NCBI GenBank assembly: GCA_000004985.1
Contig: GG738866.1
DNA: 64,000 nucleotides
Origin: Naegleria gruberi
Lineage: Eukaryota
Direction: 5' to 3' (one strand)
Shown: positions 1 through 64,000 of the stretch, piece after piece
Numbering within the stretch: position 1 is the stretch's first letter
Layout of the letters: every line of letters starts with the position of its first letter
Made by a program: the position numbers and the translations under genes
Notes under the pieces: generated by a model
Databases searched by the model: none
Told to the model about the DNA's origin: nothing
What the model saw: only the letters and a program-made list of their open reading frames with translations

Positions 1-408
1 GTGAGGAAGTAGAAGAAGTGTGGCTAATGTGATGATGTTGTATCATGTCTGCTGTTGTGAGTGTAGTTGCACCACCTTCCACTATCGAGGAGGCAACAGA
101 TTGATCACTGGGCATGATACGATTATTGTTACTTGCTACTTGTGCAGCTCCACTCATCTGGGTGTTTTTCTTTAGTTTTGCATCTATTTGAAGGGTTTCA
201 AGGAAGTCGTCTTTATGCTTCAACATGTTCTCTTTTGGAGAAAGTTCGTTCAAGGCAAATTTGTTATCGGAATGTACAGTTGAGGGTTTTGTAATATTAA
301 TTTTTTCTGTCGATTGTAAGTCCCTCATAATGATGAGTTGTTGCTTTCCAATTTGAGGTACAACTAGTGGTGTTATTTTCTTGGGTTGAGTTGCTTGATT
401 ATTAACCA
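1..408 (-). CDS. 5' part of a hypothetical protein. The start codon is at 406-408 and the gene runs off the window start.
   Basis: The reverse complement from 408 reads ATG GTT AAT AAT CAA GCA ACT... (MVNNQATQPKKITPLVVPQIGKQQLIIMRDLQ...). The frame stays open with no stop to position 1, so it is absent from the ORF track only because it is incomplete. No recognisable domain. Confidence 0.4.
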
Positions 409-1116
409 TCCGATTTGATTAATTTTTCTAATAGGGTGGTATTCTATTCAGAGAACGAGAGAGACGAAGATGTTCAACTGGTAGCTGTATTAAATTGGAT
501 GAGGTGCTACCGGGAGTTTGAGACTTTTCAAAATTCAACTAAGGAAAAGAGATGATAACCACGAAATTGATTCAAGCACCACCGATGGGAATAACTATTT
601 CGCTTGGTATTAAAACAAATTTTTAAAAGATGATGGAAATGCAAAGGATATTTGGTGATTGTTATTGAGAGACTTTTTTAGTTTGTTAGAGTCCCTCCAA
701 AACAATTAAGAGAGATCAAGCCCAATTAAAAAAAGAAGGCGGGAAACATAAATAAGTCCAAATATTTACGAGTTCTCTTTTTACAGAATTCTTTGCAAGT
801 TTACAAGTTTTGAAAAAAATAGAGGACCTGACAAGTGGTTTTGGGTGTTATTCAAGCATATGGAATAAAATCTGAAATTAAAACATATGAAGTTGTTGGT
901 GACAATTAGCAACGAACAGAAGAATTAGACAAGTATTCATAATTATCAATTTATAAAGAAGTTTTTTGAAAGGCATTGATAATCTTAATCAAAGACATCA
1001 TTTCGACATGAATTATTTTACAAATGATTCTTTTGCATCCTTCTATAAGTTTAAAAAAGAAGGTGAGAAATATAAATAAGGCCAAATATGAGCTCAATAA
1101 TTTAGGTTTGATTTAT

Positions 1117-1539
1117 TTACACTTGTTCTTGTTGTTTTTCTTGTAATTGTTTCTTATAATTTTCCTCTTCCACCAAATAACTTGCTCCCAAATACATTTG
1201 CAACATCATTGGTGTGGCATCTCTGATATTCAATTTGATTTGATTCTTTCCGAGTCTACGATGAGCTTCATATCTGTGACAACCTCCAAATACATAGAGT
1301 TTACCAGATGGAGAACGTAATGCTTCCAGTGGTGGTACTTTATCATAATCAGTTTCAATTGTGTTCATGAGTGAGTCAACTTTGCACAGATCCAATTCCG
1401 GGAAGACTGGTCGAGAAATACTATCAATATCTACCATTTGCACATTTTGATAGGTAATATTCATTCGGGATAAGTGATTTAAATTATTGGTGGCTGATTC
1501 ATTAGAAGAGGATGATGGTGAAGATTCTTGTTGAGACAT
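1117..1539 (-). CDS. srx: Sulfiredoxin (ParB/Srx fold).
   Basis: 140-aa ORF with the diagnostic sulfiredoxin active-site motif FGGCHR (..KLYVFGGCHRYEAHRRLG..) and an N-terminal Ser-rich low-complexity tail. Confidence 0.85.
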   Translation of the reverse strand: MSQQESSPSSSSNESATNNLNHLSRMNITYQNVQMVDIDSISRPVFPELDLCKVDSLMNTIETDYDKVPPLEALRSPSGKLYVFGGCHRYEAHRRLGKNQIKLNIRDATPMMLQMYLGASYLVEEENYKKQLQEKQQEQV

Positions 1540-1839
1540 TTTTCTTAGTGTTGTTATGCTATTTCAACTCCCATTAGTTTGAAGTTTTTAAATAACTCTG
1601 TTACTGTGCAAGGACATGAAAGTCCATCCTTGAGATCGTACGATTTTTACATTTTTACTTCATCATCATGCTCGGAAAATTTAAAGCTAAAAAAATTCTT
1701 CATCATCATTGGAGTTGTTGATAATTTATTATTACCATCATTGACGTCATAATCGGAATAAGAATAGGGACGTTGTTTGATATTCTGGAACAATTTGTAA
1801 ATATATAAATAATTAGAAGAAGAAGAGAAATTTTAGAAA

Positions 1840-2298
1840 ATGTCTTTCGCAGGTGATGATAGATTTTCGGCCACCAATTCTCTCCGAAGGGAATACGATT
1901 CACTTCTTGAACATAAACAATACTTGCTGAAAGAAAATCAAGATCTTAGAGAATTTGATAGACAAATGAATCAAAAATTAACTTCTCATCACGAAGTGTT
2001 GAGAATGTTAACGACCAACATCCAAAGTGTTAAATTGGAAATTCAAAAATTGGAAGGTATCAAGGCACAACTGTTAAATGAGCAATCTTCTAAACTTGTA
2101 CAAGATGCTGAATCTGGCACTAGTGGGAATACTAATAATTTGGATAATCGGCAAGAATCAACAAATAATAATAATAAGGTAACACTGCAGGAAATATTAT
2201 TAACATCATACACCGAGGAAATATTATCCTCCATGGATCATAAGGATATTCTCCACATCATCCAAACACTACAACAAGCAACCAATCAAACAAAGTAA
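1840..2298 (+). CDS. Hypothetical coiled-coil protein, 152 aa.
   Basis: Complete ORF with heptad-like Leu/Glu/Lys periodicity (LLEHKQYLLKENQDLREFDRQMNQKL...) and an Asn-rich insert. No catalytic motif recognised. Confidence 0.4.
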   Translation: MSFAGDDRFSATNSLRREYDSLLEHKQYLLKENQDLREFDRQMNQKLTSHHEVLRMLTTNIQSVKLEIQKLEGIKAQLLNEQSSKLVQDAESGTSGNTNNLDNRQESTNNNNKVTLQEILLTSYTEEILSSMDHKDILHIIQTLQQATNQTK

Positions 2299-2356
2299 AG
2301 TGAATTTTTGGAAGTAGAACATCTCAGTTTTGAATGGATTTCAAAATGAATGTAAA

Positions 2357-2430
2357 GCCTTCCTAGCTCAGTTGGCAGTAGCGCTGTCCTAGTAAGACAG
2401 AGGTCTTGGGTTCGATTCCCAAGGGAGGCA
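2357..2430 (+). tRNA. tRNA-Thr, anticodon AGU.
   Basis: Folded by hand. Acceptor stem GCCTTCC/GGGAGGC with one G-U pair. Anticodon stem CTGTC/GACAG with loop C-T-AGT-A-A, anticodon at 2391-2393. T-arm TTGGG/CCCAA with loop TTCGATT. Discriminator A. CCA is not encoded. Confidence 0.9.
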
Positions 2431-2727
2431 ATGTTTTGGATGTTTAAATTACTTGATCACAATTCTAAGGTTGTAAGGATCCACTTTTTGGACAATGTTT
2501 CTTTTATGTTACACAATCTGTTTTAGAATTTCCCATTATGGAGCGTTCGCTTCAAATTTCAAATCTATCAAAGCAAGTTCACAACAAACAATGGCCACAG
2601 CAACAATGTTGAATCGCTCATTGTTGGTGCAGTTGCATTTTGACCTTTCAGAAATAACTTGATTATTTCGTCGTACTCCACAACCTCACAATTCTCCCAC
2701 ACAGAAACCAAGAACACTTATTAAAAA

Positions 2728-3408
2728 ATGGTTTGTGTCATTTTGCTATTGGATGTCAATAACACAGAATTGACCAACTCAACAGAAGAACACAGACGTT
2801 TATCTGCCAAGCTAAAGGATAAATATCAAACAACAGCCAAGTTGACCATCTTTGCACACTATTCCATCGATGATTCCAACAAACCTCAACATTATTTCAG
2901 CAGAAGAGATCCTTCATTCTCTCACAGCAGCTTACTAACTATGCCAGAATCTTCGTTCATCACAAACATTCTCCGATTTTATCCCAAAGCTCTAAAATAT
3001 GCACCTCCAGAATATAGAAATAATCAAGTTATAGTTTTGACAGCAGTTCGACATTATGATAGTTGTTTGGAATATGCTGGGGAGGAATTGTTGAATAGTT
3101 TACAGTTTGCTATGCGATTGGTGAGTGAGAGAGGTCTGTATTATAGATATTTACCTGAAAATGTCAAGTGTGAAAGACAAGTGGCAAGACAAGCTGTTAT
3201 GCAAAATGGGCACGTGTATCAGTTCCTATCTCAAGAATTGAGACAAGATGGAGAACTGTTAGTATTGGCAATGAAAACGAATAGTCAAGCCATTTCGTAT
3301 GCTCATCCTAAACTGTTATCTGAAATTAATAATCAAGAATTCAAGAGAGATTATTCTATACTATCTGAGAATAGAGATCATTTAAATGATTTGGCTATAA
3401 ATCCATAA
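2728..3408 (+). CDS. DUF4116-type repeat protein, 226 aa.
   Basis: Two or three ~45-aa repeats of the form ..ALKYAPPEYRNNQVIVLTAVRHYDSCLEYAGEEL.. and ..ARQAVMQNGHVYQFLSQELRQDGELLVLAMKTNSQAISYA.. These match the DUF4116 repeat pattern common in protist proteomes. Confidence 0.5.
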   Translation: MVCVILLLDVNNTELTNSTEEHRRLSAKLKDKYQTTAKLTIFAHYSIDDSNKPQHYFSRRDPSFSHSSLLTMPESSFITNILRFYPKALKYAPPEYRNNQVIVLTAVRHYDSCLEYAGEELLNSLQFAMRLVSERGLYYRYLPENVKCERQVARQAVMQNGHVYQFLSQELRQDGELLVLAMKTNSQAISYAHPKLLSEINNQEFKRDYSILSENRDHLNDLAINP

Positions 3409-3578
3409 CAGAAAGCTAACAAGATTTCGAATAAAAAGTACAACAATTATTAGTCTCTTTAGTAGAATGTATGGAGATGTTTCAAATAAAGTCACTGATC
3501 GACACTACATACAATGATGTTTCGGCAACTTTCGTTATCTCCATCAGTTGACTTTTCCAAGTTTAAAAAAAATATTCA

Positions 3579-5249
3579 ATGCAGCAAAATCGAAAGAATA
3601 GTAGGCAAGATCCAATTACATTGGAAAGGGTATACTTCTCTCCGGTATCATTGCAAAGTGATACTGAAAAACCATCATTATTCGAAAAAACTATTCGAAA
3701 GGAAAATCGTATTCATAATTTTTTCCTTAGTATTCGCATGAGTATTTGTACTTTCAATTTTATCATCTTTTTCATACTTGTTATAGTTTGTACATTAACT
3801 TTTGCTTTTTCCTTTCGCGATTCCTTTCGAATAGTTGAGAAGAAACAATCTGATGATTATTCGAAACAAACCATCAACGCTTTTCGAGATGAATTCTTAA
3901 ATCTTAATGACAAAATAGCCAACTATGCAATATGGGACAATATATACGAAATGGTCCATTCATCAAATGCTGCCAATCAAGTTTCTCTCTTCTTCCAAAC
4001 TTACTATCCCTGTTATTTCATGGAGAGAATGTCATTGAATTATATTGCAATGTATTATCCGAATGGTACCCTACTACATTACAAATCATGTTGGAATTTG
4101 GACGAAATTAATGGACTGATTGATGAATTAATTCATTTAGATTCGTTTTATTTAAGGAATTGGAATGATTCTTCAATGAGAGTGAATTCAATTTTGATAC
4201 CCAAACAGAAAATCAACAAGAAAACTTTCGAGTTGGAAATTCTTCCGCCAATTCAATTTAAAAATCATGCAAATCTTACGTATGAGGAAATTCTATTAAT
4301 TTCTGGAACCCCAATTCAAACTTTGAATACAAGTATGGCAGATGGGTTTATTATTTATGGAAGATATTTGGAAAGGGATGTTTTGAATGAAATTGCATTG
4401 AGAACTGGTCATTGCTTTACTGTTTATAATATGGATGATTTGACAGATGTGTCACAACTCAAAATTGATATGGATTTACAAAATGTGAATGGATTGAATG
4501 ATTCCCAAGTAGTATTTGAGTATTTAGAGAATGCCAATTATCATAATTTTGAATCTACTTTGAATGAATATTCATCTTTTTTTGATAGACACGAAATAGA
4601 AAGTTCAAGTTTTCTTACCAAAGTTTCACAAGTTTATTCATATGAAGATAGAACATGTCCTTCATACTTTGGAGTTTCAAATCCATCTACATCATCTGTT
4701 GGAACAAGATTAGTTAACTTTCTCTTATTCAGAGATTTTAAAAACAAGGCAGTAATGGTTGTGAGAATTGATGATGAGCGAAGGAATGAATCGATAATTA
4801 TTGGAGGATCCGCTTCAATCTATGTCTTCTTTGCACTTCTTTCCACAATCTTGAGTTTAGCATTGCAGGGATTTTTTGAAATTGGTATTATTCTAAGGGT
4901 TTCATCCATCCAAAAAATAATTAAGAAAGTCACACAAGACAATGACCCAACACTAAGAATACCCCCTCCAAAACACCAACTCCACGAAAAAGATGAAATT
5001 GGACAATTAGAAATCAACCTAAACGAAATGCTTCGAGCATTAGAATTGGTGCAACACAAACTCTCAAAAGATAACGAAATGATGAAAACAATTTTGGAGA
5101 GAATTACTGTAGAGGGAGAGAAATGTAAGGCAGTGATGAATAGTATTCAGGATTTTATATTTATTGTGGAGTGTGAGAGTGGAAAGTTGATTAGTTCGAA
5201 TGAAACATTTGAAAGAAAGGTTTCCAATGGTTCAAAAAATGTTTTGTGA
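3579..5249 (+). CDS. Two-TM sensor protein, 556 aa as annotated: large extracytoplasmic domain, then HAMP, then the start of a PAS domain. Broken by a frameshift at its 3' end.
   Basis: TM1 is ICTFNFIIFFILVIVCTLTFAF. It is followed by a ~330-aa N-glycosylation-rich ectodomain, then TM2 IIIGGSASIYVFFALLSTILSLALQGFF. A HAMP-like segment follows (..DEIGQLEINLNEMLRALELV..), then a PAS start (DFIFIVECESGKLISSNETFE). The ORF terminates at a TGA just after an A6 run at 5234-5239. Confidence 0.6.
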   Translation: MQQNRKNSRQDPITLERVYFSPVSLQSDTEKPSLFEKTIRKENRIHNFFLSIRMSICTFNFIIFFILVIVCTLTFAFSFRDSFRIVEKKQSDDYSKQTINAFRDEFLNLNDKIANYAIWDNIYEMVHSSNAANQVSLFFQTYYPCYFMERMSLNYIAMYYPNGTLLHYKSCWNLDEINGLIDELIHLDSFYLRNWNDSSMRVNSILIPKQKINKKTFELEILPPIQFKNHANLTYEEILLISGTPIQTLNTSMADGFIIYGRYLERDVLNEIALRTGHCFTVYNMDDLTDVSQLKIDMDLQNVNGLNDSQVVFEYLENANYHNFESTLNEYSSFFDRHEIESSSFLTKVSQVYSYEDRTCPSYFGVSNPSTSSVGTRLVNFLLFRDFKNKAVMVVRIDDERRNESIIIGGSASIYVFFALLSTILSLALQGFFEIGIILRVSSIQKIIKKVTQDNDPTLRIPPPKHQLHEKDEIGQLEINLNEMLRALELVQHKLSKDNEMMKTILERITVEGEKCKAVMNSIQDFIFIVECESGKLISSNETFERKVSNGSKNVL

Positions 5250-5542
5250 ATCAAATTATTTGTAATGAGAAGGATTTCATATCATTGGAAGAATCATTGC
5301 TAACTTTGGAATATTTATCTCAAAATCAGAATTGTGAAAGATATTTGGCCATACTCATTACGAATCCACTTGCTGAGAATGATAATCCATGGGATGACGA
5401 AACAATTCGAATAAGAAATGACATTCGTTCCAAGCACAACATTCCCATCACCTTATCAGTTGCCAAATCAAGAATTGTGTTATCGAAAGATACCATTGGA
5501 GATGCCTTTATCATTCTCGCTAAACCTCTCTTGGCGGTTTAA
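5246..5542 (+). pseudogene. Out-of-frame continuation of the sensor gene (rest of the PAS domain). It becomes contiguous with 3579..5249 if the A6 run at 5234-5239 is read as A7.
   Basis: Frame-2 ORF ..NQIICNEKDFISLEESLLTLEYLSQNQNCERYLAILITNPLAENDNPWDDETIRIRNDIRS..DTIGDAFIILAKP*. Inserting one A in the homopolymer gives a single ~654-aa ORF from 3579 to 5542. No intron can rescue this, because the alternative frame is closed until 5213. Confidence 0.4.
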
Positions 5543-5888
5543 TTTTCCTCATGTTTCATTATATTATAACGTAATTAATTGTGAGAATCATCTAAGCAAA
5601 TTTCGGGTAATTAAACCCTTATTAGGCCACTAAATGCGCGATCATTGCATTGCGGTTGCCAGCGAGAACTTATTATTAAGGAAACTCGAAACTATTAAGG
5701 GAAAGCATTGAAAAATTGCATCTCCACAATTTAAAAACAAAATAACCACGTTCCAACTTGATACTCACACACACTATATATTTGCCTTATTATATTTTTT
5801 TCAAGCGAGCAATAGGCAAAAAATTCAACAAACAATAAGACAATCCAAAGGTTCAAGTTAATAATAATATACAATATATAAGAATACC

Positions 5889-8644
5889 ATGAAGAATAAG
5901 GTAATTCCACAAGGTGAGGATAATACTCATCAACAAACACCTTCATCATCCACTTCATCAACAACACGAATGGCACTCCCAAACAAAACCTCCTCTAATA
6001 GCAGTATTGTTGTTGGGGGAGTGTCTCCTGTTGCCACATCTCCAGTAATGACCACCACCAACACCAACAACAAAACGACAAAACAAGATTCTTCCCAATC
6101 ATTCTCTATACAGGCAAGTGGGAAGGAGAGTGGTAAGGATTTAAAGGCCAGTTATCAAAGTTATCATTTTCATCCTAATCATGAGGATGAAAACGCCTCA
6201 ACCACCTCACATATGATGGAAATAGCCTATGGTGGAGGAATGTGTTTCAGATCAATAAGTTGCTGTTTGGTGGGGATTATATCTTCGTTGGTGATATTGT
6301 CGGTAGTTACATTGACTAGTATTTGGATATCAACTACTGTTCCAACATTAGCTGTGATGAGTTCGCAATTGAGAGTTGAGCAATTTTCAACAGTTGTAAA
6401 TAATATTAATCAAACGATACAGAATTTGGTCATTGGTATGTTTTTACTTTACCTTAATATACAAATAATACTTTTTCTAATTATAATTTAATATCTTGAT
6501 GGTATTTTTTATAGTATCTGAAACAACGAAAAGACTGTTAACAGAAGATTTTAATTTTTCAGATCCCTCCCTCATTGAAAAGACAATGTATAATTTGTAT
6601 AAGAGTGAAATGGCTCTAGGGCGATCTGAAATTACAATAACGCTGTATATTGGTGATACAGTGGGAAATTGTTGGGGGATTTATAGATCTGGTGATTCTG
6701 TCTTTTATCTAGATGTGAACAAACAACAGGGGCAGAAAATGTACCTTTGTGAAGATGTACAACACTCGGATTATTGCAAGAGAAATCTTGTGAATGCAAC
6801 TGTTGAACTGCCACCATTTGATCTTTCTCCATTGGTCACACATTCTCATGAGCATAGTGGAAGACCGTCATTTTCATTGAGTTATGTAGATTCGACAGTA
6901 CCTAGTGTGACTTTCCTTACACTCCTTAACACTTTCAATTCATCAAGAGTGAGCAATTTCAATTTCAATTATTATTTTGGTTATGATGTGACTTCAGCTT
7001 CAATTTCTTCTTTTCTAGAGAAACAAACCAAATCTGTTGATGGATCAGTTGCGTTTGTAATTGAAACTAAAACAGAATTCTTGATAGCATGTAGTGATAC
7101 TGCCCATCCCCTTGTTGAAGTTAATGAATCAAATGGAGAGGTGATCAGAAAAACTGGATTAACTTTTGCAGATGAATTAACATTCAAAATCGCTCAATTC
7201 ATGTATCATAGTGTAAATAATAATCTGAGCTCCCTAACTTGCGGAAAGGTTCTGTTGGCAGAGGGATCGTTGTACTATATCAATGCTATGAGAGTTTGTT
7301 CAGAACAGGATTTGGACTGGATTATCGTTTGGGCAACACCTCAGAATAGATATACTCAGAGTACAGTAATTGCATTGACAGTGTCTGGAATTTCAAGTAT
7401 TATCATTATCAGTGTTGCTCTCATTGTTGGATTTTTAGCATCCAAGTCAATTGTAAAACCATTTCACAAATTTATGCAGGCAGCAGAATCAATATCAAAT
7501 ATGGAATTGGAATCCTTTTCATTCTCAGATACTCGTATTATTGAAGTGGAAAAGCTGCAAAAAATGTTTGTCATGTTGGCAAATCGATTGAAAACCTACA
7601 GAAGTTTCCTACCTTCTAACGTCTTACTTGAAATTGATAATGGTGGAAAGGATATTAATGCCAATTCAAGTTATCACACCAAAGAATCTCATTTGGGATC
7701 ATTCCTAGTTGGAGGACATAGTAGAGGTTCAAGTTCTTTCAGCTTTAAGAAGAACAAACTGGCTTTAAGATTGGAAAAGAGACAAGTGACAATGTGTGGA
7801 ATTTATATTGAAGGATTTGATTATTGCATACATCATTTGGATTATCACGATATTATTATCATGTTGAGTGATTTATTTGACTCGATTCATAAAACTAGTC
7901 TGACTTCAGCTGCAGAAGTTGGACAATTCGATAACGAGCTCATCACTTTGGCCTGGAACTCCCTGGCTGATCAACCAAACCACATCTTTAGAGGAATTTC
8001 AAATTGTCACATTCTTAGAGATAAACTCTTGAAATCCCTTGAAAAATGGAATGCCAGAGAAGATATTGATCAAGCTCTCAATATTCGAATGTCGCTCCAC
8101 ACTCAAGAATCAATTGTTGGAAATATAGGTACGAGAGAAGCAAAGAGTCATGCCTCCATAGGAAGTTGCCATGCCAACATGAAGAAACTTTCCAAAACTT
8201 GTTCCAGCTTCTCAATTTCACTTCTGGTAACTGAACCAATTCACAAGGAATCTTCCGAATCATTCCTTACAAGATATATCGACACTATTCGATTGTTCCG
8301 TCAAAATGACTGCAGTATTAATATGAGTGAGGAAAAAACAGAAGATGTTGCAGTGTACGAAATTGGAAATAGAAATGATGTTAAAATGGATGGTAAGTAA
8401 TGCAAATATTATTGGCTTAACTAAACTATTTAAATTTCTAATAGAATGGATGTATGAATTGAAGGAAAGGGGAGAGAAAACCAAATGGGATCGATACATT
8501 CTAGGATGTCAATATTTCCACAATGAAGATTACAAAGAAGCTTTCGAATTTTTCGAAGATTATGAAACAATTTTCGAGGAAAGATATGGTCGCTCTGATT
8601 TACCAACTCTAAATCTAATGGCCAAGTGTAAATTGCATTTATAA
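5889..8644 (+). CDS. Receptor-type cyclase-homology protein with three exons: two-TM sensor, HAMP, then a class III nucleotidyl-cyclase-like domain with degenerate catalytic residues. About 874 aa.
   Basis: join(5889..6435,6515..8392,8445..8644). Intron 1 is a 79-nt GTATGT...ATAG intron and intron 2 is a 52-nt GTAAGT...AATAG intron; both restore the frame exactly. TM1 and TM2 flank a ~300-aa ectodomain, followed by HAMP (VKPFHKFMQAAESISNMELESF). The cyclase-homology domain reads RQVTMCGIYIEGFDY....AEVGQFDNELITLAWNS....ALNIRMSLHTQESIVGNIGT...SIGSCHANMKK. In the F-x-D-I-V-G-F-T position the first metal Asp is a Tyr. In the GDTVNxASR position Asn and Arg are replaced. Confidence 0.7.
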
Positions 8645-8676
8645 ACAGATAATTTCTTAGTGTTTCAGTAGTTCAT

Positions 8677-9810
8677 ATGTTTTCAAAAATTTGGAAGGCT
8701 TCTCTGACCTGTCATGATCTAAATATAAAGATTACAAAAAAAATGGGCAACAAGCAACCTTCCAACACTCCAGCCTTGCCTGCTGGTTATTCAAAGTCTT
8801 CATCATCGTGTACACCATCGAAGAGTAGTGGCCACTCTTTAATTACTGATTATTTTTCTACCAATTGTAAATTAATTAGAATTAGTGATGCTGATCGGAA
8901 ACAAGAATTGGAAAGTATGAATAGAAACAAAATTAAATATTCAAGTAAATTGGAAAATAATTTACCAGAGGAAATGATCATTCACATTTTGGATTATTTA
9001 CCCATTAGAAATTTAGTATTATTGCAACAAGTTTCGAAAAATTTCAAAATCTATTGGACTCTGTTTCCAGAATTGTGGACTAAATTTTCTGCTCCAATGA
9101 TGTACATGCCAGACAATAACGGAAATTGGACTAGCAGTTATATTCTCTTTCAACAATTCAAATTCAAATTGATGAATTCTTTTGTGAAGGATAAGAAAAC
9201 TCCTAATTTAGAAGGAAAAATTTCAAGAATTGCAGTGTTGGGTGATGATAAAATTGGAAAGACAATCCTTCATCATAGAGCATTTGGAGGTGAACCATTT
9301 TCAGAGATTTACACTTGGACCATTGGTGTCGAGTTTTTCAATCGAATTAATACTCAAAATTTATTGAGAATGCATTCGTGGGATTCTGGTGGTAATGAAC
9401 GATTTAGGGAAATTGTTTGGGGATATCACAAGACTGTAAAGAGTCACTTTTATTGTTTTGATTTGAATAATCACAATTCTTTTGAGAATGCCAAGAAATT
9501 ATTCTACTCTTGGAAGGAAAGATTTTTACAAACTGAAACTGTCGAGTCATTTTTGCAAAGTAATGAATCGTGCATTCTTCTACTGGGATTGAAATCAGAT
9601 TTGGAGCATAAAGTGACTCGAGATGAAATTCATGAATTTTTGGAAGATATTGAGCCACTTAAAAACAAGACACTTCACACCAGCAAAGTTCAATATTTTG
9701 AATTGAGCTCTAAATTAGATTCTGAATCGGATCTGCTTTTCCCATTTATTTATGCATGTTCGGTGGCGATTGAAAGGCCTCTTTTTTCTTCTTTTGGAGG
9801 TTCTAAATAG
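8677..9810 (+). CDS. F-box protein fused to a Rab-like small-GTPase domain with atypical G3/G4 motifs, 377 aa.
   Basis: F-box: LPEEMIIHILDYLPIRNLVLLQQVSKNFKIYWTLFPELW. GTPase domain: G1 is GDDKIGKT and switch I is TIGVEF. G3 is WDSGGNERF where the canonical form is WDTAGQERF (catalytic Gln is Asn). G4 is LKSD where the canonical form is NKxD. Confidence 0.7.
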   Translation: MFSKIWKASLTCHDLNIKITKKMGNKQPSNTPALPAGYSKSSSSCTPSKSSGHSLITDYFSTNCKLIRISDADRKQELESMNRNKIKYSSKLENNLPEEMIIHILDYLPIRNLVLLQQVSKNFKIYWTLFPELWTKFSAPMMYMPDNNGNWTSSYILFQQFKFKLMNSFVKDKKTPNLEGKISRIAVLGDDKIGKTILHHRAFGGEPFSEIYTWTIGVEFFNRINTQNLLRMHSWDSGGNERFREIVWGYHKTVKSHFYCFDLNNHNSFENAKKLFYSWKERFLQTETVESFLQSNESCILLLGLKSDLEHKVTRDEIHEFLEDIEPLKNKTLHTSKVQYFELSSKLDSESDLLFPFIYACSVAIERPLFSSFGGSK

Positions 9811-9852
9811 TTTTTCATGTACAAGTAGTGAAAAAGGTTTTCCAATCAATAA

Positions 9853-10725
9853 CTATTGAGTAGTATCTTCACACAAAGTAAACTTTCCAATGGTTAATCT
9901 CTCATTGGAACGATCTTTAGAAATTATATCTCCCTTCCACACTAGCTCATTTAACATATTTTCTCCTTTTACATAAAGAGTACAGCAAACGTCATCATCC
10001 AAGTTATAATACCTCTCTTGGAGAGTTGCTCCTAACATTCCACTACCAATTTCAAATAAGAGTTTTCCCTTTTCAAATAACATTTCAATATCAATCTCTC
10101 CATTTGAATCCGATGCCTTAAGAATCAAACATTCTTTCATGTCATCTCTAATTGTCATCACTTGCTGGAGCTTATATGTATCAACATCCCCCTCCTTCAA
10201 TATTCTGAACATGTTACCAACTGAAATAATTGAGCTCTTTGAAAACTCTGTATCATTTCTCCTTATTAAAACAGTATTTGGGCTATCCAAGCACCTATCA
10301 TCCGAGTTGTAGTGTACATTCCCTTCCACATCTTTCACTAAATGTTGTTCCATATAAAAATTAAAATTCATAATCTTGTATGATCTAGGTTCCTTAAACT
10401 CTGCATAGTAATCCTTCACATCCACTCTCGAACCAACAGAAAATGAAACAGAATGTGTGAGTGGTAAACAACTCTCAGAAATCCAATCATTAGGAGAGTG
10501 ATACTCCAAAGTAAGTCGCATTCTTTTTCCTATCAAATCCCTACCACTAGCAAACATTAAACACTTCTCCTTCTCATATTTGAACCGATCTTTCAAAAAT
10601 CCTCTCAATCTACCATCAGCAGCATCAGCCGTGTGGTTATTTACAAAATCCAACAACTCACAAGTTACTAAGAACTCTTCAATTTTTTTTAAATCTTTTG
10701 GGTAATGAATAATATTCAAGTTCAT
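9853..10725 (-). CDS. Hypothetical protein, 290 aa.
   Basis: Complete ORF, convergent with the F-box/GTPase gene. The N-terminus (YPKDLKKIEEFLVTCELLDFV) is weakly F-box-like. No other motif recognised. Confidence 0.45.
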   Translation of the reverse strand: MNLNIIHYPKDLKKIEEFLVTCELLDFVNNHTADAADGRLRGFLKDRFKYEKEKCLMFASGRDLIGKRMRLTLEYHSPNDWISESCLPLTHSVSFSVGSRVDVKDYYAEFKEPRSYKIMNFNFYMEQHLVKDVEGNVHYNSDDRCLDSPNTVLIRRNDTEFSKSSIISVGNMFRILKEGDVDTYKLQQVMTIRDDMKECLILKASDSNGEIDIEMLFEKGKLLFEIGSGMLGATLQERYYNLDDDVCCTLYVKGENMLNELVWKGDIISKDRSNERLTIGKFTLCEDTTQ

Positions 10726-10966
10726 GATGTTTTACAGTGTGCGATTCAACACCTTTTCAAAGTTAAAAAAAAATATTCAATAGTTTTGTATTTTAAGAGA
10801 TGAACGGATTCTTCCAAGGAGGAACACCAAGGTGGTTGCCTGTTGGTTTTCAAGTTGTATGTTTTTTGAATGATAATGACGATGATGAATTTTAAATATC
10901 GGAATAATGATGATAAAATTGATGAAATACCGTTAATTGGATGTCATGAATATATAGCCACAACAA

Positions 10967-12134
10967 ATGATGACCAATCAACAACAATTTGTTAATCAAG
11001 CAACAATGGTTTATTATCGATATGATAAGGATAGAAATGGAGTTTTGAAGAAGAAGGAATTCAAGAAGGCTATGCAAGGTTTGTTTTTATATTTTGATAT
11101 CTTTGTTCCTAAAATGTGTCTTTTTCAAATTGTGGATGACAATGATGACGAATTTTCTCACTCTTGCATTTGTTCTACACCAATTAATTGCAATTACAAT
11201 TTTAGAAATGGGAGCTCATAAAGGTGAAACTAAGCATCTCTTCAAAATGGTTGATACTGATCACAATAAGGTCATCACTCTTAATGGTAAGTTTATTTAA
11301 CAACCGAGTGTAGGGTTTATTTACGCATGATGATTTTAGAATTTATTAATGGTATGTTTAAGCAATATTATGATTAGCTCATTAATTTTAGCATTCTTAT
11401 TCTTACAAAGTGGAGGTATGAGATATAAAGGAACTGGATATAGCGGAGCTTATGGAACTTTGGGATCAACAACCACAACCGTAACTTATACTGGAAAACC
11501 AGTGATGCAATCAGGAATGCAACCTCAAACAGGTTATGGTATGCCTCAAACAATGGCGGGCCAATATCCACCATCTCAACAATACCCTCCTCAACAAGGC
11601 TATCCACAACAAGGAATGACTAGCACTACCATGACAATGAATGGTCACCAATATCCACCTCAATATCCACCTCAATATCCACCACAACAAGGAATGCAAC
11701 CAGGTATGAATCCTCCAAGTTATCCACCACAACAAGGAATGCAACAACCTGGAATGTATAATCCTCAAACAAGTCAATATCCGCCTCAATCTGGAATGCA
11801 ACCACAACAAGGAATGTACGTTCCACAAACTGGTCAATATCCTCCACAACAACAAGGAATGCAACCAGGTATGAATCCTCCAAGTTATCCACAACAAGGA
11901 ATGTATACCCCTCAACAAGGAATGCAACCACAACAAGGCATGTATAATCCACAATCTGGCCAATACCCACCACAACAACAAGGAATGCCTCAACCTGGAA
12001 TGCAACCACAACAACAAGGAATGCAATATCCACAACAAGGCATGTACACTCCTCAAACTGGCCAATACCCACCACAACAACAAGGACAACAAGGAATGCA
12101 ATATCCACCTCAATATCCACCATCTCAACAATAA
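10967..12134 (+). CDS. EF-hand protein with a long Gln/Pro/Tyr/Gly/Met-rich C-terminal repeat domain. Three-exon model, about 311 aa.
   Basis: join(10967..11078,11206..11286,11392..12134). Exon 1 carries an EF-hand loop ([12 protein letters not shown]). Exon 2 carries a second, non-canonical loop ([12 protein letters not shown]). The phase-1 donors are GTTTGT at 11079 and GTAAGT at 11287, and the acceptors are TTTTAG at 11205 and TTTTAG at 11391, all keeping frame. The C-terminus is ~25 copies of YPPQQGMQP / GMYxPQTGQ units. Alternative: the EF-hand ORF ends at TAA 11300 and the repeat protein is a separate gene. Confidence 0.5.
11640..12120 (+). repeat. In-frame tandem coding repeat. Units of 27-45 nt encode (Y)PPQQGMQ(P)[13 protein letters not shown]-type motifs.
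   Basis: Recurrent near-identical nucleotide blocks (ccaccacaacaaggaatgcaacc..., caatatccacctcaatatcc...). This also generates long minus-strand shadow ORFs (11511..12131 and 11626..12123). Confidence 0.7.
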
Positions 12135-12256
12135 TTGTAATTTAAGGTTTTCGTCTGTGGTGTTAACACCAACAAAGAAAATAAAAAAAATTGTCCAAAA
12201 GTGAAATCTCTACACTGCATTAATTAGACAAAATGCTTAAACCGAAACTCAATCAA

Positions 12257-13738
12257 CTACAGACCAATTTTTATTGCGTCAATTCTTGGAACTTTTTCTC
12301 TCAAAATGTAGAGCTTGTTATTTTGGGCTGCTACGATTTGAGTGTCTTCATCAATACTTCCTTGATCCTCAATGTTGACTTGTTGGAATATTTTACCCTT
12401 TGATGTTTCAACAAGGAGAATGGATTGGTCACAAACCACAGAAACAAATCTAGAGTTGGTATCAACAACACTGATTTGAAGCGAACATTGTTGTGAGACA
12501 GCTCCTTCAGAATTGATATTCAAAGTCCAAGTTCTTTCAATATCTTCAGCCTTACTCTTGAGGCCAAAGAGTTGGTAATTGCTACTTTTTGTACGACACA
12601 AAATTACAAACTCATCACCAACAGTGGCAATTGCATTGGAACAAACTGATGCCTTATCTGTCAAACCAATTGAAAGGGAGGAACTAGTCAAATTATTCTT
12701 GTCAAAAGTTGTTGCAAACACCATGAATCCATCAAGAGTTCTAAACTGTGAGAGAGCAAGCATTCTTGTTTTGAGAGAACTGAGATGGTATGGAACGAGA
12801 GAGGCTCCAGAACGTGATTGAGTAACAACTATACCAGTTTCGAGTTCGAATTTAATCAAACCACCATAAATTGAAGCAAAAGCGTATGGGCTGTTGGAGT
12901 CTCTAATGAGTTGACCAAAATATCCTTGTTCACTTGGAATCATGAAATTAATTGTCTTGGTAATGGTATCGATGGAAATAATATTTCTACTGGTTGAGAG
13001 AACGATTGAAGATTCGCCATATCTTTCAAAGATTAATAAACCGTGCATGATATCCATCACACCATCTGATTCATACATTGTGGTCCATTTCCAACTTGGT
13101 GAAATCTTGATGAGAACATTACTTCCCTTAGTGATATTCTTTCTGACAAGGAAATAATTTCCCTTACTATCGACAACTGGAGTTGGCATTACTGTATCAT
13201 AATCATTTTCCTGCAATTCAGCTGGAAGCATGAATTGTGAAATGGTTGAGTAGGAACCATCTTCCAAATTGACAGCTCCCATCAAGGTCATTGTTGGATG
13301 AGCAGATGGTTCAAACTGATCAGATCCTTTCATAAATGGATGAAGCAATACCAGCAATTGCTTCCCCACACTGTCTAACACAAGGGAGGAGGTTTCTATG
13401 GCCGATAATGACCATTCTCTCAAAATTAATGAAAAACTATCATGACGATAGTCAAAGGTGGAAAATCTCGATTGAGAACTATTTAAATTGACTTGTGTCC
13501 AAGGTGCATTATTTACATTACTATTTGTCTGTACATTTTGTGGAGTGGTAGTGGTAGTGGCTTTAATCTTATTGATGGCTATCGAAAGTGATTGAATAGG
13601 TTGTATCGTCAGCAGGGTGTTGATGACTAATATTATTGCTAGCAAAATTAATTGTACGGCTTGTTTCTTCATCTTATTGTTTTTTTCAACTTGTCGGAAG
13701 GTTTTAATAAACAAGCCTTTTCTTCTTATATAAAACAA
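12257..13738 (-). CDS. Secreted hypothetical protein, 493 aa.
   Basis: N-terminal signal peptide (MKKQAVQLILLAIILVINTLLTIQPIQS). Remainder is beta-rich with no catalytic motif recognised. Single exon. Confidence 0.55.
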   Translation of the reverse strand: MFYIRRKGLFIKTFRQVEKNNKMKKQAVQLILLAIILVINTLLTIQPIQSLSIAINKIKATTTTTPQNVQTNSNVNNAPWTQVNLNSSQSRFSTFDYRHDSFSLILREWSLSAIETSSLVLDSVGKQLLVLLHPFMKGSDQFEPSAHPTMTLMGAVNLEDGSYSTISQFMLPAELQENDYDTVMPTPVVDSKGNYFLVRKNITKGSNVLIKISPSWKWTTMYESDGVMDIMHGLLIFERYGESSIVLSTSRNIISIDTITKTINFMIPSEQGYFGQLIRDSNSPYAFASIYGGLIKFELETGIVVTQSRSGASLVPYHLSSLKTRMLALSQFRTLDGFMVFATTFDKNNLTSSSLSIGLTDKASVCSNAIATVGDEFVILCRTKSSNYQLFGLKSKAEDIERTWTLNINSEGAVSQQCSLQISVVDTNSRFVSVVCDQSILLVETSKGKIFQQVNIEDQGSIDEDTQIVAAQNNKLYILREKVPRIDAIKIGL

Positions 13739-13881
13739 AGGCTTGTTCTCTCTCTGATGGTAGTTAGTACCTGGTGTCCATGGTCGATTATCCGAAGCTT
13801 AGGTAGCTACCGAAGAAAATAAGCAAGGAGATATCATCAAACAAGTACTAGTGGCTGCATTTTTTTTGGAAGTGTTTATTA

Positions 13882-13897
13882 TTTTGGCGCGCTTTCC
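13882..13897. promoter_or_regulatory. Candidate E2F-type site (TTTTGGCGCGCTTTCC), about 145 nt upstream of the start of the secreted-protein gene on the minus strand.
   Basis: Matches the E2F consensus TTTSGCGCS on the plus strand. It is the only CG-rich block in an otherwise AT-rich spacer. A perfect 10-nt palindrome GGTAGCTACC lies at 13802-13811. Confidence 0.3.
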
Positions 13898-14231
13898 AAT
13901 TTGGATGAATATAATTTATTTGAAAAAAGCCAAAGGATTAGGAAAATTGGCTATCAGCACACAATTAAGAGATGGCATTTCCACTTGAAAATTCATACAT
14001 GCAAATACTTCAAACAAATTTTACAAGAAGTTGTTGTAAAAATAAAAATTTAATCATCCCTTTCAATGAGAAGATTCCTTATTCTTTGAATTTCGTGCGG
14101 GGATGACTATTGATTTTCCAAAAATTTATTCAAGTGTTTACAATAAAGTCACTTGTCACGAAACCAAATGGAAATCTCTAAATGGAAATTAAAATAATTC
14201 TAAATGAATTTAATGTACAATTTTTTGTTAA

Positions 14232-17200
14232 TTACTTTTTCTTCTTTCTACTCTTTTGTTCTTCATCAATTTGTCTCTTTGAGGCCAATGTCTTTTTATC
14301 GGCATACTGTATAAGAATGTCAATTATTTCTGATTGCGAAATTTCGAGACAATTCTTTCCTTGTGAATTTCTCAAACTCATATCTGTGTTTGGAGCCAGA
14401 GATTTGACCAAATTCTTGAAATCGGCTCTGATGGCAGCAAAGATTGGAGTTTCATGGTTGTCGTCTAATAAGTTCAATACTTTCTTTTTGGAAGCAGCAG
14501 AAAGTTTGGAGAGTAATGAAACAATAAGAGAATGCTTGTATGAGTGCAATTCTCTCTTTTCCACTCGGAAATAAACTGGCAAGGAACTATCACACAATAA
14601 ATGCATAATTGTTTTGCCTGATTTCTTATCCATTCTCGACAAGAATTGAAGAATTTCCTTCTCTGTTGTCAACTTTTCTTGAATTTTTTTAAGGGGATAA
14701 CCTTTCAACGCACAAACCTCCAACATGCTTAATTGATAAGTAACAGGCTCCTGAACGCAACTGTACATTTTCCCAATATACTTGATGGTAGAAGGATTGC
14801 TTGTGTTCCCGTAGTTATTAAGAAATTCAGTCAATTCTCTATTTTCATCTCTATTCACAAGTTGTACGATACACTTTTGTTCCAACAAATCTGAATCAAT
14901 TAAATCCTCAACTGGCTCTAATTCTGAAAAGTCACCAAAAGGAGTAAAATTGAAAATATAGCCTGAAATCAATTTCTTATCATCTCCTACTAGATTTTTT
15001 TCTTTAAGCTTACGCTTCAAAGACTCTTCTAAAATGTGATATTGCAAGTTTGCAGAAGCCAGTTCATTGATAGTTGACTCGCATTCGTCTAATGGTTTAC
15101 CTAAATAATGTATAATTTTTTTAGCCACCCTGTAATGACCATATTTCACTGCTAACTTCCAAGAATTTAATTTGGTAATACTGCTCTCCTCCTCATATAA
15201 CTTCGAATTGACACAATACTCATTATAAATTCCATTCATTGCTTGAAGAGCATAGTAATTTATCATTCCTTCATTTTCGTCTGTATAATTCCCATAATCC
15301 ACTGACCCATTCACTATGTACCTCTTTCTTGTAATCAAGCCAAGATCAGCAATAGTTTGAGTTTCAATACCAAGCATTAAATATGTATGTACAGGAGTTA
15401 GATTAACTACTCCAAGTGTTTCAGAACTCATTGTAATCTCAATCTCAAGACACTTTTTTAAAACCTCCTTACTCTTGTTCAAAATAGAAAAATAATTAAT
15501 GGAGCGTGCAAAAGCATAATACAAAAGTAATTTGGCTCCATTGATGTATGGTTCCCCCTTTTTTAACTCGAAAAATTCTGATTTGAACGGAACATTGGAA
15601 AGGGCATATTCCAAATCACAACCCCGTTCAACAAGCAAACTACTTAGCCGCTCAGAATCAAGGAGAGATTTGCAGAGTAGAGTTTGCCCATTTGCATCTC
15701 TCGAATTTAACTCCTCTAATTTTAATGATGCAAGCAATGTACTACTCCACATACTGGAATTCACAACAAACAATGCTGGTATTTCATCATTATTCTTGTG
15801 GCTGATATCAACGCCCAAAGTTGTAATAGCATAATCAGTAAGTGTGCTTGGTGCACGTGACAAAATATGGAGCAGATTACCACCATTAGAGCTTCTAAAG
15901 TCTTTCAATTCTTTGCCATTTCTTTGATATATTTTGTTGAAAAACTTTAAAAATTCCATACTGTTATAAGAACCAAATTGTCTTAATCGTGAGGCCCAAT
16001 TTTCTATTGCATTTAATCCATTAGAATTTGTTTTTTCTAAAGTTTCCAATTCAATATTCTCGAAGAGTGACAAACTTCCAGCACTATAATCTGAGATATA
16101 ACTTAAAATAGATCCTTCTGAACAGGTATAATTAAGGTCCACTCCAAGGTCTATTAAAGATTTGACTATATCGAATGGAATTGGGGAATAACTGTATACA
16201 TTCGACTTGAATAAACAGTAAAGAAGATTCATGTTTGCAGCATTACCCTCTATTATTCCATTACTATTTCCCAAATTTAACAATGTAGGCTCTCTTTCTA
16301 AAGCCTTTTTAAGTAATGTTATTTTCCGATTATTCACCAGGCATGTCAACGGGTTATATGCGCCTTCGATTATTAGTGGTATTTCTTTGTTCTCTATAAC
16401 TAGATTCAACAGATGATCATTTCCATTTTGAAATATTCTATTTAACATGTAACGGTCCATTTTGTATCTCAAATGAGGTTCTAGATCAGTATTAGCAACA
16501 AATTTTTTGTAAAATTCGTCAAACAATAAATCACTACGCGCCAATTCTGATTCAAATTCTGATATCTGGACAGGAATGTCTTGAGCCTTTGCATATTCAA
16601 TTATTACATCATATAGATCGTCATTTTTCAACTCTACAAGCTTGAATGGGTGCAATAGATTCCAATTAATATTTTCCTCATAAACCAGCATATCCCAAAA
16701 CTCTAGCACATTATCATATTCAGTGATAGGGTTATCAGCCTTTACCTTTTTCAATCGTGTCAGAAGTTGTTCTGATGTATTATGATACTTCAAATTAATT
16801 GTTTCTAGAGAGCTCATGGGAGTTTCTTTCTTATTGTGCAATCCATTCAAGTAGTTAATTATTTTGTTCTTGTCTGTGCCAAAATAGATGTAACCATTTT
16901 CAGAAGTTCCATAAATATTGACAGTCTTTAGATCTGAAGAGTGTTTGTTATTCTTGTGACAGTCCACTAAAACATCCAAAAATTCAAAAAGCCCAGTTGC
17001 CAAAGCAACACATTCCAAATCAAAAAATTCAAATGTTTCAATCTTGTTAGGTTGTTGAAAAAAGGCCTCCCAACCACTTTGACAAACTCTCAACTTGGTA
17101 AAATTTGGAAAATAACTAGCCATCTGTTTCAACTTGGTACTTTTAAACTTTTCAATTTGATTCTTTTCTCTGGTCAACAAATCAAGAACTTTCACCTTTG

Positions 17201-17543
17201 GAAAGAACACCTTCTCCAACTTGTTCTTCCAAAATCTATTCGTTGCTCTCATATTCAACAAATCAGGATAAACCGGTACAAAATCCAAAATATATTGCAT
17301 CAAATCTTCATTCACCTCTTGTCCCCACAAATTAAAGTAAAATTCTTGATCTTGTTGCGAATCGTCGTTGATTTCCATCACCGTTGGAGCAACAACATCT
17401 TTACCACCTCTCTTAGAGGAGGTTGATTTTGTTTGTTTCCTCTTCTTTTGCACTTTGACATTATCACCCGATGATGATGTTGATGATTTTGATTTCTTCG
17501 AAGTCTTCTTGTCCTCTTCTGTTCTTGCGCGGCGTGGAGGCAT
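14232..17543 (-). CDS. Ankyrin-repeat protein, 1103 aa, with a basic Lys/Ser-rich N-terminus.
   Basis: Single 3.3-kb ORF. The N-terminus (MPPRRARTEEDKKTSKKSKSS...KKRKQTKS) is NLS-like. There are several ankyrin-like units (..NGNLLHILSRAPS..., ..DANGQTLLCKSLLDSERLSSLLVERGCDLEYA.., ..HETPIFAAIRADFKNLVKSL..) and an F-box-like LMQYILDFVPVYPDLLNM near the N-terminus. Confidence 0.65.
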   Translation of the reverse strand: MPPRRARTEEDKKTSKKSKSSTSSSGDNVKVQKKRKQTKSTSSKRGGKDVVAPTVMEINDDSQQDQEFYFNLWGQEVNEDLMQYILDFVPVYPDLLNMRATNRFWKNKLEKVFFPKVKVLDLLTREKNQIEKFKSTKLKQMASYFPNFTKLRVCQSGWEAFFQQPNKIETFEFFDLECVALATGLFEFLDVLVDCHKNNKHSSDLKTVNIYGTSENGYIYFGTDKNKIINYLNGLHNKKETPMSSLETINLKYHNTSEQLLTRLKKVKADNPITEYDNVLEFWDMLVYEENINWNLLHPFKLVELKNDDLYDVIIEYAKAQDIPVQISEFESELARSDLLFDEFYKKFVANTDLEPHLRYKMDRYMLNRIFQNGNDHLLNLVIENKEIPLIIEGAYNPLTCLVNNRKITLLKKALEREPTLLNLGNSNGIIEGNAANMNLLYCLFKSNVYSYSPIPFDIVKSLIDLGVDLNYTCSEGSILSYISDYSAGSLSLFENIELETLEKTNSNGLNAIENWASRLRQFGSYNSMEFLKFFNKIYQRNGKELKDFRSSNGGNLLHILSRAPSTLTDYAITTLGVDISHKNNDEIPALFVVNSSMWSSTLLASLKLEELNSRDANGQTLLCKSLLDSERLSSLLVERGCDLEYALSNVPFKSEFFELKKGEPYINGAKLLLYYAFARSINYFSILNKSKEVLKKCLEIEITMSSETLGVVNLTPVHTYLMLGIETQTIADLGLITRKRYIVNGSVDYGNYTDENEGMINYYALQAMNGIYNEYCVNSKLYEEESSITKLNSWKLAVKYGHYRVAKKIIHYLGKPLDECESTINELASANLQYHILEESLKRKLKEKNLVGDDKKLISGYIFNFTPFGDFSELEPVEDLIDSDLLEQKCIVQLVNRDENRELTEFLNNYGNTSNPSTIKYIGKMYSCVQEPVTYQLSMLEVCALKGYPLKKIQEKLTTEKEILQFLSRMDKKSGKTIMHLLCDSSLPVYFRVEKRELHSYKHSLIVSLLSKLSAASKKKVLNLLDDNHETPIFAAIRADFKNLVKSLAPNTDMSLRNSQGKNCLEISQSEIIDILIQYADKKTLASKRQIDEEQKSRKKKK

Positions 17544-17885
17544 TTTTTTTTATCTTTGTGGGGGGATAAGTGGAAATTGTAAACTATGAAATTATTAAGA
17601 TAGTATCAACAACTTGCAGGTAAAAATTGTAAAGTATTGAAATGAACAAAGGACTCTAACTATTAAGAATGTGAACATTCGGCTTGTACAAGTTGATTAA
17701 AATTTTATGTAGTGATATGAGAATGTCAAGTATAGTATTATATAGTATTATACAAAGAGTCTTTTTGTTGACTTGTGAAAAAATTTGTCGATTTGGGACT
17801 GTGAGATTTGTTATCTGAGGTTGTACTTTTGAAAAAATCTAATTTATTTGTGATGGTTTCAAATTCAATACTAGCCGTTACACAA

Positions 17886-17894
17886 TTTGGCGCC
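17886..17894. promoter_or_regulatory. Candidate E2F-type site (TTTGGCGCC), about 85 nt upstream of ATG 17977.
   Basis: Exact TTTSGCGCS match in the divergent spacer between the ankyrin gene and the S/T-P-rich protein gene. Confidence 0.3.
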
Positions 17895-17976
17895 ACTTCT
17901 TTTTAACTGCCAGTTATCAATTATAAATTCAAAAAAAAATAACTTTACTAGGCCACTCACACTTCCACTAGGAAAA

Positions 17977-19830
17977 ATGGTTAGATCCTTCTTTCAAAAA
18001 CTCTTTAGAACAGAATCTTCCTCGACAGCTTCCAATGTAACGCTGACATCAGCTCTTGGCCTGCCACCTGTCGAAGAAGAACCAAGACGTGCAACAATTA
18101 GTGCATCTACATCAAATCTGGATACTTCCTCACCTAACAAACGTAAAAGAACAGCTCTAGCTGATGATACTTTGCATGACATGTTAGAATCATATTCACC
18201 AAACTCACAAAAGAGAGCCACTACACCTGACAGATCAAAACAATTGAAATTAACACCACCTTCACAGAAAGGTAGTGTTGCTACACCTATATCTGATAAG
18301 ACACCAGTTAAAGGATTACATGCCAGAAGTCAATCATTAATCATGACACCTAAATCTGACATGAGCTCTCCAAGATTACCTTCTTCACCATTAACAAGTA
18401 ACAAGACAATCTCTTCCAGTTTTGATGTTTTCCCACAAGTATACAAAGGTTTGGAACCTTTTTGTATAGAAAATTCACTTCCAAAATTGGGAAAAAAATT
18501 CAATGAAATGATTTACAAACAAACTGAGAGTTGGGTTTCGAATACTAATGATGATGCTCAATTGAAAGAAGCATCTTCTAATATGAAATTTACTAGAGAT
18601 TTGTTAAGAATGTCACATAGTATGACAATTGATGCTTTTGAACCTGTCAGACAACAATCTGTCAGAAATAATAATCCAACAAGTGGAAAATTTAAAACTA
18701 TTCATAATTTTGCAACTATTGAGGATCCTACTCTAAGAATGATTGATATCATTAACACTGTTCATGACATGTTTGAAATGACAACTGGCATTGCCAAACC
18801 TTCCCATTTAGGTAAATTCTGCACACTTGCTTGTTATCAAGATTTGACCAATACATTCACCTCTTGCAACGTTCAACCTGAAGATTTGGTAAATGTTTTC
18901 AGAACTTTGTGCGTTAAGAGAAATGAAAATTCAATTCCACATCCAATGCTCAAGGTTTTGTCACTTGTCGATCAATCCATTGTGGTTGGTACACTTGGAC
19001 AAGTTGCTCAATGTATCATGACTTTGAAAAATTCTATTCAACAATTGCCTAATAAGGAGTCCACAATTACAATTGACCAATTTAAGGATATCAGAGGAAC
19101 TTGGAAAGTTTCATTCCGTGACTATGGACCAACCTCTAGTAATGGTGGTGGCTTAAGCGTTGTCCATCAACGTAGTGATTGTATGCTCACAAAGAATAAT
19201 CCAAAACTCTTCCCTGCATCTGTGTCCACACCTTCCAAAAATGGCATTCCTCAACCAAGACAAGAATTTGTTGAATTGTTCCATATTACATGGCAAGTAG
19301 AACTCTTCATGGATTCGAGAGAAACTCCAAAATACATCAAGGCAATTGAAGTTTCCTTGAAGGAAATTGATTGGACTTGTTCAGGAAGTCGATCATTGGA
19401 GAATTCAGTTTTTTCATTCTTGACTCCAGAGCAAAGATTTGAAGCTGAGAGAATTTGTAGATTATTCTTCTCTGTGAAGAATGAAATGAAACGTGCTACT
19501 GGTGGTATTATTGAAGATTCAAGTCGTTTCACTCAACCTGTAAAAGTCAGAGTTGATAATATTCAACCTTACATTCCACCAGTTGCTTTGACAAGTAGTA
19601 CTAGCTCTGCAAATTTAATGTCACCACGTAGAGGTTCTGTTGCTCATGATCGTTCAGTGAGTAATGATGAAAACATGTTGAGTCCAAGAAAAAGAGCTAC
19701 CGATTCCATTCGATTGGGTTATAATTGGTTCACTAAATTATTCTCATCCAATTCAAATTCTATTGAGGATGTTTTGGCTGAATATGTTCATCCAGCCAGT
19801 GCAAGTACCAGTAATTCTCTGAGTAAGTAA
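17977..19830 (+). CDS. Hypothetical protein with many S/T-P (CDK-consensus-like) sites in the N-terminal third, about 617 aa.
   Basis: The ORF track opens at 17887. The first ATG with good context is 17977 (MVRSFFQKLF). The N-terminus is rich in SP/TP motifs (TPDRSKQLKLTPPSQK, SPRLPSSPLTS, TPVKG). No known domain. An E2F-like TTTGGCGCC sits at 17886-17894, about 90 nt upstream. Confidence 0.5.
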   Translation: MVRSFFQKLFRTESSSTASNVTLTSALGLPPVEEEPRRATISASTSNLDTSSPNKRKRTALADDTLHDMLESYSPNSQKRATTPDRSKQLKLTPPSQKGSVATPISDKTPVKGLHARSQSLIMTPKSDMSSPRLPSSPLTSNKTISSSFDVFPQVYKGLEPFCIENSLPKLGKKFNEMIYKQTESWVSNTNDDAQLKEASSNMKFTRDLLRMSHSMTIDAFEPVRQQSVRNNNPTSGKFKTIHNFATIEDPTLRMIDIINTVHDMFEMTTGIAKPSHLGKFCTLACYQDLTNTFTSCNVQPEDLVNVFRTLCVKRNENSIPHPMLKVLSLVDQSIVVGTLGQVAQCIMTLKNSIQQLPNKESTITIDQFKDIRGTWKVSFRDYGPTSSNGGGLSVVHQRSDCMLTKNNPKLFPASVSTPSKNGIPQPRQEFVELFHITWQVELFMDSRETPKYIKAIEVSLKEIDWTCSGSRSLENSVFSFLTPEQRFEAERICRLFFSVKNEMKRATGGIIEDSSRFTQPVKVRVDNIQPYIPPVALTSSTSSANLMSPRRGSVAHDRSVSNDENMLSPRKRATDSIRLGYNWFTKLFSSNSNSIEDVLAEYVHPASASTSNSLSK

Positions 19831-19973
19831 ATTACTTGGTCTTGCAGTCATTCAAGAGAGTACAAATAAAATCATTTTGTAAATATCAAACAGATAATAA
19901 TCGATTGTTTTCTAGTCTTTTGAATATGTTTCAATTAATTTACAGGTTTTATTATTAACAGGGTGGAAAAGTT

Positions 19974-21621
19974 CTATCTCCTTGGAAATGGAATGGAATA
20001 ACCTCCAAAGGAACACAATTTTGAAGGAGTTTTCAAAGGTTGGAATTTGGTGCTATTTCCAAAATCCCCAAAAGCCAAATCGAAAGCTCTCAAAAGTGAA
20101 AAGGTAAAGTTTGGTTCCTTAACTGTCTTGACATTAATCTTGGTGGTGAGAGTGGCAAAATCATCCAATGCTTTCTGAGAGGAAAATTTAATAAAAACAA
20201 ATTTCTCATCATTTGTAATGTTTGATTTTATCATTTCCACATCCAATCTATTTTCATTCAATATAGTATTCCACCAATTTTAATATTTTCATAAATATTC
20301 CAATAAAAAGATTAAAAACTTACACTGTTGTGGATGAATTCATTTCATCTTCAAAAATGGCATTCAAAAGAGTTTGTCTCAATTCTTCATTCAAAACATA
20401 TTCAGGTTGGGTCAGTAATTTGTACCACATTGAGGTTGAAATAGAGATCCACGTTCCAAAATATCCATAATTCAAGTATGGTGAAAATGCTTGTTTGATC
20501 TTGGTTCTCTTCTTCTTCTTTGGTTCTGTAGCATCATAAAATCTGTTATGATTAATCACAGACATGATACTGATTCTGTGTAACAAATCAACAACAAAGT
20601 GTTGTTGATTAGTCTTTTTAGCATCGTATTTTCTCGTAGCAGACCATTCACAACATACTTTTGAAACTGTATTGAATACAGAATCAATTTCATACATTGT
20701 GTAAACAGTCTCTATTTCTATAAGTTCTGACATGGAAATATCCTTCCTACGAACACAGGCAATTCCACTCTCACTCCAATCAATACAGAATGGACCAATA
20801 ACTATGGAAAAGTAGAAGGCTCCAAGTGGATACTCTTCATCGGTGAGATCCTTTCTGTGATTCAGTAATAATTGTACAGTGATGAAAGGTTTTTCAGTGT
20901 CATCATCAACAGATACGCTTGAATCTGGATTCATGTAGAAAAATTTAAATCTCTCTGGAATGGCCAAGTTTTGAGCAATTTCCTCAAGTTTGGATTCATC
21001 TGTTAAACATGAAAGAGAATTAATATTTTTCAATTTCTTTACAATATTTTCAATGGAATGTGCTTCTTGTGGTGTCAGTTTTGTGAATTTTGGAAGATCT
21101 TTAGAAAAATCATGAATCTCATCAGAGGATTGGCAGAAAGGGAATTCTATATCTCTTCCAATCGATCTATCTAGCATGCTACCACAATATGTGACAGGAA
21201 TTTCATGAAATCTCTTTCTCTGCAATGATAAAAATGTTTCAATAATATTCAAATCCCATTCTCTTTCCACTATTGCTGATGTTGTAGGGTTTGATTTCCT
21301 CTTTTCATCCTGTTCTACTATTGATTTTTCATTACTATTCATCGATTGTTGTTCAATAACATCCACTTGAGAAGAGGTTGTAAGATTCTTATGTCTTGAA
21401 ATGCTCTTGAGAGTTTCTGTCATGTCCTCAACTCTGGTAATTTTAACTGATTCTGCTGTTTTAATACATTCATCAATATCATCCATTCCGACCATATCAA
21501 AAATCAAAGGGTGATCACTTGCAAGAGTATTTATCACATTAATAGCTGCATCATTCGGAATGACCATTACCAAATCATACAATCCAAGCTTGGTATAATC
21601 CTGAATTTCATCAAATACCAT
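19974..21621 (-). CDS. Hypothetical protein, two exons, about 523 aa.
   Basis: complement(join(19974..20247,20324..21621)). The 433-aa upstream ORF ends ..STTV at a GTAAGT donor. A 76-nt intron ends in ..AAAATAG. The downstream ORF (LDVEMIKSNITNDEKFVF...) continues in frame (phase 2). No domain recognised. Confidence 0.55.
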
Positions 21622-21700
21622 ACTCTCCTGAATGGCTTTTAAAAATCAACCAAATAATCAATTATTCATCAATCACAACGTTCATTACAAATTCCGATGA

Positions 21701-21919
21701 TCAAATAATCAATTCTTTCAAAATATTCAACCTACCATCCACAATACTCTGATCAAACTCCTTCTCCTTCAACCACAATACAAATTGCTCCTTCCTCCAC
21801 TCTTCAATAGGACCAGTTGATAGAGTCTCCTCACCACTCCGAGAACCAGAAAAAAACGCTTTGAAGAATTTTCGCATTTTTTCAAGATTTTTATTTTCTG
21901 TTGCCACAAATTTATTCAT
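21701..21919 (-). CDS. Small ORF, 72 aa, possibly SAM-like. Weak.
   Basis: Complete ORF (..WRKEQFVLWLKEKEFDQSIVDGRLNILKEL). No splice donor links it to the gene downstream. Confidence 0.2.
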   Translation of the reverse strand: MNKFVATENKNLEKMRKFFKAFFSGSRSGEETLSTGPIEEWRKEQFVLWLKEKEFDQSIVDGRLNILKELII

Positions 21920-22176
21920 CTCACTAAATTGTCAATTTAGAAATGGAGAACAATTGTTTCAGGTCATGGGCTCATGTTGGTTGTGGTGATATAGTTTAGA
22001 TGAGGATCTTTACAGCAACAGCAGCTTAGGGTTAAGGAGAGCAGTTTGATAATGAAATTGGTGAGGGTTTTATTTTGTTTGGAATGCACAAATCAACCTT
22101 AAAAAAGGAAGATTTAAGCGGGTGGATTAATGTTACATGGGATAAGATGTGGACTATGGTTATGGATGCACAATGG

Positions 22177-22431
22177 TTATTTCCTGTAGGTCTTGTTTGC
22201 AAACTCTTCAAATTCTTTCTTGTATTCTGCTAGAGTTGTATTCATTTCTCTAAGGATGATATAGGAAGAAGAAACTCCCTTCTTTGAGTGTTCTAGTTGT
22301 GATCGAAGCTGTGTTACATTCTTTGAGAAGGATTGAAGACCCTTCCCCATTTCTTTAAGCTCTGCACTAATATCATGAGCAATCATGAGATTATGGGAAG
22401 GTGAAATATACTTGTTCGGTGATTGATTCAT
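22177..22431 (-). CDS. Small coiled-coil protein, 84 aa.
   Basis: Complete ORF with amphipathic heptads (..LKEMGKGLQSFSKNVTQLRSQLEHSKK....LAEYKKEFEEFANK). Family not identified. Confidence 0.35.
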   Translation of the reverse strand: MNQSPNKYISPSHNLMIAHDISAELKEMGKGLQSFSKNVTQLRSQLEHSKKGVSSSYIILREMNTTLAEYKKEFEEFANKTYRK

Positions 22432-22665
22432 TGATGAATAAAGGTGATAAGTGGAATTTTTGGATCAGGAATAATAATCGGAGAGATTGTTTGTCAACGA
22501 CTGATAATGATGAAATCTTTGGATAACAAGAAGGTAGACCCATAAAGAACAATAACTTCTTTCCAAAGTCTCACTGTAATAGTGATGATGATGTCTTGTT
22601 TTTTTATTAAGATTGAGAATTTGGAATGAACAGAGATTATTGCCTCCCGCCCTTCAAGCACAATT

Positions 22666-23543
22666 TTATTGCCCCTTTCTCTTGATCAAATCAGTCACTG
22701 CTTGCCTTACTTCCTTCTTGTCAAATGCTCCGAATTCATCAAAAAGATCATTCACATACCAGGAGTGATGGACTGTGCAGGAAGATGCTTTATACTTGGA
22801 GAAGAGCGAGTTTAAGGTTGGGAAATGAACCGAAATTTGATATTTTGGACAATTTCTCTTTTGAGCTTCTTCTTCATCTTCATCATAGACATCACTTTCA
22901 ATTCTCACATATCCGTATTGCATTGAGTAAGCCAAAAGGAATGTACCTTGTTCGAAAAAGTAACCATTGAGTGTGAGGGAGAATATAACAGTTACATAAC
23001 TATTGATTTTGTAAAAATTCAAATAGATCGAGAACAATTTTAAATTATTATTAAATTCAATGAGAATAATTATTAAATAATATTAATATTAATAATATCA
23101 ACAATAAATCAATTCATGCGTGAATATAAATTTCCAACAATAATTCATCCATTATTATTATAAAATTAATCAACTCGTAAAGATACATACGCAATACATA
23201 AAAACAAAGCATAGAGTGGATTTTTAGTAAAATAGGCTGTAACAGCACCTCCACAAGCCAAAAATCCAACAATTAATTTAATATTACTCAAAGTAGTATC
23301 CTCCTTGAATCCCTTTTCTTCCAAAAGAATCGATCGGACAGCAGAATCCAATGTATATTTAATAGAATACAAATCATAGACATTTAAAATTGGTTTCCTC
23401 TCCTGTTGTTCAACAATTGGTGTTGTTGAGGTTGGTGATGAGGTAGATGAATCGCCACTTGTTGTTGCTACACCACCTGATGGTATGACTGGAGTCTGAT
23501 CCTCTTCATTCAATGCAAAACCTTGTCGTTGTTGGAGTTCCAT
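22666..23543 (-). CDS. spcs2: Signal peptidase complex subunit 2 (SPC25/SPCS2), two exons, about 228 aa.
   Basis: complement(join(22666..22999,~23191..23543)). Exon 1 is MELQQRQ...KPILNVYDLYSIKYTLDSAVRSILLEEKGFKEDTTLSNIKLIVGFLACGGAVTAYFTKNPLYALFLCIA, ending at a GTATGT donor. A ~190-nt AT-rich intron follows. Exon 2 is YVTVIFSLTLNGYFFEQGTFLLAYS.... This aligns with metazoan SPCS2 (KWDGSAVKNSLDDSAKKVLLEKY...ICTISCFFAIVALIWDY...[32 protein letters not shown]). The exon-1 boundary is uncertain by +/-2 nt. Confidence 0.8.
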
Positions 23544-23832
23544 TCTCTTTGTGTGTTTGCTGATTGGTTTTTTTAATTTAAATTTTTTGAAAATTGTTTT
23601 AAAAAAATAATTGAAAAACTGTTTACCATCTTTTGCCACGCATTGTTCTTCTCCTTCGCCTACACGTGTTCCACAACCAAAAACACGATCTGAGAGACAA
23701 TTTTGACCTACTTTAAAAATCAACCAATATTATAATTGTGTTGTAATATCCGAATAATTTCTTATCGTATAATAGAGTGAAAAACGTTTTGCATTCTTCT
23801 ACGTATTTTTGTAAATTAAATTGATCATCAAC

Positions 23833-24861
23833 ATGTCCAATAATAATTTGAGAAAGACGAGTGAGGATCCAAAGAAGAGTGTGCAACCATCTTCATCCAA
23901 ATCCACTCCAAAACCTAATCCGATGACAAAAACCTCATCTTCCTCTTCATTGAATGCATCATCTTCCTCTGCTGCAAAAAAGAAGGAACAACCAACAAAT
24001 TCATCTAGCAAACCATCTTCATCCTCCTCATCCAATTCAACATCTTCATCCTCTAGGAAACCTCCAAGTGGTGCCTCATCCACCACTTCTGCTGCTCCTT
24101 TGAAAAAACAAACCAGTTCCAATTCCTTGTCATCTTCATCCTCTCAAAAATCCTCTTCCACCACAAGTAATAACAGCAGCAACACTTCCACCAAGAAATC
24201 CACCACCAATAATTCAGAATCAAGCTCTAGCAAATCAACTAGTTCTGGAACAACACCTAGAAAATCCAAGGACGACAAGACTATTCCACCATCCCCATCA
24301 AGAAGAAAATCAGCAACATCAGCCTCTTCATCATCCCCAATGAATGGAGTTAAAAGAAAGAGAATTACAGATTCTTCCTCCGAATTACAAGGATTGAAGG
24401 GTGAAGTTGCTCGTGGTCGTTCAGACAAGATTTCCAATCTTCTTGGAGATTCCATCGAAGAAAAGAAACGTAAAAAAACTAAAATTATTGATGACGATGA
24501 AACCAATGAGGATAAATCTGAAGTCAAGAAGAATTCCTCCAATAATAAGGACACTAGTAGCAGCAGTGGCAATAATAGTGAAAATAAGAAATCTAGCACT
24601 ACCACTAGTCATAAGAAATCCTCTTCTCATGTCAGTAGTGTGAGACCTCAATCATCATCAAGTCAAACTAAGGAATTGAAACACCATCAAAGAAAAACTC
24701 AAAACTCTATCAAGAAACATTTCATTTCAGTAGATAGACCAGATTTAGAAAATGATTTTCCAGACAATGATCTCACAACTGATTCCTCTGTTGTTCTATT
24801 CGATAATCAAATGTATTTGAGAACTGTTTATGAAATAATAAAGGAAAAGAGAAAATTGTAA
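23833..24861 (+). CDS. Ser-rich basic low-complexity protein, about 342 aa.
   Basis: ORF 23821..24861, with the first ATG at 23833 (MSNNNLRK). About 35% Ser, with K/R clusters (KRKRITD, KKRKKTK). The C-terminal ~60 aa are non-repetitive. Antisense ORFs 23799..24122 and 24144..24605 are compositional shadows. Confidence 0.5.
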   Translation: MSNNNLRKTSEDPKKSVQPSSSKSTPKPNPMTKTSSSSSLNASSSSAAKKKEQPTNSSSKPSSSSSSNSTSSSSRKPPSGASSTTSAAPLKKQTSSNSLSSSSSQKSSSTTSNNSSNTSTKKSTTNNSESSSSKSTSSGTTPRKSKDDKTIPPSPSRRKSATSASSSSPMNGVKRKRITDSSSELQGLKGEVARGRSDKISNLLGDSIEEKKRKKTKIIDDDETNEDKSEVKKNSSNNKDTSSSSGNNSENKKSSTTTSHKKSSSHVSSVRPQSSSSQTKELKHHQRKTQNSIKKHFISVDRPDLENDFPDNDLTTDSSVVLFDNQMYLRTVYEIIKEKRKL

Positions 24862-25850
24862 GGGAGATTCACCTATTTGTATGATTTTGTAAATTCAATT
24901 AACACGTGTTGTGTTCTGTCATTCAGTACGGAATTGTTTCCGTCAATATTAAACATTATAAAGCAATAATGCACTCACAACTTGTGATTGTATTCTGAAA
25001 TGAAACACTCAATCTTTTTGTGTCGATTTACTCTTTGATTTTGAAACATCATCAGAATTCGGTACTCTTGGAACTTGTCCAATAGTATGAGAGGATGATA
25101 GGAATTGGATTATAATTATGCTGTAATACATTATTATCGTTGTTTCAATTGGTTACATCAATAAATTGAAAGTGGCTAATCATCCACATGCCTTGAATTG
25201 TTGAAAGGCAATTACATGAAATGGATGGCAGTCAATCAATTCATTCAATGATAATGTTATTATTGCAGCTTGTGTGCTGACGTTAGAACTTTATTGTAAA
25301 TTGTGTAGGCTCATGTTAATAAAATCCATCACTGAACATCCATCTTTCTACAATTTGTATTACACATCCCATTCAAAAGAGAGGTGCAATTTTAATGTAG
25401 AATCACCAATTAGTTGTTTCATACAAAGTTCTCTGTGTATTAAAGTTTTGCTTGACATCGCTGCTGCTGGAATCATCAACGGTACGATAAAGGAACGCAT
25501 ACACAAGCAACGTTTTGTAAAGAACACAAAAAAACAAAGCATTAAAAAAAAATTCTTCAAGCTCCTTCTCAACTAAGAGCCAAAGAAAACAGGCGTAGTA
25601 TCTTATACATTATTAACTTCGCGCAATCTAGCACAATCCAGAATCTTTTTGATTTGTTTGAAGCAAAAGCTGTCTTTTTTCCCATTGATAGCTATCAAAA
25701 TATTATCAAGTATTATTAACAAGTAATAGTTTATTATTATTCGTTCTACTACAAAGCTAATCTATACAAAGTAGTAGCAAAAACTATTTCCTACAACAAA
25801 ATTTTCTCAACCATATTGCAATTATCCACCTCATCTTGTAAATACAGAAA

Positions 25851-27707
25851 ATGAGTACAAGCACGAACAGAACCCATCCTGTTATTCAGCAGCCACCATC
25901 TGATCAAAAAAGTAGTTCTAGACCACCATCAAAACAACCAGGTGGATCAAGAGGAGGTAAACAAACAGTCTATAGCAGCAGTAACAGTACTTCTAGCACC
26001 AACACAACAAGTAGCGCCAATACAACCAATAATTCTACTAACAATGTGGCCAGTAACGGTTCAGGTAGCAATAACAACAGCAGAAATAGAAGATACTATA
26101 ACAACAATACAACCAATAACAATTCTAACTCCTCAGCAAGTAATTTAAACAACAACAATAATAATAATCAAAATAGAAACAACCAAAACACCAACAATAA
26201 TCAAAGTAATACCAACAATAATAACAACAATAGAGGAGGAAGATTCAATTCAAAGCAATCATACAACCATCATCGTAATCTCCTGGAGAATATGAACAAA
26301 GTTAATGAGAATCTCCACCAAGAAATACCTCAACAATCAACAACCACTCCATCCACCTCCGTCCCTACCACTTCTCCAACTACCGCTCCAAAATTGTCAT
26401 ATTCAGCAATTGTTGGTGGACAAACAGTCACTGACGATATCAACGAACTAGATACTCATAAACCATCCAACTTGGCTATTGCTAAAGAATTGGTTCAAGA
26501 CGAATTATGGAAAGATAAGCTTAGTTTGCCACCTAGAGATGACCGTATGCAAACTGAAGATGTTACACTTACCAAAGGTTCTGACTTTGAAGAATTCGGC
26601 TTAAAGAGAGAATTATTGATGGGTATCTTTGAAAAGGGTTTCGAAAGACCATCTCCCATCCAAGAACAAACTGTCCCATTAGCTCTTTTCGGTAGAGACA
26701 TTTTGGCCAGAGCCAAGAACGGTACTGGTAAGACTGCTGCTTTCATTATTCCTTGTCTTGAAAGAGTTGATACTTCAAAGAATCAAATCCAAATTTTGAT
26801 TTTGGTTCCAACAAGAGAATTGGCTTTGCAAACAAGTCATGTTTGTAAAGAAATCGGAAAGTACCTCAACGTTGAAGTCATGGTTACCACAGGTGGTACT
26901 TCTTTGAAAGATGATATTGTTAGACTTTACAAGCCTGTTCACATTCTCGTAGGTACACCAGGTAGAATTATCGATCTTGCTAGCAAGGGTGTTGCTAACT
27001 TGAACAATGTTTCCATGTTGGTCATGGATGAAGCTGACAAACTTTTGAGTCCTGAATTTGTTCCATTGATTGAAAAACTTATTTCATTCGTTCCTCCATC
27101 TCGTCAAATCCTCTTATTCTCTGCTACCTTCCCAATTACTGTTAAGGACTTTAGAGACAAATGGCTCACCAAACCATACGAAATCAATTTGATGGACGAG
27201 TTAACACTCAAAGGTGTAACCCAATACTATGCCTTTGTCGAAGAAAGACAAAAAGTTCACTGTCTTAACACTTTATTCTCTAAGCTACAAATCAACCAAT
27301 CTATTATCTTCTGTAACTCTGTTAACAGAGTTGAATTGTTGGCCAAGAAGATTACTGAACTTGGTTATAGTTGTTTCTACATCCATGCCAAGATGCCACA
27401 AGATTTGAGAAACCGTGTCTTCCACGACTTTAGAAATGGTGCTTGCAGAAACTTGGTGTCTTCCGACTTGTTCACCAGAGGTATCGATATTCAAGCTGTT
27501 AACGTTGTTATCAACTTTGACTTCCCAAAGAACTCTGAAACCTATCTCCACAGAATCGGTAGATCTGGTAGATATGGTCACTTGGGTTTGGCAATTAACT
27601 TTGTTACCTATGAAGACAGATTTAACTTGTACAAGATTGAACAAGAATTGGGTACTGAAATTAAGCCAATACCTCCAACTATTGACAAGAATTTGTATGT
27701 CGCTTAA
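25851..27707 (+). CDS. ddx6: DEAD-box ATP-dependent RNA helicase of the DDX6/Dhh1/Me31B type, with an Asn/Ser/Thr-rich N-terminal extension.
   Basis: All helicase motifs are present in order. Q-motif [26 protein letters not shown]. Motif I AKNGTGKT. Ia PTRELA. Ib TPGR. II DEAD (MDEADKLL). [22 protein letters not shown]. The core is near-identical to DDX6 orthologues. Single exon. Confidence 0.92.
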
Positions 27708-28251
27708 GCTGATTTAATTTATTATCAAACAGCCCTAAGAGTTGTTTCTCTCAAAAGGAGACAATTTTCCTCCCACCAAATCTTTTCTCCCTCCAAATTT
27801 GTATTACATGGTTCCTTTCTATAAGCTCTCAACGCCATAACCTAATCAATATTTCACTATTATTCAAACAGTGTCATATTTTGAACCATGTGAGTCTTAA
27901 ATATCCGAGAGCTTGGGCATTCTTTGCTCCTATTCATATTATTGGTGCTAATAAATGTTTCTTCACCAAGTTTTTTATTATCTTATTCTCTTCATGAAAA
28001 ACAATTCACTTTTGCAGTAGAAATGAAATTGATACAACATTCTTCTACAGAATAGATTTATTTCATAATTTGAAAATTATTTTTAAATTTCAATTACAAA
28101 TATCAAATGCCTTTTATAACTACATGGAAAGAACCAGGTGGTAATATTAAGGGCAAACGTAATTATTGTAAATAATAACAATGAATCCAATTTAACCTTC
28201 CAATTCACATCAAATTAGAATCCAACACAATTAACAAAAAATCAAAAAAAA

Positions 28252-30246
28252 ATGGGCGACATGATTTTCGATCAGTTGGAAGACTTGGGAAACGATACCT
28301 TCTCAGAGTTTGAACCAGTCGGTTTTAATACCTCCTCCATATCTATCAATTGTGGAAGTTCGAATGGTGCTCCATCTAGTCCATACTATTACGGGTCCGA
28401 TTATATTAGTAACGGAAGTGTAGAGGCTGAAGATTCATCCATGATGATGGCTTTCGATGGTGCTACTACTAATAATAATGGAAATTCAGCTAGTGGATCA
28501 AATTCTCTATCATCCAGTTATAATAGTAGTGGTATGATGATGCCATATCATACAGCTCCTCCATCACCTTCAAATTATTCTCATGATGGAAGTTATCAAA
28601 ATATGCCTTCCGAATATAATAGCATGATGGATCATCATGGTTATTCTGATTCTAATTATTCAAATAATCAATCAATGAATTCATCTGCTCATCATCATCA
28701 ATATCAACAACACTATCAACAACAACAACAAAATTCATATAGACACTCTGATATTGTATATAATAATAATGAATCATTTGAGTTTGTAGAGAGAAAGCAA
28801 ACATTGCCATCTATTAGTGGTCAATATCATCCATCGACAGTTCCAATGGGTCAATTACCACCAAATGTTTTGGGAGATTTATTGGTAAAGAATGTTTTCA
28901 TTCAAGATCATACAGGAAAGAATTTAGATAGTACTTCTATCAGTAATTGCATTTTGAAATGTCAATCTGGGTTTTTTGGTATGGTTTTTGAAGATAGCTT
29001 TTATGGACCTTCCATTTCTCAATTCTATCCAAGTGATATTGTAACTGTTGTAAGACAATGTGATAGAATTGGTGTTTATGTTCAATTTAGAAGATTTTTA
29101 ACTTGTAAAAATGTAGCAATGGATGGACTCAAATCAAGATTTCCATCACTTCAAGATTATCAATGGGCCAATTATGCTGATGAACATACTTGGACAGATT
29201 CTAGAGCTCAATTCTATAAGGACAGTCCTTTGAGTACTTGTCTCTATTTAATGATTGAATTTTACAATGATAATCAAATTCAATATTTATTCCACTATTT
29301 TGAAAATTCGATAAGACTCTTGGAGTGTCTCAAGATGGTCTATCCACAATGGATGTTTTGCGCTCATTTCTGTACATCGAATGATGTTCAACTCATTTGT
29401 TTGGCAGTTCAAAATAAGCAATTCTCTAAGGAAATTGACAATTATGTTAGTGTGCAGGCAAGTGAATCGAGTGTACATGATCAAACAGTTGAAAGTTCTA
29501 TACTTCCTGATTTGAATGAAAAGCAGGAACCAATCTCTTCAAGAACTGGATTCACAGCCAAGTGGGCTAAGAAGGCCAACTCTAATGTTCAAGTGGGAGT
29601 TCTGACCACCATGAAGCAATATCACTTTAAGAATAAGAATACTAAATCTTCTTCATCAAGAAATAGAAGATCTATGATTGACTTTAAGAAGATTGAACTT
29701 GTTGTACCTCCAAACTTTTACAATATGGCTCTTGAGGTTAGAAAGTTCTGTGAAGAGCTTCTTGTTGGTGGTAGAATTTTACCTTATCAATTGAGTGTTG
29801 GATTGTGTAGTACACTTGCCATTGCCCAAACCGATCAAGCCAAGGTTAGAGCTCAACAAGTTCTCAAATCTCTCTCCAAGCATCCAAATGTTCAATTGAA
29901 GAACATGTCAGCCATTGCAAGATTTATTTTATCATCTAACGAAAAGTCTACTCCTAACTTGAAAGAACAAACAAAAATACCATCTTCCAACTCTTCTACC
30001 ACACTTGTTACAAGCTCCTCGTCTTCTTCCCTCATCGAACATACTCCACAAAGAAAGAAGAGCATTTCTAACTATGATGAAACGCTCAATCTTTTCAGTA
30101 AGCTGCGTCTGACAAATAATGAACAATCAGAGTATGGTAAGAATTCATCCTCCTCCTCAGCTAGCTCACAAGTTACAAGAAGAAACAGCTCAGCTTCAAG
30201 TAATGGCTTGAAAAATGCTGAAAGAGATGGCTGCATCATTTCATAA
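28252..30246 (+). CDS. Hypothetical protein, 664 aa. The N-terminal third is low-complexity, followed by a globular region.
   Basis: Complete single ORF. The globular part (..CQSGFFGMVFEDSFYGPSISQFYPSD..RFLTCKNVAMDGLKSRFPSLQDYQW..) has no motif I can assign; a longin/DENN-like fold is only a guess. Confidence 0.5.
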   Translation: MGDMIFDQLEDLGNDTFSEFEPVGFNTSSISINCGSSNGAPSSPYYYGSDYISNGSVEAEDSSMMMAFDGATTNNNGNSASGSNSLSSSYNSSGMMMPYHTAPPSPSNYSHDGSYQNMPSEYNSMMDHHGYSDSNYSNNQSMNSSAHHHQYQQHYQQQQQNSYRHSDIVYNNNESFEFVERKQTLPSISGQYHPSTVPMGQLPPNVLGDLLVKNVFIQDHTGKNLDSTSISNCILKCQSGFFGMVFEDSFYGPSISQFYPSDIVTVVRQCDRIGVYVQFRRFLTCKNVAMDGLKSRFPSLQDYQWANYADEHTWTDSRAQFYKDSPLSTCLYLMIEFYNDNQIQYLFHYFENSIRLLECLKMVYPQWMFCAHFCTSNDVQLICLAVQNKQFSKEIDNYVSVQASESSVHDQTVESSILPDLNEKQEPISSRTGFTAKWAKKANSNVQVGVLTTMKQYHFKNKNTKSSSSRNRRSMIDFKKIELVVPPNFYNMALEVRKFCEELLVGGRILPYQLSVGLCSTLAIAQTDQAKVRAQQVLKSLSKHPNVQLKNMSAIARFILSSNEKSTPNLKEQTKIPSSNSSTTLVTSSSSSSLIEHTPQRKKSISNYDETLNLFSKLRLTNNEQSEYGKNSSSSSASSQVTRRNSSASSNGLKNAERDGCIIS

Positions 30247-30406
30247 TACACCAATTAAAGAACATTGTAAATAATTTAAATGTAAAATCCAGATCTTCTA
30301 TCAATAGGATTCAGTCCCTTACTATGAAATTCATTTTCTATTTATTCAAATCCTTTTGTAAAACTCTTTATTTCAAAGGAAGTAAAAGTAAATATACACA
30401 TTTATT

Positions 30407-31966
30407 TTATGAGACAACATTTCTTAGCAGGTTTTCCAATAATTTATCGTTTTGAATGACAGTACTCTTCAGCGAGTTGATCTTTTCCAATTTATCCAAA
30501 ATATTTTGCTCCAATTCTCTCAGTTGAGCTTGGACTGAGGAAACTTCTTGGTCAGTTTTCAGTCTTTCTTCTATTAATCGCTGTCTCTGAACTTCCACTT
30601 CCTTTCTCCACATGTCATGTTCTCTTTGCATACTGTCTAAATCTTCTTGAATGTAATCCATAGTTTTACCAAGAGGATTCACCTTGGAAACAATTGTTTG
30701 AATTTGTTCTCTCAAACTTGATAATTCTGTTGTTGTTTGTTCTTTATCCTTTTCCTTCTTACCAGTTTGCAGAACAATTCCCTTTACAGGTTCGTCACTG
30801 CTCTTTTGAGGAACAGTCTTACCTTGGGATCGTTTCTTTTCAATATCATTCTCATTTTCCATCAATTTACTCATCAAACTACCCTTTTGTTCGGTTGTAA
30901 CTTGCACAGATGATCGAACTGCATTCTTTTCAATGATAATTTGTTCCTCTTCCTTTTCTTCAGTATCATCAGTGATTAAGCCTTCAGCCCCTTTTGGTTC
31001 AATTTGGGCCTTCTCTGTTGGCATTTCCTGAGTATCAATAGTTCTTACATTGGTCTTAATTTTTGGTGGAGCTCTTCTTGCAGATTGACCTCTAGATGAG
31101 AAAGGTCTGGAATATTGAGCGAGATTTGGGTCATCCATTTGTCCTTGCATTTGCTCCTCTTGATTGCTGGGCGTAGAAGGTTTAGAAACTTCTCTTCCAG
31201 AACTTGGTCTAGAGTTGTTAGCAGGTTTTGGTTGTTGCATATCGATTGATGTTGGGGTTGTTGATCTATCATCTTTAGATGGTGTTGGTGGTTTTGTTTG
31301 AACTGGTTGTTGAGGTTTTGATGTTGACTCATTTTGTGGATTTACAGTAGTTGGAGATGTTGGTGATGGTTGTTGTGATTGTTGAGTTTGTTGAGTTTGT
31401 TGTGTTGTAGGTCTTGCTTGACCTGTTGTTTGTTGTGTTGTAGGCCTTGCTCCAGCTCCTTCAGGTGCTGAATCTTCACGTTCAGTAACATCCTTGTATT
31501 TTCCAGATTTAATTCTTTCAATTGCCTCCTTATATTTGTATTTATCCTTATTTCCAGCAGCTGTAGCAAGAGCTTTGAAGAATAAACAAGTGTTTTTTGG
31601 ATTTTCCTTTCCTTTGATTAATAAATCAACTTTTACATTCACATTCTTTCTGATGGTATGAACTACAACGTTAATTAATTGTTTTAAGAATAACGTTTTT
31701 TCGTCGGTGTTCTAAATTTCAAGATCAACAATTTTTGAATTCATCAAACTGCTTACCATTTCCTTTTTTAAAAACTCATCATCAAACAATCCTTCAGGAT
31801 AACCCGTTTCCTTTTTCAAATGAAAAACAACAGCGGCAATAAACTTGGTTGGAGGTTTTGCCAAATGTTTTTCCTGAATAGGTGGTTTGGAAATGAGAGC
31901 TTCAAGTTCTTGTTTTGTCTTTGAGAGAGCCTTCTTAGTCTCCTCATCATAGTTTTCATCACTCAT
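30407..31966 (-). CDS. ift54: Intraflagellar transport protein 54 (TRAF3IP1/MIP-T3 homologue), two exons, about 504 aa.
   Basis: complement(join(30407..31711,31757..31966)). Exon 1 ends ..GLFDDEFLKKEM at a GTAAGC donor. A 45-nt intron ends TTTAG. Exon 2 continues NTDEKTLFLKQLINVVVHTIRKNV.., matching the MIP-T3 N-terminal microtubule-binding region (..KISFLQKAIDVVVMVSG..). The C-terminus QIQTIVSKVNPLGKTMDYIQEDLDSMQREHDMWRKE...LRELEQNILDKLEKI aligns with the conserved MIP-T3 coiled-coil ([33 protein letters not shown]...). Confidence 0.8.
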
Positions 31967-32274
31967 TTTTTTTCAGTTAATGAGTTGTACTTTTCGTTGG
32001 CGGGAACTTTGTATTTTTAGATAAGCAATGTAGTTTGACTGTTTTAGAGTTTAAGCTTGTTATTTTCAAGTACCAAGTTTTTAACTGATGTACTGGATTT
32101 GTGGAATTGTTTAAGGAAAATTTGAAATCAATTCACTGAACTAATTGAAAAGCTTTTCTCATTATTTTTGATATGACAGTAAAGAAGAAATAACCTCAAA
32201 GTTTGAAAGTATTAAAAAATCCATAGACGAATGTTATTGGATATTATCTCAATAACTTGGAATGAATTAATTTA

Positions 32275-34080
32275 TTACATGATAAGACACCATTTAGATA
32301 AGAATGAAGGTTCCTCATCTTGAGTTGTTTGAATAACTGCAGTGGACTGTCTAGCACGTGGCTTTCTTGCTGCCGAGGATGATCCTGCTGTTTTGGTTGT
32401 TGATCTTGATTTAGGTGTTGATTTAGTGTTTTGGGTTTGCTTAGGGGTAATTTGAGGTTTTGGTTCTTCTTCAATACTCTCAGAAATTGTTGGAGCATTT
32501 TCATTCTCGTTTTGAACAGGTGGTTGTTGAGAGGTTGTTGATTCAATGTTGGCCTTTTCTTGTTGCTTGGCTTCTGAAATGTCAATAAATGGTAATTTCT
32601 TGGAAACCTTAGTTGGTGTTTCTGCTTGCTTTTCCTCTGAGGCTGAAGTAGTAGTGAGAGCTTCATCATACTTTCTCTTCAAGACTGGAACTGGAGGAGG
32701 TGGATTCTTTCTTTCTTCCTTCTTTTGATGTTTGAAGGCGCTTTCATCCTCATCATCTGAGAATGTCATGACTTCAGTCTTATCATCCGAGTTAAACATT
32801 GCATCGTAAGCCTTAGTATGATTCAAGATCATGTGTTGAGTACTGGTTTCATCCAATCTAGCACTGTGAAAATTATGACAGTAAATGAGCCCAAAATCCT
32901 TAATCCTAGCAATTTCACTTTGAGATAACTTTTCAGTTGTGTTTGAAGTGTTATTATTTTTCTTTTCATCTTTCTTAGTATCATGTTCTTCTTCATCGCT
33001 TTCCATTCCTTCCAAATCTTTGAGGCTTCTTAAAGCAAACTTTTCACCACCTTGAGTTTTTGGTTCTTGTTTCTTTGGGGTGAATAAGGTTGTTCCCTCT
33101 TCTTCACTGCTACTACTTTCGCTATCACTGTTAGAACTGTCATCATCACTATCGCTATTACTACCCTTTTGTTGGTTCTTTCGTTTGTCTCTTTCGAATT
33201 TTCTGATTTTAGCAATCAAGTTCTTCTTCTTGCCCCAAGGTGAAAGACCTCTTCTTTGGAGGTAAGGTTTCAATTCGACAACTTTCAATTCTCTTGGGTC
33301 AGGAATTGCGAAAAAGTCATCAATATCTTCAATATCAGTCTTTTTTGGTGTGGACAATTTTGAATCTGATTTTTGTTTGGTAGGTGTTGATGGTGGTTGA
33401 GCAGGTTCTTCTTTCTTAGAAGCTGGCTCACTGGAGGAAGTAATGATTTCTTGTGGAATGTTGAAAGCAGTTCTCATTGTCGAAATATCAGGATAAGTTA
33501 AAACATAGAATGGTTTTGTCACAGTTCCAAAGATATCTGTAATCTTTCCTATTGGTTTTCCTTCCTTTGTAAATAACAAGGCACCAACTTGAAGTTTAAG
33601 TTGTTTTCTAATCAAATCAGGATCCAATGAATTATTTTCCCTTAAATTTACATTGTTTTGTGAAACCAAGTCATTAACCTTGGAATTCTTATCAACAATA
33701 ACTTCAATAGTAACCTTCTTTTCAACTACATTAAATACTTTTCCGATTTGCATTAATTCATCAACATTCTCAACAGCAAATTCATTAATATTATCGGGAT
33801 AGCTGTGAGAACAAGCAGAAAGTTGTGGTTGAGGTGGAAGAATGCTCTCTTCATGTTGTTCATTCATCTGGTAATTAAAATCCATATTATCATTGGTATC
33901 AACATTCCCAAAAGCACTTATTGTTGAGGTTGTTGGTACATCAAAAGGATTCCTTATTATTGTCATTGTTGGTGAATTATTATTGGAAATAAATAGTGAA
34001 TCTCCCACTTCTTCCTCATCATCTACAAAACGAGTTGGGGATCGTGGGTAGTACATTTCTTCATTATTATTAGTCTCCAT
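32275..34080 (-). CDS. naf1: NAF1-like H/ACA snoRNP assembly factor (Gar1-type domain) with an added SAP motif and a C2H2-like finger, 601 aa.
   Basis: The Gar1/NAF1 core is IGKVFNVVEKKVTIEVIV...LQVGALLFTKEGKPIGKITDIFGTVTKPFYVLTYPD (compare NAF1 GKIFEIFGPVAHPFYVLRFN). SAP-like segment: LKVVELKPYLQRRGLSPWGKKKNLIAKIRKFE. C-x2-H-x5..H segment: IYCHNFHSARLDETSTQHMILNHTKAY. Long acidic/Ser-rich tails. Confidence 0.65.
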   Translation of the reverse strand: METNNNEEMYYPRSPTRFVDDEEEVGDSLFISNNNSPTMTIIRNPFDVPTTSTISAFGNVDTNDNMDFNYQMNEQHEESILPPQPQLSACSHSYPDNINEFAVENVDELMQIGKVFNVVEKKVTIEVIVDKNSKVNDLVSQNNVNLRENNSLDPDLIRKQLKLQVGALLFTKEGKPIGKITDIFGTVTKPFYVLTYPDISTMRTAFNIPQEIITSSSEPASKKEEPAQPPSTPTKQKSDSKLSTPKKTDIEDIDDFFAIPDPRELKVVELKPYLQRRGLSPWGKKKNLIAKIRKFERDKRKNQQKGSNSDSDDDSSNSDSESSSSEEEGTTLFTPKKQEPKTQGGEKFALRSLKDLEGMESDEEEHDTKKDEKKNNNTSNTTEKLSQSEIARIKDFGLIYCHNFHSARLDETSTQHMILNHTKAYDAMFNSDDKTEVMTFSDDEDESAFKHQKKEERKNPPPPVPVLKRKYDEALTTTSASEEKQAETPTKVSKKLPFIDISEAKQQEKANIESTTSQQPPVQNENENAPTISESIEEEPKPQITPKQTQNTKSTPKSRSTTKTAGSSSAARKPRARQSTAVIQTTQDEEPSFLSKWCLIM

Positions 34081-34304
34081 CCTGAATATTAAATATCTTC
34101 GTGATGACTTGTTGTTGGTCCGAGCAGTTTTGGATATAAAAAAATCAACTCCTCTTTATTAATGTTGAAATATTTTTTAACGGTTTTTAATAAATTCAAA
34201 AAGAACATGGAGGCCTGAAAACTTGTTCTAAGAACTGGTAGAACCTTTCATTGAGGATGTTTTCTAATAAATAACATTAGTATTGATTGAATTGGTCTAG
34301 AGCT

Positions 34305-37300
34305 TTATTCATCTTCATGGATTGGAGAGGAGGCTGAAAGTGGACTGGAAGGTGTGTTTGGTAGAGAGCTTGTCAATAAAATGTTATTATCGGATGTATT
34401 GTGTGCAGGAGTGACAAGAGTTGTGTTGATAGATTTTGGAATGATTGTTGGCTGGAACATTTCATCAATGAGGGACAACACTTGCCAATAGTCAGTCTTA
34501 ATGGAAAGATGAGCATTTTCCTCTTTTTGAGTCAACTTGATAAGGAGGTGATATTTAGGAGGGAGAAAGATGAAAATATAATCATTCTGATTCACTGCAA
34601 ATAATTTGTAACTATCCATAACCTCACTCACCTGTGTATTTCTCAATACTTTGACACTTGATACAATTTTAGCATCCTTACAATTCCAAATGGCCTCAAA
34701 GAGTGTCTCTTTAGTGAGATTATCTGGGAGGTCCTTGTCAAAGATTGGTAGGAATAAGTCTTTAAATTCAATGGAAATGTCATTCAATACAGTTTGACAG
34801 TAGGCAGTAGATGGCTCAATAGTAGTCGATTGTGTTGATGATTTAATGCCAGTGAAGGTGGCAGTGACATTAATGAGGCCAGGAAGAGGTTTCAATGGGA
34901 AAAATTTGATGGTGAATAAGTGATCGGATGGGAGAAGGATATCCTCTTCTTGTGAGGTTTTAAGATCGAGTGATGGAAGTTTAATGTATGGAACATTAAT
35001 AAAATTATCAATTCCAACAAATCGATGAGCATCTTCACCTCCAAATGACAACTCAATGCCAACCAATTTGTCCATATCCAAACTGAGAGAGGAAACATTC
35101 ATTGGTGATAACTTGTACTGTAATTGAATTTGATACTTGAAACTCTTCAAATATTTTTCAAAATAAAAGTGGAGAATATGGGAAGAATCGTCCTTTCTCA
35201 AAGATCCCAGATGTGCAGCAGACCCAACCCTGAATGAGTTGGTTTGTTGCTCCAGTGAAAGCTCATGACAAATATTCTTCACAAATGAAACACTGAGAAT
35301 ATTTGGTACTGGAATTGGTTCAGTAATTTCAAAGACATTGCCTGATCCAAGAATTCCATCCTTCTTAATATCCAAATCTGTTTCAAAACCAAAAATACCC
35401 AAAAGTTTCCTCTTATTTGTTACCTGGTTGATTATGTTAAAGTAAAAGCTACTCCTTTGTTTGATTTCCAAACTATTATAATCCTGAATGAGTAGAGTTA
35501 AAATATTATTACTGATTTCCTGTTGTTCTTGCTCAAGGTGGACCTCATCATTTTTGAAACAGGATGGTTCATTACATGCACGATAGACAACCATTCTAAT
35601 GATGGAAAGAACAGAATCTCCATGATGCCAATCACCAAAATTGGCAATGAGCTTGCTCCTCACAAATTTATGAAGACAAGATAACATTTTCTAATAATTT
35701 GCTGAATTAATAATGAAGAAAGAGTATGAAACATACAGTTACTTGATCCTTTCTCAAGTTGTTAATCAGCGCCTCAAAGAGCGAGAAATAATAGCCAAGG
35801 TTTTCATTTGGTAGATTGACTATGTGATCGAATAGTCCATTCACTAATTCATTATTTGAGTCTGTAAAACTTAGTGAATTGATTAATGAAATTGTATAAT
35901 TCAAAATTGGAGAAATTAAAAGATTCAAACTACTTTCTCTTTCCAACATGTCAACCAAAAAGCTAAATATTATATGTTAAATATTTCTAGGCAATTAGAA
36001 CTTACTCCAGGGTTGGTTTGTATTGAGTGGAATTATTTTGATAGGAGAAATAGATGAAATTGAATATAATATCTAAACGAATGTATAATTGTCTTTCAAT
36101 TCTAGAAACATTTGGAGCACTTTCTTCTTGAATTTGTGGCTGCTTGAATGATTTGCTATAGTATTTGGAGAGGGCCTTCATGTAATATCTGTAATCGGCT
36201 ACACAGTCCAGTAAATGTAACATGTTCCTTTTTAGAGAATATGGGTCAATAAATTCATACTTGTTTCAAAACTTACTCCATATCGTTAGTTTTCCTGGTT
36301 GAAATAATTTTGCACTTTTCCTTCTTAATTGGTAGTTCATCAAAATATTTAATTCCAATCTTTTCTGGATTGTTTTGGAAATAAAGTAATTGCTCTCTCA
36401 CATACAAAGGCTGACTATAATCATCCACACTCAATACGTAGTCATCTCTAATATGTTGCTTATTTGAAATGGTATTATGGCAAAATATATGAACCAAATA
36501 CGAGTTGATACTATGTTTGAATTTCCTAAAAACTCGTTTCCAAACATGATCTGGATATTCAGTATCCTTGATAATTTGTGAAATTATTTCAAAAATTGCA
36601 GCTCTTCCCCAAATTGTAAAGATCTGAATATTTTCAATAAGAAAAGTCAAACTATTGACAACTTCTCTCTTTGTCTTGTTTGTTTCCAAATAAATTAAAT
36701 TTGCTAATAAGGTAGAAAATGATTGAAGGGCATGTGAATTCTCAGTCTGACAACACTTCAACACTGTTGGAATAAAATCTGTAATTCTAACATGATAAAA
36801 GTAGAGTATTTCTTGAAGAGAATCTGCTGCCATCTGTCTTTGAAGTCTAAACTGTGAATTATTTACTGTTTTTGAAATATATTGCATCAGAGAAGAAATG
36901 TGATTGGCAATCATTGTTGGATTCACTTGATGTAAATTGTGTGTAATGTACATGGTTGTTATTGTCACTAAAAGTTGAGCATAGGTAATATCATCCACCT
37001 TTCCACTGTTAATTATATTCTGTAAATCTGTTAAATATTCATAAAGCCTTCAGATAATTTAAATTATTTAAATAATAACAAAATAATAAATTTAAATAAT
37101 GAATTATTTAAAATCATATTCCATAAATCAATCCTGAAATTATAAACCTACTTGGGAATATTATTTCTAAACAAGACACTCGAATATTCTTGTAAAAACA
37201 CACAAACATAAATCTTTCGAGCAATTAATTGTTGAGCATCAGTGTACTTTTCCGAATCAATTTTTCCTTCCGAATTTCTACATTGATAATCAACACTTGG

Positions 37301-37513
37301 TATAGGCTGTGAGGAGTGATGACTACTAGATCGAGGGGAAATGGTATTCGCTGCCGATGGTGATGACAATGGTGATATATCCAATACTAAAATATCTAAA
37401 ATATATTCCAAAACTAATTTCGATACTTCCACCTCTAGATTACTCCTTGTTGGGCTCTGTTTGAAGGATGATCGTTTTAAATAGTCGACAAGCCTTTCCG
37501 ATGTGAAGGACAT
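34305..37513 (-). CDS. Large hypothetical alpha-helical (solenoid-like) protein, five exons, about 988 aa.
   Basis: complement(join(34305..35690,35737..35962,36006..36227,36277..37047,37152..37513)). The four introns are 46, 43, 49 and 104 nt. Their donors are GTATGT, GTAAGT, GTAAGT and GTAGGT, and their acceptors TTATTAG, ATTTAG, AAAAAG and CTGAAG. Each junction joins the five ORF-track ORFs in frame; the total of 2967 nt is divisible by 3. No catalytic motif. The first exon overlaps the 3' end of the upstream LRR ORF (see findings). Confidence 0.55.
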
Positions 37514-40301
37514 TTTTTAAGAATATGAATAAAGATTTTTGTAGGAAGGAGGCCACAGACGATACTTTTTTCAAAGCAGACATTCTCCTTGTTAGCTCTT
37601 TGGGTTTCTTGGTTTTTAATAAATCTGTGGCTGAGCTAGCAGTGTCTGAGTATTCCAATTGATCGTGTGAAACATTTAAAGAACTCATTTCTTGAAGGTG
37701 AAGGAATGACAAGACAAAATCTTGTTCTCTGCCACTGAGTATCTTAATTCCAAATGATTCTCCTCCTATTGTTAATGTAAAGATTGCATTTGATTGTGGG
37801 CTTGGTTCAAGTTTCGTTTCTGAAACTTCTGCTGATAGAATGGTTTTTGTTTTTTTGAAGAGTTTCCTTTGTCGTTTGATAATAATCTGAGAGGAACTAA
37901 ATTTAAGATAGAATGTATCATCCTTATCCTGGACAAAACTCACTGAGGATGGAATGAAAAGGAGTGAAATGAAAAACTTGGATCCTGTTTTGGAATCCAC
38001 ACTGGTCCTGCTTGTATATGAGCTCAAATCTCTCTGGCTCACCGAATCTGCATCCATTTCGTTCATCTTTGTACGTTCTGGAACTGCTTGTTCCTTCATA
38101 ATCCTGGCCTCTCTGTTTTGTTTCAAAGTTTTTAGAGCCTCCTGAATAGTGTCAACTTCTTCTTGCAATTCAAGGGATGATCTGGAAGGGGTTAGTTTCG
38201 GTTTTTGGATTGATTCGGTGGACAGGAAGTTCTGATGAACAGGAGGGGAGAGATTTAGAGAAGGACTGAGGATTGGTTCAATCTCAAAATTAGGGGTAAA
38301 AGCTCGAGGGGTGTGAGTATTGTGGGAAATGGAGAGAGTCAGCTCTTCATCGAACGAATCATTGGAGCTGGTGGTTAGAGTTTGATTCAATGATTTTCTT
38401 GGAGAGGATGTTGGCAAGTCAATTGAGGTTGAGATGAATGATTTACAAACTGGATATCCTAGTCGTTTTCTAACAGCATTTACATCAGAGATATACCTAT
38501 TCAGGTCTTGAACTCGTACGGGGTTGATTCTATTTCTTGTTATTGATAAATTACAAAGGGTTGGGTGATTTTTGATACAATCTATTATCCTAGAAACTGA
38601 ATTTTCAGTCAGTAAATTATTTGCCAAATTTAACAATGTGAGCCCACAGTTAACTAGAATTGCATTTGCTAGATGGAAACCTCCAGCGTCTCTTATTTCG
38701 TTTCCACTCAGATCTAAACATCTTAAATTCTTTGCAATTGATAAATATTTGGAAATTACAACAACTCCCTTATCTCCCAAAAAATTACATCCCAGATTGA
38801 GCGAAATAAGATTAGTTGATGAGGTTGCCAACCTAGCTAAACTTTCCACTTGAATACTATTTTTCCAGAAGTCCACATGTCTCAGTTTTCCACTGTCTTT
38901 TACCAAGTCTTTAATCACATTAATATTAGTAATGCAATTTCCAAAACATTTTAGACTTGACAAATTTGGTAAGTAATCTTTGGCAAAGAGAGCTAGGCAC
39001 AGCAATCCTTCATCCGACACTTGAGCTCCAGAAATATCAATTTCAGTGAGTTGAGAAATATAATCTATTTTTTCAGAAACCTCCTTATATGACTGAACAA
39101 TATTCCACACTCCTTCATCTGTTAAAGGATTATTTCTTAGATTGAGCACTTTTAGTGTATCTCTCGACATGAATAAGTACTCTCCTAGATACGAGCATGC
39201 TTCTGAACTCATTTTGTTTCCTTCAATATCCAATACTTGTAAATGTACATCATTCTCAATGAGAGATTCAAAGAATGTCAGGAAATGTTGATCATCATCG
39301 AGACTACATTTTTTAAGAACAATTTCCTTGAGAGAGCTGTTGTTTGCTCCTATTTGTGAACATAGACTGCTCCACTCATACGAGTCGTCATTGTTCTGAT
39401 CGAATAGAGTGTTGATTTTTTGTATTTTTGTCACGGATTTTGTCAATTCTCCAATGCTTAGTTCAACTAGATTTCGTTTTGGAGTTTTTGATCTTATTGG
39501 TGAATGAATTCCTGAGAGAATATGGGAAGTCCTAGGTGATATTATTGGAGAGGAAATGAATGGGTTTAGTGGAAAGGAGATTGGACTTGGTAATCCAAAA
39601 GACATTGGCGAATCTGGTGGAAGAGGAGGTGGAGATTCTGTCCTATGATCTATTTCAATTCTTTCCAATGGCTGAGAATAGATTGAGTCTGGGATGGAAA
39701 TGGGTGGAATGATTAATTGTTTAGGAGGTGATAGTGAAAGAGGAGGAGAAGGAGGAGAGCTATTGGATGATAGTTCTATATTTGAAAGAGCAGGATCTTC
39801 ATTATTTGGAGTTTTGATTTTCAATTCTTCCTTGTTTGTTTCTGGTGAGAGTTGACTAGATTTGGGTGAAGTTGTTATTGTCTTACTCTTCCCCAATAAT
39901 TTAGCGAGAGAAACCTTCTTTTCAGATGAAGAAGTTTTAGATTTAGGATTTTTGCTTGTTGGGGGAGTAATAGGGATATTTGTAGTGGGTGGTGAAGAAT
40001 TGTCATTAAGTTGTTTCATCAGATCCGATAAATCCTTTAAACCACTTTCCTTAAAATCAATATGGAGTGGTGCATCCTTCATTCCTTCCCGTTGTTCCAA
40101 ATTACTACTAGTCCTAATCATGTTTAAATTAATATTATTGTTATTTTCAATATTATCATTCCTTAATAAATTTTCAGTTCCTATCTTTGGCTCACTGTTT
40201 ATATGCAAGATCGGTCCTATGTGATTGATTTTCTTTGTGGGCGTTTTTGTTGAAGGTGATGTCTTCCTCACCGACAAAGGAAGTTGGTTTGTTTTCTTCA
40301 T
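37440..40301 (-). CDS. RNI-type leucine-rich-repeat protein, 953 aa.
   Basis: Single 2.9-kb ORF. The N-terminus is a Pro/Ser-rich low-complexity region. It contains more than 10 ribonuclease-inhibitor-like LRRs (..LNLRNNPLTDEGVWNIV.., ..LDLSGNEIRDAGGFHLANAIL.., ..LNLGCNFLGDKGVVVISKYL..). The C-terminal ~120 aa may form a PH-like module. Confidence 0.7.
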   Translation of the reverse strand: MKKTNQLPLSVRKTSPSTKTPTKKINHIGPILHINSEPKIGTENLLRNDNIENNNNINLNMIRTSSNLEQREGMKDAPLHIDFKESGLKDLSDLMKQLNDNSSPPTTNIPITPPTSKNPKSKTSSSEKKVSLAKLLGKSKTITTSPKSSQLSPETNKEELKIKTPNNEDPALSNIELSSNSSPPSPPLSLSPPKQLIIPPISIPDSIYSQPLERIEIDHRTESPPPLPPDSPMSFGLPSPISFPLNPFISSPIISPRTSHILSGIHSPIRSKTPKRNLVELSIGELTKSVTKIQKINTLFDQNNDDSYEWSSLCSQIGANNSSLKEIVLKKCSLDDDQHFLTFFESLIENDVHLQVLDIEGNKMSSEACSYLGEYLFMSRDTLKVLNLRNNPLTDEGVWNIVQSYKEVSEKIDYISQLTEIDISGAQVSDEGLLCLALFAKDYLPNLSSLKCFGNCITNINVIKDLVKDSGKLRHVDFWKNSIQVESLARLATSSTNLISLNLGCNFLGDKGVVVISKYLSIAKNLRCLDLSGNEIRDAGGFHLANAILVNCGLTLLNLANNLLTENSVSRIIDCIKNHPTLCNLSITRNRINPVRVQDLNRYISDVNAVRKRLGYPVCKSFISTSIDLPTSSPRKSLNQTLTTSSNDSFDEELTLSISHNTHTPRAFTPNFEIEPILSPSLNLSPPVHQNFLSTESIQKPKLTPSRSSLELQEEVDTIQEALKTLKQNREARIMKEQAVPERTKMNEMDADSVSQRDLSSYTSRTSVDSKTGSKFFISLLFIPSSVSFVQDKDDTFYLKFSSSQIIIKRQRKLFKKTKTILSAEVSETKLEPSPQSNAIFTLTIGGESFGIKILSGREQDFVLSFLHLQEMSSLNVSHDQLEYSDTASSATDLLKTKKPKELTRRMSALKKVSSVASFLQKSLFIFLKNVLHIGKACRLFKTIILQTEPNKE

Positions 40302-40859
40302 ATTTTTTTTAAAGACAGAAAATATAGGGCCTTAATATAACGGCTATTTTACTTTTTTACTTTGATGATTCTTGTATGATTTCATTATTTATTAATGTAA
40401 TAATAACCAATTTAAAGAAGAAAATTGACCATCACTGATTTTTCTCTTAACACCTTTAAACATTCCGAATACATTCTGCCTATCAGTCTTTAATATTATT
40501 CTTTGAAAAAACATGGATAATATCAATCATGAAAATGCTGAACAATTTAAATGTTTGGTTAATTATCCAAACTCATTCCACTTAAATTGAGTGAATGTTC
40601 TCCAAGAACGATCCGATAGGAGTTGGAAGGAGAAATGAAAACTTAAAAAAAAATCTGCCAGCATCACTAACAGCCTCTCTGCCGATTTATTAACGCACAG
40701 GTGAGTAAAACATATTAAATAATCAGTAAATTCCATAACAATGTCTTTTTCTATGAAATTGATGCTCATCACCTTATATTTAAAAACTAACTTGGGTTCT
40801 TCATATCATTAAAACATCATCACAATATTAGAATACATTTATATAGTGGCGGAATTTTG

Positions 40860-43039
40860 ATGAATAACAACAATACAAAAAGAATGGGGAATTTTGATCG
40901 GTCGAGGATTATACTGACTACACTTGTTGTAGTGTTATTGTCATTTGTTGTGAGTGCGGATGGAGTGTTGTGGAGTCCTTGTTCTTTACATAGTGAATTT
41001 TACATGCCTGAAGGAGTTAAATTCTTCCCAAGAGCTAATTTAACAACAGGAAAATTAGAATATACCTTGTCAATGATTGATGCTATCAATGAAATTAGTA
41101 TGTGTCTAGTTTACAGTTTGATTTTACCTGAGACTTTTATTACAATGTGTGTGAAAATATATGCAAATAATCGGAAACAATAATAGACTTGAAAAACAAT
41201 GATACTTTTAGAACTCAAGCAGAATGTGCCATGATTCCAGTTCCTTTGGATCATGACAATGTCAATAGTAAACCATTGAAATTATTTGTAAAGAGATTGA
41301 GAGCTGATCCAACTAAACAAGCTCCACGTGCTTTGTGGCTTCTCTCTGGAGGTCCTGGTATGGCTAGTAACATTTGGGAGATGCAAATGGATTTGCTTGT
41401 AAAAATGTTTGGAGGTCAATTCGATATTTACACAACAGATCACAGAGGTACAGGAAGAAGTAACAGAGTTACTTGCTCAACAACCCAAGCTGAAACCCTA
41501 GGAAGTGACGAAGGTATAACTATTAGTATGAAGGAATGGACCAAGAATGGATGTGCTCAATCTTTCAATGATGAATGGAATGGTCATGCTCAAAACTTTT
41601 CTTCCAAAGCAGCTGCCATTGATGTTGTTAAATTGATTCAATCTATCAATGTTCCTCAAAATCAAAAGACCTTTGTTTTGGGAGCTTCATATGGTACTGT
41701 TTGGACTTCAAGAATTATTCGTTATTTGCAATTGAATGGAAATGCCAATATTATTTCTGGTTATATTATGGATGGTATTGTTAACGTTATTGGAAAACCA
41801 GCCCCAATGGGTCTCGACTATACTACCAAATCAGGTAGATTGGTTTTGAATTTGTGGGATGAAAATTTCAATGGTGTTGGTAATGCCTTGATGGAAATTT
41901 GTGGAGGTAACAAGTCAAGAATTGCTACTAATCAATTTGTTGATGTCAATAGTGACAATACTCTCGACAAGAAACTCTATGATGAAGAAACTGAATGTGC
42001 CAAAAAGCTCGAAAAGAAGGCAAACGGTAATCCAGTTGAGTACATGAAGAATGTTATTGAAAGTGTCTATGTCAATCATACTTGTAGACCTATTGCTGAT
42101 GGTATTCCATTGTTGCAATTGAAGACTCTCTTCCAAGTATTTATTGAAAGTTCTTACCTCAGATTCTTCGTTCCTGCCTTTATTTACAGAATGGACAGAT
42201 GTGATGAAGATATGGATATTCCATTCTTGCTCCACATTAGAGATGTATTAGTTAAGCAGACTAGTGTTCAACCAACCTCTGTGCCACTCCAATCTCCAGT
42301 TTTGCAATCACATATTGTCTACTCTGAATTATGGGACAGTACGACTACTATGCAACAATTGTTGGATGAATACAATAGTTCAGCAATTACTTTTGGAGGT
42401 ATTGGTATTGGAATGAAGTCATTACTCGATGCTACTCAATGGCCAGTCTATGACCTCGATCCAGAATATTTCGAACAAACCTTTGAAACCACTGTCCCAA
42501 TTTTAATGTTGAATGGTAACTTGGATCCAAATACTCCACTCTGGTCTGCACTTTCTCAAAAGGCTGGTATTAAGAGCAATTCACACAATTTGGTAATTGT
42601 TCCATTCTCAGCTCATGGTACAATTGTTGGACCAACATTTAATAATTCTTACATTCCAGCTGGTTTGCAAGTTGTTGTCAATTTTGTCAGTATGGAAAAT
42701 CCTAATGCCCTCACTGTTGATACCAGTTGTTTGGATTTGATTAATTTCAATACTTCTGGTGTTCCATACTATAATGAAAGAGTATTTGGAATTTATAATA
42801 TTTATGAAGATACCTATGTTGCTGAATCAACTGATCCTCAAGTTAGTGTCTATCTTTTGGTGGGTATCTTTATTGCCGTTCTCTTCATTGCTTGTGTCGT
42901 TAGCAACTTGCTCATCTATTACATTATCAAACTCAAAGATGAACATCAATACAAGCAACAATATGGTACTATTATTGAGACCAATCCAATTAATGAAAAT
43001 TCCACACAAGAAGTTTCTCCTTATCAATCAACTGATTAA
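40860..43039 (+). CDS. Secreted or type-I membrane alpha/beta-hydrolase, TAP-like (peptidase S33-type), two exons, about 696 aa.
   Basis: join(40860..41097,41187..43039). Exon 1 carries a signal peptide (MGNFDRSRIILTTLVVVLLSFVVSADG) and ends at a GTATGT donor (phase 1). An 89-nt intron ends AATAG. Exon 2 carries LLSGGPG, DHRGTGRS and the nucleophile elbow GASYGT, with a C-terminal TM (VYLLVGIFIAVLFIACVVSNLLIYYII). Confidence 0.7.
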
Positions 43040-43142
43040 ATGGTTACAGTTTTGTAACATTATTATTTAATTCTCTTTTTTTTCGAATCAATCAAACAAC
43101 AAAACATCTAATGTCAATTTTGTGAATAATTTAAAATTCAAT

Positions 43143-44561
43143 TTAATTTTGTGATGTCATGTATTTGTTATAAACAACTCTGGCAGCATGCATATCCAAT
43201 CTTCTTCTGAATAGAACAGTATCAGTCGATTTACACAACTCATAATCTTGAAAGGTGTTGGATTGTGGTCTATATGTTATAATGGCATGTTTAAATAATG
43301 ATTGAAAAACATTAGCAGGAATCTTTTCAACAAAATCAAGATAGGAAACAATATTATTTGGTGCGTTTAGCAACATTTCCCATGCACTGATAACATGTTG
43401 AGTTTCCCATAAAACTGGGCTAGAAATATTATTTCTAACTAGCTCAGAATAGAGCTCTGGTTTCAATACTGAAGTAAATTTGGTTACCACTGTACCAAAT
43501 TCAGAGTAGGAATCAAGCTCCATATTTGAGGCAGCAAATGCCTCAACAAATTTACTGAGATCGTGAATTCTTCCACCAAATCTCTCATAAACCTTTTCAA
43601 ACTCAGGTGCATTTTCTCTCTGTTCATCTGATATTACAATTCTATTCAGTAATGAATAGTAGGCAGATTCTGCCTCATCCTTTGGTAAATCTCCCAATCC
43701 TACAATTTGAATGGCCTCACGCAATGGCACATCACTCAACCAATCATAGAAAAACATAGGAGAGCATGTCATTACCACACGAATATTTCTCTTATCCCTT
43801 GTTAAATTAATAAGCCAAAATAAGAAGTATTCCAATGCTCTCATTCCAGTCTTATCCCTCGTCAGTGTACTAAATGCTTCCATATGATTAATGAAAAACA
43901 AGTGTGACTTATCATCAGGTAGTGAAACATGTTTAAATCTTCTCAGAGCTGTCTTGAATCTATTCAATGATTCAGCAGCTGCAGCTTCCTCACTTTGATT
44001 CTTATGATCATTTGAAGCTTCCTCCAAAACATCCAACTCTCCTCTAAATGTCTTACTCAATCCAGTTATAAAACTTGATATCAAATCCGAAAAATCAAAT
44101 CCCCTATCAATAAATCTACTTTCCAAACCATTTACATCATCGAATGGTGAATTTCTAACATCCAAATGAGTTACATCAAAAGGATAAGATTCCAAAACAC
44201 ATTTACTGGCCAATTTAGATCTTCCCGATTGTGGTATTCCAATCAATACAATCACTCTAGCAGCTGGTAATTTAATATAATTGGATAGTACTTGATATTC
44301 GAGTGGACGATCAAACCACACTGCATAATTACAAGGTTTCTGACTCTCATAATGATGCGTATTATTACATTTTGATTCACTTGGATTCATCAAATCACTC
44401 CTAGAATCCATTTCCGAGAGTAAAATTGCCTCCTTTCTCTTTGAATAAATAATTACTACAAAAGCTGCTGATCCTATTGCAGCTAGAGACCACGGATCAA
44501 CTAGATGCTCTGTAAATGTCTCACGGAAGAAATCATATGATTTTTTAACGAATGAAAACAT
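43143..44561 (-). CDS. Membrane-anchored P-loop NTPase-like protein, 472 aa, with an atypical Walker A motif (GxxxxGRS).
   Basis: N-terminal TM (SLAAIGSAAFVVIIYS), then a P-loop-like ..ARVIVLIGIPQSGRSKLASK.. with Arg where the Walker-A Lys is expected. A Walker-B-like hhhhD sits further on (NIRVVMTCSPMFFYD). Resembles archaeal-type ATPase (ATPase_2) folds. Family not certain. Confidence 0.55.
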   Translation of the reverse strand: MFSFVKKSYDFFRETFTEHLVDPWSLAAIGSAAFVVIIYSKRKEAILLSEMDSRSDLMNPSESKCNNTHHYESQKPCNYAVWFDRPLEYQVLSNYIKLPAARVIVLIGIPQSGRSKLASKCVLESYPFDVTHLDVRNSPFDDVNGLESRFIDRGFDFSDLISSFITGLSKTFRGELDVLEEASNDHKNQSEEAAAAESLNRFKTALRRFKHVSLPDDKSHLFFINHMEAFSTLTRDKTGMRALEYFLFWLINLTRDKRNIRVVMTCSPMFFYDWLSDVPLREAIQIVGLGDLPKDEAESAYYSLLNRIVISDEQRENAPEFEKVYERFGGRIHDLSKFVEAFAASNMELDSYSEFGTVVTKFTSVLKPELYSELVRNNISSPVLWETQHVISAWEMLLNAPNNIVSYLDFVEKIPANVFQSLFKHAIITYRPQSNTFQDYELCKSTDTVLFRRRLDMHAARVVYNKYMTSQN

Positions 44562-45112
44562 TTTTTTTAATTGAATTTTTTGGATTAATTTAAAATTGTA
44601 ATTGTTTTGAATTGAATGAATCTTAATAAGAGGAGTTTTAAATTATCAGAGGAGAAATAAGAAAATGTCCTCAATGAATCAATGATGAAGAGAGATGGTA
44701 TTAATAATATCACTTGCTCAAACTTGAATTGAATTTTTTACTGTAGTCGAAATACACAAGCATGCAACAATCCATGTACAAATAAGGTTTTCTTAGCGTA
44801 AAGTCTTGTCCAATTCTCCAAACACCACAATCTTGTCGCATATTATTTTCCGACAAGCAACAATCAAAGCGAAATTAATTACATCGCAAACCTTGCATTA
44901 TTAATAGAAGGCAGGATTAGAAAAAATCAACACACAACATCAATTACTTTTAATTTATTATTTTTAATTCTCCCCATCATTGTTATTATTTATTGATTGT
45001 TTGATTGTATCACTCTTTATCAATCATCATCATTATCAAATATATTTATTATTAATATAACTCTTATTTATTGAATTTTTCATATATATAACAACAACTT
45101 GTAAGCTTACAT

Positions 45113-47820
45113 ATGGCAGAAACAAAAAAGCAACAAGGATGGTTGAGTTATTGTCTCTCCTTCCTTGAAATTCCATTTAAAATTGTATTGAGTATTATTA
45201 TCAATACTTTGGATTATATTATTTTCAAGATTTCAGTCCTCTTGAAAGGAAAGAAAGCTTTGGTTCACGATTTACGTAAAGAATATGAAGATGATATTCT
45301 AGCTGCTCCATATTTCCCAAGTGCTGATGCCACCGAAATTGTATGTATTTTCTGGTCAATTAAGCTTACTGTTATACAACATAATATTATGTGATTGATA
45401 ATCAATTTATTATTCGGAAATGATGTTGTTATTACATTCTAATATTTGGATCGATATAGACAAATCGTGCTGAATACTTTGAAACTGAAGGTGTTAGTCC
45501 AATTTATCGTCACCTCATGTCTCATACTCGTAGTGGTGCTCTCGTTAAGAAGGAAAGTGTTTTAGATGAACTGCTCCCACCAAAGATTAGAGATAGATTG
45601 TTTGATGCCCAGGAAGCACAACGTAAAAAGGTCAAAAAGTTGCTCACTGATCGTGCCAAGAAAGACAAGGTTGAAAACATTCAACAATCTCGTTTTGAAG
45701 ATTTGAGCTATCCACAAGATGAACAAATTGCTGAAGCATCCCAAAGACAAGTTCCAGAAACTTTCTACAATTACTTTGAAAGTATTTTCAGAAAGTATGC
45801 CAAGAAGCCATGTGTTGGATACAGAACTTTGAAGAAGAATCATATTAAGGAAGTCATTGTTGATGATAAGAAAAAGACTTGGATTACTCCTGAATTCAAT
45901 GAGGAACCAGTTATTTTCACTTATGAACAGTTGGAACAAAAAGTTAATTATTTATCAAAGGCAATGCAAAAGTGTTTCAATTTGGAAAGCAGTGCTGGAG
46001 ATCAAGATTTCTTCACTTTCAATGATGAAAATGAAACTGACAAGACAAGAAACAGTCGTTTTGCAATTTATGATGATACTAGCTATGATTGGTTTGTCAC
46101 AGCTTTGGCTCTCTTCAAGCAAAATGTCACACTTGTCACCATTTATGCTAGTTTAGGTACTGATGCTTTGATTCAAGCTTTGAATGAATCAAAGGTATCT
46201 GGTGTCATGCTTAATTTTAGTTCATTGAAGGAAATTGTTCCAAGAATTGCTAAAGAATGTCCAAGAGTCAAGTATATTCTCTATAACAATAGAATGTGTG
46301 TAAATAATTCCGAAGAAGTTGAACAACGTGAAAAGCTCTTGAATGAACTCAATCAAAAGTATGGTAATGGTGTTGTCTTGACAACTATTGATGAACTTAT
46401 TGAAATGGGATCCCAAGAAAAGGGAGAATTCAAGATTAAGGGAACGCCACACGTCAGTACTGATATTCAAATTTTAATGTATACATCAGGATCTACTTCT
46501 GCTCCAAAAGCTGTCATGATTACTCACCACAATGTCTTGTCTGCCGTTGCATCCTTCAATTGCTGTATCGGTGTTGAAAGAGAAGAGGAATATATTCACA
46601 TTGCCTATTTGCCACTTGGTCACATTTTGGAAATTGTTGTCCATAGTATTATTCTCTTGAGAGGTGGTCAAATTTGTTATGGTAATGCTAGATTCCTAAG
46701 TGAAGGTACTGCTCTTCCTTCTGGTGATATTAAATTCTGGAGACCATCAGTTTTGGTTGGTGTCCCAAAGGTGTTTGATACTATCAAGAAGGGTGCTCAA
46801 CTCACTCTCCATTCTGTTGCTGAAAAGAGAGGTCCTTTCCTCGGTTGGCTTGTCAACACTCTCTTCAAGATGGCTTACAGTGCCAAGAAGAGAGCCCTTG
46901 CTGCTGGCAGAGATACTCCATTGTGGAATAAGATTATTTTCAAGAGATTTACTGATGGTGTTGGTGGCAGATTACAGTTAATGTTGTCTGGCGGTTCTGC
47001 TTTAATTCCTGAAACCCATGAATTTTTGAGAATTTGCATGAATAGTGTTTTCATTCAAGGATATGGTTTAACAGAAACTTGTGCCGGAACTTCTGTTGCT
47101 AATGCTTTCCAAACATTTTCCACTGGCCACACTGGTCCATTTGTACCATGTGTTGAAATTAGATTGTGTGACGTTCCTGAAATGGGTATGTTCCACAAGA
47201 ATCCAGGTGGCAATCCAAGAGGTGAATTGTGGGTAAGAGGTGAAAATATTACTCTTGGTTATTACAAGCAAAAGGATCTCACATTGGAAGCTTATGGTAA
47301 ATTGCCAAATGAAAGCTCTAATACCTTCTTCAAGACTGGAGATATTGTTGAAATTTTGCCAAATGGTTCCATCAAGATTATTGATCGTGTTAAGAATTTG
47401 ACCAAATTACAACATGGTGAATATGTTGCATTGAACAAGTTGGAAAGTATTTATGGAGATTCACCTTTCGTCCAACCAAATGGTATTCTCGTTTATGCTG
47501 ACAGTTATAGAGATTATCCTGTTGCTCTTGCCATGCCTCAAAATAAGTATTTGGAATCATTGGCTAAGGAAAAGGGAATTTCCTTTAACAAGGTTGAAGA
47601 ATTGTACACCAATCCACAAATCCTCAAAGCCATCTTGCAAAGTTTGGACAAGATTGCTACCAACTCTAAATTGGCATCTTATGAAAGAATTAAGGCCATC
47701 TATCTCTGTGAAACTGAATGGACTATTGAAAATAACATGCTTACAGCCACTCAAAAATTGAGAAGACATGCCATTACAGAACACTACAGAGATGCCATTG
47801 AAAAGATGTACAAACCTTAA
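45113..47820 (+). CDS. acsl: Long-chain fatty-acid--CoA ligase (acyl-CoA synthetase), two exons, about 862 aa.
   Basis: join(45113..45340,45460..47820). Exon 1 encodes an N-terminal membrane anchor and ends ..ADATEI at a GTATGT donor (phase 0). A 119-nt intron ends TATAG. Exon 2 has the AMP-binding signature YTSGSTSAPKAV, the GYGLTET motif, and the TGD..E..G..IIDR linker. Confidence 0.88.
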
Positions 47821-48239
47821 AATCTAGTTTAATGTAAATAAAATGATACTTTATTCACAATATTCTTTCTTTCAAATTTGGTAATAAGATTTAGCCGATG
47901 TTCCAATCACTATTGGAATAAACGAATTAAAATAATATTGAATATTTACAAAGTTTTCCCAAGTGATGTGGACAATTTTCAAGAAGTAAATGGTATTTTT
48001 CCAATTAATCCTATAATGATGATATTATTCACAGTGCATTCTTTAAATGATGATGACATTGTTGTGATATTTCCGAGAGATGATCAAGATTTCGGGAAAA
48101 CAACATTTGTGAAATCAAACAATTATAAATCCCTGGTCTACTAGTCTTTTTCAAAACTATTAATATAACCATCAGGGCTAAAATTTCCCGCTAAAATTAA
48201 CAATTTAAATTTCAAATAAAAAATAAATAGCTTTTGATA

Positions 48240-48863
48240 ATGAAACGGTCATTTTCAGATAGTAATTCTTCTCACAATGATGATGATGAGGAAGAAGATG
48301 CTTACAATGATGATGAATCATCTAACAAAACTTCTGAGCCAGTCCTAGAAAGCAATCGTAAGAAGAAGAGGCAAGAAAGCTCCTTTGTTTCCTCGCCTAC
48401 CTCCTCTTCAAGTGAAAGCACTGATGGTAATGTTGAACAACCAAGCATAGAAGTGAATCAACTCTTCCCTTATCCTGAAGATTGTCTTCCTGTCTGTAGA
48501 AGTGATAATCACAACAATATTATTATTGACAATGATAATGATGAATCTGATGTAGCTAGTGTGAATAATGATGAAGAATTGGCAGCCATCGCAACAGAAT
48601 TAATAGACACTGATCATTGTGTCCATTATAATATTATTAGTATTAATAATATTAATAACAATGTGGCTGATGTATTACCAGTACATGGCGCTCACTTGTT
48701 GCCTTGCTTCTACTCTGAGAGTATTCAATTGGTTGATAGCTTGTTTGATGATGATAGTGAAGTGAATACTGCCAGGCTTGAAGAAGACGAAGAAAAGAGC
48801 TTCTTCTTCCACTTGCCCATCATGAGCAAGATTCAGATTCATCAAATGATGAGGATACTTTGA
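48240..48863 (+). CDS. Acidic hypothetical protein, about 207 aa.
   Basis: ORF 48234..48863, first ATG at 48240. Asp/Glu/Asn-rich (NDDDEEEDAYNDDESS), no motif. Weak evidence beyond ORF length. Confidence 0.3.
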   Translation: MKRSFSDSNSSHNDDDEEEDAYNDDESSNKTSEPVLESNRKKKRQESSFVSSPTSSSSESTDGNVEQPSIEVNQLFPYPEDCLPVCRSDNHNNIIIDNDNDESDVASVNNDEELAAIATELIDTDHCVHYNIISINNINNNVADVLPVHGAHLLPCFYSESIQLVDSLFDDDSEVNTARLEEDEEKSFFFHLPIMSKIQIHQMMRIL

Positions 48864-49967
48864 TGAGTCATTCTAACAATATGGTTGAATATAGTGCCCC
48901 TACCAACAATGTAGTAATAGTGGATATTGCTGCTTGTGTGAGAGAAATTCAACAATATTTGAATTCCTTGATGCCATTGGGTCGTGTTGTAAATAGCGAA
49001 GAAAAGTATATTGACTCTCTACCAAGAGGTTACTAGGTATTAATGTGTTGCCATGGTTGCCAATAAAGTTGTTGTTTTTGCATTGACAATACCACCAATT
49101 TGTGTCTCTATGGAGTGTTGCAGCTAGTGCTGATGAAGGTTGAATGTGGAGTTTTTTGTTGGTTGTGAAAGGACAGACAACTTTTATCTTGGAAAGAGTG
49201 CGGTAAAACTGTTGTAAAGTGGTGATTGGTTCGCAGCAAAAATGCACAATCTTTGTCATTGAGAATTTGTCAGCAGAGCTAGAAGATTGGACTTGCAAAC
49301 AATCATTGGATTTACTTCTGGGTTTCTGTTGAAACAAAGTTGAATTTATTTGATAAATATCTAATATTCTTCGCCTTATTCAAAAATTCCTTCCAAGGTC
49401 TACAAAATGCATCTTGATCCCAACTCAATAGGCTATTGTTCATTGTGACAGAAGAACTTTGTGTACGGAGCACATTCAAATAAGAGACATAATTTTTGAG
49501 AAGGAGCAGACATCACCCTTAGTTTCCCTTAGAATTTTTGATTCGCACTCTGTATTTGAGAACCATTTGTTAGTAATATTTATGGAGCTAACACTCTGTA
49601 TCAGTACTATAAAGAGTATAACGACCAATATTTCAAAGCTTCAAATCATAGACATTGCCTATCAGATTTTGACTTTTTGTGAGTTGAGTACAAGAACCTT
49701 AATGGCACAATTCAAAATTTATTTGGAAATGTGCACTAGACTCGATTCGAAAATGGATAAATTGGATGTTCTGATACTATTATTCTATCTCGCTAAATTT
49801 GTTATTGAATCCATTGTTATTGTTATTGAGTTGACCTTATTGTTGTACATTTGTGTTTTTAAAAGTTAAACTGGTGATTTTCTTATATACATTAACGTTA
49901 GAATTATTTTGTATGGTACATTAAAAATACAATGACCTAGTAGCTGTTATGGTGGTATTTACAATCT

Positions 49968-50777
49968 CTATTTTTTCTTTAGGTTTTGCTCAATCTTGGC
50001 ATAGTAATCAGTGGTTTGAATCCAATCCATAAATGTTTCATTGACATGCTTTTTGGAAAAGTGTTGCGATGTATGTTCTTGGAATGCAAATGATGTTTGT
50101 CCTGGAGGTCTCCTTCTACTCGTATTAACAGCCAATGGAGGCATTGTTGAAAGGGAAAGGTTTAGTTTGGCTGATTTCTCAGAACATGAACCAACAGGTT
50201 TAAAGTTTTCTTTTGGATTTTTCCTTATTGCTCCCTGAGTTTGGTTTTGATTTGATTGTCCTGGTTTCAGTACTGCAGGAATAACATTCGGTGTATAACC
50301 TTGAGTTGTTGTCATTAAACTGCCAGTTGATTTACTCTTGGCTCTACTTCTTGTTCTTGCATAGTTTCGGGCAGTGGATGAAGTATTAGTAATGGTGGAG
50401 GATTGAGTTTGGAGTGGGAGAGTTCTAGTACTTTTCGAGGATTGCAAAGTGAGTGGACCATTCTTTGACTTGGATTCGTTAACAAGTGGTGGGAGAGCTG
50501 TAGAATCAGAGTTTGGACTTGAAGACTTTCTTCGGAAGGAAATTCTCCAAGATCTAGACTTTTTAACAAAGGACTCATTGTCACCAGATGAGTTATTATT
50601 TGAAGCATTCTCTAATTTTGTTCTTGTAGAGGCACTCAATTCTAATTGACTATTCGAAGAGTTATTGGTCTGTGTTGTAGTTGCCTGTAACCGAATAGCA
50701 GGATGTTTCTTGACGGTTAATGTATTGGGAGATGGTGCTGTAAAGAAGCATGAAAATAAATTAGCGAGTACTACCAT
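49968..50777 (-). CDS. Ser/Thr-rich hypothetical protein with an N-terminal hydrophobic segment, 269 aa.
   Basis: Complete ORF. N-terminus MVVLANLFSCFFTAP (signal or anchor). The rest is S/T/N-rich low complexity with R/K clusters. Confidence 0.4.
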   Translation of the reverse strand: MVVLANLFSCFFTAPSPNTLTVKKHPAIRLQATTTQTNNSSNSQLELSASTRTKLENASNNNSSGDNESFVKKSRSWRISFRRKSSSPNSDSTALPPLVNESKSKNGPLTLQSSKSTRTLPLQTQSSTITNTSSTARNYARTRSRAKSKSTGSLMTTTQGYTPNVIPAVLKPGQSNQNQTQGAIRKNPKENFKPVGSCSEKSAKLNLSLSTMPPLAVNTSRRRPPGQTSFAFQEHTSQHFSKKHVNETFMDWIQTTDYYAKIEQNLKKK

Positions 50778-52159
50778 GTTGTTGTTGTTGTTGTCTTGAT
50801 AGGTTTCTTCTGTTGATGATTGAAATTATTATTTGAAAAATTGAAAACTATTGTAAAGTTTCTTGTTGTGTTGTTTTTTTGATTGTATTCACGTATAATT
50901 TAAAATATCAGGTCAAACAATCAGCGGATTATACAATGAAATTGATAATATGAGAAATTGATGTCTATTGATGATGAACCTGCTTTGATGAGATGTTTTT
51001 AAATTAATGTCTTCAGAAGTTGTTAACTTGATGAGAGAATTGAGTATCCTCGTTATTACTGTAAAGAACAAGCACACGCAGCAAAGTAAACCAAATCTGA
51101 GAGAGAGATCTTTTGAATGTGCCGATAATATTGCTCAAATCTTAATATAGCAACAATGAAATGCACGACAAAGTTGAATGGCCAAACAATTATTGTAGTG
51201 CTCTACAGAGGTGTTGTTGTTGTTGTCTCTCTGTTGATGTTTTTGTTCCTACTTCTTCTTTGTTCAACAGCTAATGTTGTATTGATGAGAGACGAGTTTG
51301 TTTGCCGCTCTTTTTGTTGTTTTTTTTTCTCTTGATGAAAACTCGAATCGTGCTATTAACTGATTAAATGAAGAGTTTCAAAAGTTGGAGTTGTTGTAGA
51401 AATGTCAACACTGCAATACAAACTTGAAAAATAGTGATGAAGTTTGACAATACGGTATATTTGGAGGGAACTTTTATATTAAACGTCAAGAATTTAATAT
51501 TGTTGTTTTACCTTATGAGAACACTTTGAATATCGCGGGCTGATTATGTACTATTGAAGAATATGAGAGATGAGTATTTAATGTTGATGTCAAAACTCTT
51601 TGAAAGATTACTTTAATTTTGTATTTAATATTATGATTATTGACAGTTATTGTCAAAATGATGATGAATTGCACAGCAATTAATGATAATGTTAAAAGAT
51701 TAACACAATGATAGATTTAAAGGATCTTTTTTTAAAATTATTAATATCAAGTTGACAGGATGATTAAGATTGTGAAAAAACGTGTTGATTTTTCTGTTTA
51801 AATAACGTGCTGACAAGTGTTTGCGAAAAAGAAAGAACCTGTCAATTCTTACTAGTTCGGCAAAACACCTTTTATGTAAAATGATGTTTTTTTAAAGTGT
51901 TGAAAAGTGAAGTAAAATGTTCGGCTTGCTATTTTGTTGTTGTGTGTACTTTCTTGTCAAAAGACATTTCACAAGATGAACCATCTTGGCCATTCATTAT
52001 CTATTCGAAACTTTGTAAAATACAATGAATCACTACAGTTCTAACAAGTTCTGTATTGCTTCATACTCTTTTAATACAATCTACAGTTTCAAACTTTCCG
52101 CTACTCTATCTGAAACTCCTAGTTCTCTCTTCCCCTTCAAATGAACTTACTGAAAAAAA

Positions 52160-53077
52160 ATGAACAAATTGACAGCCTTCTTCAAACAGCACCAATCGAA
52201 AAGTAACCTCGCCGATGCCACTGATGATTTAGCCTCTGTAGAAATCAGAACAACACCTTCTGCGCAATCACCAACAATAAAAAATACAAAAAATGCGGCA
52301 AACGATAATCGGCATGCAACGACGGAAATTAAGGAAACAAATGATGATAGTAAATTAAATAATGATGATGATGATCACAATGATAAGGATGAGAATGGTC
52401 AGAAGAATGAGATGGTGGAGGAGGATTATTATTGCGGGATTTATATGAAGAAATTAAATATTGATTTGCCGATTGAGTTGGTTATTTTGATTGCTCAATT
52501 TATGGATTTGAAACAATTGTATAATTTTGCAAGGTGTAATAGTAGAACGTTTAAGGTTTTCTTTAATGTTGATAAGAGAGATATTGGAAAGGAGAAGAAT
52601 GAGATGAGAGATGAGAAGGATTTGGATTTTAATAGAGTTCAAGTGCTTGTTTGGAAATTGTTGGCAGTTTCGTATTTTCCAAGAGTGGATCATAACCTCA
52701 ATGTTAAAAATTGGATGCAATTTTTGAGGAAACGAATGAAACATATCAAGGGTAACGGGTACGACTTTAAATTGGATATTCCATCATTTGTAAATTCAAA
52801 TATGGATGAGGAAATTATTGAAAATTGTGAATGGGTCTATAAGTGTCCATTAAGTTATTTCAATTTGAGTGGTGATGAAATAGATGTCAAGTTTTGTAAT
52901 GTTTGTGAAAAGCATGTCTATTTGGTTGACTCTTTGGAATCATTTCGTGAGAGGGTTGGTCGTGGAAATTGTGTTGCATTTACCTCGAAATTGTATCTTT
53001 ATGACGAACCATTAATGGGTGAATGTGTGGCAGATATTGATTATGATACAATACCTTTTGATATTCAAGAGAATTAG
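52160..53077 (+). CDS. F-box-like protein with a C-terminal Cys-rich, zinc-finger-like module, 305 aa.
   Basis: F-box-like: LPIELVILIAQFMDLKQLYNFARCNSRTFKVF. C-terminus: CEWVYKCPLSYF..FCNVCEKHVY..GRGNCVAF (C-x5-C...C-x2-C...C). An acidic N-terminal tail. Confidence 0.5.
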   Translation: MNKLTAFFKQHQSKSNLADATDDLASVEIRTTPSAQSPTIKNTKNAANDNRHATTEIKETNDDSKLNNDDDDHNDKDENGQKNEMVEEDYYCGIYMKKLNIDLPIELVILIAQFMDLKQLYNFARCNSRTFKVFFNVDKRDIGKEKNEMRDEKDLDFNRVQVLVWKLLAVSYFPRVDHNLNVKNWMQFLRKRMKHIKGNGYDFKLDIPSFVNSNMDEEIIENCEWVYKCPLSYFNLSGDEIDVKFCNVCEKHVYLVDSLESFRERVGRGNCVAFTSKLYLYDEPLMGECVADIDYDTIPFDIQEN

Positions 53078-53107
53078 AAATATTTTAATATTTATTACAA
53101 TTTAAAA

Positions 53108-54976
53108 ATGGTAGAACAGAAAAAGAGAAAGAATGAAGACTCAGATTTATTTGTGAAAGAAAAGAAGCAGAAAAATAACGAGCCTTCCTCCGATCATGTT
53201 GGAAATCTTTTCAGTTCATCTTCCAGTTTACTTCGTCCATTTATTTATGAATCCGATCAGTTTCGTTTCTTTGTATTTAAATATCCATCTCCTTGTACCA
53301 AATTAGAATATTCACATGTTTCCAGCAAGTCATTCTTCATCAAAGTTACAATACAAGATGCTATTCCTATTGAAAATATATTAGAAACATTTCCATCAAT
53401 TATTACTAAAGGATTGAAGGAAAATACGAAACCAGAAGAAACTTTGTTGCATTCCGAAGCCATTCCCAACGATGTTTCTGTAGAGAGTATCAAATATGGA
53501 ATGTATAGAATGAAAGGCGATCATCTTGACGATAGGGTTTACATTATCATATTTGAAAAGAGCCAACGAGAAACTAATCTTCCAACACTTGACCATGATT
53601 ATTCCAAATTTATAACAGAATTGACATCCTCATATGGGAAAGAAATATTTTCTGATGATTTACTTTTTGAAATTCTTTCTTATTTAGATCAGAATTCAAT
53701 TATTCTAAATTGTTCCTTAATCTCCAAACAATGGTTGAAAATAATTCAAAAATCCTGTAAATTTAAATTCAAAGTTACAAGTTGGCGTTCTACCAACTTG
53801 ATGGGAGGTATTTTTTCTCCATGTTTTTCACAATTGCGAGTAGATGTTTGCAAGAACAATTTTTGTGACCAAGTGGTAAAGTTGAACAATTTAACAAATA
53901 TCAAATTTAGGACCACTAGTGGTGTTATGGATGTGTTGGATATAATCAAAGAAATGAAGCAAGTAACTTGGCTTGATATGAAGGGAGTGTCTATATTTAA
54001 AGATAGTTTTCTTAAGAAAATTGGTGAGCTGAGTCAATTGAAAACACTCGACATAGCCAATGCTGCTGGTGATAGGAGCAGATTTAGTAAGGGCATAAAA
54101 TATCTGGGAAACTTGATGAATTTATCTGAGCTTTATATCAACTCAAATGAAATTGGTGACAATGGCGCTGAAGATATTAGTGGAATGAAACAATTAACTA
54201 AACTTGACGTTTCTTCAAATGATATTACTACTAAAGGAGCCAAGCACATTAGTAAATTGAACAAACTAGTATCCCTAAAAATGGAGGAAAATATGATCGA
54301 TGCACAAGGAATTAAATATATTACCGATCAATTGAATCAATTAACAGAACTTGATATTGGTTCAAACGATCTTGGTGTATTGGGGGCAAAAGCAGTCAGT
54401 GAATTGTCCCAATTAACGTCACTGAGTATTGAAAACAATAATCTGCTCAACGAAGGAGCTGCTTATATCAGTAGATTACTGAATTTGACTGATCTTTGCA
54501 TTAATTCTAATCAAATTGATAGTGAAGGAGCCAAAGATATTATCAAATTGAAACAATTAACAACACTATTTATATCTGGCAACTCTCTTCTAGATGAAGG
54601 AGCCAAGTTAATTAGTGAGCTAAATAACTTAACCGTACTTGATATTTCAGACAATGAATTAACTGATGAAGGGGTAGAGCCAATCAGTAAATTGAAGCAA
54701 TTGAAGACACTTGAAATTGACGAAAATCAAATTAGTGATGAAGGAATAGAGTCAATTTGTGGACTCAATCAATTAACTGAGCTTAACATTGATTATAATC
54801 TCATATCTGCAGAAGGATTAAGTTCTATAAGCGGGAATGAGATTGGAGATGAAGGTGCAGAGATTATTGGTGACTTGACAAATTTGAAAGAGCTTACAGT
54901 AGACCAGAACTCAAGATCCAAGTACCATGAAATCTTGAAAACAAAATTACCATTATTAACGATCAAGAAAATTTAA
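53108..54976 (+). CDS. F-box/LRR (RNI-type) protein, 622 aa.
   Basis: F-box: LLFEILSYLDQNSIILNCSLISKQWLKIIQ. Followed by ~14 tandem 24-28-aa RNI-like LRRs (..LDISDNELTDEGVEPISKLKQLKTLEIDENQISDEGIESICGLNQL..). Confidence 0.75.
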   Translation: MVEQKKRKNEDSDLFVKEKKQKNNEPSSDHVGNLFSSSSSLLRPFIYESDQFRFFVFKYPSPCTKLEYSHVSSKSFFIKVTIQDAIPIENILETFPSIITKGLKENTKPEETLLHSEAIPNDVSVESIKYGMYRMKGDHLDDRVYIIIFEKSQRETNLPTLDHDYSKFITELTSSYGKEIFSDDLLFEILSYLDQNSIILNCSLISKQWLKIIQKSCKFKFKVTSWRSTNLMGGIFSPCFSQLRVDVCKNNFCDQVVKLNNLTNIKFRTTSGVMDVLDIIKEMKQVTWLDMKGVSIFKDSFLKKIGELSQLKTLDIANAAGDRSRFSKGIKYLGNLMNLSELYINSNEIGDNGAEDISGMKQLTKLDVSSNDITTKGAKHISKLNKLVSLKMEENMIDAQGIKYITDQLNQLTELDIGSNDLGVLGAKAVSELSQLTSLSIENNNLLNEGAAYISRLLNLTDLCINSNQIDSEGAKDIIKLKQLTTLFISGNSLLDEGAKLISELNNLTVLDISDNELTDEGVEPISKLKQLKTLEIDENQISDEGIESICGLNQLTELNIDYNLISAEGLSSISGNEIGDEGAEIIGDLTNLKELTVDQNSRSKYHEILKTKLPLLTIKKI

Positions 54977-56797
54977 TTATTTGGATTTAATATCTTCAGA
55001 TTCAGAACCAGGCGAACTAATTTCTTCTAAACTGACATCCTGTTTCACAACTGGATGATTGGTATAGTGTTTCTTGAGTGCTTCATGACGACTCTGTAAC
55101 CAGTATTGTGAAATAAAGTATCCCAACATGAATATAAAAGCAGAAGGAACTAAAATCATCCACACAAAGCCCATAGCAATATCAATAGAGAAACTGTCTT
55201 GAAGTAAGCCAAAAAGGAATGGTGAAGGGAAATCACCCAAAAGATGGTACAATAGAATTTGCCAACTCACAGCATAATTTCTCAAATTCTTATGTTCAAC
55301 ACTATTTACAACACTGCATTGGAATGGACTAGTTGAGCAAAAGAGGAAGCAACATGAAATTCCAAATAAAACTAACAATAAATAAATATTGACAGAGAAT
55401 ATGAAGCATGGAATGACCCACGGGAATCCTAAAATGAGAAAGATTGTGCAGAATAACAATCCACGAGCTGCTCCCTTCATACCGTTTGACCCTCCAAATC
55501 TATCCACAATAAAACCACCAGACATGGTTCCAATAATTGATGCAATGAGCATGGCAATTGAAAATCCAACTGTTGCAATGTTGGCAGAGTCAGAATTCAC
55601 TGTAATTGAACTGTCAGCTTGTTTCATTTTGTGAAGAACATATGATGGTGCATAGAATTGAATAGCACCAATGCAAAAACTATATCCACAACTGCCCAAA
55701 GTTGCAAAGAAATACACTGGATTGCAGAATAAATATTTCAAAGCGGACCAGAAGGAGAATATTTGATACTTTTTCTTTTCAGCTTGTTGCTTTCTTTGTT
55801 CATTGGTAAAGCTAAGTTCCTCCTCATCCATTGGTTCGTTAATCATTATTTCATCATCTTGATAGTCGTCCTTTTTCTCCAAAAGAGCATCTTGTGAATC
55901 CTCACCATCGTCATCATCATCTGATAAATGTTCATGCTTATCTTGATGTGTTTCTAATTTGGAAATATTTACAATGGAAATTTCATCAGAAGATGCAACA
56001 TTATCCTTGTGTTCAATTTCCACACTCGTATTTGCAGGATCTGTTACTTCATCAGTTTTCTTTGCTCTGTTTGTTTTCACTGAATTTAAAGGAACAAACA
56101 AAAATAAACATCCAAAGAATAATCCAAATATTGCTTCAATATAGAAACAGTAAGTCCAACTTCCCAATCCAACAAGAAGAGGAGATATCGTATAACCCAT
56201 TGCTACACCAAAGGGTACTCCAACCATGAAGAAACTCCTAAAATTACCTTGTTACAAACAGTAACTAATCAATATTAACTTACATATATGTTGTTTTGTA
56301 TTCTTTTGAAGCTAGATCATCAATTAAAGTCACCGAAAGTGGGACGAAACTAGCTTCACCAATTCCTATCAAAGCTCTCGAAATTACCAATAAATAATAA
56401 CCCCACTGTTGATCAACACCATGCGACAATGTTCCCCACAAACCAGATAATACAGCACTATCATATCAAAATAATAATATTAATAATTAGAATTATAAAA
56501 ATTGTTATCATTATCATACCTTGCTGTCCAAACAAATAATCCAAAAGACATGATCAAATTCACTCGCACAAAATTAGCCATATATGCAAATACAGCACTT
56601 CCTATTGAAAATGTAATAATAAAAGAACTTCCGATTATTCCCTCTTGTTTTCCACTTAAATCCCAGTGAGCCTTTACATATGGTAGAACAGCAGCAATAG
56701 CTCCTCTATCAAAAAACATGAGCATCTCAACGATCGTCAATAGCAATAACAATGCCTTCGGATGCCGTGTAATAAATTCAAATATTGGAGGTATCAC
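54977..56797 (-). CDS. Spinster-like major facilitator superfamily transporter, three exons, at least 570 aa. The 5' end is unresolved.
   Basis: complement(join(54977..56237,56284..56457,56520..56797)). Exon A ends ..GLFVWTA at a GTATGA donor. A 62-nt intron follows. Exon B (..LWGTLSHGVDQQWGYYLLVISRALIGIGEASFVPLSVTLIDDLASKEYKTTYM) ends at a GTAAGT donor. A 46-nt intron follows. Exon C begins SFFMVGVPFGVAMGYTISPLLVG.. Spinster hallmarks: ..FFDRGAIAAVLPYV.. and ..RALIGIGEAS... A ~110-aa acidic loop is inserted mid-protein. The ORF opens with GTG, not ATG, so an upstream exon or start is likely. Confidence 0.7.
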
Positions 56798-57034
56798 ATG
56801 TTTTTGTTGTTGTAGCTGTGTTTGGTGTTGTTTTTTTGTTGTGTCATTTTTTGGCTAACAAAAGATATTAGAATTTGGCTCAATATCGAAAATGGCGGGT
56901 AATGAAGTCGGACACAGGTTATCCAACAGAGAATTAGGAATTGATTACAATAAAATCAAATATGAGTAAATTGTCAAATGAAAGTATACTATTCAATAAT
57001 TTAATAATTTACAATGTGTTGTTGGTGATGATTT

Positions 57035-58255
57035 TTAATTATTCTTGGTTGCTAATGATTTACAAATGGTTAACAAATCAGATTTTTCCACAATGTGAAG
57101 ATCTGGTTGGAGGAAGACACTTTTGTAATTGCTGGCCATGTAATCCAGGGTTGAACGTAAGAAAGTGTGAGATTGATGTTCCTTAGCAGCACTGTAGAAT
57201 ACAAAAATGTTTTCTGATGAAACAACCTTTCTGAAGAGATTGACACAATATTCAGATAATCCTGGTAACATTAATTGATCTGCCAAAACAAATGTTTCAA
57301 TCAAATGACATGGTCTTACATTTGTAAAACTACTGTACATATAATCCAATGCTGCAACTAGGGCAGGGAATGGAGCAAATGTGTCAACTACAATGGTATT
57401 ATTTACAGAGCTATCGATAAGAGTCTTTAAAAATGGAGATCTAGCAGCAAGGATAGCTTTCAAACATTTGATTTCTCTTCCAGAACTCTTATGAACGACA
57501 GTTAAATCAGCATGCAAACCACTCTTCAAAAGACTTCTATAAAATTTGCTAATTTCTGGAACTTCTTCCTTTTGAACACCTCCTTTTCCACAAATTTTGA
57601 CTGCATCAATTTCTGTCCAACCTCCATTCATACTTAAATCAATTCTAATAGCATTAGTTTTAAATCCTTTTACAGTCAATTCTGGAGCAAAATCTCTTGC
57701 TACATGGATACCATTTGTTGCAGGACCAGACCACAAAGTAACCCATTCATTTGAATTTTCACGTCTTCCACTAATTTTAGTAACAGATCCAGGTGTTGAT
57801 GATTCATAAATATGAACACTATAAACAGACATGACATGATCGTAACCCAATTCAATAAATTCAGGTCCTGTAGTATTATTTGGACACCAAGCAGAGCCAC
57901 TTGATGAATAGGTTGGATAGACCCTACAAGGACCTACCACATTATTGGCATGATAAGATGTTGGATCACCTCTTTAGAAAATAACAATGTCAACATTCCA
58001 TACAAACTGAAAAACAACTTACCCCCAGTAAGAGCTATACGAAATCACAGAAGAAGCCCATTGTTCGGAAGGTCCTACATCTTCTTCCTCTTCTTCATCC
58101 TCTTCATCTCCAAATTTATAGTCATCATAATAATCAGGTGCAATATCCTGCACTCTATACTTGCTATTGACCGATGCTGATGATGAACCTTGTTCTTCTT
58201 CGTTAATCAATACAATAGTCGAATCGTTGTTCTCTCTTCTTGGAATTGGGAGCAT
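57035..58255 (-). CDS. BTB/POZ-domain protein with an N-terminal galactose-binding/discoidin-like domain, two exons, 389 aa.
   Basis: complement(join(57035..57971,58023..58255)). Exon 1 (MLPIPRRENN...acidic...SEQWASSVISYSSYW) ends at a GTAAGT donor (phase 2). A 51-nt intron ends CTAAAG. Exon 2 carries a beta-sandwich-like region (..GPCRVYPTYSSSGSAWCPNNTTGPEFIELGYDHVMSVYSVHIYES...AIRIDLSMNGGWTEIDAVKI), then BTB (ADLTVVHKSSGREIKCLKAILAARSPFLKTLIDSS..IVVDTFAPFPALVAALDYMY) and a BACK-like tail. Confidence 0.7.
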
Positions 58256-58505
58256 TTTTTTTAAATGTTATTGTTTGAACTTGTGATGAGAGCATTAGCT
58301 GGAAAAATAGACAACTTTGATATCAGAGTTCATTCTGTCTGGGATGAACTTTGAAGTAGTAGTATTAAAGAATTATATTCATTTGTTTACAATTTTATTG
58401 ATTGAGTATTGAAAATTGTAATATCTATCTATTCACAATTAAATTGCTGTTCTTCTCATTAAATTCGATTTTAAAAAAACTCCGACAATTAATAGGAGAA
58501 GAAAA

Positions 58506-60323
58506 ATGAGAAAACTTGCCTCGTTTCTTGGTGGTGGTAAATCTTCATCATCAAATGGTTCTTCTTCATCACCTTCAGCATCGGGTACTAGTAATGAAAG
58601 AGTTTCATCCAACAAACAGCAAGGTTCCCTTTCTATAGTAACAACATCATCAATTGGTGTTGCCGTTGGTGATTCTTCATCATCTCCATCATCAAATAAT
58701 AATAACAATGGAAGTAAAACTCCAAGAAGTAATTTCTCTAGATCGACTAGTAATACTAAAATTAATTCTTCATCATCCTCTTCATTGGAAAGGAATAATA
58801 TTGAACAGGAAATTCAAAATATAATTTTTAATACTTCACAAATTAATACACTCTCCAAAGTACCTAATGTTCAACCGGAATATTATTTGAAAATTGTTGT
58901 TTTGGGAGGACCATCTGTTGGAAAATCGGCAATAATTAATAGATATTTGAAAAATAAGGATCATCCTGCTTTATCAGTAACAAAGAGTGGATTGTACATA
59001 CCAACAATAGGAGTCGACATGTATAGTAAGCCTGTTAAGAAATATAGAGATGCTTCGATAACAAAATGTAAATCAATTCAATTTCCAGTGAGATTGACGA
59101 TACTAGATGTTCCACATAGTGAATTTATGAAACAATCAGTGTCAAAATATTTTGAAAATGCACATGGAATAGTGTTAGCTTTTGATGTGACTAATATCAA
59201 GTCAATTAGTGCTATTGATCAGTGGCGATCCAAAATTCCATCACATCTCCTTACAAGTACAGTTTTACTTGCCCATAAAGCCGAGTTAAAGCCACACATT
59301 ATCACTCCAAACTCTCTAGATAATTATGTTAGAGATTCTGGATTATTGGCATGGTTTTCAACATCGATTAGAAATTTCCAATCCATCAATGGAGCATTCC
59401 AATACCTTGTCGATAGAAGTCTGTCAAAATTAATCAAAAAATATCAAGGACTGCCTACATTGAATCATCAAATGAATGCTGTCTCAATGGCTAGAAAATC
59501 TTCATCGATTCCATTGGCAGAATCCAAGTCTGATAACTTGGCCGAGTCTCTTCAATATTCCAATTCTGTAGAATCCAATTCTGATACAGGATCTATTTCT
59601 AAGGATGATTCCAAACAAATAGTGGAAGGATTTTCTACTCTCTACGACATGTTGGAGGACAAGAATCCAAATTTAACAATGGAATTTATAGAAAAATTCA
59701 GAAGTGAAATTACATCTTTTTATTTCCAATTATCAAGCAGATTTAAAGAGTTCAAAGTGGTATGTCAGAGTTGTGACACGAGCTCAAACGATCAAAAGTT
59801 GATGGATCTACTGATAAATGAATGTGATGCTGAAAGAATCATTCTCCTTAACAAATTAGCTCTCGTTGAAAAGGAACTTGTAAAGTGTAATAGTATCTAT
59901 ACGGAAAATAATACTCCCATGAAAAATCTCACCAAACTGTACATTGAACTCAAGAGAGAATTTTATATTGTAAAGATTGAAAAATGGATAAGTTTTTGGT
60001 ATTCCTTAAAATCAAGATTTTGCCTGAGTCAAATTTTCTACAAGGACACCAAACAAGATTGTCAACAATTACCAGAGATTTCGGAATCACTCTACAGCCA
60101 ACCTATCAATCAAAATATTGTAGCCAAACTGGAAAGCAGAAGGGCAAAAATTGAAAAACTCAAACAACATTCCAAAATACAATCTAAAGAAATATCTCAG
60201 AAAGAGGATGAAAATCTTGTAGAGAGTGATAGTACATTCTCTGTTATCAATCAAATTTTCAAAGCAGAAATGTATGTGGACATATTCCCTCAATTAACAG
60301 AACTCAATAAATTAAATAAATAG
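58506..60323 (+). CDS. Rab-like pseudo-GTPase, 605 aa: an intact P-loop with degenerate G3/G4 motifs and a long C-terminal coiled-coil.
   Basis: A Ser-rich N-terminus is followed by the G domain. G1 is GGPSVGKS and switch I is TIGVDM. G3 is LDVPHSE where the canonical form is WDTAGQE. G4 is AHKAELK where the canonical form is GNKxDL. A ~300-aa helical tail follows. Confidence 0.7.
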   Translation: MRKLASFLGGGKSSSSNGSSSSPSASGTSNERVSSNKQQGSLSIVTTSSIGVAVGDSSSSPSSNNNNNGSKTPRSNFSRSTSNTKINSSSSSSLERNNIEQEIQNIIFNTSQINTLSKVPNVQPEYYLKIVVLGGPSVGKSAIINRYLKNKDHPALSVTKSGLYIPTIGVDMYSKPVKKYRDASITKCKSIQFPVRLTILDVPHSEFMKQSVSKYFENAHGIVLAFDVTNIKSISAIDQWRSKIPSHLLTSTVLLAHKAELKPHIITPNSLDNYVRDSGLLAWFSTSIRNFQSINGAFQYLVDRSLSKLIKKYQGLPTLNHQMNAVSMARKSSSIPLAESKSDNLAESLQYSNSVESNSDTGSISKDDSKQIVEGFSTLYDMLEDKNPNLTMEFIEKFRSEITSFYFQLSSRFKEFKVVCQSCDTSSNDQKLMDLLINECDAERIILLNKLALVEKELVKCNSIYTENNTPMKNLTKLYIELKREFYIVKIEKWISFWYSLKSRFCLSQIFYKDTKQDCQQLPEISESLYSQPINQNIVAKLESRRAKIEKLKQHSKIQSKEISQKEDENLVESDSTFSVINQIFKAEMYVDIFPQLTELNKLNK

Positions 60324-60762
60324 TGCGTCATCTATAATTTCTGTAAAATATGTCAACCTGGACAATTAAATTAAAACCCAAAAAGTAATGTTAACTGAAA
60401 AGTCCCTTAGCTCAATTAAAAGCAACTAGCTCTCTAAACAAGTTGGAATATCGGTTGCTTAATATTATAAATAAATAAATATGAACTCGGGATCCGTTAT
60501 TAGCTATTTTGTATTTTGAGGGAAAATACAAAATGCAAAAAAATAGTAAAATTGATGCTGAAGAAAGTATGGAGGTTATTCACAGCCACCTCAAACTAAA
60601 GAAAAAATGGAAGAAGGAAAATTCATTCTGTTGTGGTTGTAGACTAGGTTTTTTATTGGATATTTCTTTTATCACGTTATTGCTCTTTCTTCTGTACATT
60701 GCCTTAGATCCTGAATTTGGTTACATCAGAGTTAAATTATACGAAAATTTTGGTATCAAAAC

Positions 60763-62973
60763 TTAATCATAGAATCGGAAACACTCTGAAATAGCATCAT
60801 TGGAAGGTGTCACTTTTCCTGCAGGTCTAATGTAATTTAAATAATGAATAGGAAGTGCTTTGTAATTCTTTGGATTAAAATCGGAATAGTCCTTAGGAAT
60901 AAACTTGGCAAATTGTAATCCTTTTAGATCACTGCAAAGTGGACCCTCATAATTTGCTCGTTTTGCTTCACAATTTATCATTGAGGATTGACCAACCATC
61001 GTTGAAGTATTGTTTGCTTGAACTTGATCAGCATACACATACTGTTGTTGTTGTGGGATAGTATTAGGGCCAACAGGATAATTTCCTCCTTGATACATTT
61101 GTTGTGGAGGATAATTATTGCTTGGATATTGAGATTGCATTTGTTGATTACCGTACATCATTTGGTATTCTTCAGGGGAGTAATAGTCAGAGTTTCTGGC
61201 CTTCATTTCAGAATTCATTTGTGGTTGCTCATTGTATTGTCTGATATTTTCCTTTTCTTCATCTGATTCCTCAATTGGTTCAACGAAGGCAGTCTTCTTC
61301 TCCTCTTTCCTAGGTCTGGATGATGATCTCTTTTTGGTTGTTGTCACTGGGGCAGAATCAATTTTATCGTCCAAGTCATTGTTTCCACCTCCATAAGAGT
61401 TTCTTTCTCTCCTTGATTCATTATTATACTTTTCAAATCTGTCGAAAGATTTCCAGTAGTATGATTTTGGTTTCCAAGGTTTGAAATCTTGCTCATCCAA
61501 AAGTTTCTTCCAACCATCATATTCTGCTGTTTTTTCCCTTCTTGCAACCACATCTTTAACAATTTGATTTGGATCTCTTGGAGCGACGTTGAATGTATTC
61601 ATATAGGTCTTATCACTCACAGGAGTTACATTGCTATGTCCATAAGGGAAGAATGGAGGTTTTTCACCTCTGTTCATATAGGTTTGTAATTCTCTTTGGT
61701 TCCTCTCAATAGTTTGCTTTTCCTCAGCAGCCAAACGTCCGTAGTACTGATCTTGTCTGTCAATAAGTTTCTTCTTTTGATTGGTTTCTTTTTGTTGAAT
61801 TTTTGAAAGAGTTCTATTGTAAACTTCAGCATACATTTCCTGTTTAGTTTTTTTCTTATCCTTAGTTGAACCATTATCTTCCGAGTAGGCCCCTCTTGAT
61901 CTTCTATCGATAGTCTCGCTCATTGGAGGTGGTTCAACTTTAGTGACCTCCTTCTTAGGTGGTTCCTTTTTGGTTGCTGGTGTTCCTGCCCCAGTTCTCT
62001 TCTTTAGAGAGGGTGACTTTGGTCGAGACACAGCTGCTGGAGTGGCACTTGGTTCTTCCATTGGTTCGAAAACATCTTGATAATCTTCATTTCCTCCAGT
62101 TGCTGGAGTAGGAACTGGAGTGATTGGCAAGCCTTGTTGATAATAGTCTGGATTGTAGATTTGAGTTAAACCAGTTGGGGTGGGATTCATTTGAGGTTGA
62201 CCGATTGTTGGAGAAATGAACAATTGTTGTTGACTATTGGTTGCACTTATTGAATCACTTGAAGAGTATGCTTCATTTCCGACAGGAGCAGAACATGAGA
62301 AGAATCCAAAGTTTTCTCGATGTTCAGTTACCCATTTGTTATTCATTTTAGGTCTTTGTTCCTTAACAGCTTCCAAATTGATCTTTTTCCTATTGTACTT
62401 CTTGTTAGGGAAATGAGCGAGAAATTCTTGACCTTCAACCTCTTGTAAATATTTTGGATTATTGGTTGATCCACTCTCAGGATAGCAACAAGGTTTCTTA
62501 GATGGATAATTGAATGTTCCTGGTTGAATTGGGATTTGATTATTGCTTGTATTCATTGAAGGTATTTGCTGTTGATTAGTGGAGATTACTTGAGCTCCAC
62601 CTCCACAACCACATCCTATATTAGTTGTTTGGGCAGACTCTTGTTGGGCTACTAGAGTTGTTCTTCCATAGACAGGAGTTGATGATCGAATATTTGTAGC
62701 AACACTTGTTGCAAACCTAGAGGAGGATGGTTGATCGGCACACTGATACTGAGGAAGAACTAAATTGTTATATTGAGGTTGGCATTGTCTTTGAGGGACA
62801 TATACTACAGTTGGATATTCGGGTGGAGTATAATTCCTTAACATGATGGATTGACTTGGTGGAACTGCATAATCAAGGCCGGGAACTTTAGAAAGACATT
62901 CCTGACAAGCCATGTCTCTCGATGATGTTGTTGGATTCATCACTGGAGTGCTTTGAGCAGCACTGTTGTACAT
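60763..62973 (-). CDS. Gln/Asn/Pro/Tyr-rich (prion-like composition) hypothetical protein, 736 aa.
   Basis: Single ORF. The N- and C-terminal thirds are Q/P/Y/N-rich (..QYPSNNYPPQQMYQGGNYP..). A central basic/acidic region (..EKPPFFPYGHSNVTPVSDK..DGWKKLLDEQDFKPWKPKSYYWKSFDRFEKYN..) has no assignable motif. Confidence 0.55.
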   Translation of the reverse strand: MYNSAAQSTPVMNPTTSSRDMACQECLSKVPGLDYAVPPSQSIMLRNYTPPEYPTVVYVPQRQCQPQYNNLVLPQYQCADQPSSSRFATSVATNIRSSTPVYGRTTLVAQQESAQTTNIGCGCGGGAQVISTNQQQIPSMNTSNNQIPIQPGTFNYPSKKPCCYPESGSTNNPKYLQEVEGQEFLAHFPNKKYNRKKINLEAVKEQRPKMNNKWVTEHRENFGFFSCSAPVGNEAYSSSDSISATNSQQQLFISPTIGQPQMNPTPTGLTQIYNPDYYQQGLPITPVPTPATGGNEDYQDVFEPMEEPSATPAAVSRPKSPSLKKRTGAGTPATKKEPPKKEVTKVEPPPMSETIDRRSRGAYSEDNGSTKDKKKTKQEMYAEVYNRTLSKIQQKETNQKKKLIDRQDQYYGRLAAEEKQTIERNQRELQTYMNRGEKPPFFPYGHSNVTPVSDKTYMNTFNVAPRDPNQIVKDVVARREKTAEYDGWKKLLDEQDFKPWKPKSYYWKSFDRFEKYNNESRRERNSYGGGNNDLDDKIDSAPVTTTKKRSSSRPRKEEKKTAFVEPIEESDEEKENIRQYNEQPQMNSEMKARNSDYYSPEEYQMMYGNQQMQSQYPSNNYPPQQMYQGGNYPVGPNTIPQQQQYVYADQVQANNTSTMVGQSSMINCEAKRANYEGPLCSDLKGLQFAKFIPKDYSDFNPKNYKALPIHYLNYIRPAGKVTPSNDAISECFRFYD

Positions 62974-63501
62974 TTTTTTTTAATTCTGTAAACGGTTTTT
63001 TAATTGGCGGCAGTTTTGAATGGCGCCAAATCTAATGTCTGTTGAAATTATTTGAAAAAATTGATATTGGGCAACTGAATTGAGGTACGATCAGAGTTTC
63101 TCAAGTTTTAAAATTATCAAACAAAACACAAAGATATTCATTTAATTACCTCTAAATATTGGTTAAAAGAAATAATAAATAATTGGTGGAATCAGTAGAA
63201 ATCCTGATTACTGATTGGTCGTGAAGGCTGCCCTTAAATTATCACAGTTAACTGTGTGAAACTTGTGATTGAAGAATGGTTGTTTACCTTGTAACAAACT
63301 TATTCCGAATCAATTAAAGGTTCAATTCATATTAAATTAATTATTAAGAATAACTTTACAAAAAATAAAAGAAACTTCTAAGGGTGCCCTTTTGAATAGC
63401 TCAAGCTTACAGTCAATAAAACGCACCTTAAAAGTCGTTTTTGAATTCAACGACAAGACCATTAAAACTAGCTGGCTGGAGCTTCTTCTGATACAAAACA
63501 A

Positions 63502-64000
63502 ATGCAAAATCAAAACTCGATTGCAACACTTTTAATTTTGAGTCTTCTAGTACTGGTAATAGAGGTTACACAAACGAAAAGAATACCTTCATTATCATCA
63601 CTCCCAAGAAGTAGTAATACGACTATTCTCATCAAGAAGACAATGGAAAATAACGCTGCAATTATTGGTCAAGGTGGAGAAGAACAATCATCATCATTGA
63701 TTCCTTTCGGATCAAAATTAATGAAAAATCAATTCTATTTGGATGCGAATTATACAAATTTAAATCACGGATCATTTGGAAGTACTCCTAAAGATGTGAT
63801 GGCTGCAAACTTTAAATATCAAAGTATGTTTTTATATTACAAAATTTAAATTTTAATAATATATTAATATTATTATCAATTATATTACCAGTTGATATGG
63901 AAGAAAAACCAGACCCTTGGTTTAGAATGACAGTCCTTCCTAAATATGATCAATCCAGAAAGATGCTCTCCAAGATTATTGGTTCTCAAAATGATGATGA
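63502..64000 (+). CDS. 5' part of a PLP-dependent class-V aminotransferase/C-S lyase-like protein, truncated at the window end. At least two exons.
   Basis: join(63502..63823,63892..>64000). Exon 1 has a hydrophobic N-terminus (SIATLLILSLLVLVIEV) and FYLDANYTNLNHGSFGSTPKDVMAANFKYQ, ending at a GTATGT donor (phase 1). A 68-nt intron ends TTACCAG. Exon 2 begins IDMEEKPDPWFRMTVLPKYDQSRK... The YLD.NyTnLNHGSFG start is typical of isopenicillin-N-epimerase/Egt2-like class-V enzymes. Confidence 0.45.

What the first reader, a model, noticed from the sequence alone, without database searches (positions are those of the whole stretch)
3579..8644. Tandem pair of two-TM sensor-HAMP receptors: one ends in PAS, the other in a degenerate cyclase-homology domain
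Two adjacent same-strand genes share the architecture TM, ~300-330-aa ectodomain, TM, HAMP. The first (3579..5542) continues into a PAS domain. The second (5889..8644, three exons) continues into a class III nucleotidyl-cyclase-homology domain. In that domain the first metal-binding Asp (F-x-D-I-V-G-F-T position) is Tyr, and the Asn/Arg of the GDTVNxASR transition-state motif are replaced (..SIGSCHANMKK..). The sensor-HAMP-(pseudo)cyclase combination is bacterial-style signalling logic in a eukaryote. The degenerate active site suggests a regulatory pseudo-cyclase or the inactive half of a heterodimer, not a standalone enzyme. The two ectodomains are not obviously homologous to each other, so this is not a simple duplication.
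Basis: partly seen in the sequence, partly recalled or inferred. Interest (0 to 1): 0.6.

Follow-up and report, generated by a model that had tools for sequence, protein, structure and literature searches.

The report
Two amoeboflagellate receptor genes; one pseudo-cyclase
Two neighbouring genes of a Naegleria-like amoeba encode bacterial-style membrane sensors, and the second belongs to a large Naegleria/Willaertia family of receptor "adenylate cyclases" that keeps the cyclase fold but has lost every residue needed to make cAMP.

Summary
The observation largely holds. Gene 2 (exons 5889-6435, 6515-8392, 8445-8644; 874 aa) reads TM, double-Cache ectodomain, TM, HAMP, disordered linker, class III cyclase-homology domain (CHD), TPR-like tail.

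All six catalytic positions are substituted: D,D,K,T,N,R become Y613, E657, Q653, A729, A736, K740. Neither half-site survives, so it cannot be the complementing half of a C1/C2-type heterodimer.

It belongs to a large paralogous family in Naegleria and Willaertia. None of the ~85 nearest cluster representatives keeps the first metal Asp. Fully canonical relatives with the same architecture are mostly unnamed; those named are bacterial. A 98.8%-identical metagenome contig indicates purifying selection (13 synonymous, 5 non-synonymous differences).

Gene 1 (3579-5542) is TM, CHASE4 (Pfam 6e-11), TM, HAMP. Its PAS domain could not be confirmed, its reading frame breaks near 5240, and no homologue was found.

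Nothing links the two genes functionally. Verdict: a new member of an already annotated family, of modest interest.

The parts
3579..5542 (+). Gene 1 coding region (about 637-654 aa, depending on how the frame break is resolved)
   Evidence: ORF 3579-5249 plus ORF 5246-5542 in another frame. No homologue found.
3741..3809 (+). Gene 1 TM1 (aa 55-77)
   Evidence: Kyte-Doolittle peak 2.78.
3879..4427 (+). Gene 1 CHASE4 domain (aa 101-283) inside the ectodomain 3810-4805
   Evidence: Pfam PF05228: E 6.1e-11, 43.1 bits against a cut-off of 26.2, full profile 1-140 covered.
4806..4874 (+). Gene 1 TM2 (aa 410-432)
   Evidence: Kyte-Doolittle peak 2.02.
4875..5063 (+). Gene 1 HAMP (aa 433-495, contains DEIGQL...NEM)
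   Evidence: Pfam HAMP 15.8 bits, E 0.018, AS2 only, below the cut-off of 25. NCBIfam YfiN positions 152-235, E 2e-4.
5091..5539 (+). Gene 1 C-terminal domain of about 150 aa.
   Evidence: No Pfam, NCBIfam or PDB sequence match. AF2 single-sequence pLDDT 35.
5220..5269 (+). Gene 1 frame break: either a weak 50-nt intron or a 1-nt indel in the A6 run at 5234-5239
   Evidence: Three-frame translation. Splice-site candidates are poor. Adding one A gives a single 654-aa ORF.
5889..6435 (+). Gene 2 exon 1: Ser/Thr/Asn-rich cytoplasmic N-terminus (aa 1-121), TM1 (6252-6326), start of the ectodomain
   Evidence: The family HMM hits this exon at 8e-20.
6436..6514 (+). Gene 2 intron 1 (79 nt, GTATGT...TATAG)
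   Evidence: The only GT..AG pair in the donor and acceptor ranges scanned that keeps the frame open.
6327..7365 (+). Gene 2 ectodomain (aa 147-466), double-Cache (tandem PDC) fold; interrupted by intron 1
7366..7440 (+). Gene 2 TM2 (aa 467-491)
   Evidence: Kyte-Doolittle peak 2.52.
7441..7605 (+). Gene 2 HAMP (aa 492-546; Pro498 at the start of AS1 and Glu526 at the start of AS2 are conserved in the family)
   Evidence: NCBIfam NarQ positions 144-227, E 7e-7. AF2 helices. Foldseek match to an McpB/McpC model over 435 columns. P390 and E418 (trimmed numbering) are nearly invariant.
7606..7647 (+). Conserved post-HAMP motif FLPSNVLLEI (family consensus YRxFIPxHxL). It matches the YVPSVLVNQL that precedes strand beta1 in the bacterial relatives.
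7654..7746 (+). Ser/Gly-rich disordered insertion (aa 563-593). The one bacterial canonical relative inspected (P0148) has only ~10 residues here.
   Evidence: AF2 pLDDT <50. Comparison with P0148.
7759..8385 (+). Degenerate class III cyclase-homology domain (aa 598-806). Catalytic positions: Y613 (7804-7806), Q653 (7924-7926), E657 (7936-7938), A729 (8152-8154), A736/N737 (8173-8178), K740 (8185-8187).
8393..8444 (+). Gene 2 intron 2 (52 nt, GTAAGT...AATAG)
   Evidence: It differs at 5 of 52 sites from contig L001, against 20 of 2078 in the exons.
8445..8644 (+). Gene 2 exon 3: TPR-like four-helix tail (aa 809-874, motif EWMYEL) and stop codon
   Evidence: AF2 helices 702-765 in trimmed numbering, pLDDT >90. 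Weak TPR matches. The bacterial relatives have an equivalent tail.

Best explanation
Gene 2 encodes a dimeric type-II-topology membrane receptor descended from bacterial-type dCache-HAMP-adenylate cyclases. An extracellular small-molecule ligand would bind the double-Cache ectodomain. The signal would pass through TM2 and the HAMP four-helix bundle to a cytoplasmic cyclase-homology domain followed by a TPR-like tail. That domain keeps the class III fold but has lost both metal-binding Asp, the substrate-specifying Lys and Thr/Asp, and the transition-state Asn and Arg. It therefore most likely makes no cyclic nucleotide. It would act instead as a conformational or binding output module, either through partner proteins bound by the pseudo-CHD dimer and its tail, or by forming dead heterodimers with active paralogues. 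It is one member of a large, selectively maintained Naegleria/Willaertia paralogue family sharing this degeneracy.

Gene 1 is an unrelated, independently acquired Cache-superfamily receptor: CHASE4, HAMP, then a small C-terminal domain of unknown fold. It happens to lie upstream.

Shown: the architecture, the fold, the residue substitutions, family membership and purifying selection. Inferred: the absence of catalysis, ligand-driven signalling and the nature of the output.

For: Degeneracy. hmmalign with CyaB and bPAC gives Y,E,Q,A,A,K where the canonical residues are D,D,K,T,N,R. Only 14 of 125 aligned homologues are fully canonical, all at rank 86 or lower in the search. Those that carry a name are Lentisphaerota/Victivallaceae bacteria.

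Family. Among the 30 cluster representatives looked up, the named ones among the closer hits are N. gruberi, N. lovaniensis, N. fowleri and Willaertia magna proteins. Several are annotated 'adenylate/guanylate cyclase' or 'Guanylate cyclase domain-containing'.

Selection. Against a 98.8%-identical contig there are 13 synonymous and 5 non-synonymous differences in 691 codons.

Ancestry. The bacterial relatives share the TPR-like tail and the YVPxxL motif, as well as the conserved W, H, GNxG and R positions.
Against: No activity assay exists. Glu657 could still bind one metal, and an Asn sits one residue from the canonical Asn position. A pairwise alignment does align it to the catalytic Asn, so some residual or altered chemistry cannot be excluded. 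The residue mapping rests on profile alignment at about 15% identity, and model coordinates could not be inspected. The ligand, the partners and the expression pattern are unknown. The ~30-aa disordered insertion between HAMP and the CHD might uncouple the two modules.
Confidence: 0.72

Rival explanations
1. Gene 2 is the non-catalytic but complementing half of an asymmetric heterodimeric cyclase, like mammalian C1/C2 or sGC alpha/beta. It would supply one set of active-site residues to a partner subunit.
For: Class III cyclases work as dimers, and asymmetric pairs with one degenerate site are well established (general knowledge). sGC and AC5/8/9 are among the structural matches. Naegleria genomes hold many CHD paralogues (at least 81).
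Against: Both residue sets are missing in gene 2: Asp1 to Tyr and Asp2 to Glu on one side, and Lys to Gln, Thr/Asp to Ala, Asn to Ala and Arg to Lys on the other. No 'C2-like' member (K,N,R kept but D/D lost) was found among the 125 homologues. No other CHD lies in the window.
Confidence: 0.1
2. Gene 2 is still an enzyme, with an altered mechanism or substrate that uses a re-tooled site (Glu657, Asn737, Lys740 and family-conserved Asn664 and His672).
Against: The first metal Asp position is filled by Y, H, F, L, K, R and others with no conservation, which is not what a new catalytic residue would show. H672, GNxG, R769 and W663 are also conserved in the canonical bacterial relatives. They are therefore inherited structural positions and not a new site.
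Confidence: 0.1
3. The two genes form a functional receptor pair. Gene 1, which has no output domain, would signal through or modulate gene 2.
For: They share a strand and lie 346 bp apart. Both are 2-TM Cache-superfamily/HAMP receptors, and gene 1 has no recognisable output domain.
Against: There is no sequence similarity and no shared family. The nearest N. lovaniensis homologue of gene 2 has a WD40 gene upstream and nothing resembling gene 1 within 10 kb. Adjacent eukaryotic genes are not expected to be co-transcribed. Gene 1 may carry a frameshift.
Confidence: 0.06
4. Gene 2 is a decaying pseudogene of a once active cyclase.
For: All catalytic residues are lost, and Pfam finds nothing in the protein.
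Against: The 874-codon reading frame is intact across two correctly spliced introns. There is a 13:5 excess of synonymous changes against a sister strain. AF2 confidence is very high. The same degenerate pattern is kept across dozens of paralogues in four named species.
Confidence: 0.02

Closest known systems
Naegleria/Willaertia 'adenylate/guanylate cyclase' paralogues. Examples: N. gruberi XP_002673367, XP_002676329 and XP_002679537; N. lovaniensis XP_044550760; N. fowleri XP_044569515; W. magna KAL9642403.
   Same: They align over the full length at 28-34% identity (E 1e-119 to 1e-80). They share the architecture TM-dCache-TM-HAMP-linker-CHD-EWMYEL tail, and they also lack the first metal Asp.
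   Different: None is an obvious orthologue. The only match closer than 34% identity is a metagenome contig of a sister strain. Some paralogues keep the second Asp, where gene 2 has Glu.
Bacterial dCache-HAMP-class III adenylate cyclases of Lentisphaerota/Victivallaceae MAGs (e.g. MFA6102554.1, about 693 aa)
   Same: The domain order is the same, including the ~65-aa TPR-like tail and the YVPxxL motif after HAMP. The W, H, GNxG and R positions in the CHD are shared.
   Different: They carry the complete DDKTNxR catalytic signature. The one inspected (P0148) lacks the disordered insertion before CHD strand beta1; N-termini were not compared.
P. aeruginosa CyaB, Spirulina CyaC and Synechocystis Cya2 catalytic domains (PDB 3r5g, 1wc1, 2w01)
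   Different: CyaB carries all six canonical catalytic residues, and all three are solved as cyclases (entry titles). Sequence identity is 12-18%, and six of the six catalytic positions differ in gene 2.
dCache chemoreceptor and kinase sensor domains (PctD 7prq, PscC 6mni, McpU 6f9g, Mlp37 3c8c/5ave)
   Different: The output is a CHD, not an MCP or kinase module. The ligand-binding residues were not analysed, and the ligand is unknown.
Class III adenylyl cyclase-like ATP-binding protein of P. aeruginosa (PDB 6yii)
   Different: It is a soluble transcriptional-regulator context, is only distantly similar, and has no sensor-HAMP input.
Mammalian AC C1/C2 and soluble guanylate cyclase alpha/beta pseudo-heterodimers
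   Same: They have the CHD fold, and one of the two dimer sites is degenerate and used for regulation (general knowledge; matches).
   Different: Each of their subunits keeps one intact half-set of catalytic residues. Gene 2 keeps neither.

Membership tests
Class III nucleotidyl cyclase (catalytically competent) | Cyclase-homology-domain fold | tested here: met
Class III nucleotidyl cyclase (catalytically competent) | Pfam PF00211 Guanylate_cyc match above the gathering score | tested here: not met
   No hit for gene 2 at E <= 1. 16 of 40 homologues do hit it, and the family profile reaches PDB cyclases at 2e-19.
Class III nucleotidyl cyclase (catalytically competent) | Two metal-binding Asp residues | tested here: not met
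   Tyr613 and Glu657 at the CyaB Asp positions.
Class III nucleotidyl cyclase (catalytically competent) | Substrate-specifying Lys and Asp/Thr (or Glu/Cys in guanylate cyclases) | tested here: not met
   Gln653 and Ala729.
Class III nucleotidyl cyclase (catalytically competent) | Transition-state Asn and Arg (the NxxxR of GDxVNxASR) | tested here: not met
   Ala736 and Lys740 in the profile alignment. Asn737 is displaced by one residue, and a pairwise alignment with a gap aligns it to the Asn. The Arg is absent either way.
Class III nucleotidyl cyclase (catalytically competent) | Cyclic nucleotide synthesis in vitro | not testable with these tools
   Needs an enzyme assay.
C1/C2-type complementing subunit of a heterodimeric cyclase | One complete half-set of active-site residues (either D/D, or K + D/T + N + R) | tested here: not met
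   Both half-sets are substituted. No K/N/R-only members were found among the 125 homologues.
HAMP domain (gene 2) | About 50 aa directly after TM2, with two amphipathic helices joined by a connector, a Pro near the AS1 start and a Glu at the AS2 start | tested here: met
   AF2 helices ending at 402 and spanning 417-438 in trimmed numbering. Pro and Glu are nearly invariant in the family. NCBIfam NarQ TM2-HAMP segment at E 7e-7. Pfam HAMP itself gives no hit.
HAMP domain (gene 1) | Pfam PF00672 above the gathering score, or the canonical DEIGxL...N.M motif after TM2 | tested here: inconclusive
   Pfam scores 15.8 bits against a cut-off of 25, AS2 only. NCBIfam YfiN TM2-HAMP at E 2e-4. The DEIGQLEINLNEM motif is present in the sequence.
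dCache (double PDC) extracellular sensor (gene 2) | Tandem PDC fold between two TM helices with a long N-terminal stalk helix | tested here: met
CHASE4 (gene 1) | Pfam PF05228 above the gathering score, located between two TM helices | tested here: met
   43.1 bits against 26.2, E 6.1e-11, full-length profile match at aa 101-283 between TMs 55-77 and 410-432.
PAS domain (gene 1 C-terminus) | A match to any PAS-clan profile, or a five-stranded antiparallel sheet with flanking helices in a confident model | tested here: inconclusive
   No Pfam or NCBIfam (TIGR00229) match at E <= 10 in either junction version. No PDB sequence match. The AF2 single-sequence model has pLDDT 35. No homologues were available to build a profile.

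The most novel reading that the evidence does not exclude
Heterolobosean amoeboflagellates have turned a whole bacterial-type receptor-cyclase family, with many paralogues per genome, into non-catalytic receptors. These would signal through a pseudo-CHD dimer plus TPR-like tail without making cAMP. If so, a sizeable part of the '81-108 cyclases' counted in Naegleria genomes are pseudoenzymes with an undiscovered output mechanism. In addition, the Cache ectodomain, reported in a single Naegleria protein, is in fact widespread there.
Probability: 0.45. Interest if true: 0.55.

Novelty: new member of a known kind. Interest (0 to 1): 0.35.

Why it matters
Naegleria genomes are cited for an exceptional number of membrane adenylate/guanylate cyclases, taken as evidence of rich cAMP-based environmental sensing. 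If the dCache-HAMP subfamily to which gene 2 belongs is uniformly non-catalytic, those counts overstate cAMP-generating capacity. They would also hide a large class of pseudoenzyme receptors whose output is unknown. The family is a natural series, running from fully canonical bacterial enzymes to fully degenerate eukaryotic ones, for studying how a signalling enzyme becomes a pseudoenzyme. For this particular locus the result is mostly annotation: one more paralogue, plus an orphan CHASE4-HAMP gene with a questionable reading frame.

Tried and rejected
(1) Direct Pfam and NCBIfam scans of gene 2 found no CHD, HAMP or Cache family at E <= 1, apart from partial TM2-HAMP alignments.

(2) The word-index homologue search recovered only the same gene from a metagenome for gene 2. 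It found nothing for gene 1, even at E <= 10.

(3) For gene 1, the JGI metagenome scan, tblastn against plasmids and PDB phmmer on both the ectodomain and the HAMP-C-terminus all found nothing.

(4) The AF2 single-sequence model of gene 1 had pLDDT 35. It was not used for a fold search.

(5) Intron models for the gene 1 frame break were set aside. Every in-frame GT..AG pair has a non-consensus donor or acceptor, or is 32 nt long. I prefer a 1-nt homopolymer indel, but this is unproven.

(6) The synteny test using the N. lovaniensis homologue showed unrelated neighbours. That homologue is probably a paralogue, so the test is weak. The look-up for N. gruberi P0003 failed.

(7) The idea that family-conserved N, H and R residues form a new active site was rejected. 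H672, GNxG, R769 and W663 are equally conserved in the canonical bacterial relatives.

The afdb50 fold library was unavailable.

(9) The Fritz-Laylin 2010 genome paper is not held. Literature searches for pseudo-cyclases gave nothing specific.

Full report
**Source and setting.** The window is AT-rich (GC about 0.32-0.37) eukaryotic nuclear DNA with short GT..AG introns. Its genes include a ciliary MIP-T3/IFT54 homologue, an AP-5 beta-like protein, F-box/LRR proteins, Ras-family GTPases, a DUF4116 protein and a DEAD-box helicase. Every named close homologue of gene 2 comes from Naegleria gruberi, N. lovaniensis, N. fowleri or Willaertia magna. The organism is therefore a heterolobosean amoeboflagellate. 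It is not one of those sequenced strains, because the only near-identical match is a 2.9-kb ENA metagenome contig (98.8% nucleotide identity).

**Gene models.** Gene 2 is 5889-6435, 6515-8392 and 8445-8644, giving 874 aa.
- Within the donor and acceptor ranges scanned, intron 1 (79 nt, GTATGT..TATAG) is the only GT..AG pair that keeps the frame open.
- Intron 2 (52 nt, GTAAGT..AATAG) is one of three in-frame GT..AG options. It is the one with a consensus GTAAGT donor. It also differs at 5 of 52 positions from the sister contig, against 20 of 2078 in the exons.
- In the 691 codons shared with that contig there are 13 synonymous and 5 non-synonymous differences. This indicates purifying selection.

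Gene 1 starts at 3579. Its frame ends at 5249 and continues in another frame to 5542.
- All in-frame GT..AG candidates have poor splice sites, for example GTTTCC...AATGAG.
- Adding one A to the A6 run at 5234-5239 gives a single 654-aa ORF.
- My own estimate is that 98 stop-free codons downstream are unlikely by chance in AT-rich DNA.
- I therefore favour an assembly indel or a very recent frameshift over an intron. I cannot decide between these without reads.

**Gene 2 architecture.**
- Hydropathy gives two TM segments, 122-146 and 467-491.
- Pfam finds no family at E <= 1.
- Pairwise phmmer of the C-terminal part against PDB already puts CyaB, a class III adenylyl cyclase, on top at E = 0.037.
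- The exhaustive phmmer search found 1584 proteins at E <= 1e-3, and 55 at E <= 1e-30. Many align over the full length at 28-34% identity.
- In a 40-sequence alignment, 16 members hit Pfam Guanylate_cyc, 3 hit MCP-like_PDC_1, 2 hit NIT and 8 carry ankyrin repeats.
- A profile of that alignment hits PDB class III cyclases: CyaB 2.4e-19, Cya2 1e-17, bPAC 7e-14, and mammalian AC5/8/9 at 1e-8 to 1e-5. It also hits dCache sensor domains (6e-5 to 2e-3) and, weakly, TPR proteins.
- AlphaFold2 with 117 sequences gave mean pLDDT 89.3. Only the extreme N-terminus and residues 563-593 fall below 50.
- Foldseek agrees, with CyaB TM 0.84. It also aligns 435 columns to a B. subtilis McpB/McpC dCache-TM-HAMP model.
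- The HAMP is supported by the AF2 helices, the family-conserved Pro and Glu and a NarQ TM2-HAMP partial match at E 7e-7.

The protein therefore reads, from the N-terminus:
1. a low-complexity N-terminus,
2. TM1,
3. a dCache ectodomain,
4. TM2,
5. HAMP,
6. the FLPxxxL helix,
7. a disordered Ser/Gly-rich linker,
8. the CHD,
9. a four-helix TPR-like tail.

**Catalytic positions.** CHD segments of 125 homologues were aligned to the family HMM together with CyaB and bPAC. Gene 2 compares with the canonical residues as follows:

| Role | Canonical | Gene 2 |
|---|---|---|
| Metal Asp 1 | D | Tyr613 |
| Metal Asp 2 | D | Glu657 |
| Substrate Lys | K | Gln653 |
| Substrate Thr/Asp | T | Ala729 |
| Transition-state Asn | N | Ala736 (an Asn follows at 737) |
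| Transition-state Arg | R | Lys740 |

Its reading of the Asn/Arg motif is essentially correct. A gapped pairwise alignment can place Asn737 on the catalytic Asn, but the Arg is missing in either alignment.

A class III site is built from the two Asp of one subunit and the Lys, Thr/Asp, Asn and Arg of the other (established knowledge). A protein lacking both sets cannot complement a partner, so the 'inactive half of a heterodimer' option is not supported. A heterodimer with a canonical subunit would have no intact site.

**The degeneracy is a family trait.** None of the nearest ~85 cluster representatives has the first Asp. That position is filled by Y, H, F, L, K, R, N, T, E, Q or S without conservation. 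Fourteen homologues carry the complete DDK(T/S)NxR signature, all at rank 86 or lower. Seven were looked up. P0148 belongs to Lentisphaerota/Victivallaceae MAGs, P0128 is an unattributed JGI 'adenylate cyclase', P0086 is an MMETSP eukaryote transcript, and four carry no name.

The canonical relatives share the domain order, the ~65-aa TPR-like tail and the YVPxxL motif between HAMP and strand beta1. They also share the conserved W663, H672, GNxG and R769 positions. Those positions are therefore inherited structural features and do not form a new active site. The eukaryotic family adds N656, N664 and N737. It also carries a variable stretch of about 40 unconserved residues before beta1 in the family consensus. 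In gene 2 this stretch is disordered, and in P0148 it is replaced by about 10 residues.

The simplest reading is descent from a bacterial-type dCache-HAMP-cyclase, followed by loss of catalysis and paralogue expansion in Heterolobosea. The direction of transfer is inferred, not shown.

**Gene 1.**
- The TM segments are 55-77 and 410-432.
- The ectodomain contains a full-length CHASE4 match: 43.1 bits against a cut-off of 26.2, E 6e-11.
- CHASE4 is placed in the Cache clan, as a single-domain family, by Upadhyay et al. 2016 (PMC4822843). The two ectodomains are therefore remote relatives, although they share no detectable sequence similarity.
- The HAMP is sub-threshold in Pfam (15.8 bits). It is supported by the YfiN TM2-HAMP partial match (2e-4) and the DEIGQL...NEM motif.
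They could not be modelled (pLDDT 35).
- No homologue was found by any route open to me.
- The PAS call remains a plausible guess from the sequence pattern, not a finding.

**Are the two genes a pair?** I found no evidence for it. There is no similarity and no shared family. There is no other CHD or relative of either gene in the window. Nothing resembling gene 1 lies near the closest N. lovaniensis homologue, although that homologue is probably a paralogue.

**Comparison with what is known.** Membrane-bound adenylate/guanylate cyclases are a recognised Naegleria expansion: 'at least 81 cyclases' in PMC9928731. One N. gruberi paralogue of gene 2 is annotated 'adenylate/guanylate cyclase'. Several N. 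lovaniensis and N. fowleri paralogues are annotated 'Guanylate cyclase domain-containing protein'. [quoted passage not shown] The profile and fold evidence here indicates that the dCache ectodomain is shared by the whole paralogue family and is simply missed by the Pfam models.

I did not find a description of this subfamily as catalytically degenerate in the searchable literature. The search covers open-access papers only, and the genome paper was not available. A non-catalytic CHD has a precedent in PDB 6yii, whose entry title reads 'class III adenylyl cyclase-like ATP-binding protein'.

**Verdict.** Gene 1's PAS domain and intact reading frame are unverified. Gene 2 is a new member of an already annotated heterolobosean family. 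The point worth keeping is that this family appears to consist of pseudo-cyclase receptors.
- Interest: 0.35.
- Novelty: new member of a known kind.
- Confidence in the architecture: above 0.9.
- Confidence that it is non-catalytic: about 0.7.

Noticed in passing
window 5220-5269 (A6 run at 5234-5239): The gene 1 reading frame shifts here. No good splice sites are present. One extra A would restore a 654-aa ORF, which suggests a homopolymer assembly error or a very recent frameshift.
   Followed up: partly
window 8677-9810 (+): An F-box domain (aa 95-129) fused to a Ras/Roc/Arf-like small GTPase domain (aa 180-350) starts only 32 bp after the gene 2 stop codon. Against the sister-strain contig it shows 2 synonymous and 4 non-synonymous differences in 230 codons.
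   Followed up: partly
L001 position ~277 (window ~6773): The ENA metagenome contig (ERZ929261, 98.8% identical to window 6498-9366) has a 1-nt deletion inside gene 2 exon 2. Prokaryotic gene calling split the gene there into fragments P0001 and P0046. A sister strain of this organism is therefore present in sample PRJEB11402.
   Followed up: partly
The source organisms are unknown.
   Followed up: no
family alignment A1 and PMC4822843: The literature states that Cache occurs in one Naegleria protein. Here the dCache ectodomain is shared by all full-length paralogues, but Pfam detects it in only 3 of 40.
   Followed up: partly
window 2357-2430 (+) and 2728-3408 (+): A tRNA-Thr(AGU) gene and a protein made of four DUF4116 repeats lie just upstream of gene 1.
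   Followed up: no
window 30407-31642 (-), 34305-35687 (-): A MIP-T3/IFT54 C-terminal domain gene (ciliary) and an AP-5 beta-like gene are present. Both fit a flagellate-capable amoeba with a full adaptor complement.
   Followed up: no

Follow-up and report, generated by a model that had tools for sequence, protein, structure and literature searches.

An F-box–Rab-like fusion protein of Naegleria gruberi, a member of a published heterolobosean family and a candidate nucleotide-gated SCF substrate receptor

In the 2021 Naegleria reannotation, Naegleria-specific Rab-like clades with N-terminal F-boxes were described and GTPase-dependent ubiquitination was proposed for them, with the remark that no specific functional prediction was possible from sequence (Herman et al. 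2021, BMC Biol 19:142; PMC8296547). The same work reported that the family comprises dozens of fast-evolving paralogues under birth-and-death evolution, pseudogenes included, and that RhoBTB also occurs in Naegleria. A related architecture is known from the Euglenozoa, where TbFRP is a FYVE–F-box–Ras/Rab-like GTPase (PMC3593210). Among fusions of this general kind, Rab40 has been shown experimentally to recruit EPLIN, Rap2, ANKRD28, and DNAJC13 for ubiquitination.

We analyzed a stretch of 64,000 nucleotides of N. gruberi DNA (contig GG738866.1 of assembly GCA_000004985.1), referred to here as the window. Positions 8677..9810 of the plus strand hold a single uninterrupted ORF of 377 aa plus stop, whose translation is identical, letter for letter, to the corrected model of XP_002677491.1 in Table S8 (Supplementary Material 4) of Herman et al. 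(2021; PMC8296547). In that table the gene is placed in class "Rab" with the additional domain "F-box" and carries no pseudogene flag; the original NCBI model at the locus had been manually corrected. Given this identity and an N-terminal F-box extension upstream of a divergent Rab-like domain, the window gene belongs to the heterolobosean F-box–Rab-like set. A preliminary description, made from the letters of the window, had presented the architecture as an unusual one. The gene, its architecture, and the hypothesis are in fact already in print, and the locus is nothing new in kind and does not qualify as a discovery. Substitutions in the G motifs, conservation of Met-Gly at the start, and Willaertia are not commented upon by Herman et al. 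What is added here is the likely start at nt 8743, the family-wide Gln and Asn substitutions, and the range of the family into Willaertia. The features of the locus are as follows.

8677..9810, plus strand: maximal ORF, 377 aa plus stop, equal to the published corrected model of XP_002677491.1
8743..9810, plus strand: probable true CDS, 355 aa from Met23 (MGNKQPS...), from paralogue alignment, ATG context, and upstream spacing
8746..8748, plus strand: Gly2 of the probable CDS, candidate N-myristoylation site suggested by family conservation
8959..9063, plus strand: F-box domain with core LPEEMIIHILDYLPIRNLVLLQQVSKNFKIYW, aa 95-129 in the 377-aa ORF (Pfam PF00646, PF12937)
9064..9228, plus strand: linker between F-box and G domain, predicted to be largely helical and to pack against both domains (AF2 model)
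9229..9726, plus strand: Rab-like Ras-superfamily G domain, aa 185-350 (Pfam Ras, PDB sequence matches, Foldseek)
9241..9264, plus strand: G1/P-loop GDDKIGKT, canonical GxxxxGK[ST], with Gly and Lys invariant in the family alignment
9313..9336, plus strand: switch I/G2 Thr and RabF1-like motif TWTIGVEF, RabF1 4/5 identical
9379..9405, plus strand: G3 WDSGGNERF, DxxG intact, Asn at the position of the catalytic Gln (sequence motif)
9589..9600, plus strand: G4 LKSD against canonical NKxD, Leu for Asn, Lys and Asp kept (sequence motif)
9703..9714, plus strand: G5 LSSK against the Rab consensus TSAK (sequence motif)
9715..9807, plus strand: short C-terminal helix and tail (...FSSFGGSK) without a Cys prenylation motif (sequence)

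Word-indexed homology searches returned only four full-length relatives, and the family came into view by exhaustive HMMER search. The same fusion, which the preliminary description had proposed looking for in other protists, was found in N. lovaniensis and Willaertia magna, so that the architecture is kept in three heterolobosean species. The family thus extends to Willaertia, whereas the published clades were described as Naegleria-specific. For the comparisons below, G motifs and termini were surveyed in 27 family members, and conservation was read from an alignment (A2) of 17 divergent members sharing 24 to 49% identity. The window protein and five printed or retrieved paralogues share the signatures GLKSDL, (R/K)VQYFELSSK, and FPFxY. 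Peptides built on such signatures (A4) gave no relative in 185,579 bacterial and archaeal genomes, a search that is family-specific and insensitive to distant Rab-like effectors. No relatives were found by tblastn in viral contigs, where giant viruses of amoebae had been in mind, and no exact-sequence record of the window protein or of its paralogue P0001 was found in the contig collection. Within the window itself, tblastn of the window protein detected no second family member in the 64 kb. The sole other match there was a weak one, to the ORF at 58857-59336, which has a Ras domain but is unrelated (E=0.02).

The true start of the protein is probably Met23 (nt 8743), which would place the previously assumed start at 8677 some 66 nt too far upstream. 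The published model of Herman et al. (2021) also uses the upstream ATG. Paralogue N termini read MG(N/Q) and align at Met23 of the window ORF, as does P0001, which begins MGNNQQP; a Met-Gly start was present in 22 of the 27 members. The context of the ATG at 8743, aaaaaaaATGg, follows the A-rich norm of the window, in which 16 of 20 ORFs have A at -3; the ATG at 8677 has C at -3 and lacks the A-rich context. Only 32 nt separate the stop of the upstream gene from the ATG at 8677, compared with 98 nt for that at 8743. Gly2 of the shorter CDS is at least 90% conserved in the family alignment. A pattern resembling PROSITE PS00008 was matched by 15 of the 27 members, and the window protein fails it, having Pro at +5. 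Its Gly2 therefore appears to lie in a suboptimal context and is a candidate myristoylation site at best.

The N-terminal F-box named in the preliminary description was confirmed by Pfam. PF00646 matched aa 95-129 with E=2.7e-7 (30.7 bits against a cutoff of 20.5) and PF12937 with E=1.7e-6 (28.1 bits against 24.3). When the F-box segment was compared with the PDB as a single sequence, the only matches were to FtsQ and BCS1; these were chance-level noise (E of at least 0.17), and F-box identity was settled by the family profile. That profile (A5) matched solved F-box proteins with E values from 7e-5 to 2e-2, among them KDM2A/B, FBXL5, FBXW8, Cdc4, FBXW7, FBXL2, FBXO4, Skp2, and cyclin F, as well as AnkB and FBXO31, and nothing but F-boxes rose above noise. 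The LP, L, F, and W positions of the F-box are invariant or nearly so across the family. In the linker, the AF2 model places helices at residues 99-105, 109-113, and 129-146 (355-aa numbering) with pLDDT values of 71 to 87, and the paralogues share a conserved motif, K(L/I)xNSF.

The C-terminal assignment to the Rab/Ras G domains also held. The Ras profile PF00071 matched aa 185-350 with E=1e-16 (61.3 bits against a cutoff of 21.6) and spanned positions 2-148 of the 162 in the profile. All 60 of the 60 PDB sequence matches listed were Rab, Ypt, or Sec4 proteins (E of about 1e-12 to 1e-10); among these matches the domain is, by sequence, closest to Rabs rather than to Ras, Rho, Ran, or Arf. The AlphaFold2 model (mean pLDDT 82, pTM 0.79) shows the strand-helix alternation in G-domain order, and Foldseek aligned it to Ras, Rab, and Rho crystal structures with target-normalized TM-scores of 0.74 to 0.86, or about 0.8, in agreement with the earlier expectation of a small-GTPase fold. 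The full-length pTM suggests that F-box, linker, and G domain form a rigid unit, as in classical F-box receptors. Membership in the Rab family proper is a different matter. Measured against the RabF1-RabF5 motifs of Pereira-Leal and Seabra, the window protein is identical at 4/5 positions of RabF1 and 4/6 of RabF3 and at only 1/5 of RabF2, 1/5 of RabF4, and 1/6 of RabF5. It thus departs from bona fide Rabs in the RabF1-RabF5 set, in Cys prenylation, in the catalytic Gln, and in NKxD. None of the 27 members has a Rab-type CC or CxC C terminus. The degenerate member XP_002680417, which has lost P-loop and G3, ends in RCLL, fitting a CaaX pattern. Since the window protein has no C-terminal prenylation site, membrane targeting, if there is any, would rest on the N-terminal Met-Gly and its possible myristoylation.

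G1 to G5 could all be located in canonical order, including the intact P-loop GDDKIGKT, WDSGGNERF at G3, and LKSD at G4 that had been pointed out before. The residues for phosphate, Mg2+, and base-edge contacts are kept (GK[ST], Thr, DxxG, G4 Lys and Asp, G5 SxK). With P-loop, switch-I Thr, DxxG, G4 Lys/Asp, and G5 in place, binding of guanine nucleotide and Mg2+ has probably been preserved. Most family members keep the same elements: P-loop Gly and Lys are invariant, and conservation among the 17 aligned members is 90% or higher at DxxG Gly, G4 Lys, and G5 Ser. That conservation across divergent members falls on the residues contacting the nucleotide is an argument for selection on nucleotide binding. 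The two substitutions are family-wide traits in the survey and not quirks of the window gene. The G4 Asn is absent in 27/27 members, with G4 reading [LMFT][KLR]x[DE] where alignable, and the catalytic Gln occurs in 1/27, the others having N, D, H, S, G, E, K, or other residues.

Altered or absent GTP hydrolysis had been expected from these substitutions. With Asn in place of the catalytic Gln, intrinsic hydrolysis is indeed probably weakened, but loss of the Gln in cis need not abolish hydrolysis on its own, as TBC RabGAPs provide a catalytic Gln in trans. The lost Asn of G4 had further been taken for the guanine-specificity residue. In Ras this determinant is D119, the Asp of NKxD, whereas the Asn mainly stabilizes the nucleotide pocket; Rac and Cdc42 carry TKxD naturally. 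The Asp is retained in LKSD, so altered specificity is not predicted. We likewise rejected a changed base preference (ATP or XTP) as the default, since G4 Asp and G5 SxK are both present. Leu in place of the G4 Asn probably loosens the base pocket, with lower affinity or faster exchange being the more likely outcome. Nucleotide binding by members of the family may be weak, as the G4 Asn is absent throughout and Ras loses nucleotide affinity when N116 is mutated.

We tentatively favor, at somewhat below an even chance, the reading that the window protein is a nucleotide-gated SCF substrate receptor belonging to a heterolobosean F-box–Rab-like expansion. The N-terminal F-box would dock the protein onto Skp1-Cul1-Rbx1, and the Rab-like G domain would fill the place usually taken by WD40, LRR, or Kelch modules. 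If its switch/interswitch surface bound partners in one nucleotide state only, ubiquitination would become nucleotide gated. The G domain might be GTP biased, fast exchanging, or GAP dependent, and any membrane targeting might proceed via the conserved Met-Gly. The suggestion that the protein presents a Rab-like decoy to the SCF found no support, as an F-box would make it a receptor and not a substrate. Weighing against the receptor reading are the loss of the G4 Asn, the existence of degenerate members and pseudogenes, and the failed myristoylation pattern of the window protein. A broader version, which we regard as possible but doubtful, would make the whole family N-myristoylated, membrane-tethered SCF receptors with the switch surface as degron reader. 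The loss of Gln and Asn would then turn them into slow-hydrolyzing, fast-exchanging sensors instead of timers, possibly sharing an origin with euglenozoan FRP as an ancient invention of Discoba.

Any functional reading presupposes that the fusion is real. Two adjacent genes, or an unrecognized intron or stop, might have been joined by ORF calling, and the manual correction of the NCBI model indicates that automated models at the locus are imperfect; nothing else was found in favor of such an artifact. The preliminary description had seen no stop or intron between the halves, and the frame is indeed single and uninterrupted across all 377 codons. About 20 homologues (N. gruberi, N. lovaniensis, Willaertia magna, and environmental contigs) share the order of F-box, linker, and G domain, each as one continuous HMMER match. 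With F-box and G domain covered together by these matches, the fusion cannot be put down to an accident of ORF calling; the full-length AF2 model is also compact. The chance of an artifact is practically negligible, and this reading can be regarded as effectively refuted already. The G domain could, on the other hand, be a pseudo-GTPase, either a nucleotide-independent scaffold or part of a decaying paralogue under relaxed constraint. The variability at the catalytic Gln, the family-wide loss of the G4 Asn, the pseudogenes and degenerate members, and the almost unrecognizable RabF2, RabF4, and RabF5 would all agree with this. We nevertheless consider it quite unlikely, given that the ORF is intact and unflagged in Table S8, that the window protein keeps every class of nucleotide contact listed above, and that conservation within the family peaks at these very positions; relaxed constraint would have had the reverse effect.

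The remaining alternatives differ in what the F-box does. The protein could be mainly a Rab-like signaling or trafficking GTPase whose F-box couples it to the SCF for its own rapid turnover, a form of autoregulation that we judge unlikely. Auto-ubiquitination is common among F-box proteins, which counts in its favor. Self-turnover was also proposed by the authors of TbFRP, a protein that is rapidly processed and whose F-box was suggested to drive turnover; the same authors found no TbFRP orthologue in N. gruberi (PMC3593210), a point against this reading. Moreover, an F-box is a Skp1-binding adaptor, degrons usually being short motifs and not F-boxes, and the predicted rigid unit together with strong F-box conservation is at least equally compatible with a receptor role. 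Alternatively, the F-box could sit in a non-SCF Skp1 complex acting directly in membrane traffic. In yeast, Rcy1-Skp1 reportedly works in this manner, the F-box protein acting together with Ypt31/32, which are Rab GTPases, and independently of Cul1. The Rab-like G domain and a conserved Gly2 suggestive of membrane association would suit such a role, but dozens of fast-evolving paralogues resemble a diversified family of substrate receptors more closely than they do a core factor of membrane traffic, and we hold it to be very unlikely.

The substrate-receptor reading draws on analogy with other fusions of GTPases and ubiquitin-ligase adaptors, none of which is identical in design. Like the window protein, TbFRP (PMC3593210) is a single polypeptide whose F-box precedes a Rab-like G domain, and its lineage and Naegleria both fall within Discoba. 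TbFRP differs in having an N-terminal PI3P-binding FYVE domain, for which the window protein gave no Pfam match with E values up to 1. In Rab40a/b/c, a Rab-family G domain is likewise fused to a cullin-RING-ligase adaptor motif, making a CRL5 substrate receptor. The adaptor there is a C-terminal SOCS box binding ElonginB/C-Cul5 instead of an F-box; Pfam detected no SOCS box in the window protein, so that the likeness is one of functional analogy only. The G motifs of Rab40 are also canonical, and its C-terminal prenylation is retained. RhoBTB1/2/3 similarly join an atypical small-GTPase domain to a cullin adaptor, with an N-terminal G domain, tandem BTB domains, and Cul3, compared with F-box and Cul1 here. 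PDE5 binding of RhoBTB1 was mapped to the C-terminal, BTB-containing half and not to the GTPase domain, and to this extent the analogy is imperfect. Legionella effectors can combine a Rab domain with an F-box or U-box in one protein (Gomez-Valero et al., bioRxiv 10.1101/350777); these are secreted by bacteria that parasitize amoebae, including Naegleria. By analogy, Rab40-SOCS/Cul5 and RhoBTB/Cul3 provide a precedent for fusions of small GTPases and cullin adaptors as substrate receptors. Such fusions tie protein degradation directly to a nucleotide switch, and the F-box–Rab-like family of Naegleria, relatives of the pathogen N. fowleri included, could be a natural system for GTP-gated ubiquitination.

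The F-box and the Rab-like G domain lie in a single unbroken ORF of 377 codons, 8677..9810 (+), in an AT-rich window (GC of approximately 0.33 to 0.37) whose ORFs are tightly packed. All Pfam F-box and Ras matches of the window protein exceeded the curated cut-offs, and the Roc and Arf models scored below Ras PF00071. A PDB sequence search with the window protein listed 60 matches, all of them Rab, Ypt, or Sec4 (E values of approximately 1e-12 to 1e-10). The G motifs were located in the translation.

Domains and motifs of the F-box–Rab-like ORF
aa 95-129, + strand: F-box (Pfam PF00646, E=2.7e-7; PF12937, E=1.7e-6)
aa 185-350, + strand: Ras-family G domain (Pfam PF00071, E=1e-16)
nt 9241-9264, + strand: G1, GDDKIGKT
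nt 9313-9336, + strand: switch I, TWTIGVEF
nt 9379-9405, + strand: G3, WDSGGNERF
nt 9589-9600, + strand: G4, LKSD
nt 9703-9714, + strand: G5, LSSK

Since the continuous ORF, the Pfam domains, the PDB matches, and the three motifs quoted in the preliminary description (G1, G3, and G4) were all present, each motif where it had been placed, the fusion reported there was confirmed. The architecture, called unusual there, is not unrecognized. The nearest database protein, a Naegleria gruberi entry of 363 aa named "rab family small GTPase" with 49% identity, also contains an F-box and a Ras domain. Table S8 of the N. fowleri genome paper (PMC8296547), a manual reannotation covering all N. gruberi Ras-superfamily genes, prints a corrected model for XP_002677491.1, with the class "Rab" and the additional domain "F-box." The translation of 8677..9810 is identical to this model letter for letter; therefore, the window DNA is that of N. 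gruberi, and gene and architecture are already curated and published. Supplementary Material 4 of the same paper reports nearly 90 Rab or Rab-like loci in N. gruberi and three divergent Rab-like clades without close relatives beyond Naegleria, whose N-terminal extension can, at least for some members, be recognized as an F-box. The F-box is the commonest extra domain on Naegleria GTPases (on Rab, Rho, and Ran as well as G-alpha), and sequence permits no specific functional prediction (PMC8296547). The window gene is a member of this known F-box–Rab-like expansion. Our additions are all minor: family-wide motif states, a probable start codon, a conserved Gly2, and Willaertia homologues.

P0001, an N. 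gruberi paralogue, starts with MGNNQQP and aligns to the second Met of the window protein (MGNKQPS, residue 23, nt 8743); a Met-Gly start occurs in 22 of 27 family members. The context of ATG 8743 is aaaaaaaATGg and that of ATG 8677 is gttcatATGt, with C at position -3, where 16 of the 20 long ORFs of the window have A. Over positions -10 to -1, A makes up a fraction of 0.8 before ATG 8743 and 0.3 before ATG 8677 (window mean, 0.57), and the two codons lie 98 and 32 nt, respectively, downstream of the stop of the upstream gene. Paralogue alignment, ATG context, and spacing all point to ATG 8743 as the most likely start of a CDS of 355 aa; the published corrected model (Table S8, PMC8296547), which starts at ATG 8677 and additionally contains 8677..8742 (+), is probably 22 codons too long.

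AlphaFold2, run on the 355-aa form with an alignment of 36 sequences, yielded a model with a mean pLDDT of 82 and a pTM of 0.79. Approximately the first 28 residues are disordered, followed by a helical F-box and linker (helices 49-66, 69-72, 76-84, 88-97, 99-105, 109-113, and 129-146) and then by the alternation of strands and helices typical of G domains. Foldseek against the PDB retrieved Ras, Rab, Rho, and Ran structures (TM-score of 0.74 to 0.86, normalized to target). A pTM this high suggests a rigid arrangement of F-box, linker, and G domain like that of classical F-box receptors. Searched against the PDB by itself, the F-box segment returned nothing beyond chance-level FtsQ matches, being too short to be detected by pairwise comparison. 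A family profile built from 20 sequences matched KDM2A/B, FBXL5, FBXW8, Cdc4, FBXW7, FBXL2, FBXO4, Skp2, cyclin F, Legionella AnkB, and FBXO31 (E values of 7e-5 to 3e-2) and essentially nothing else, which supports the F-box being genuine.

An exhaustive HMMER search using a two-sequence profile returned approximately 20 cluster representatives whose match runs without a break across F-box and G domain. These comprise N. gruberi XP_002672819, XP_002674035/4104, XP_002672693, XP_002673544, and XP_002677172; N. lovaniensis XP_044554748, XP_044544452, and locus C9374_009435; Willaertia magna KAL9645677, KAL9645612, and KAL9650264; and further members on metagenome contigs. Both domains were seen by Pfam in one N. 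lovaniensis and one Willaertia member. Given its presence in Willaertia, the family is heterolobosean rather than strictly Naegleria specific. This slightly extends the published claim of Naegleria-specific clades; the supplements of that paper contain no mention of Willaertia (PMC8296547). Relatives were found neither in viral contigs nor in bacterial and archaeal genomes, the latter probed with family-signature peptides. The two closest N. lovaniensis relatives, P0039 (C9374_009431) and P0193 (C9374_009435), share an 836-kb contig with locus tags four apart, and in N. gruberi a single contig likewise carries both P0001 and P0042, which suggests that family members were duplicated locally.

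No second family member was present in the 64-kb window. A further multidomain Ras-superfamily gene, 58506..60323 (+), encodes 605 aa, of which aa 129-304 make up a Ras-family domain (Pfam E=5e-16) flanked by N-terminal (approximately 125 aa) and C-terminal (approximately 300 aa) extensions without Pfam matches. The upstream gene, 5889..8644 (+), is seemingly split over ORFs 5889..6491, 6496..8400, and 8327..8644, none with a Pfam domain, and likely contains a short intron (gtaagt near 8396, ...tag near 8443). A 261-aa low-complexity protein rich in Q/P/G/M/Y repeats (QYPPQQGM...) and without a Pfam match is encoded at 11349..12134 (+), opposite long spurious antisense ORFs. The 556-aa ORF 3579..5249 (+) carries CHASE4 (Pfam E=4.7e-11), an extracellular sensor module found mostly in bacterial signaling proteins and unusual in a eukaryote. 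In ORF 2728..3408 (+), of 226 aa, DUF4116 is repeated four times and makes up the protein (Pfam E=1.5e-39). A "DUF41" domain is recorded for a multidomain N. gruberi Rab5 model (Table S8, PMC8296547).

The RabF1 and RabF3 motifs are identical at 4/5 and 4/6 positions in the window protein, and RabF2, F4, and F5 are unrecognizable, with one identical residue each. It has no C-terminal Cys motif, and none of the subgroup members has a Rab-type CC/CxC C terminus. By best similarity, the protein counts as Rab-like, yet it lacks several defining Rab features. A conserved Gly2 combined with a missing C-terminal Cys suggests N-myristoylation as a putative membrane anchor. A PROSITE-type myristoylation pattern fits 15 of the 27 members, and two Willaertia members also have Cys residues nearby. 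The window protein, with Pro at +5, misses this pattern, so that its lipidation is only a possibility.

Motif states were surveyed in an alignment of the 27 members and two canonical N. gruberi Rabs. Nearly all members have an intact P loop (GxxxxGK[ST]), most retain DxxG, and most have E[LIV]S[SCTA]K as G5. The position of the catalytic Gln is occupied by N, D, H, S, G, E, K, or others, with Gln in a single member; G4 is [LMFT][KLR]x[DE] where alignable and never contains Asn. Both substitutions highlighted in the preliminary description are thus family traits and not peculiar to the window gene. In a 17-member alignment (24 to 49% identity), the P-loop Gly and Lys, DxxG Gly, G4 Lys, G5 Ser, F-box Pro/Leu/Phe/Trp, and Gly2 are invariant or at least 90% conserved; conservation is strongest at the residues that contact phosphate, Mg2+, and the base edge. 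Guanine specificity is set by the Asp of NKxD (Ras D119), which the window protein retains in LKSD. The Asn (Ras N116) stabilizes the pocket, its loss usually leading to lower affinity or faster exchange, and Rac and Cdc42 have TKxD by nature. As TBC RabGAPs supply the catalytic Gln in trans, loss of the cis Gln lowers intrinsic but not necessarily GAP-stimulated hydrolysis. On these grounds, the G domain is read as probably nucleotide binding with weak intrinsic hydrolysis and unswitched base specificity: the suggested change in hydrolysis stands as a weakening, whereas its absence and an altered specificity do not follow. A subgroup member, XP_002680417.1, has a degenerate P loop (GDGFLQKR), no G3, a degenerate G4 (GFLSDN), and an intact F-box; it is likely a pseudo-GTPase and carries no pseudogene flag in Table S8 (PMC8296547).

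The best-supported reading, to which we give slightly less than an even chance, is that the window protein is a nucleotide-gated SCF substrate receptor. Its F-box would dock onto Skp1–Cul1 through predicted Skp1 binding, the Rab-like switch surface would recruit partners in one nucleotide state, and weakened hydrolysis together with an altered base pocket may bias the nucleotide cycle. A pseudo-GTPase scaffold or decaying paralogue is improbable: the birth-and-death dynamics of the family (PMC8296547) support it, but the conservation pattern in the 17-member alignment opposes it. Less likely still is a non-SCF Skp1 complex working in membrane traffic, as yeast Rcy1 reportedly does. Rather more plausible than these two, but still unlikely, is that the F-box drives the protein's own turnover, a role proposed for TbFRP, the FYVE–F-box–GTPase protein of Euglenozoa (PMC3593210). 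An annotation artefact as the source of the fusion is highly improbable and was rejected.

Functional analogues of the window protein are Rab40–SOCS box/Cul5, Legionella Rab effectors with F-boxes (bioRxiv 10.1101/350777), and RhoBTB/Cul3. TbFRP is a further analogue (PMC3593210); it has a FYVE domain, whereas Pfam finds none in the window protein. Two environmental proteins combine F-box and Rab with near-canonical G motifs: P0118 (Logan assembly, 552 aa), with an N-terminal aspartyl/asparaginyl beta-hydroxylase domain before F-box and Rab and the CaaX end CSLL, and P0180 (JGI metagenome, 291 aa), with an F-box and a canonical Rab (WDTFGQERF, GTKLDL). These are independent fusions, and F-box–Rab proteins thus also arise with canonical G motifs.

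Follow-up and report, generated by a model that had tools for sequence, protein, structure and literature searches.

RabTitan of Naegleria gruberi: an already catalogued, divergent Rab-like protein with altered G3 and G4 motifs

Our analysis of the window, the whole 64,000-nucleotide stretch of Naegleria gruberi DNA under study, identifies the gene at 58506-60323 as the sole N. gruberi orthologue of RabTitan, a protein that is real and odd, already catalogued and not new. We regard as probable the explanation in which this RabTitan presumably keeps its nucleotide, is impaired in hydrolysis and acts as an adaptor. The open reading frame (ORF) is present as a sequence-only reading of the same DNA, made before our analysis, had described it (605 aa, plus strand).

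58506..60323, + strand: N. gruberi RabTitan gene, single exon and complete, 605 aa plus stop (XP_002677502.1 / EFC44758.1)

The product is identical to the NCBI entry 'small GTPase [Naegleria gruberi]', XP_002677502.1 (identity and coverage both 100%). Table S8 of Herman et al. 2021 assigns this accession to RabTitan in both its N. gruberi and N. fowleri sheets, on the basis of the Rab dataset of Elias et al. 2012 with added Naegleria sequences; RabTitan is entered there once per Naegleria species, with 'yes' for orthologues outside Heterolobosea and with no pseudogene flag. Taken with the derived motifs that it shares with the family, this published annotation argues for placing the N. gruberi protein within the RabTitan clade. 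Klopper et al. 2012, who described RabTitans from N. gruberi, D. discoideum and B. floridae, reported that all RabTitans are without C-terminal cysteines, that they score below the Ran or Rho/Rac proteins of the same species in a general Rab HMM, and that it is doubtful whether they are Rabs at all. The protein described here, a listed member, likewise has no C-terminal Cys, is distant from standard Rabs and has relatives in Dictyostelia. It is 605 aa long, and its full-length relatives span 458-797 aa. RabTitan is said to have been proposed by Elias and colleagues in 2012 as a Rab-like paralogue of LECA level, and its name reportedly refers to a size far above that of a standard Rab of ~200 aa, due to extensions.

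The G domain and its motifs are as follows.

58881..59444, + strand: Rab32-like G domain (aa 126-313)
58905..58928, + strand: G1 / P-loop, GGPSVGKS, an intact GxxxxGK[ST]
58995..59021, + strand: switch I / G2, YIPTIGVDM, with the Thr equivalent to Ras T35 and a RabF1-like IGVD
59103..59123, + strand: degenerate G3, LDVPHSE, with the Asp retained, and with His and Ser where Ras has G60 and Q61
59265..59285, + strand: degenerate G4, LLAHKAE, with N replaced by H, D by E and the Lys retained
59355..59372, + strand: G5-like FSTSIR, compared with ETSxK (FETSAK in Rab32)

In the Pfam comparison that the sequence-only reading had asked for, Ras (PF00071) matched residues 129-304 with E=5e-16 and Roc matched with E=2e-10. 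G1 (aa 134-141) and switch I (aa 164-172) lie where they had been claimed to lie, and the claims of a degenerate G3 and G4 stand: LDVPHSE (aa 200-206) falls residue for residue opposite the WDIAG(Q/L)E of Rab29 and Rab32, and LLAHKAE (aa 254-260) falls opposite LLANKxD. A test for misplaced motifs had been set beforehand, and it found no DxxG in the whole protein and no NKxD within the G domain; the only [NT]KxD is a TKQD at aa 515, far beyond the G domain. The G3 substitutions are not noise, because DxPHSE is unchanged in all four Naegleria sequences.

Other departures from a typical Rab G domain are an insert of ~10 residues ahead of switch I and a lengthened beta2-beta3 region. The RabF1-F5 motifs, which Pereira-Leal and Seabra reportedly gave in 2000 as IGVDF, KLQIW, RFrsiT, YYRGA and LVYDIT, are by direct reading kept for F1 (IGVDM) and F5 (LAFDVT), partial for F4 (YFENA) and F2 (RLTIL), and lost for F3 (FMKQSV). 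The protein has the Ras-superfamily G-domain fold with Rabs as its best similarity, and it lacks the canonical DxxGQ, the canonical NKxD and the C-terminal geranylgeranylated Cys, with the REP/GDI-dependent membrane cycling that this Cys implies, that define a Rab sensu stricto. It has lost catalytic residues in the manner of a pseudoGTPase, the equivalents of Gly60 and Gln61 being His and Ser in a change that is conserved.

The nearest solved relatives of N. gruberi RabTitan were Rab32/38, which came top in each sequence and fold comparison, and a search with an alignment of the G domain only placed Rab38 first among canonical proteins. Membership of the Rab32/38/29 subfamily was considered and rejected: its members are nearest by score, but the canonical WDIAGQE, the length of ~200-225 aa and the prenylated C-terminal Cys of Rab32, Rab38 and Rab29 (Rab7L1) are all absent from RabTitan, which is extended by ~120 aa N-terminally and by ~290 aa C-terminally. 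Three bona fide N. gruberi Rab32 paralogues (Rab32A, Rab32B and Rab32) are entered separately in Table S8 of Herman et al. 2021.

The RabTitan family was recovered by an exhaustive profile search, of which the best 150 matches were considered. A distinct top group scored ~60-190 bits, the low end of which overlaps the generic Ras-superfamily matches (mostly ~54-65 bits), and a few multi-domain Rab proteins reached ~136 bits in the same search; the C-terminal motifs and the variant forms of G3 and G4 are common to the matches of the top group. The family is old and patchy in its distribution, and its sources included Acrasis, Percolomonas, the euglenid Ploeotia, Mastigamoeba, the dictyostelids Acytostelium and Synstelium and the protosteloid amoeba Clastostelium. 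Branchiostoma and Dictyostelium have been cited as bearing RabTitan outside Heterolobosea, and there was no metazoan member among the best 150 matches. Word-indexed searches with the full protein, the family alignment or the G-domain alignment found no family beyond Naegleria, except for one fragment (P0018) with the G-domain query, probably because low-complexity and generic GTPase words crowded the candidate list. Within Naegleria, identity to the N. gruberi protein is 50-53% for the full-length sequences of N. fowleri and N. lovaniensis and 64% for a partial Naegleria-like one, and the orthologues share long invariant blocks, among them the 'degenerate' motifs as well as the C-terminal domain.

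Outside the G domain, the following regions were delimited.

58506..58535, + strand: motif at the N-terminus, MRKLASFLGG, fitting M-x-x-[LIFW]-x-x-x-[FL]
58536..58877, + strand: Ser/Asn-rich low-complexity N-terminal extension (aa 11-124)
59502..59648, + strand: disordered Ser-rich linker (aa 333-381), AlphaFold2 pLDDT <50, with lengths that vary among orthologues
59679..60056, + strand: conserved C-terminal helical domain, with helices at aa 392-422, 427-464 and 471-517
60108..60185, + strand: additional basic helix (aa 535-560), AlphaFold2 block-mean pLDDT 54-74
60228..60260, + strand: C-terminal aromatic short motif DSTFSVINQIF, opposite NFKFL, FNFKLP, FNFPKL and YHFPYL elsewhere in the family

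The first ten residues recur in similar form in heterolobosean, amoebozoan and unsourced members (MKNLWKRFSL, MNAFYKFFTL, MNTIYKLFSA, MLQFLSSLFT, MFNWLASKFS, and further MKKIFDSLFA, MISKLFESFL, MLSKLYFYLN and MLKLLGSLFS), and may form a short amphipathic element that binds a membrane or a partner. The rest of the N-terminal extension shows little conservation of length or sequence between the Naegleria orthologues, and Ser and Asn make up 32% and 14%, respectively, of aa 1-117 in N. gruberi.

The C-terminal region was modelled with AlphaFold2 on an alignment of 26 family sequences, an earlier run on four sequences having been poor (pLDDT 44.6). The helical block of ~125 aa comprises three long helices separated by loops of 4-6 residues, with pLDDT means over 10-residue blocks of 71-97, dropping to ~53 where the third helix ends; the predicted topology is likely to be a three-helix bundle. 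The helices of the tail abound in aromatic residues (F, Y, W), and the block carries the family motifs F..E...FY and LY.ELKR.FY.....KW..LW.SL. It is kept in Acrasis, Percolomonas, Mastigamoeba, the dictyostelids and others, and one Trp in it is invariant. The additional helix at aa 535-560 contains KLESR.HKIEKLK, conserved among the Naegleria orthologues, and is followed by a disordered end of low confidence. The coiled-coil of ~300 aa seen by the sequence-only reading is borne out in part: the model supports three helices of 31-47 residues and one of 26, but the linker is disordered and the end is of low confidence. A GFGFR-type motif occurs further downstream in several amoebozoan and unsourced members, and the alignment puts it outside the columns of DSTFSVINQIF.

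A profile of the C-terminal domain had no significant match and no known homologue in PDB or Pfam. The best PDB matches were Saglin (E=0.048) and the Habc domain of syntaxin-1A (E ~0.1), and DUF2465 in Pfam reached E=0.003, under its cut-off; homology is claimed for none of these. Fold searches with the whole model listed G-domain matches only. There is no Cys for prenylation at the C-terminus, as the last 10 residues are Cys-free (...TELNKLNK / ...FPQLTELNKLNK) and the last Cys is at aa 519. None of the full-length family members examined ends in CC or CxC, and one fragment (P0034) ends in ...FCCPS.

A census of the motifs across the family revealed both retained and replaced positions. Every one of 23 sequences has the P-loop G, G, K and S/T; at switch I, Thr is found in 21/23 and Ser in the other two, and the G5 Thr is present in 24/24. 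The G3 consensus is D-[VI]-P-H-x-E, with Asp (or Glu) in 24/24; Ras position 60 is never Gly in the 24 sequences (H18 F2 Y1 V1 L2) and position 61 is Gln in a single one (S8 A10 T3 P2 Q1). G4 takes the form [NH]Kx[DE], with Asn and His in 13 sequences each, Lys in 26/26, and Asp in 20 as against Glu in six, the latter being only the four Naegleria sequences, Percolomonas and an unsourced member (P0016); P0003, the partial Naegleria-like sequence, reads NKAE. By this comparison, the broken G3 is a family-wide, old and conserved replacement, and not decay.

The sequence-only reading had predicted a hydrolysis-dead protein. It is right that the G domain has neither NKxD nor the usual Gly and Gln of G3, and since this loss is conserved, one can reasonably predict that intrinsic hydrolysis is impaired. 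'Hydrolysis-dead' is nevertheless too strong, because the positions for phosphate and Mg2+ binding are near invariant in the family. With some GTPases it is the GAP that contributes the catalytic residue in trans. The bulky His in place of Gly60 could block the normal gamma-phosphate contact. RabTitan would have an altered switch II, and its intrinsic GTPase activity would be low or nil. The G domain would still be bound to guanine nucleotide, a prediction that is securer for the NKxD members than for the HKAE proteins of Naegleria, which may bind guanine weakly or no longer, because both G4 specificity residues are changed. A G domain that kept its nucleotide and hydrolysed next to none of it would therefore be a constitutively loaded or otherwise regulated adaptor, and not a fast-cycling switch; we propose such a role for RabTitan. 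The C-terminal helices would then provide a module for partner binding or dimerization, and the conserved N-terminal hydrophobic motif, rather than a lipid tail, would be the candidate anchor to a membrane or partner.

Replacement of the catalytic Gln within a Ras-like fold is also seen in Rnd/RhoE, RhoH, Rab24 (Ser for Gln), IFT22/RabL5, EhRabX10 and the AAGAB pseudoGTPase domain (psGD), hydrolysis-impaired GTPases or pseudoGTPases that share with RabTitan an atypical G4 or G5 and a predicted low intrinsic hydrolysis. However, these are unrelated lineages, and RabTitan has an old combination of its own, in which Gly60 gives way to a conserved His after a conserved Pro.

The alteration in Naegleria of the G3 Gly/Gln and of both G4 specificity residues could also be read as the mark of a class-i pseudoGTPase, in which the G domain is nucleotide-free and a pure protein-interaction scaffold like AAGAB; documented pseudoGTPases such as the AAGAB domain do employ the fold solely for binding. 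We consider this unlikely for RabTitan, as the P-loop (23/23), the switch I Thr/Ser (23/23), the G3 Asp/Glu (24/24), the G4 Lys (26/26) and the G5 Thr (24/24) are kept across distant eukaryotes, and half of the family (13/26) retains the G4 Asn and 20/26 the Asp.

It is less probable again that RabTitan is an active GTPase with non-canonical catalysis, whether by the His of DVPH or by a GAP residue in trans. In EF-Tu, His84 of the DxPGH motif is the catalytic residue, and the known in-trans GAP mechanisms include the dual finger of TBC domains and the Asn thumb of Rap1GAP. The D-x-P-H of RabTitan resembles the DxPGH of translation factors, with His in 18/24 sequences, and the binding residues for phosphate and Mg2+ are conserved. 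Nevertheless, this His sits at the position of Gly60 and not one after it, and an EF-Tu-like catalytic role is down-weighted because Phe, Tyr, Leu or Val is tolerated there in 6/24 sequences, which would be unexpected for a catalytic residue. We know of no GAP for RabTitan.

The sequence-only reading had further noted two divergent Ras-superfamily proteins in the 64-kb window, both predicted to be hydrolysis-dead, and had taken them to suggest one expanded pseudo-GTPase family in this organism. Both proteins are present, the second being an F-box Ras-superfamily ORF at 8677-9810(+) (XP_002677491.1), although hydrolysis-dead is an overstatement for RabTitan. Herman et al. 2021 entered XP_002677491.1 as 'Rab' with an F-box and described divergent Rab-like genes, extended at the N-terminus by an F-box, that have expanded specifically in Naegleria. 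It follows that an expanded divergent Rab-like family does exist in Naegleria, with the RabTitan gene outside it. Members of the F-box clades resemble RabTitan in joining a divergent Rab-like G domain to an extra region, but they are lineage-specific and multi-copy, evolve by birth and death and are without the C-terminal helical domain. That the two genes belong to one organism-specific pseudo-GTPase family is thus highly improbable, and largely refuted, in spite of their occurrence within one window and of the large F-box expansions. The two proteins are 22% identical, which is the level of the generic Ras fold, and they differ in domain architecture and in motif lesions, the F-box protein having WDSGGNE at G3, with its Gly, and LGLKSD at G4, with its Asp; its nearest solved relatives are Ypt7, Rab39B and Rab1. 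RabTitan is also single-copy in each species, and its orthologues in Amoebozoa and Euglenozoa share the G3 motif and the C-terminal domain. Two neighbouring odd GTPases do not imply one expanded pseudo-GTPase family.

A decaying Rab32 paralogue, or an annotation artefact with an accidental long ORF, might be suspected, as the motifs are degenerate and both the N-terminal region and the linker are of low complexity, but this is refuted by conservation and next to inconceivable, given an intact ORF of 605 codons, full-length orthologues at 50-53% identity in N. fowleri and N. lovaniensis, invariant blocks that cover the 'degenerate' motifs and the C-terminal domain, a family that spans supergroups and a curated table without a pseudogene flag (Herman et al. 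2021).

In the limited literature consulted, the primary RabTitan description aside, there was no mention in RabTitan of D-[VI]-P-H-x-E or [NH]Kx[DE], nor of the Rab32/38 affinity, the three-helix C-terminal block or the N-terminal motif. Our family-wide definition of motifs and domains may be the first explicit account of RabTitan anatomy.

In summary, the gene at 58506-60323 is no discovery, having been counted as the RabTitan of N. gruberi since 2012 and 2021, and it is useful as a clear-cut case of a LECA-age Rab-like paralogue whose function is unstudied. The census, with its kept nucleotide-binding residues, its Rab32/38 affinity and a C-terminal domain peculiar to the family, points to concrete constructs and mutants, most practically in Dictyostelia. 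The adaptor reading can be extended, tentatively and with considerable doubt, to a Rab32-derived adaptor of LECA age that surrendered its switch II chemistry and prenyl anchor and serves a step at endolysosomes or lysosome-related organelles. In such an adaptor, DxxGQ may have become DVPHxE, and the short amphipathic motif of the N-terminus and a family-specific bundle of three helices, which may faintly recall the syntaxin Habc domain, may be its tools. If this were true, RabTitan would represent a step that survives in scattered amoeboid and flagellate lineages and is invisible from animal, fungal and plant models.

The reading frame at 58506-60323 encodes an already known protein, the RabTitan of Naegleria gruberi, and of this identity we are very confident. 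Its 605-aa product matched the N. gruberi 'small GTPase' XP_002677502.1 / EFC44758.1 with 100 % identity over the full length, which marks the window as nuclear DNA of this species. Herman et al. 2021 (BMC Biol 19:142), who annotated the entire Ras superfamily afresh in N. gruberi and N. fowleri, list this accession as 'RabTitan' in Table S8; it is marked 'orthologs outside Heterolobosea: yes' and has neither an additional Pfam domain nor a pseudogene flag. RabTitan is named exactly once on each species sheet of that table, the N. fowleri protein being NfowleriV212_RP9. The name is seldom used in full-text literature, and later work mentions RabTitan only as patchy in distribution and lost in alveolates and animals.

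Features of the window discussed here (position, strand, description)
2728-3408, +, DUF4116-repeat protein
3579-5249, +, CHASE4-domain protein
8677-9810, +, F-box Rab, 377 aa
30407-31642, -, MIP-T3/IFT54 (ciliary)
34305-35687, -, AP-5 beta subunit
57035-57940, -, BTB-domain ORF
58019-58255, -, acidic 78-aa ORF
58506-60323, +, RabTitan
58506-58535, +, N-terminal motif of RabTitan
59679-60056, +, three long helices of RabTitan
60228-60260, +, aromatic motif near the RabTitan C-terminus

The 64 kb have a GC content of ~34 % and are dense with long ORFs on both strands, seemingly intron-poor. Eukaryotic genes include AP5B1, MIP-T3/IFT54, an OATP/MFS transporter, F-box-LRR proteins, BTB and NAF1, and the DUF4116, CHASE4, MIP-T3/IFT54 and AP-5 beta genes are in keeping with an amoeba that can form flagella and has a complete set of trafficking genes. 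The neighbouring BTB-domain ORF has a GTG start in the ORF list and the acidic ORF directly upstream on the same strand; the real BTB gene probably includes a further exon upstream or starts elsewhere. The BTB and RabTitan genes have a common divergent promoter region, with an intergenic gap of ~250-560 bp.

The sequence-only reading had described a Rab-like ORF with degenerate G3 and G4 motifs, and both points were borne out, as were the motif coordinates. The Pfam Ras model matched aa 129-304 (E=5e-16, 59 bits against a cut-off of 21.6) and Roc followed at 2e-10, while phmmer against PDB sequences returned Rabs only, led by Rab29/Rab7L1 (2.7e-14) and then Rab32. These Rab alignments placed the P-loop (G1) at GGPSVGKS and switch I at YIPTIGVD, and set LDVPHSE opposite WDIAG(Q/L)E (G3), LLAHKAE opposite LLANKxD (G4) and FSTSIR opposite ETSxK (G5). 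A regex scan for canonical motifs a few residues away found no DxxG in the whole protein and no NKxD in the G domain, the sole [NT]KxD of the protein being TKQD at aa 515; misplaced motifs, which the sequence-only reading had named as its refutation, were thus not seen. The last 86 residues contain no Cys and thus no prenylation signal.

The G domain resembles Rabs, most of all the Rab32 group, which came out on top in PDB-profile, Foldseek and word-indexed searches. The RabTitan-family profile scored Rab32 at 154 bits, followed by Rab38 (149), Rab29 (132), Rab23 (125), Rab3 (119), Rab27 (117), Rab7 (107) and Rab1 (105); Ran and Rho were absent from its best 60 PDB-sequence matches. AlphaFold2, run on a 26-sequence alignment, modelled the G domain confidently: pLDDT is ~95 for most of it and drops to near 57 in two 10-residue blocks of the N-terminal third. 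The best Foldseek match of the model was Rab32-GppCp (4cz2; TM 0.80-0.84 on target). Rab38 ranked first among canonical proteins in the word-indexed search with the G-domain profile, and the alignments show local signatures that RabTitan shares with Rab32/38/29, such as ...LD.[FY]....G[FL].[GA]W[FH].TS... This affinity, a similarity ranking rather than a phylogeny, tempers the doubt of Klopper et al. as to whether RabTitans are Rabs at all. Among the matches (numbered P0002 and so on), a group noted under P0005, P0006, P0215 and P0238 includes 335-339-aa proteins from small NCBI contigs, which join a ~170-aa N-terminal domain to a Rab-like G domain with every motif canonical (WDIAGQE, NKVD, ETSAK). 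'Rab family GTPase' entries of Promethearchaeia (Asgard) were matched as well, and the group may consist of Rab-like proteins from archaea.

A profile built from the Naegleria sequences was searched exhaustively by HMM against 1.84 billion representatives and returned 3162 Ras-superfamily matches. A distinct top tier scored ~60-190 bits, several of its alignments extending far beyond the G domain; its low end overlaps the generic matches, most of which scored ~54-65 bits, with a few multi-domain Rab proteins reaching ~136 bits. Family members came from Heterolobosea (Acrasis kona, Percolomonas cosmopolitus), the euglenid Ploeotia vitrea, Mastigamoeba balamuthi, Amoebozoa (Acytostelium subglobosum, Synstelium polycarpum, Clastostelium recurvatum), an MMETSP transcriptome and environmental contigs. 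RabTitan was reportedly put forward as a LECA Rab paralogue by Elias and colleagues in 2012.

Motif census of the RabTitan family (26-sequence alignment, Ras numbering; residue totals 23-26 by position)
P-loop G, G, K, S/T: 23/23 each
Switch I Thr (T35): Thr 21, Ser 2
G3 Asp (D57): Asp 22, Glu 2
Position 59: Pro 18, Ala 4, Ser 2
Position 60: His 18, Phe 2, Tyr 1, Val 1, Leu 2; Gly 0/24
Position 61: Ser 8, Ala 10, Thr 3, Pro 2, Gln 1
Position 62: Glu 21/24
G4 first residue (N116): Asn 13, His 13
G4 Lys (K117): 26/26
G4 last residue (D119): Asp 20, Glu 6 (four Naegleria, Percolomonas and the unsourced P0016)
G5 Thr: 24/24

With no Gly at position 60 and a single Gln at position 61, the missing G3 Gly-Gln pair reflects an old, family-defining replacement, the consensus being D-[VI]-P-H-x-E. 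In G4, HKAE occurs only in the Glu-bearing subset. Residues contacting phosphate, Mg2+ and base are under strong constraint across the census, from which we infer that nucleotide binding has been kept, at least ancestrally, and that classical intrinsic hydrolysis and switch II mechanics have not.

The tail had been described as ~300 aa of coiled coil, which the AlphaFold2 model and the 26-sequence family alignment show to be overstated: a ~125-aa family-specific helical domain and one extra helix are present, and ~100 aa or more are disordered.

Predicted layout of the RabTitan tail
To aa 313: extended helix alpha5, ending in a conserved KKYxGLP
aa 319-332: short helix, lower confidence
aa 333-381: Ser-rich disordered linker
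aa 392-422, 427-464 and 471-517: three long helices
aa 535-560: basic helix (block means 54-74) after a disordered stretch, with a low-confidence end beyond

The three long helices had 10-residue block-mean pLDDT values of 71-97, dropping to ~53 at the end of the third, and the short loops of 4-6 residues suggest that they would fold back as a bundle. This block is conserved across the family, with F..E...FY in helix 1, a near-invariant Glu in helix 2 and LY.ELKR.FY.....KW..LW.SL, including an invariant Trp, in helix 3. Its profile had no significant match in PDB sequences or Pfam; the best, Saglin (E=0.048) and syntaxin-1A Habc (E ~0.1), were at noise level and support no claim of homology. 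Alignments of profile positions 7-96 to syntaxin-1A Habc residues ~11-125 recurred at a non-significant E of ~0.1-2.

Two short elements are also conserved. An N-terminal M-x-x-[LIFW]-x-x-x-[FL] is common to many heterolobosean, amoebozoan and unsourced family members (MRKLASFL, MNAFYKFF, MLQFLSSLF, MFNWLASKF, MISKLFESF), namely, besides RabTitan, P0002, P0012, P0014, P0029, P0034, P0037, P0039, P0042, P0052 and P0059. With no prenyl tail on the protein, this motif is a candidate for anchoring it to a membrane or a partner, perhaps as a short amphipathic element; any likeness to the N-terminal helices of Arl8 and Arfrp1 is speculative. The C-terminal aromatic motif reads STFSVI in Naegleria; NFKFL and FNFPKL stand in the same columns of the alignment in discoban or unsourced proteins, and YHFPYL also falls there. 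In several other sequences, amoebozoan or unsourced, a GFGFR-, GFAFR-, GFLFR- or GFTFQ-type motif lies further downstream, outside those columns (other bearers: P0011, P0028, P0029, P0037, P0039, P0052, P0055). These may be linear binding motifs.

The most likely reading, which we hold with middling confidence, is that RabTitan has a Rab32-like G domain that would bind nucleotide with impaired hydrolysis, acting either as an adaptor that stays loaded or as an unconventionally regulated switch. The C-terminal bundle would serve interaction or dimerization, and the protein would join membranes or partners without prenylation. A class-i pseudoGTPase, devoid of nucleotide binding, is unlikely given the invariant P-loop, switch I, G4 Lys and G5 Thr. 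Less likely again is a non-canonical active GTPase working through the His or a trans-acting GAP, since F, Y, L and V also occur where the His stands.

The sequence-only reading had also joined RabTitan to the F-box Rab, the other divergent Ras-superfamily gene of the window that it predicted to be hydrolysis-dead, in one organism-specific expanded pseudo-GTPase family. This is very improbable. The F-box Rab, an F-box followed by a Ras domain, corresponds to the corrected model XP_002677491.1, listed as 'Rab / F-box' in Table S8 of Herman et al. 2021 (BMC Biol 19:142). Its motifs are GDDKIGKT, WTIGVEF, WDSGGNE (Gly kept, Gln->Asn), LGLKSD (Asn->Leu, Asp kept) and ELSSK; it shares 22 % identity with RabTitan and its best PDB matches are Ypt7, Rab39B and Rab1, not Rab32. 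The identity, the differing motifs and PDB relatives, and the published listings together make the two genes independent. Naegleria does have an expanded set of divergent Rab-like genes, for which Herman et al. 2021 (BMC Biol 19:142) describe three Naegleria-specific, differentially expanded clades with birth-and-death dynamics and conserved N-terminal extensions, recognizable as F-box in some members. The F-box Rab is of this kind and, beyond the common fold, unrelated to RabTitan, which is a single-copy old paralogue.

Least probable of all is a decaying gene. Orthologues are present in N. fowleri (FDP41_011237, 680 aa) and N. lovaniensis (C9374_003988, 586 aa), with a third Naegleria-type relative in a partial 395-aa protein from an SRA-derived assembly. 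The G domain and C-terminal region are strongly conserved among them; DxPHSE is invariant in the four aligned sequences, and G4 is HKAE in three and NKAE in one, a pattern that points to purifying selection rather than decay. Relative to window positions 58941-58991, the N. lovaniensis protein (P0004) is missing ~16 residues between helix alpha1 and switch I (…AIVN/NNGLYIPT…), and it also lacks the long N-terminal region; these gaps are probably a gene-model error (a mis-called intron) and not a real deletion. With the identity of RabTitan already published, what our study contributes is an explicit family-wide anatomy of an unstudied Rab-like protein of LECA age.
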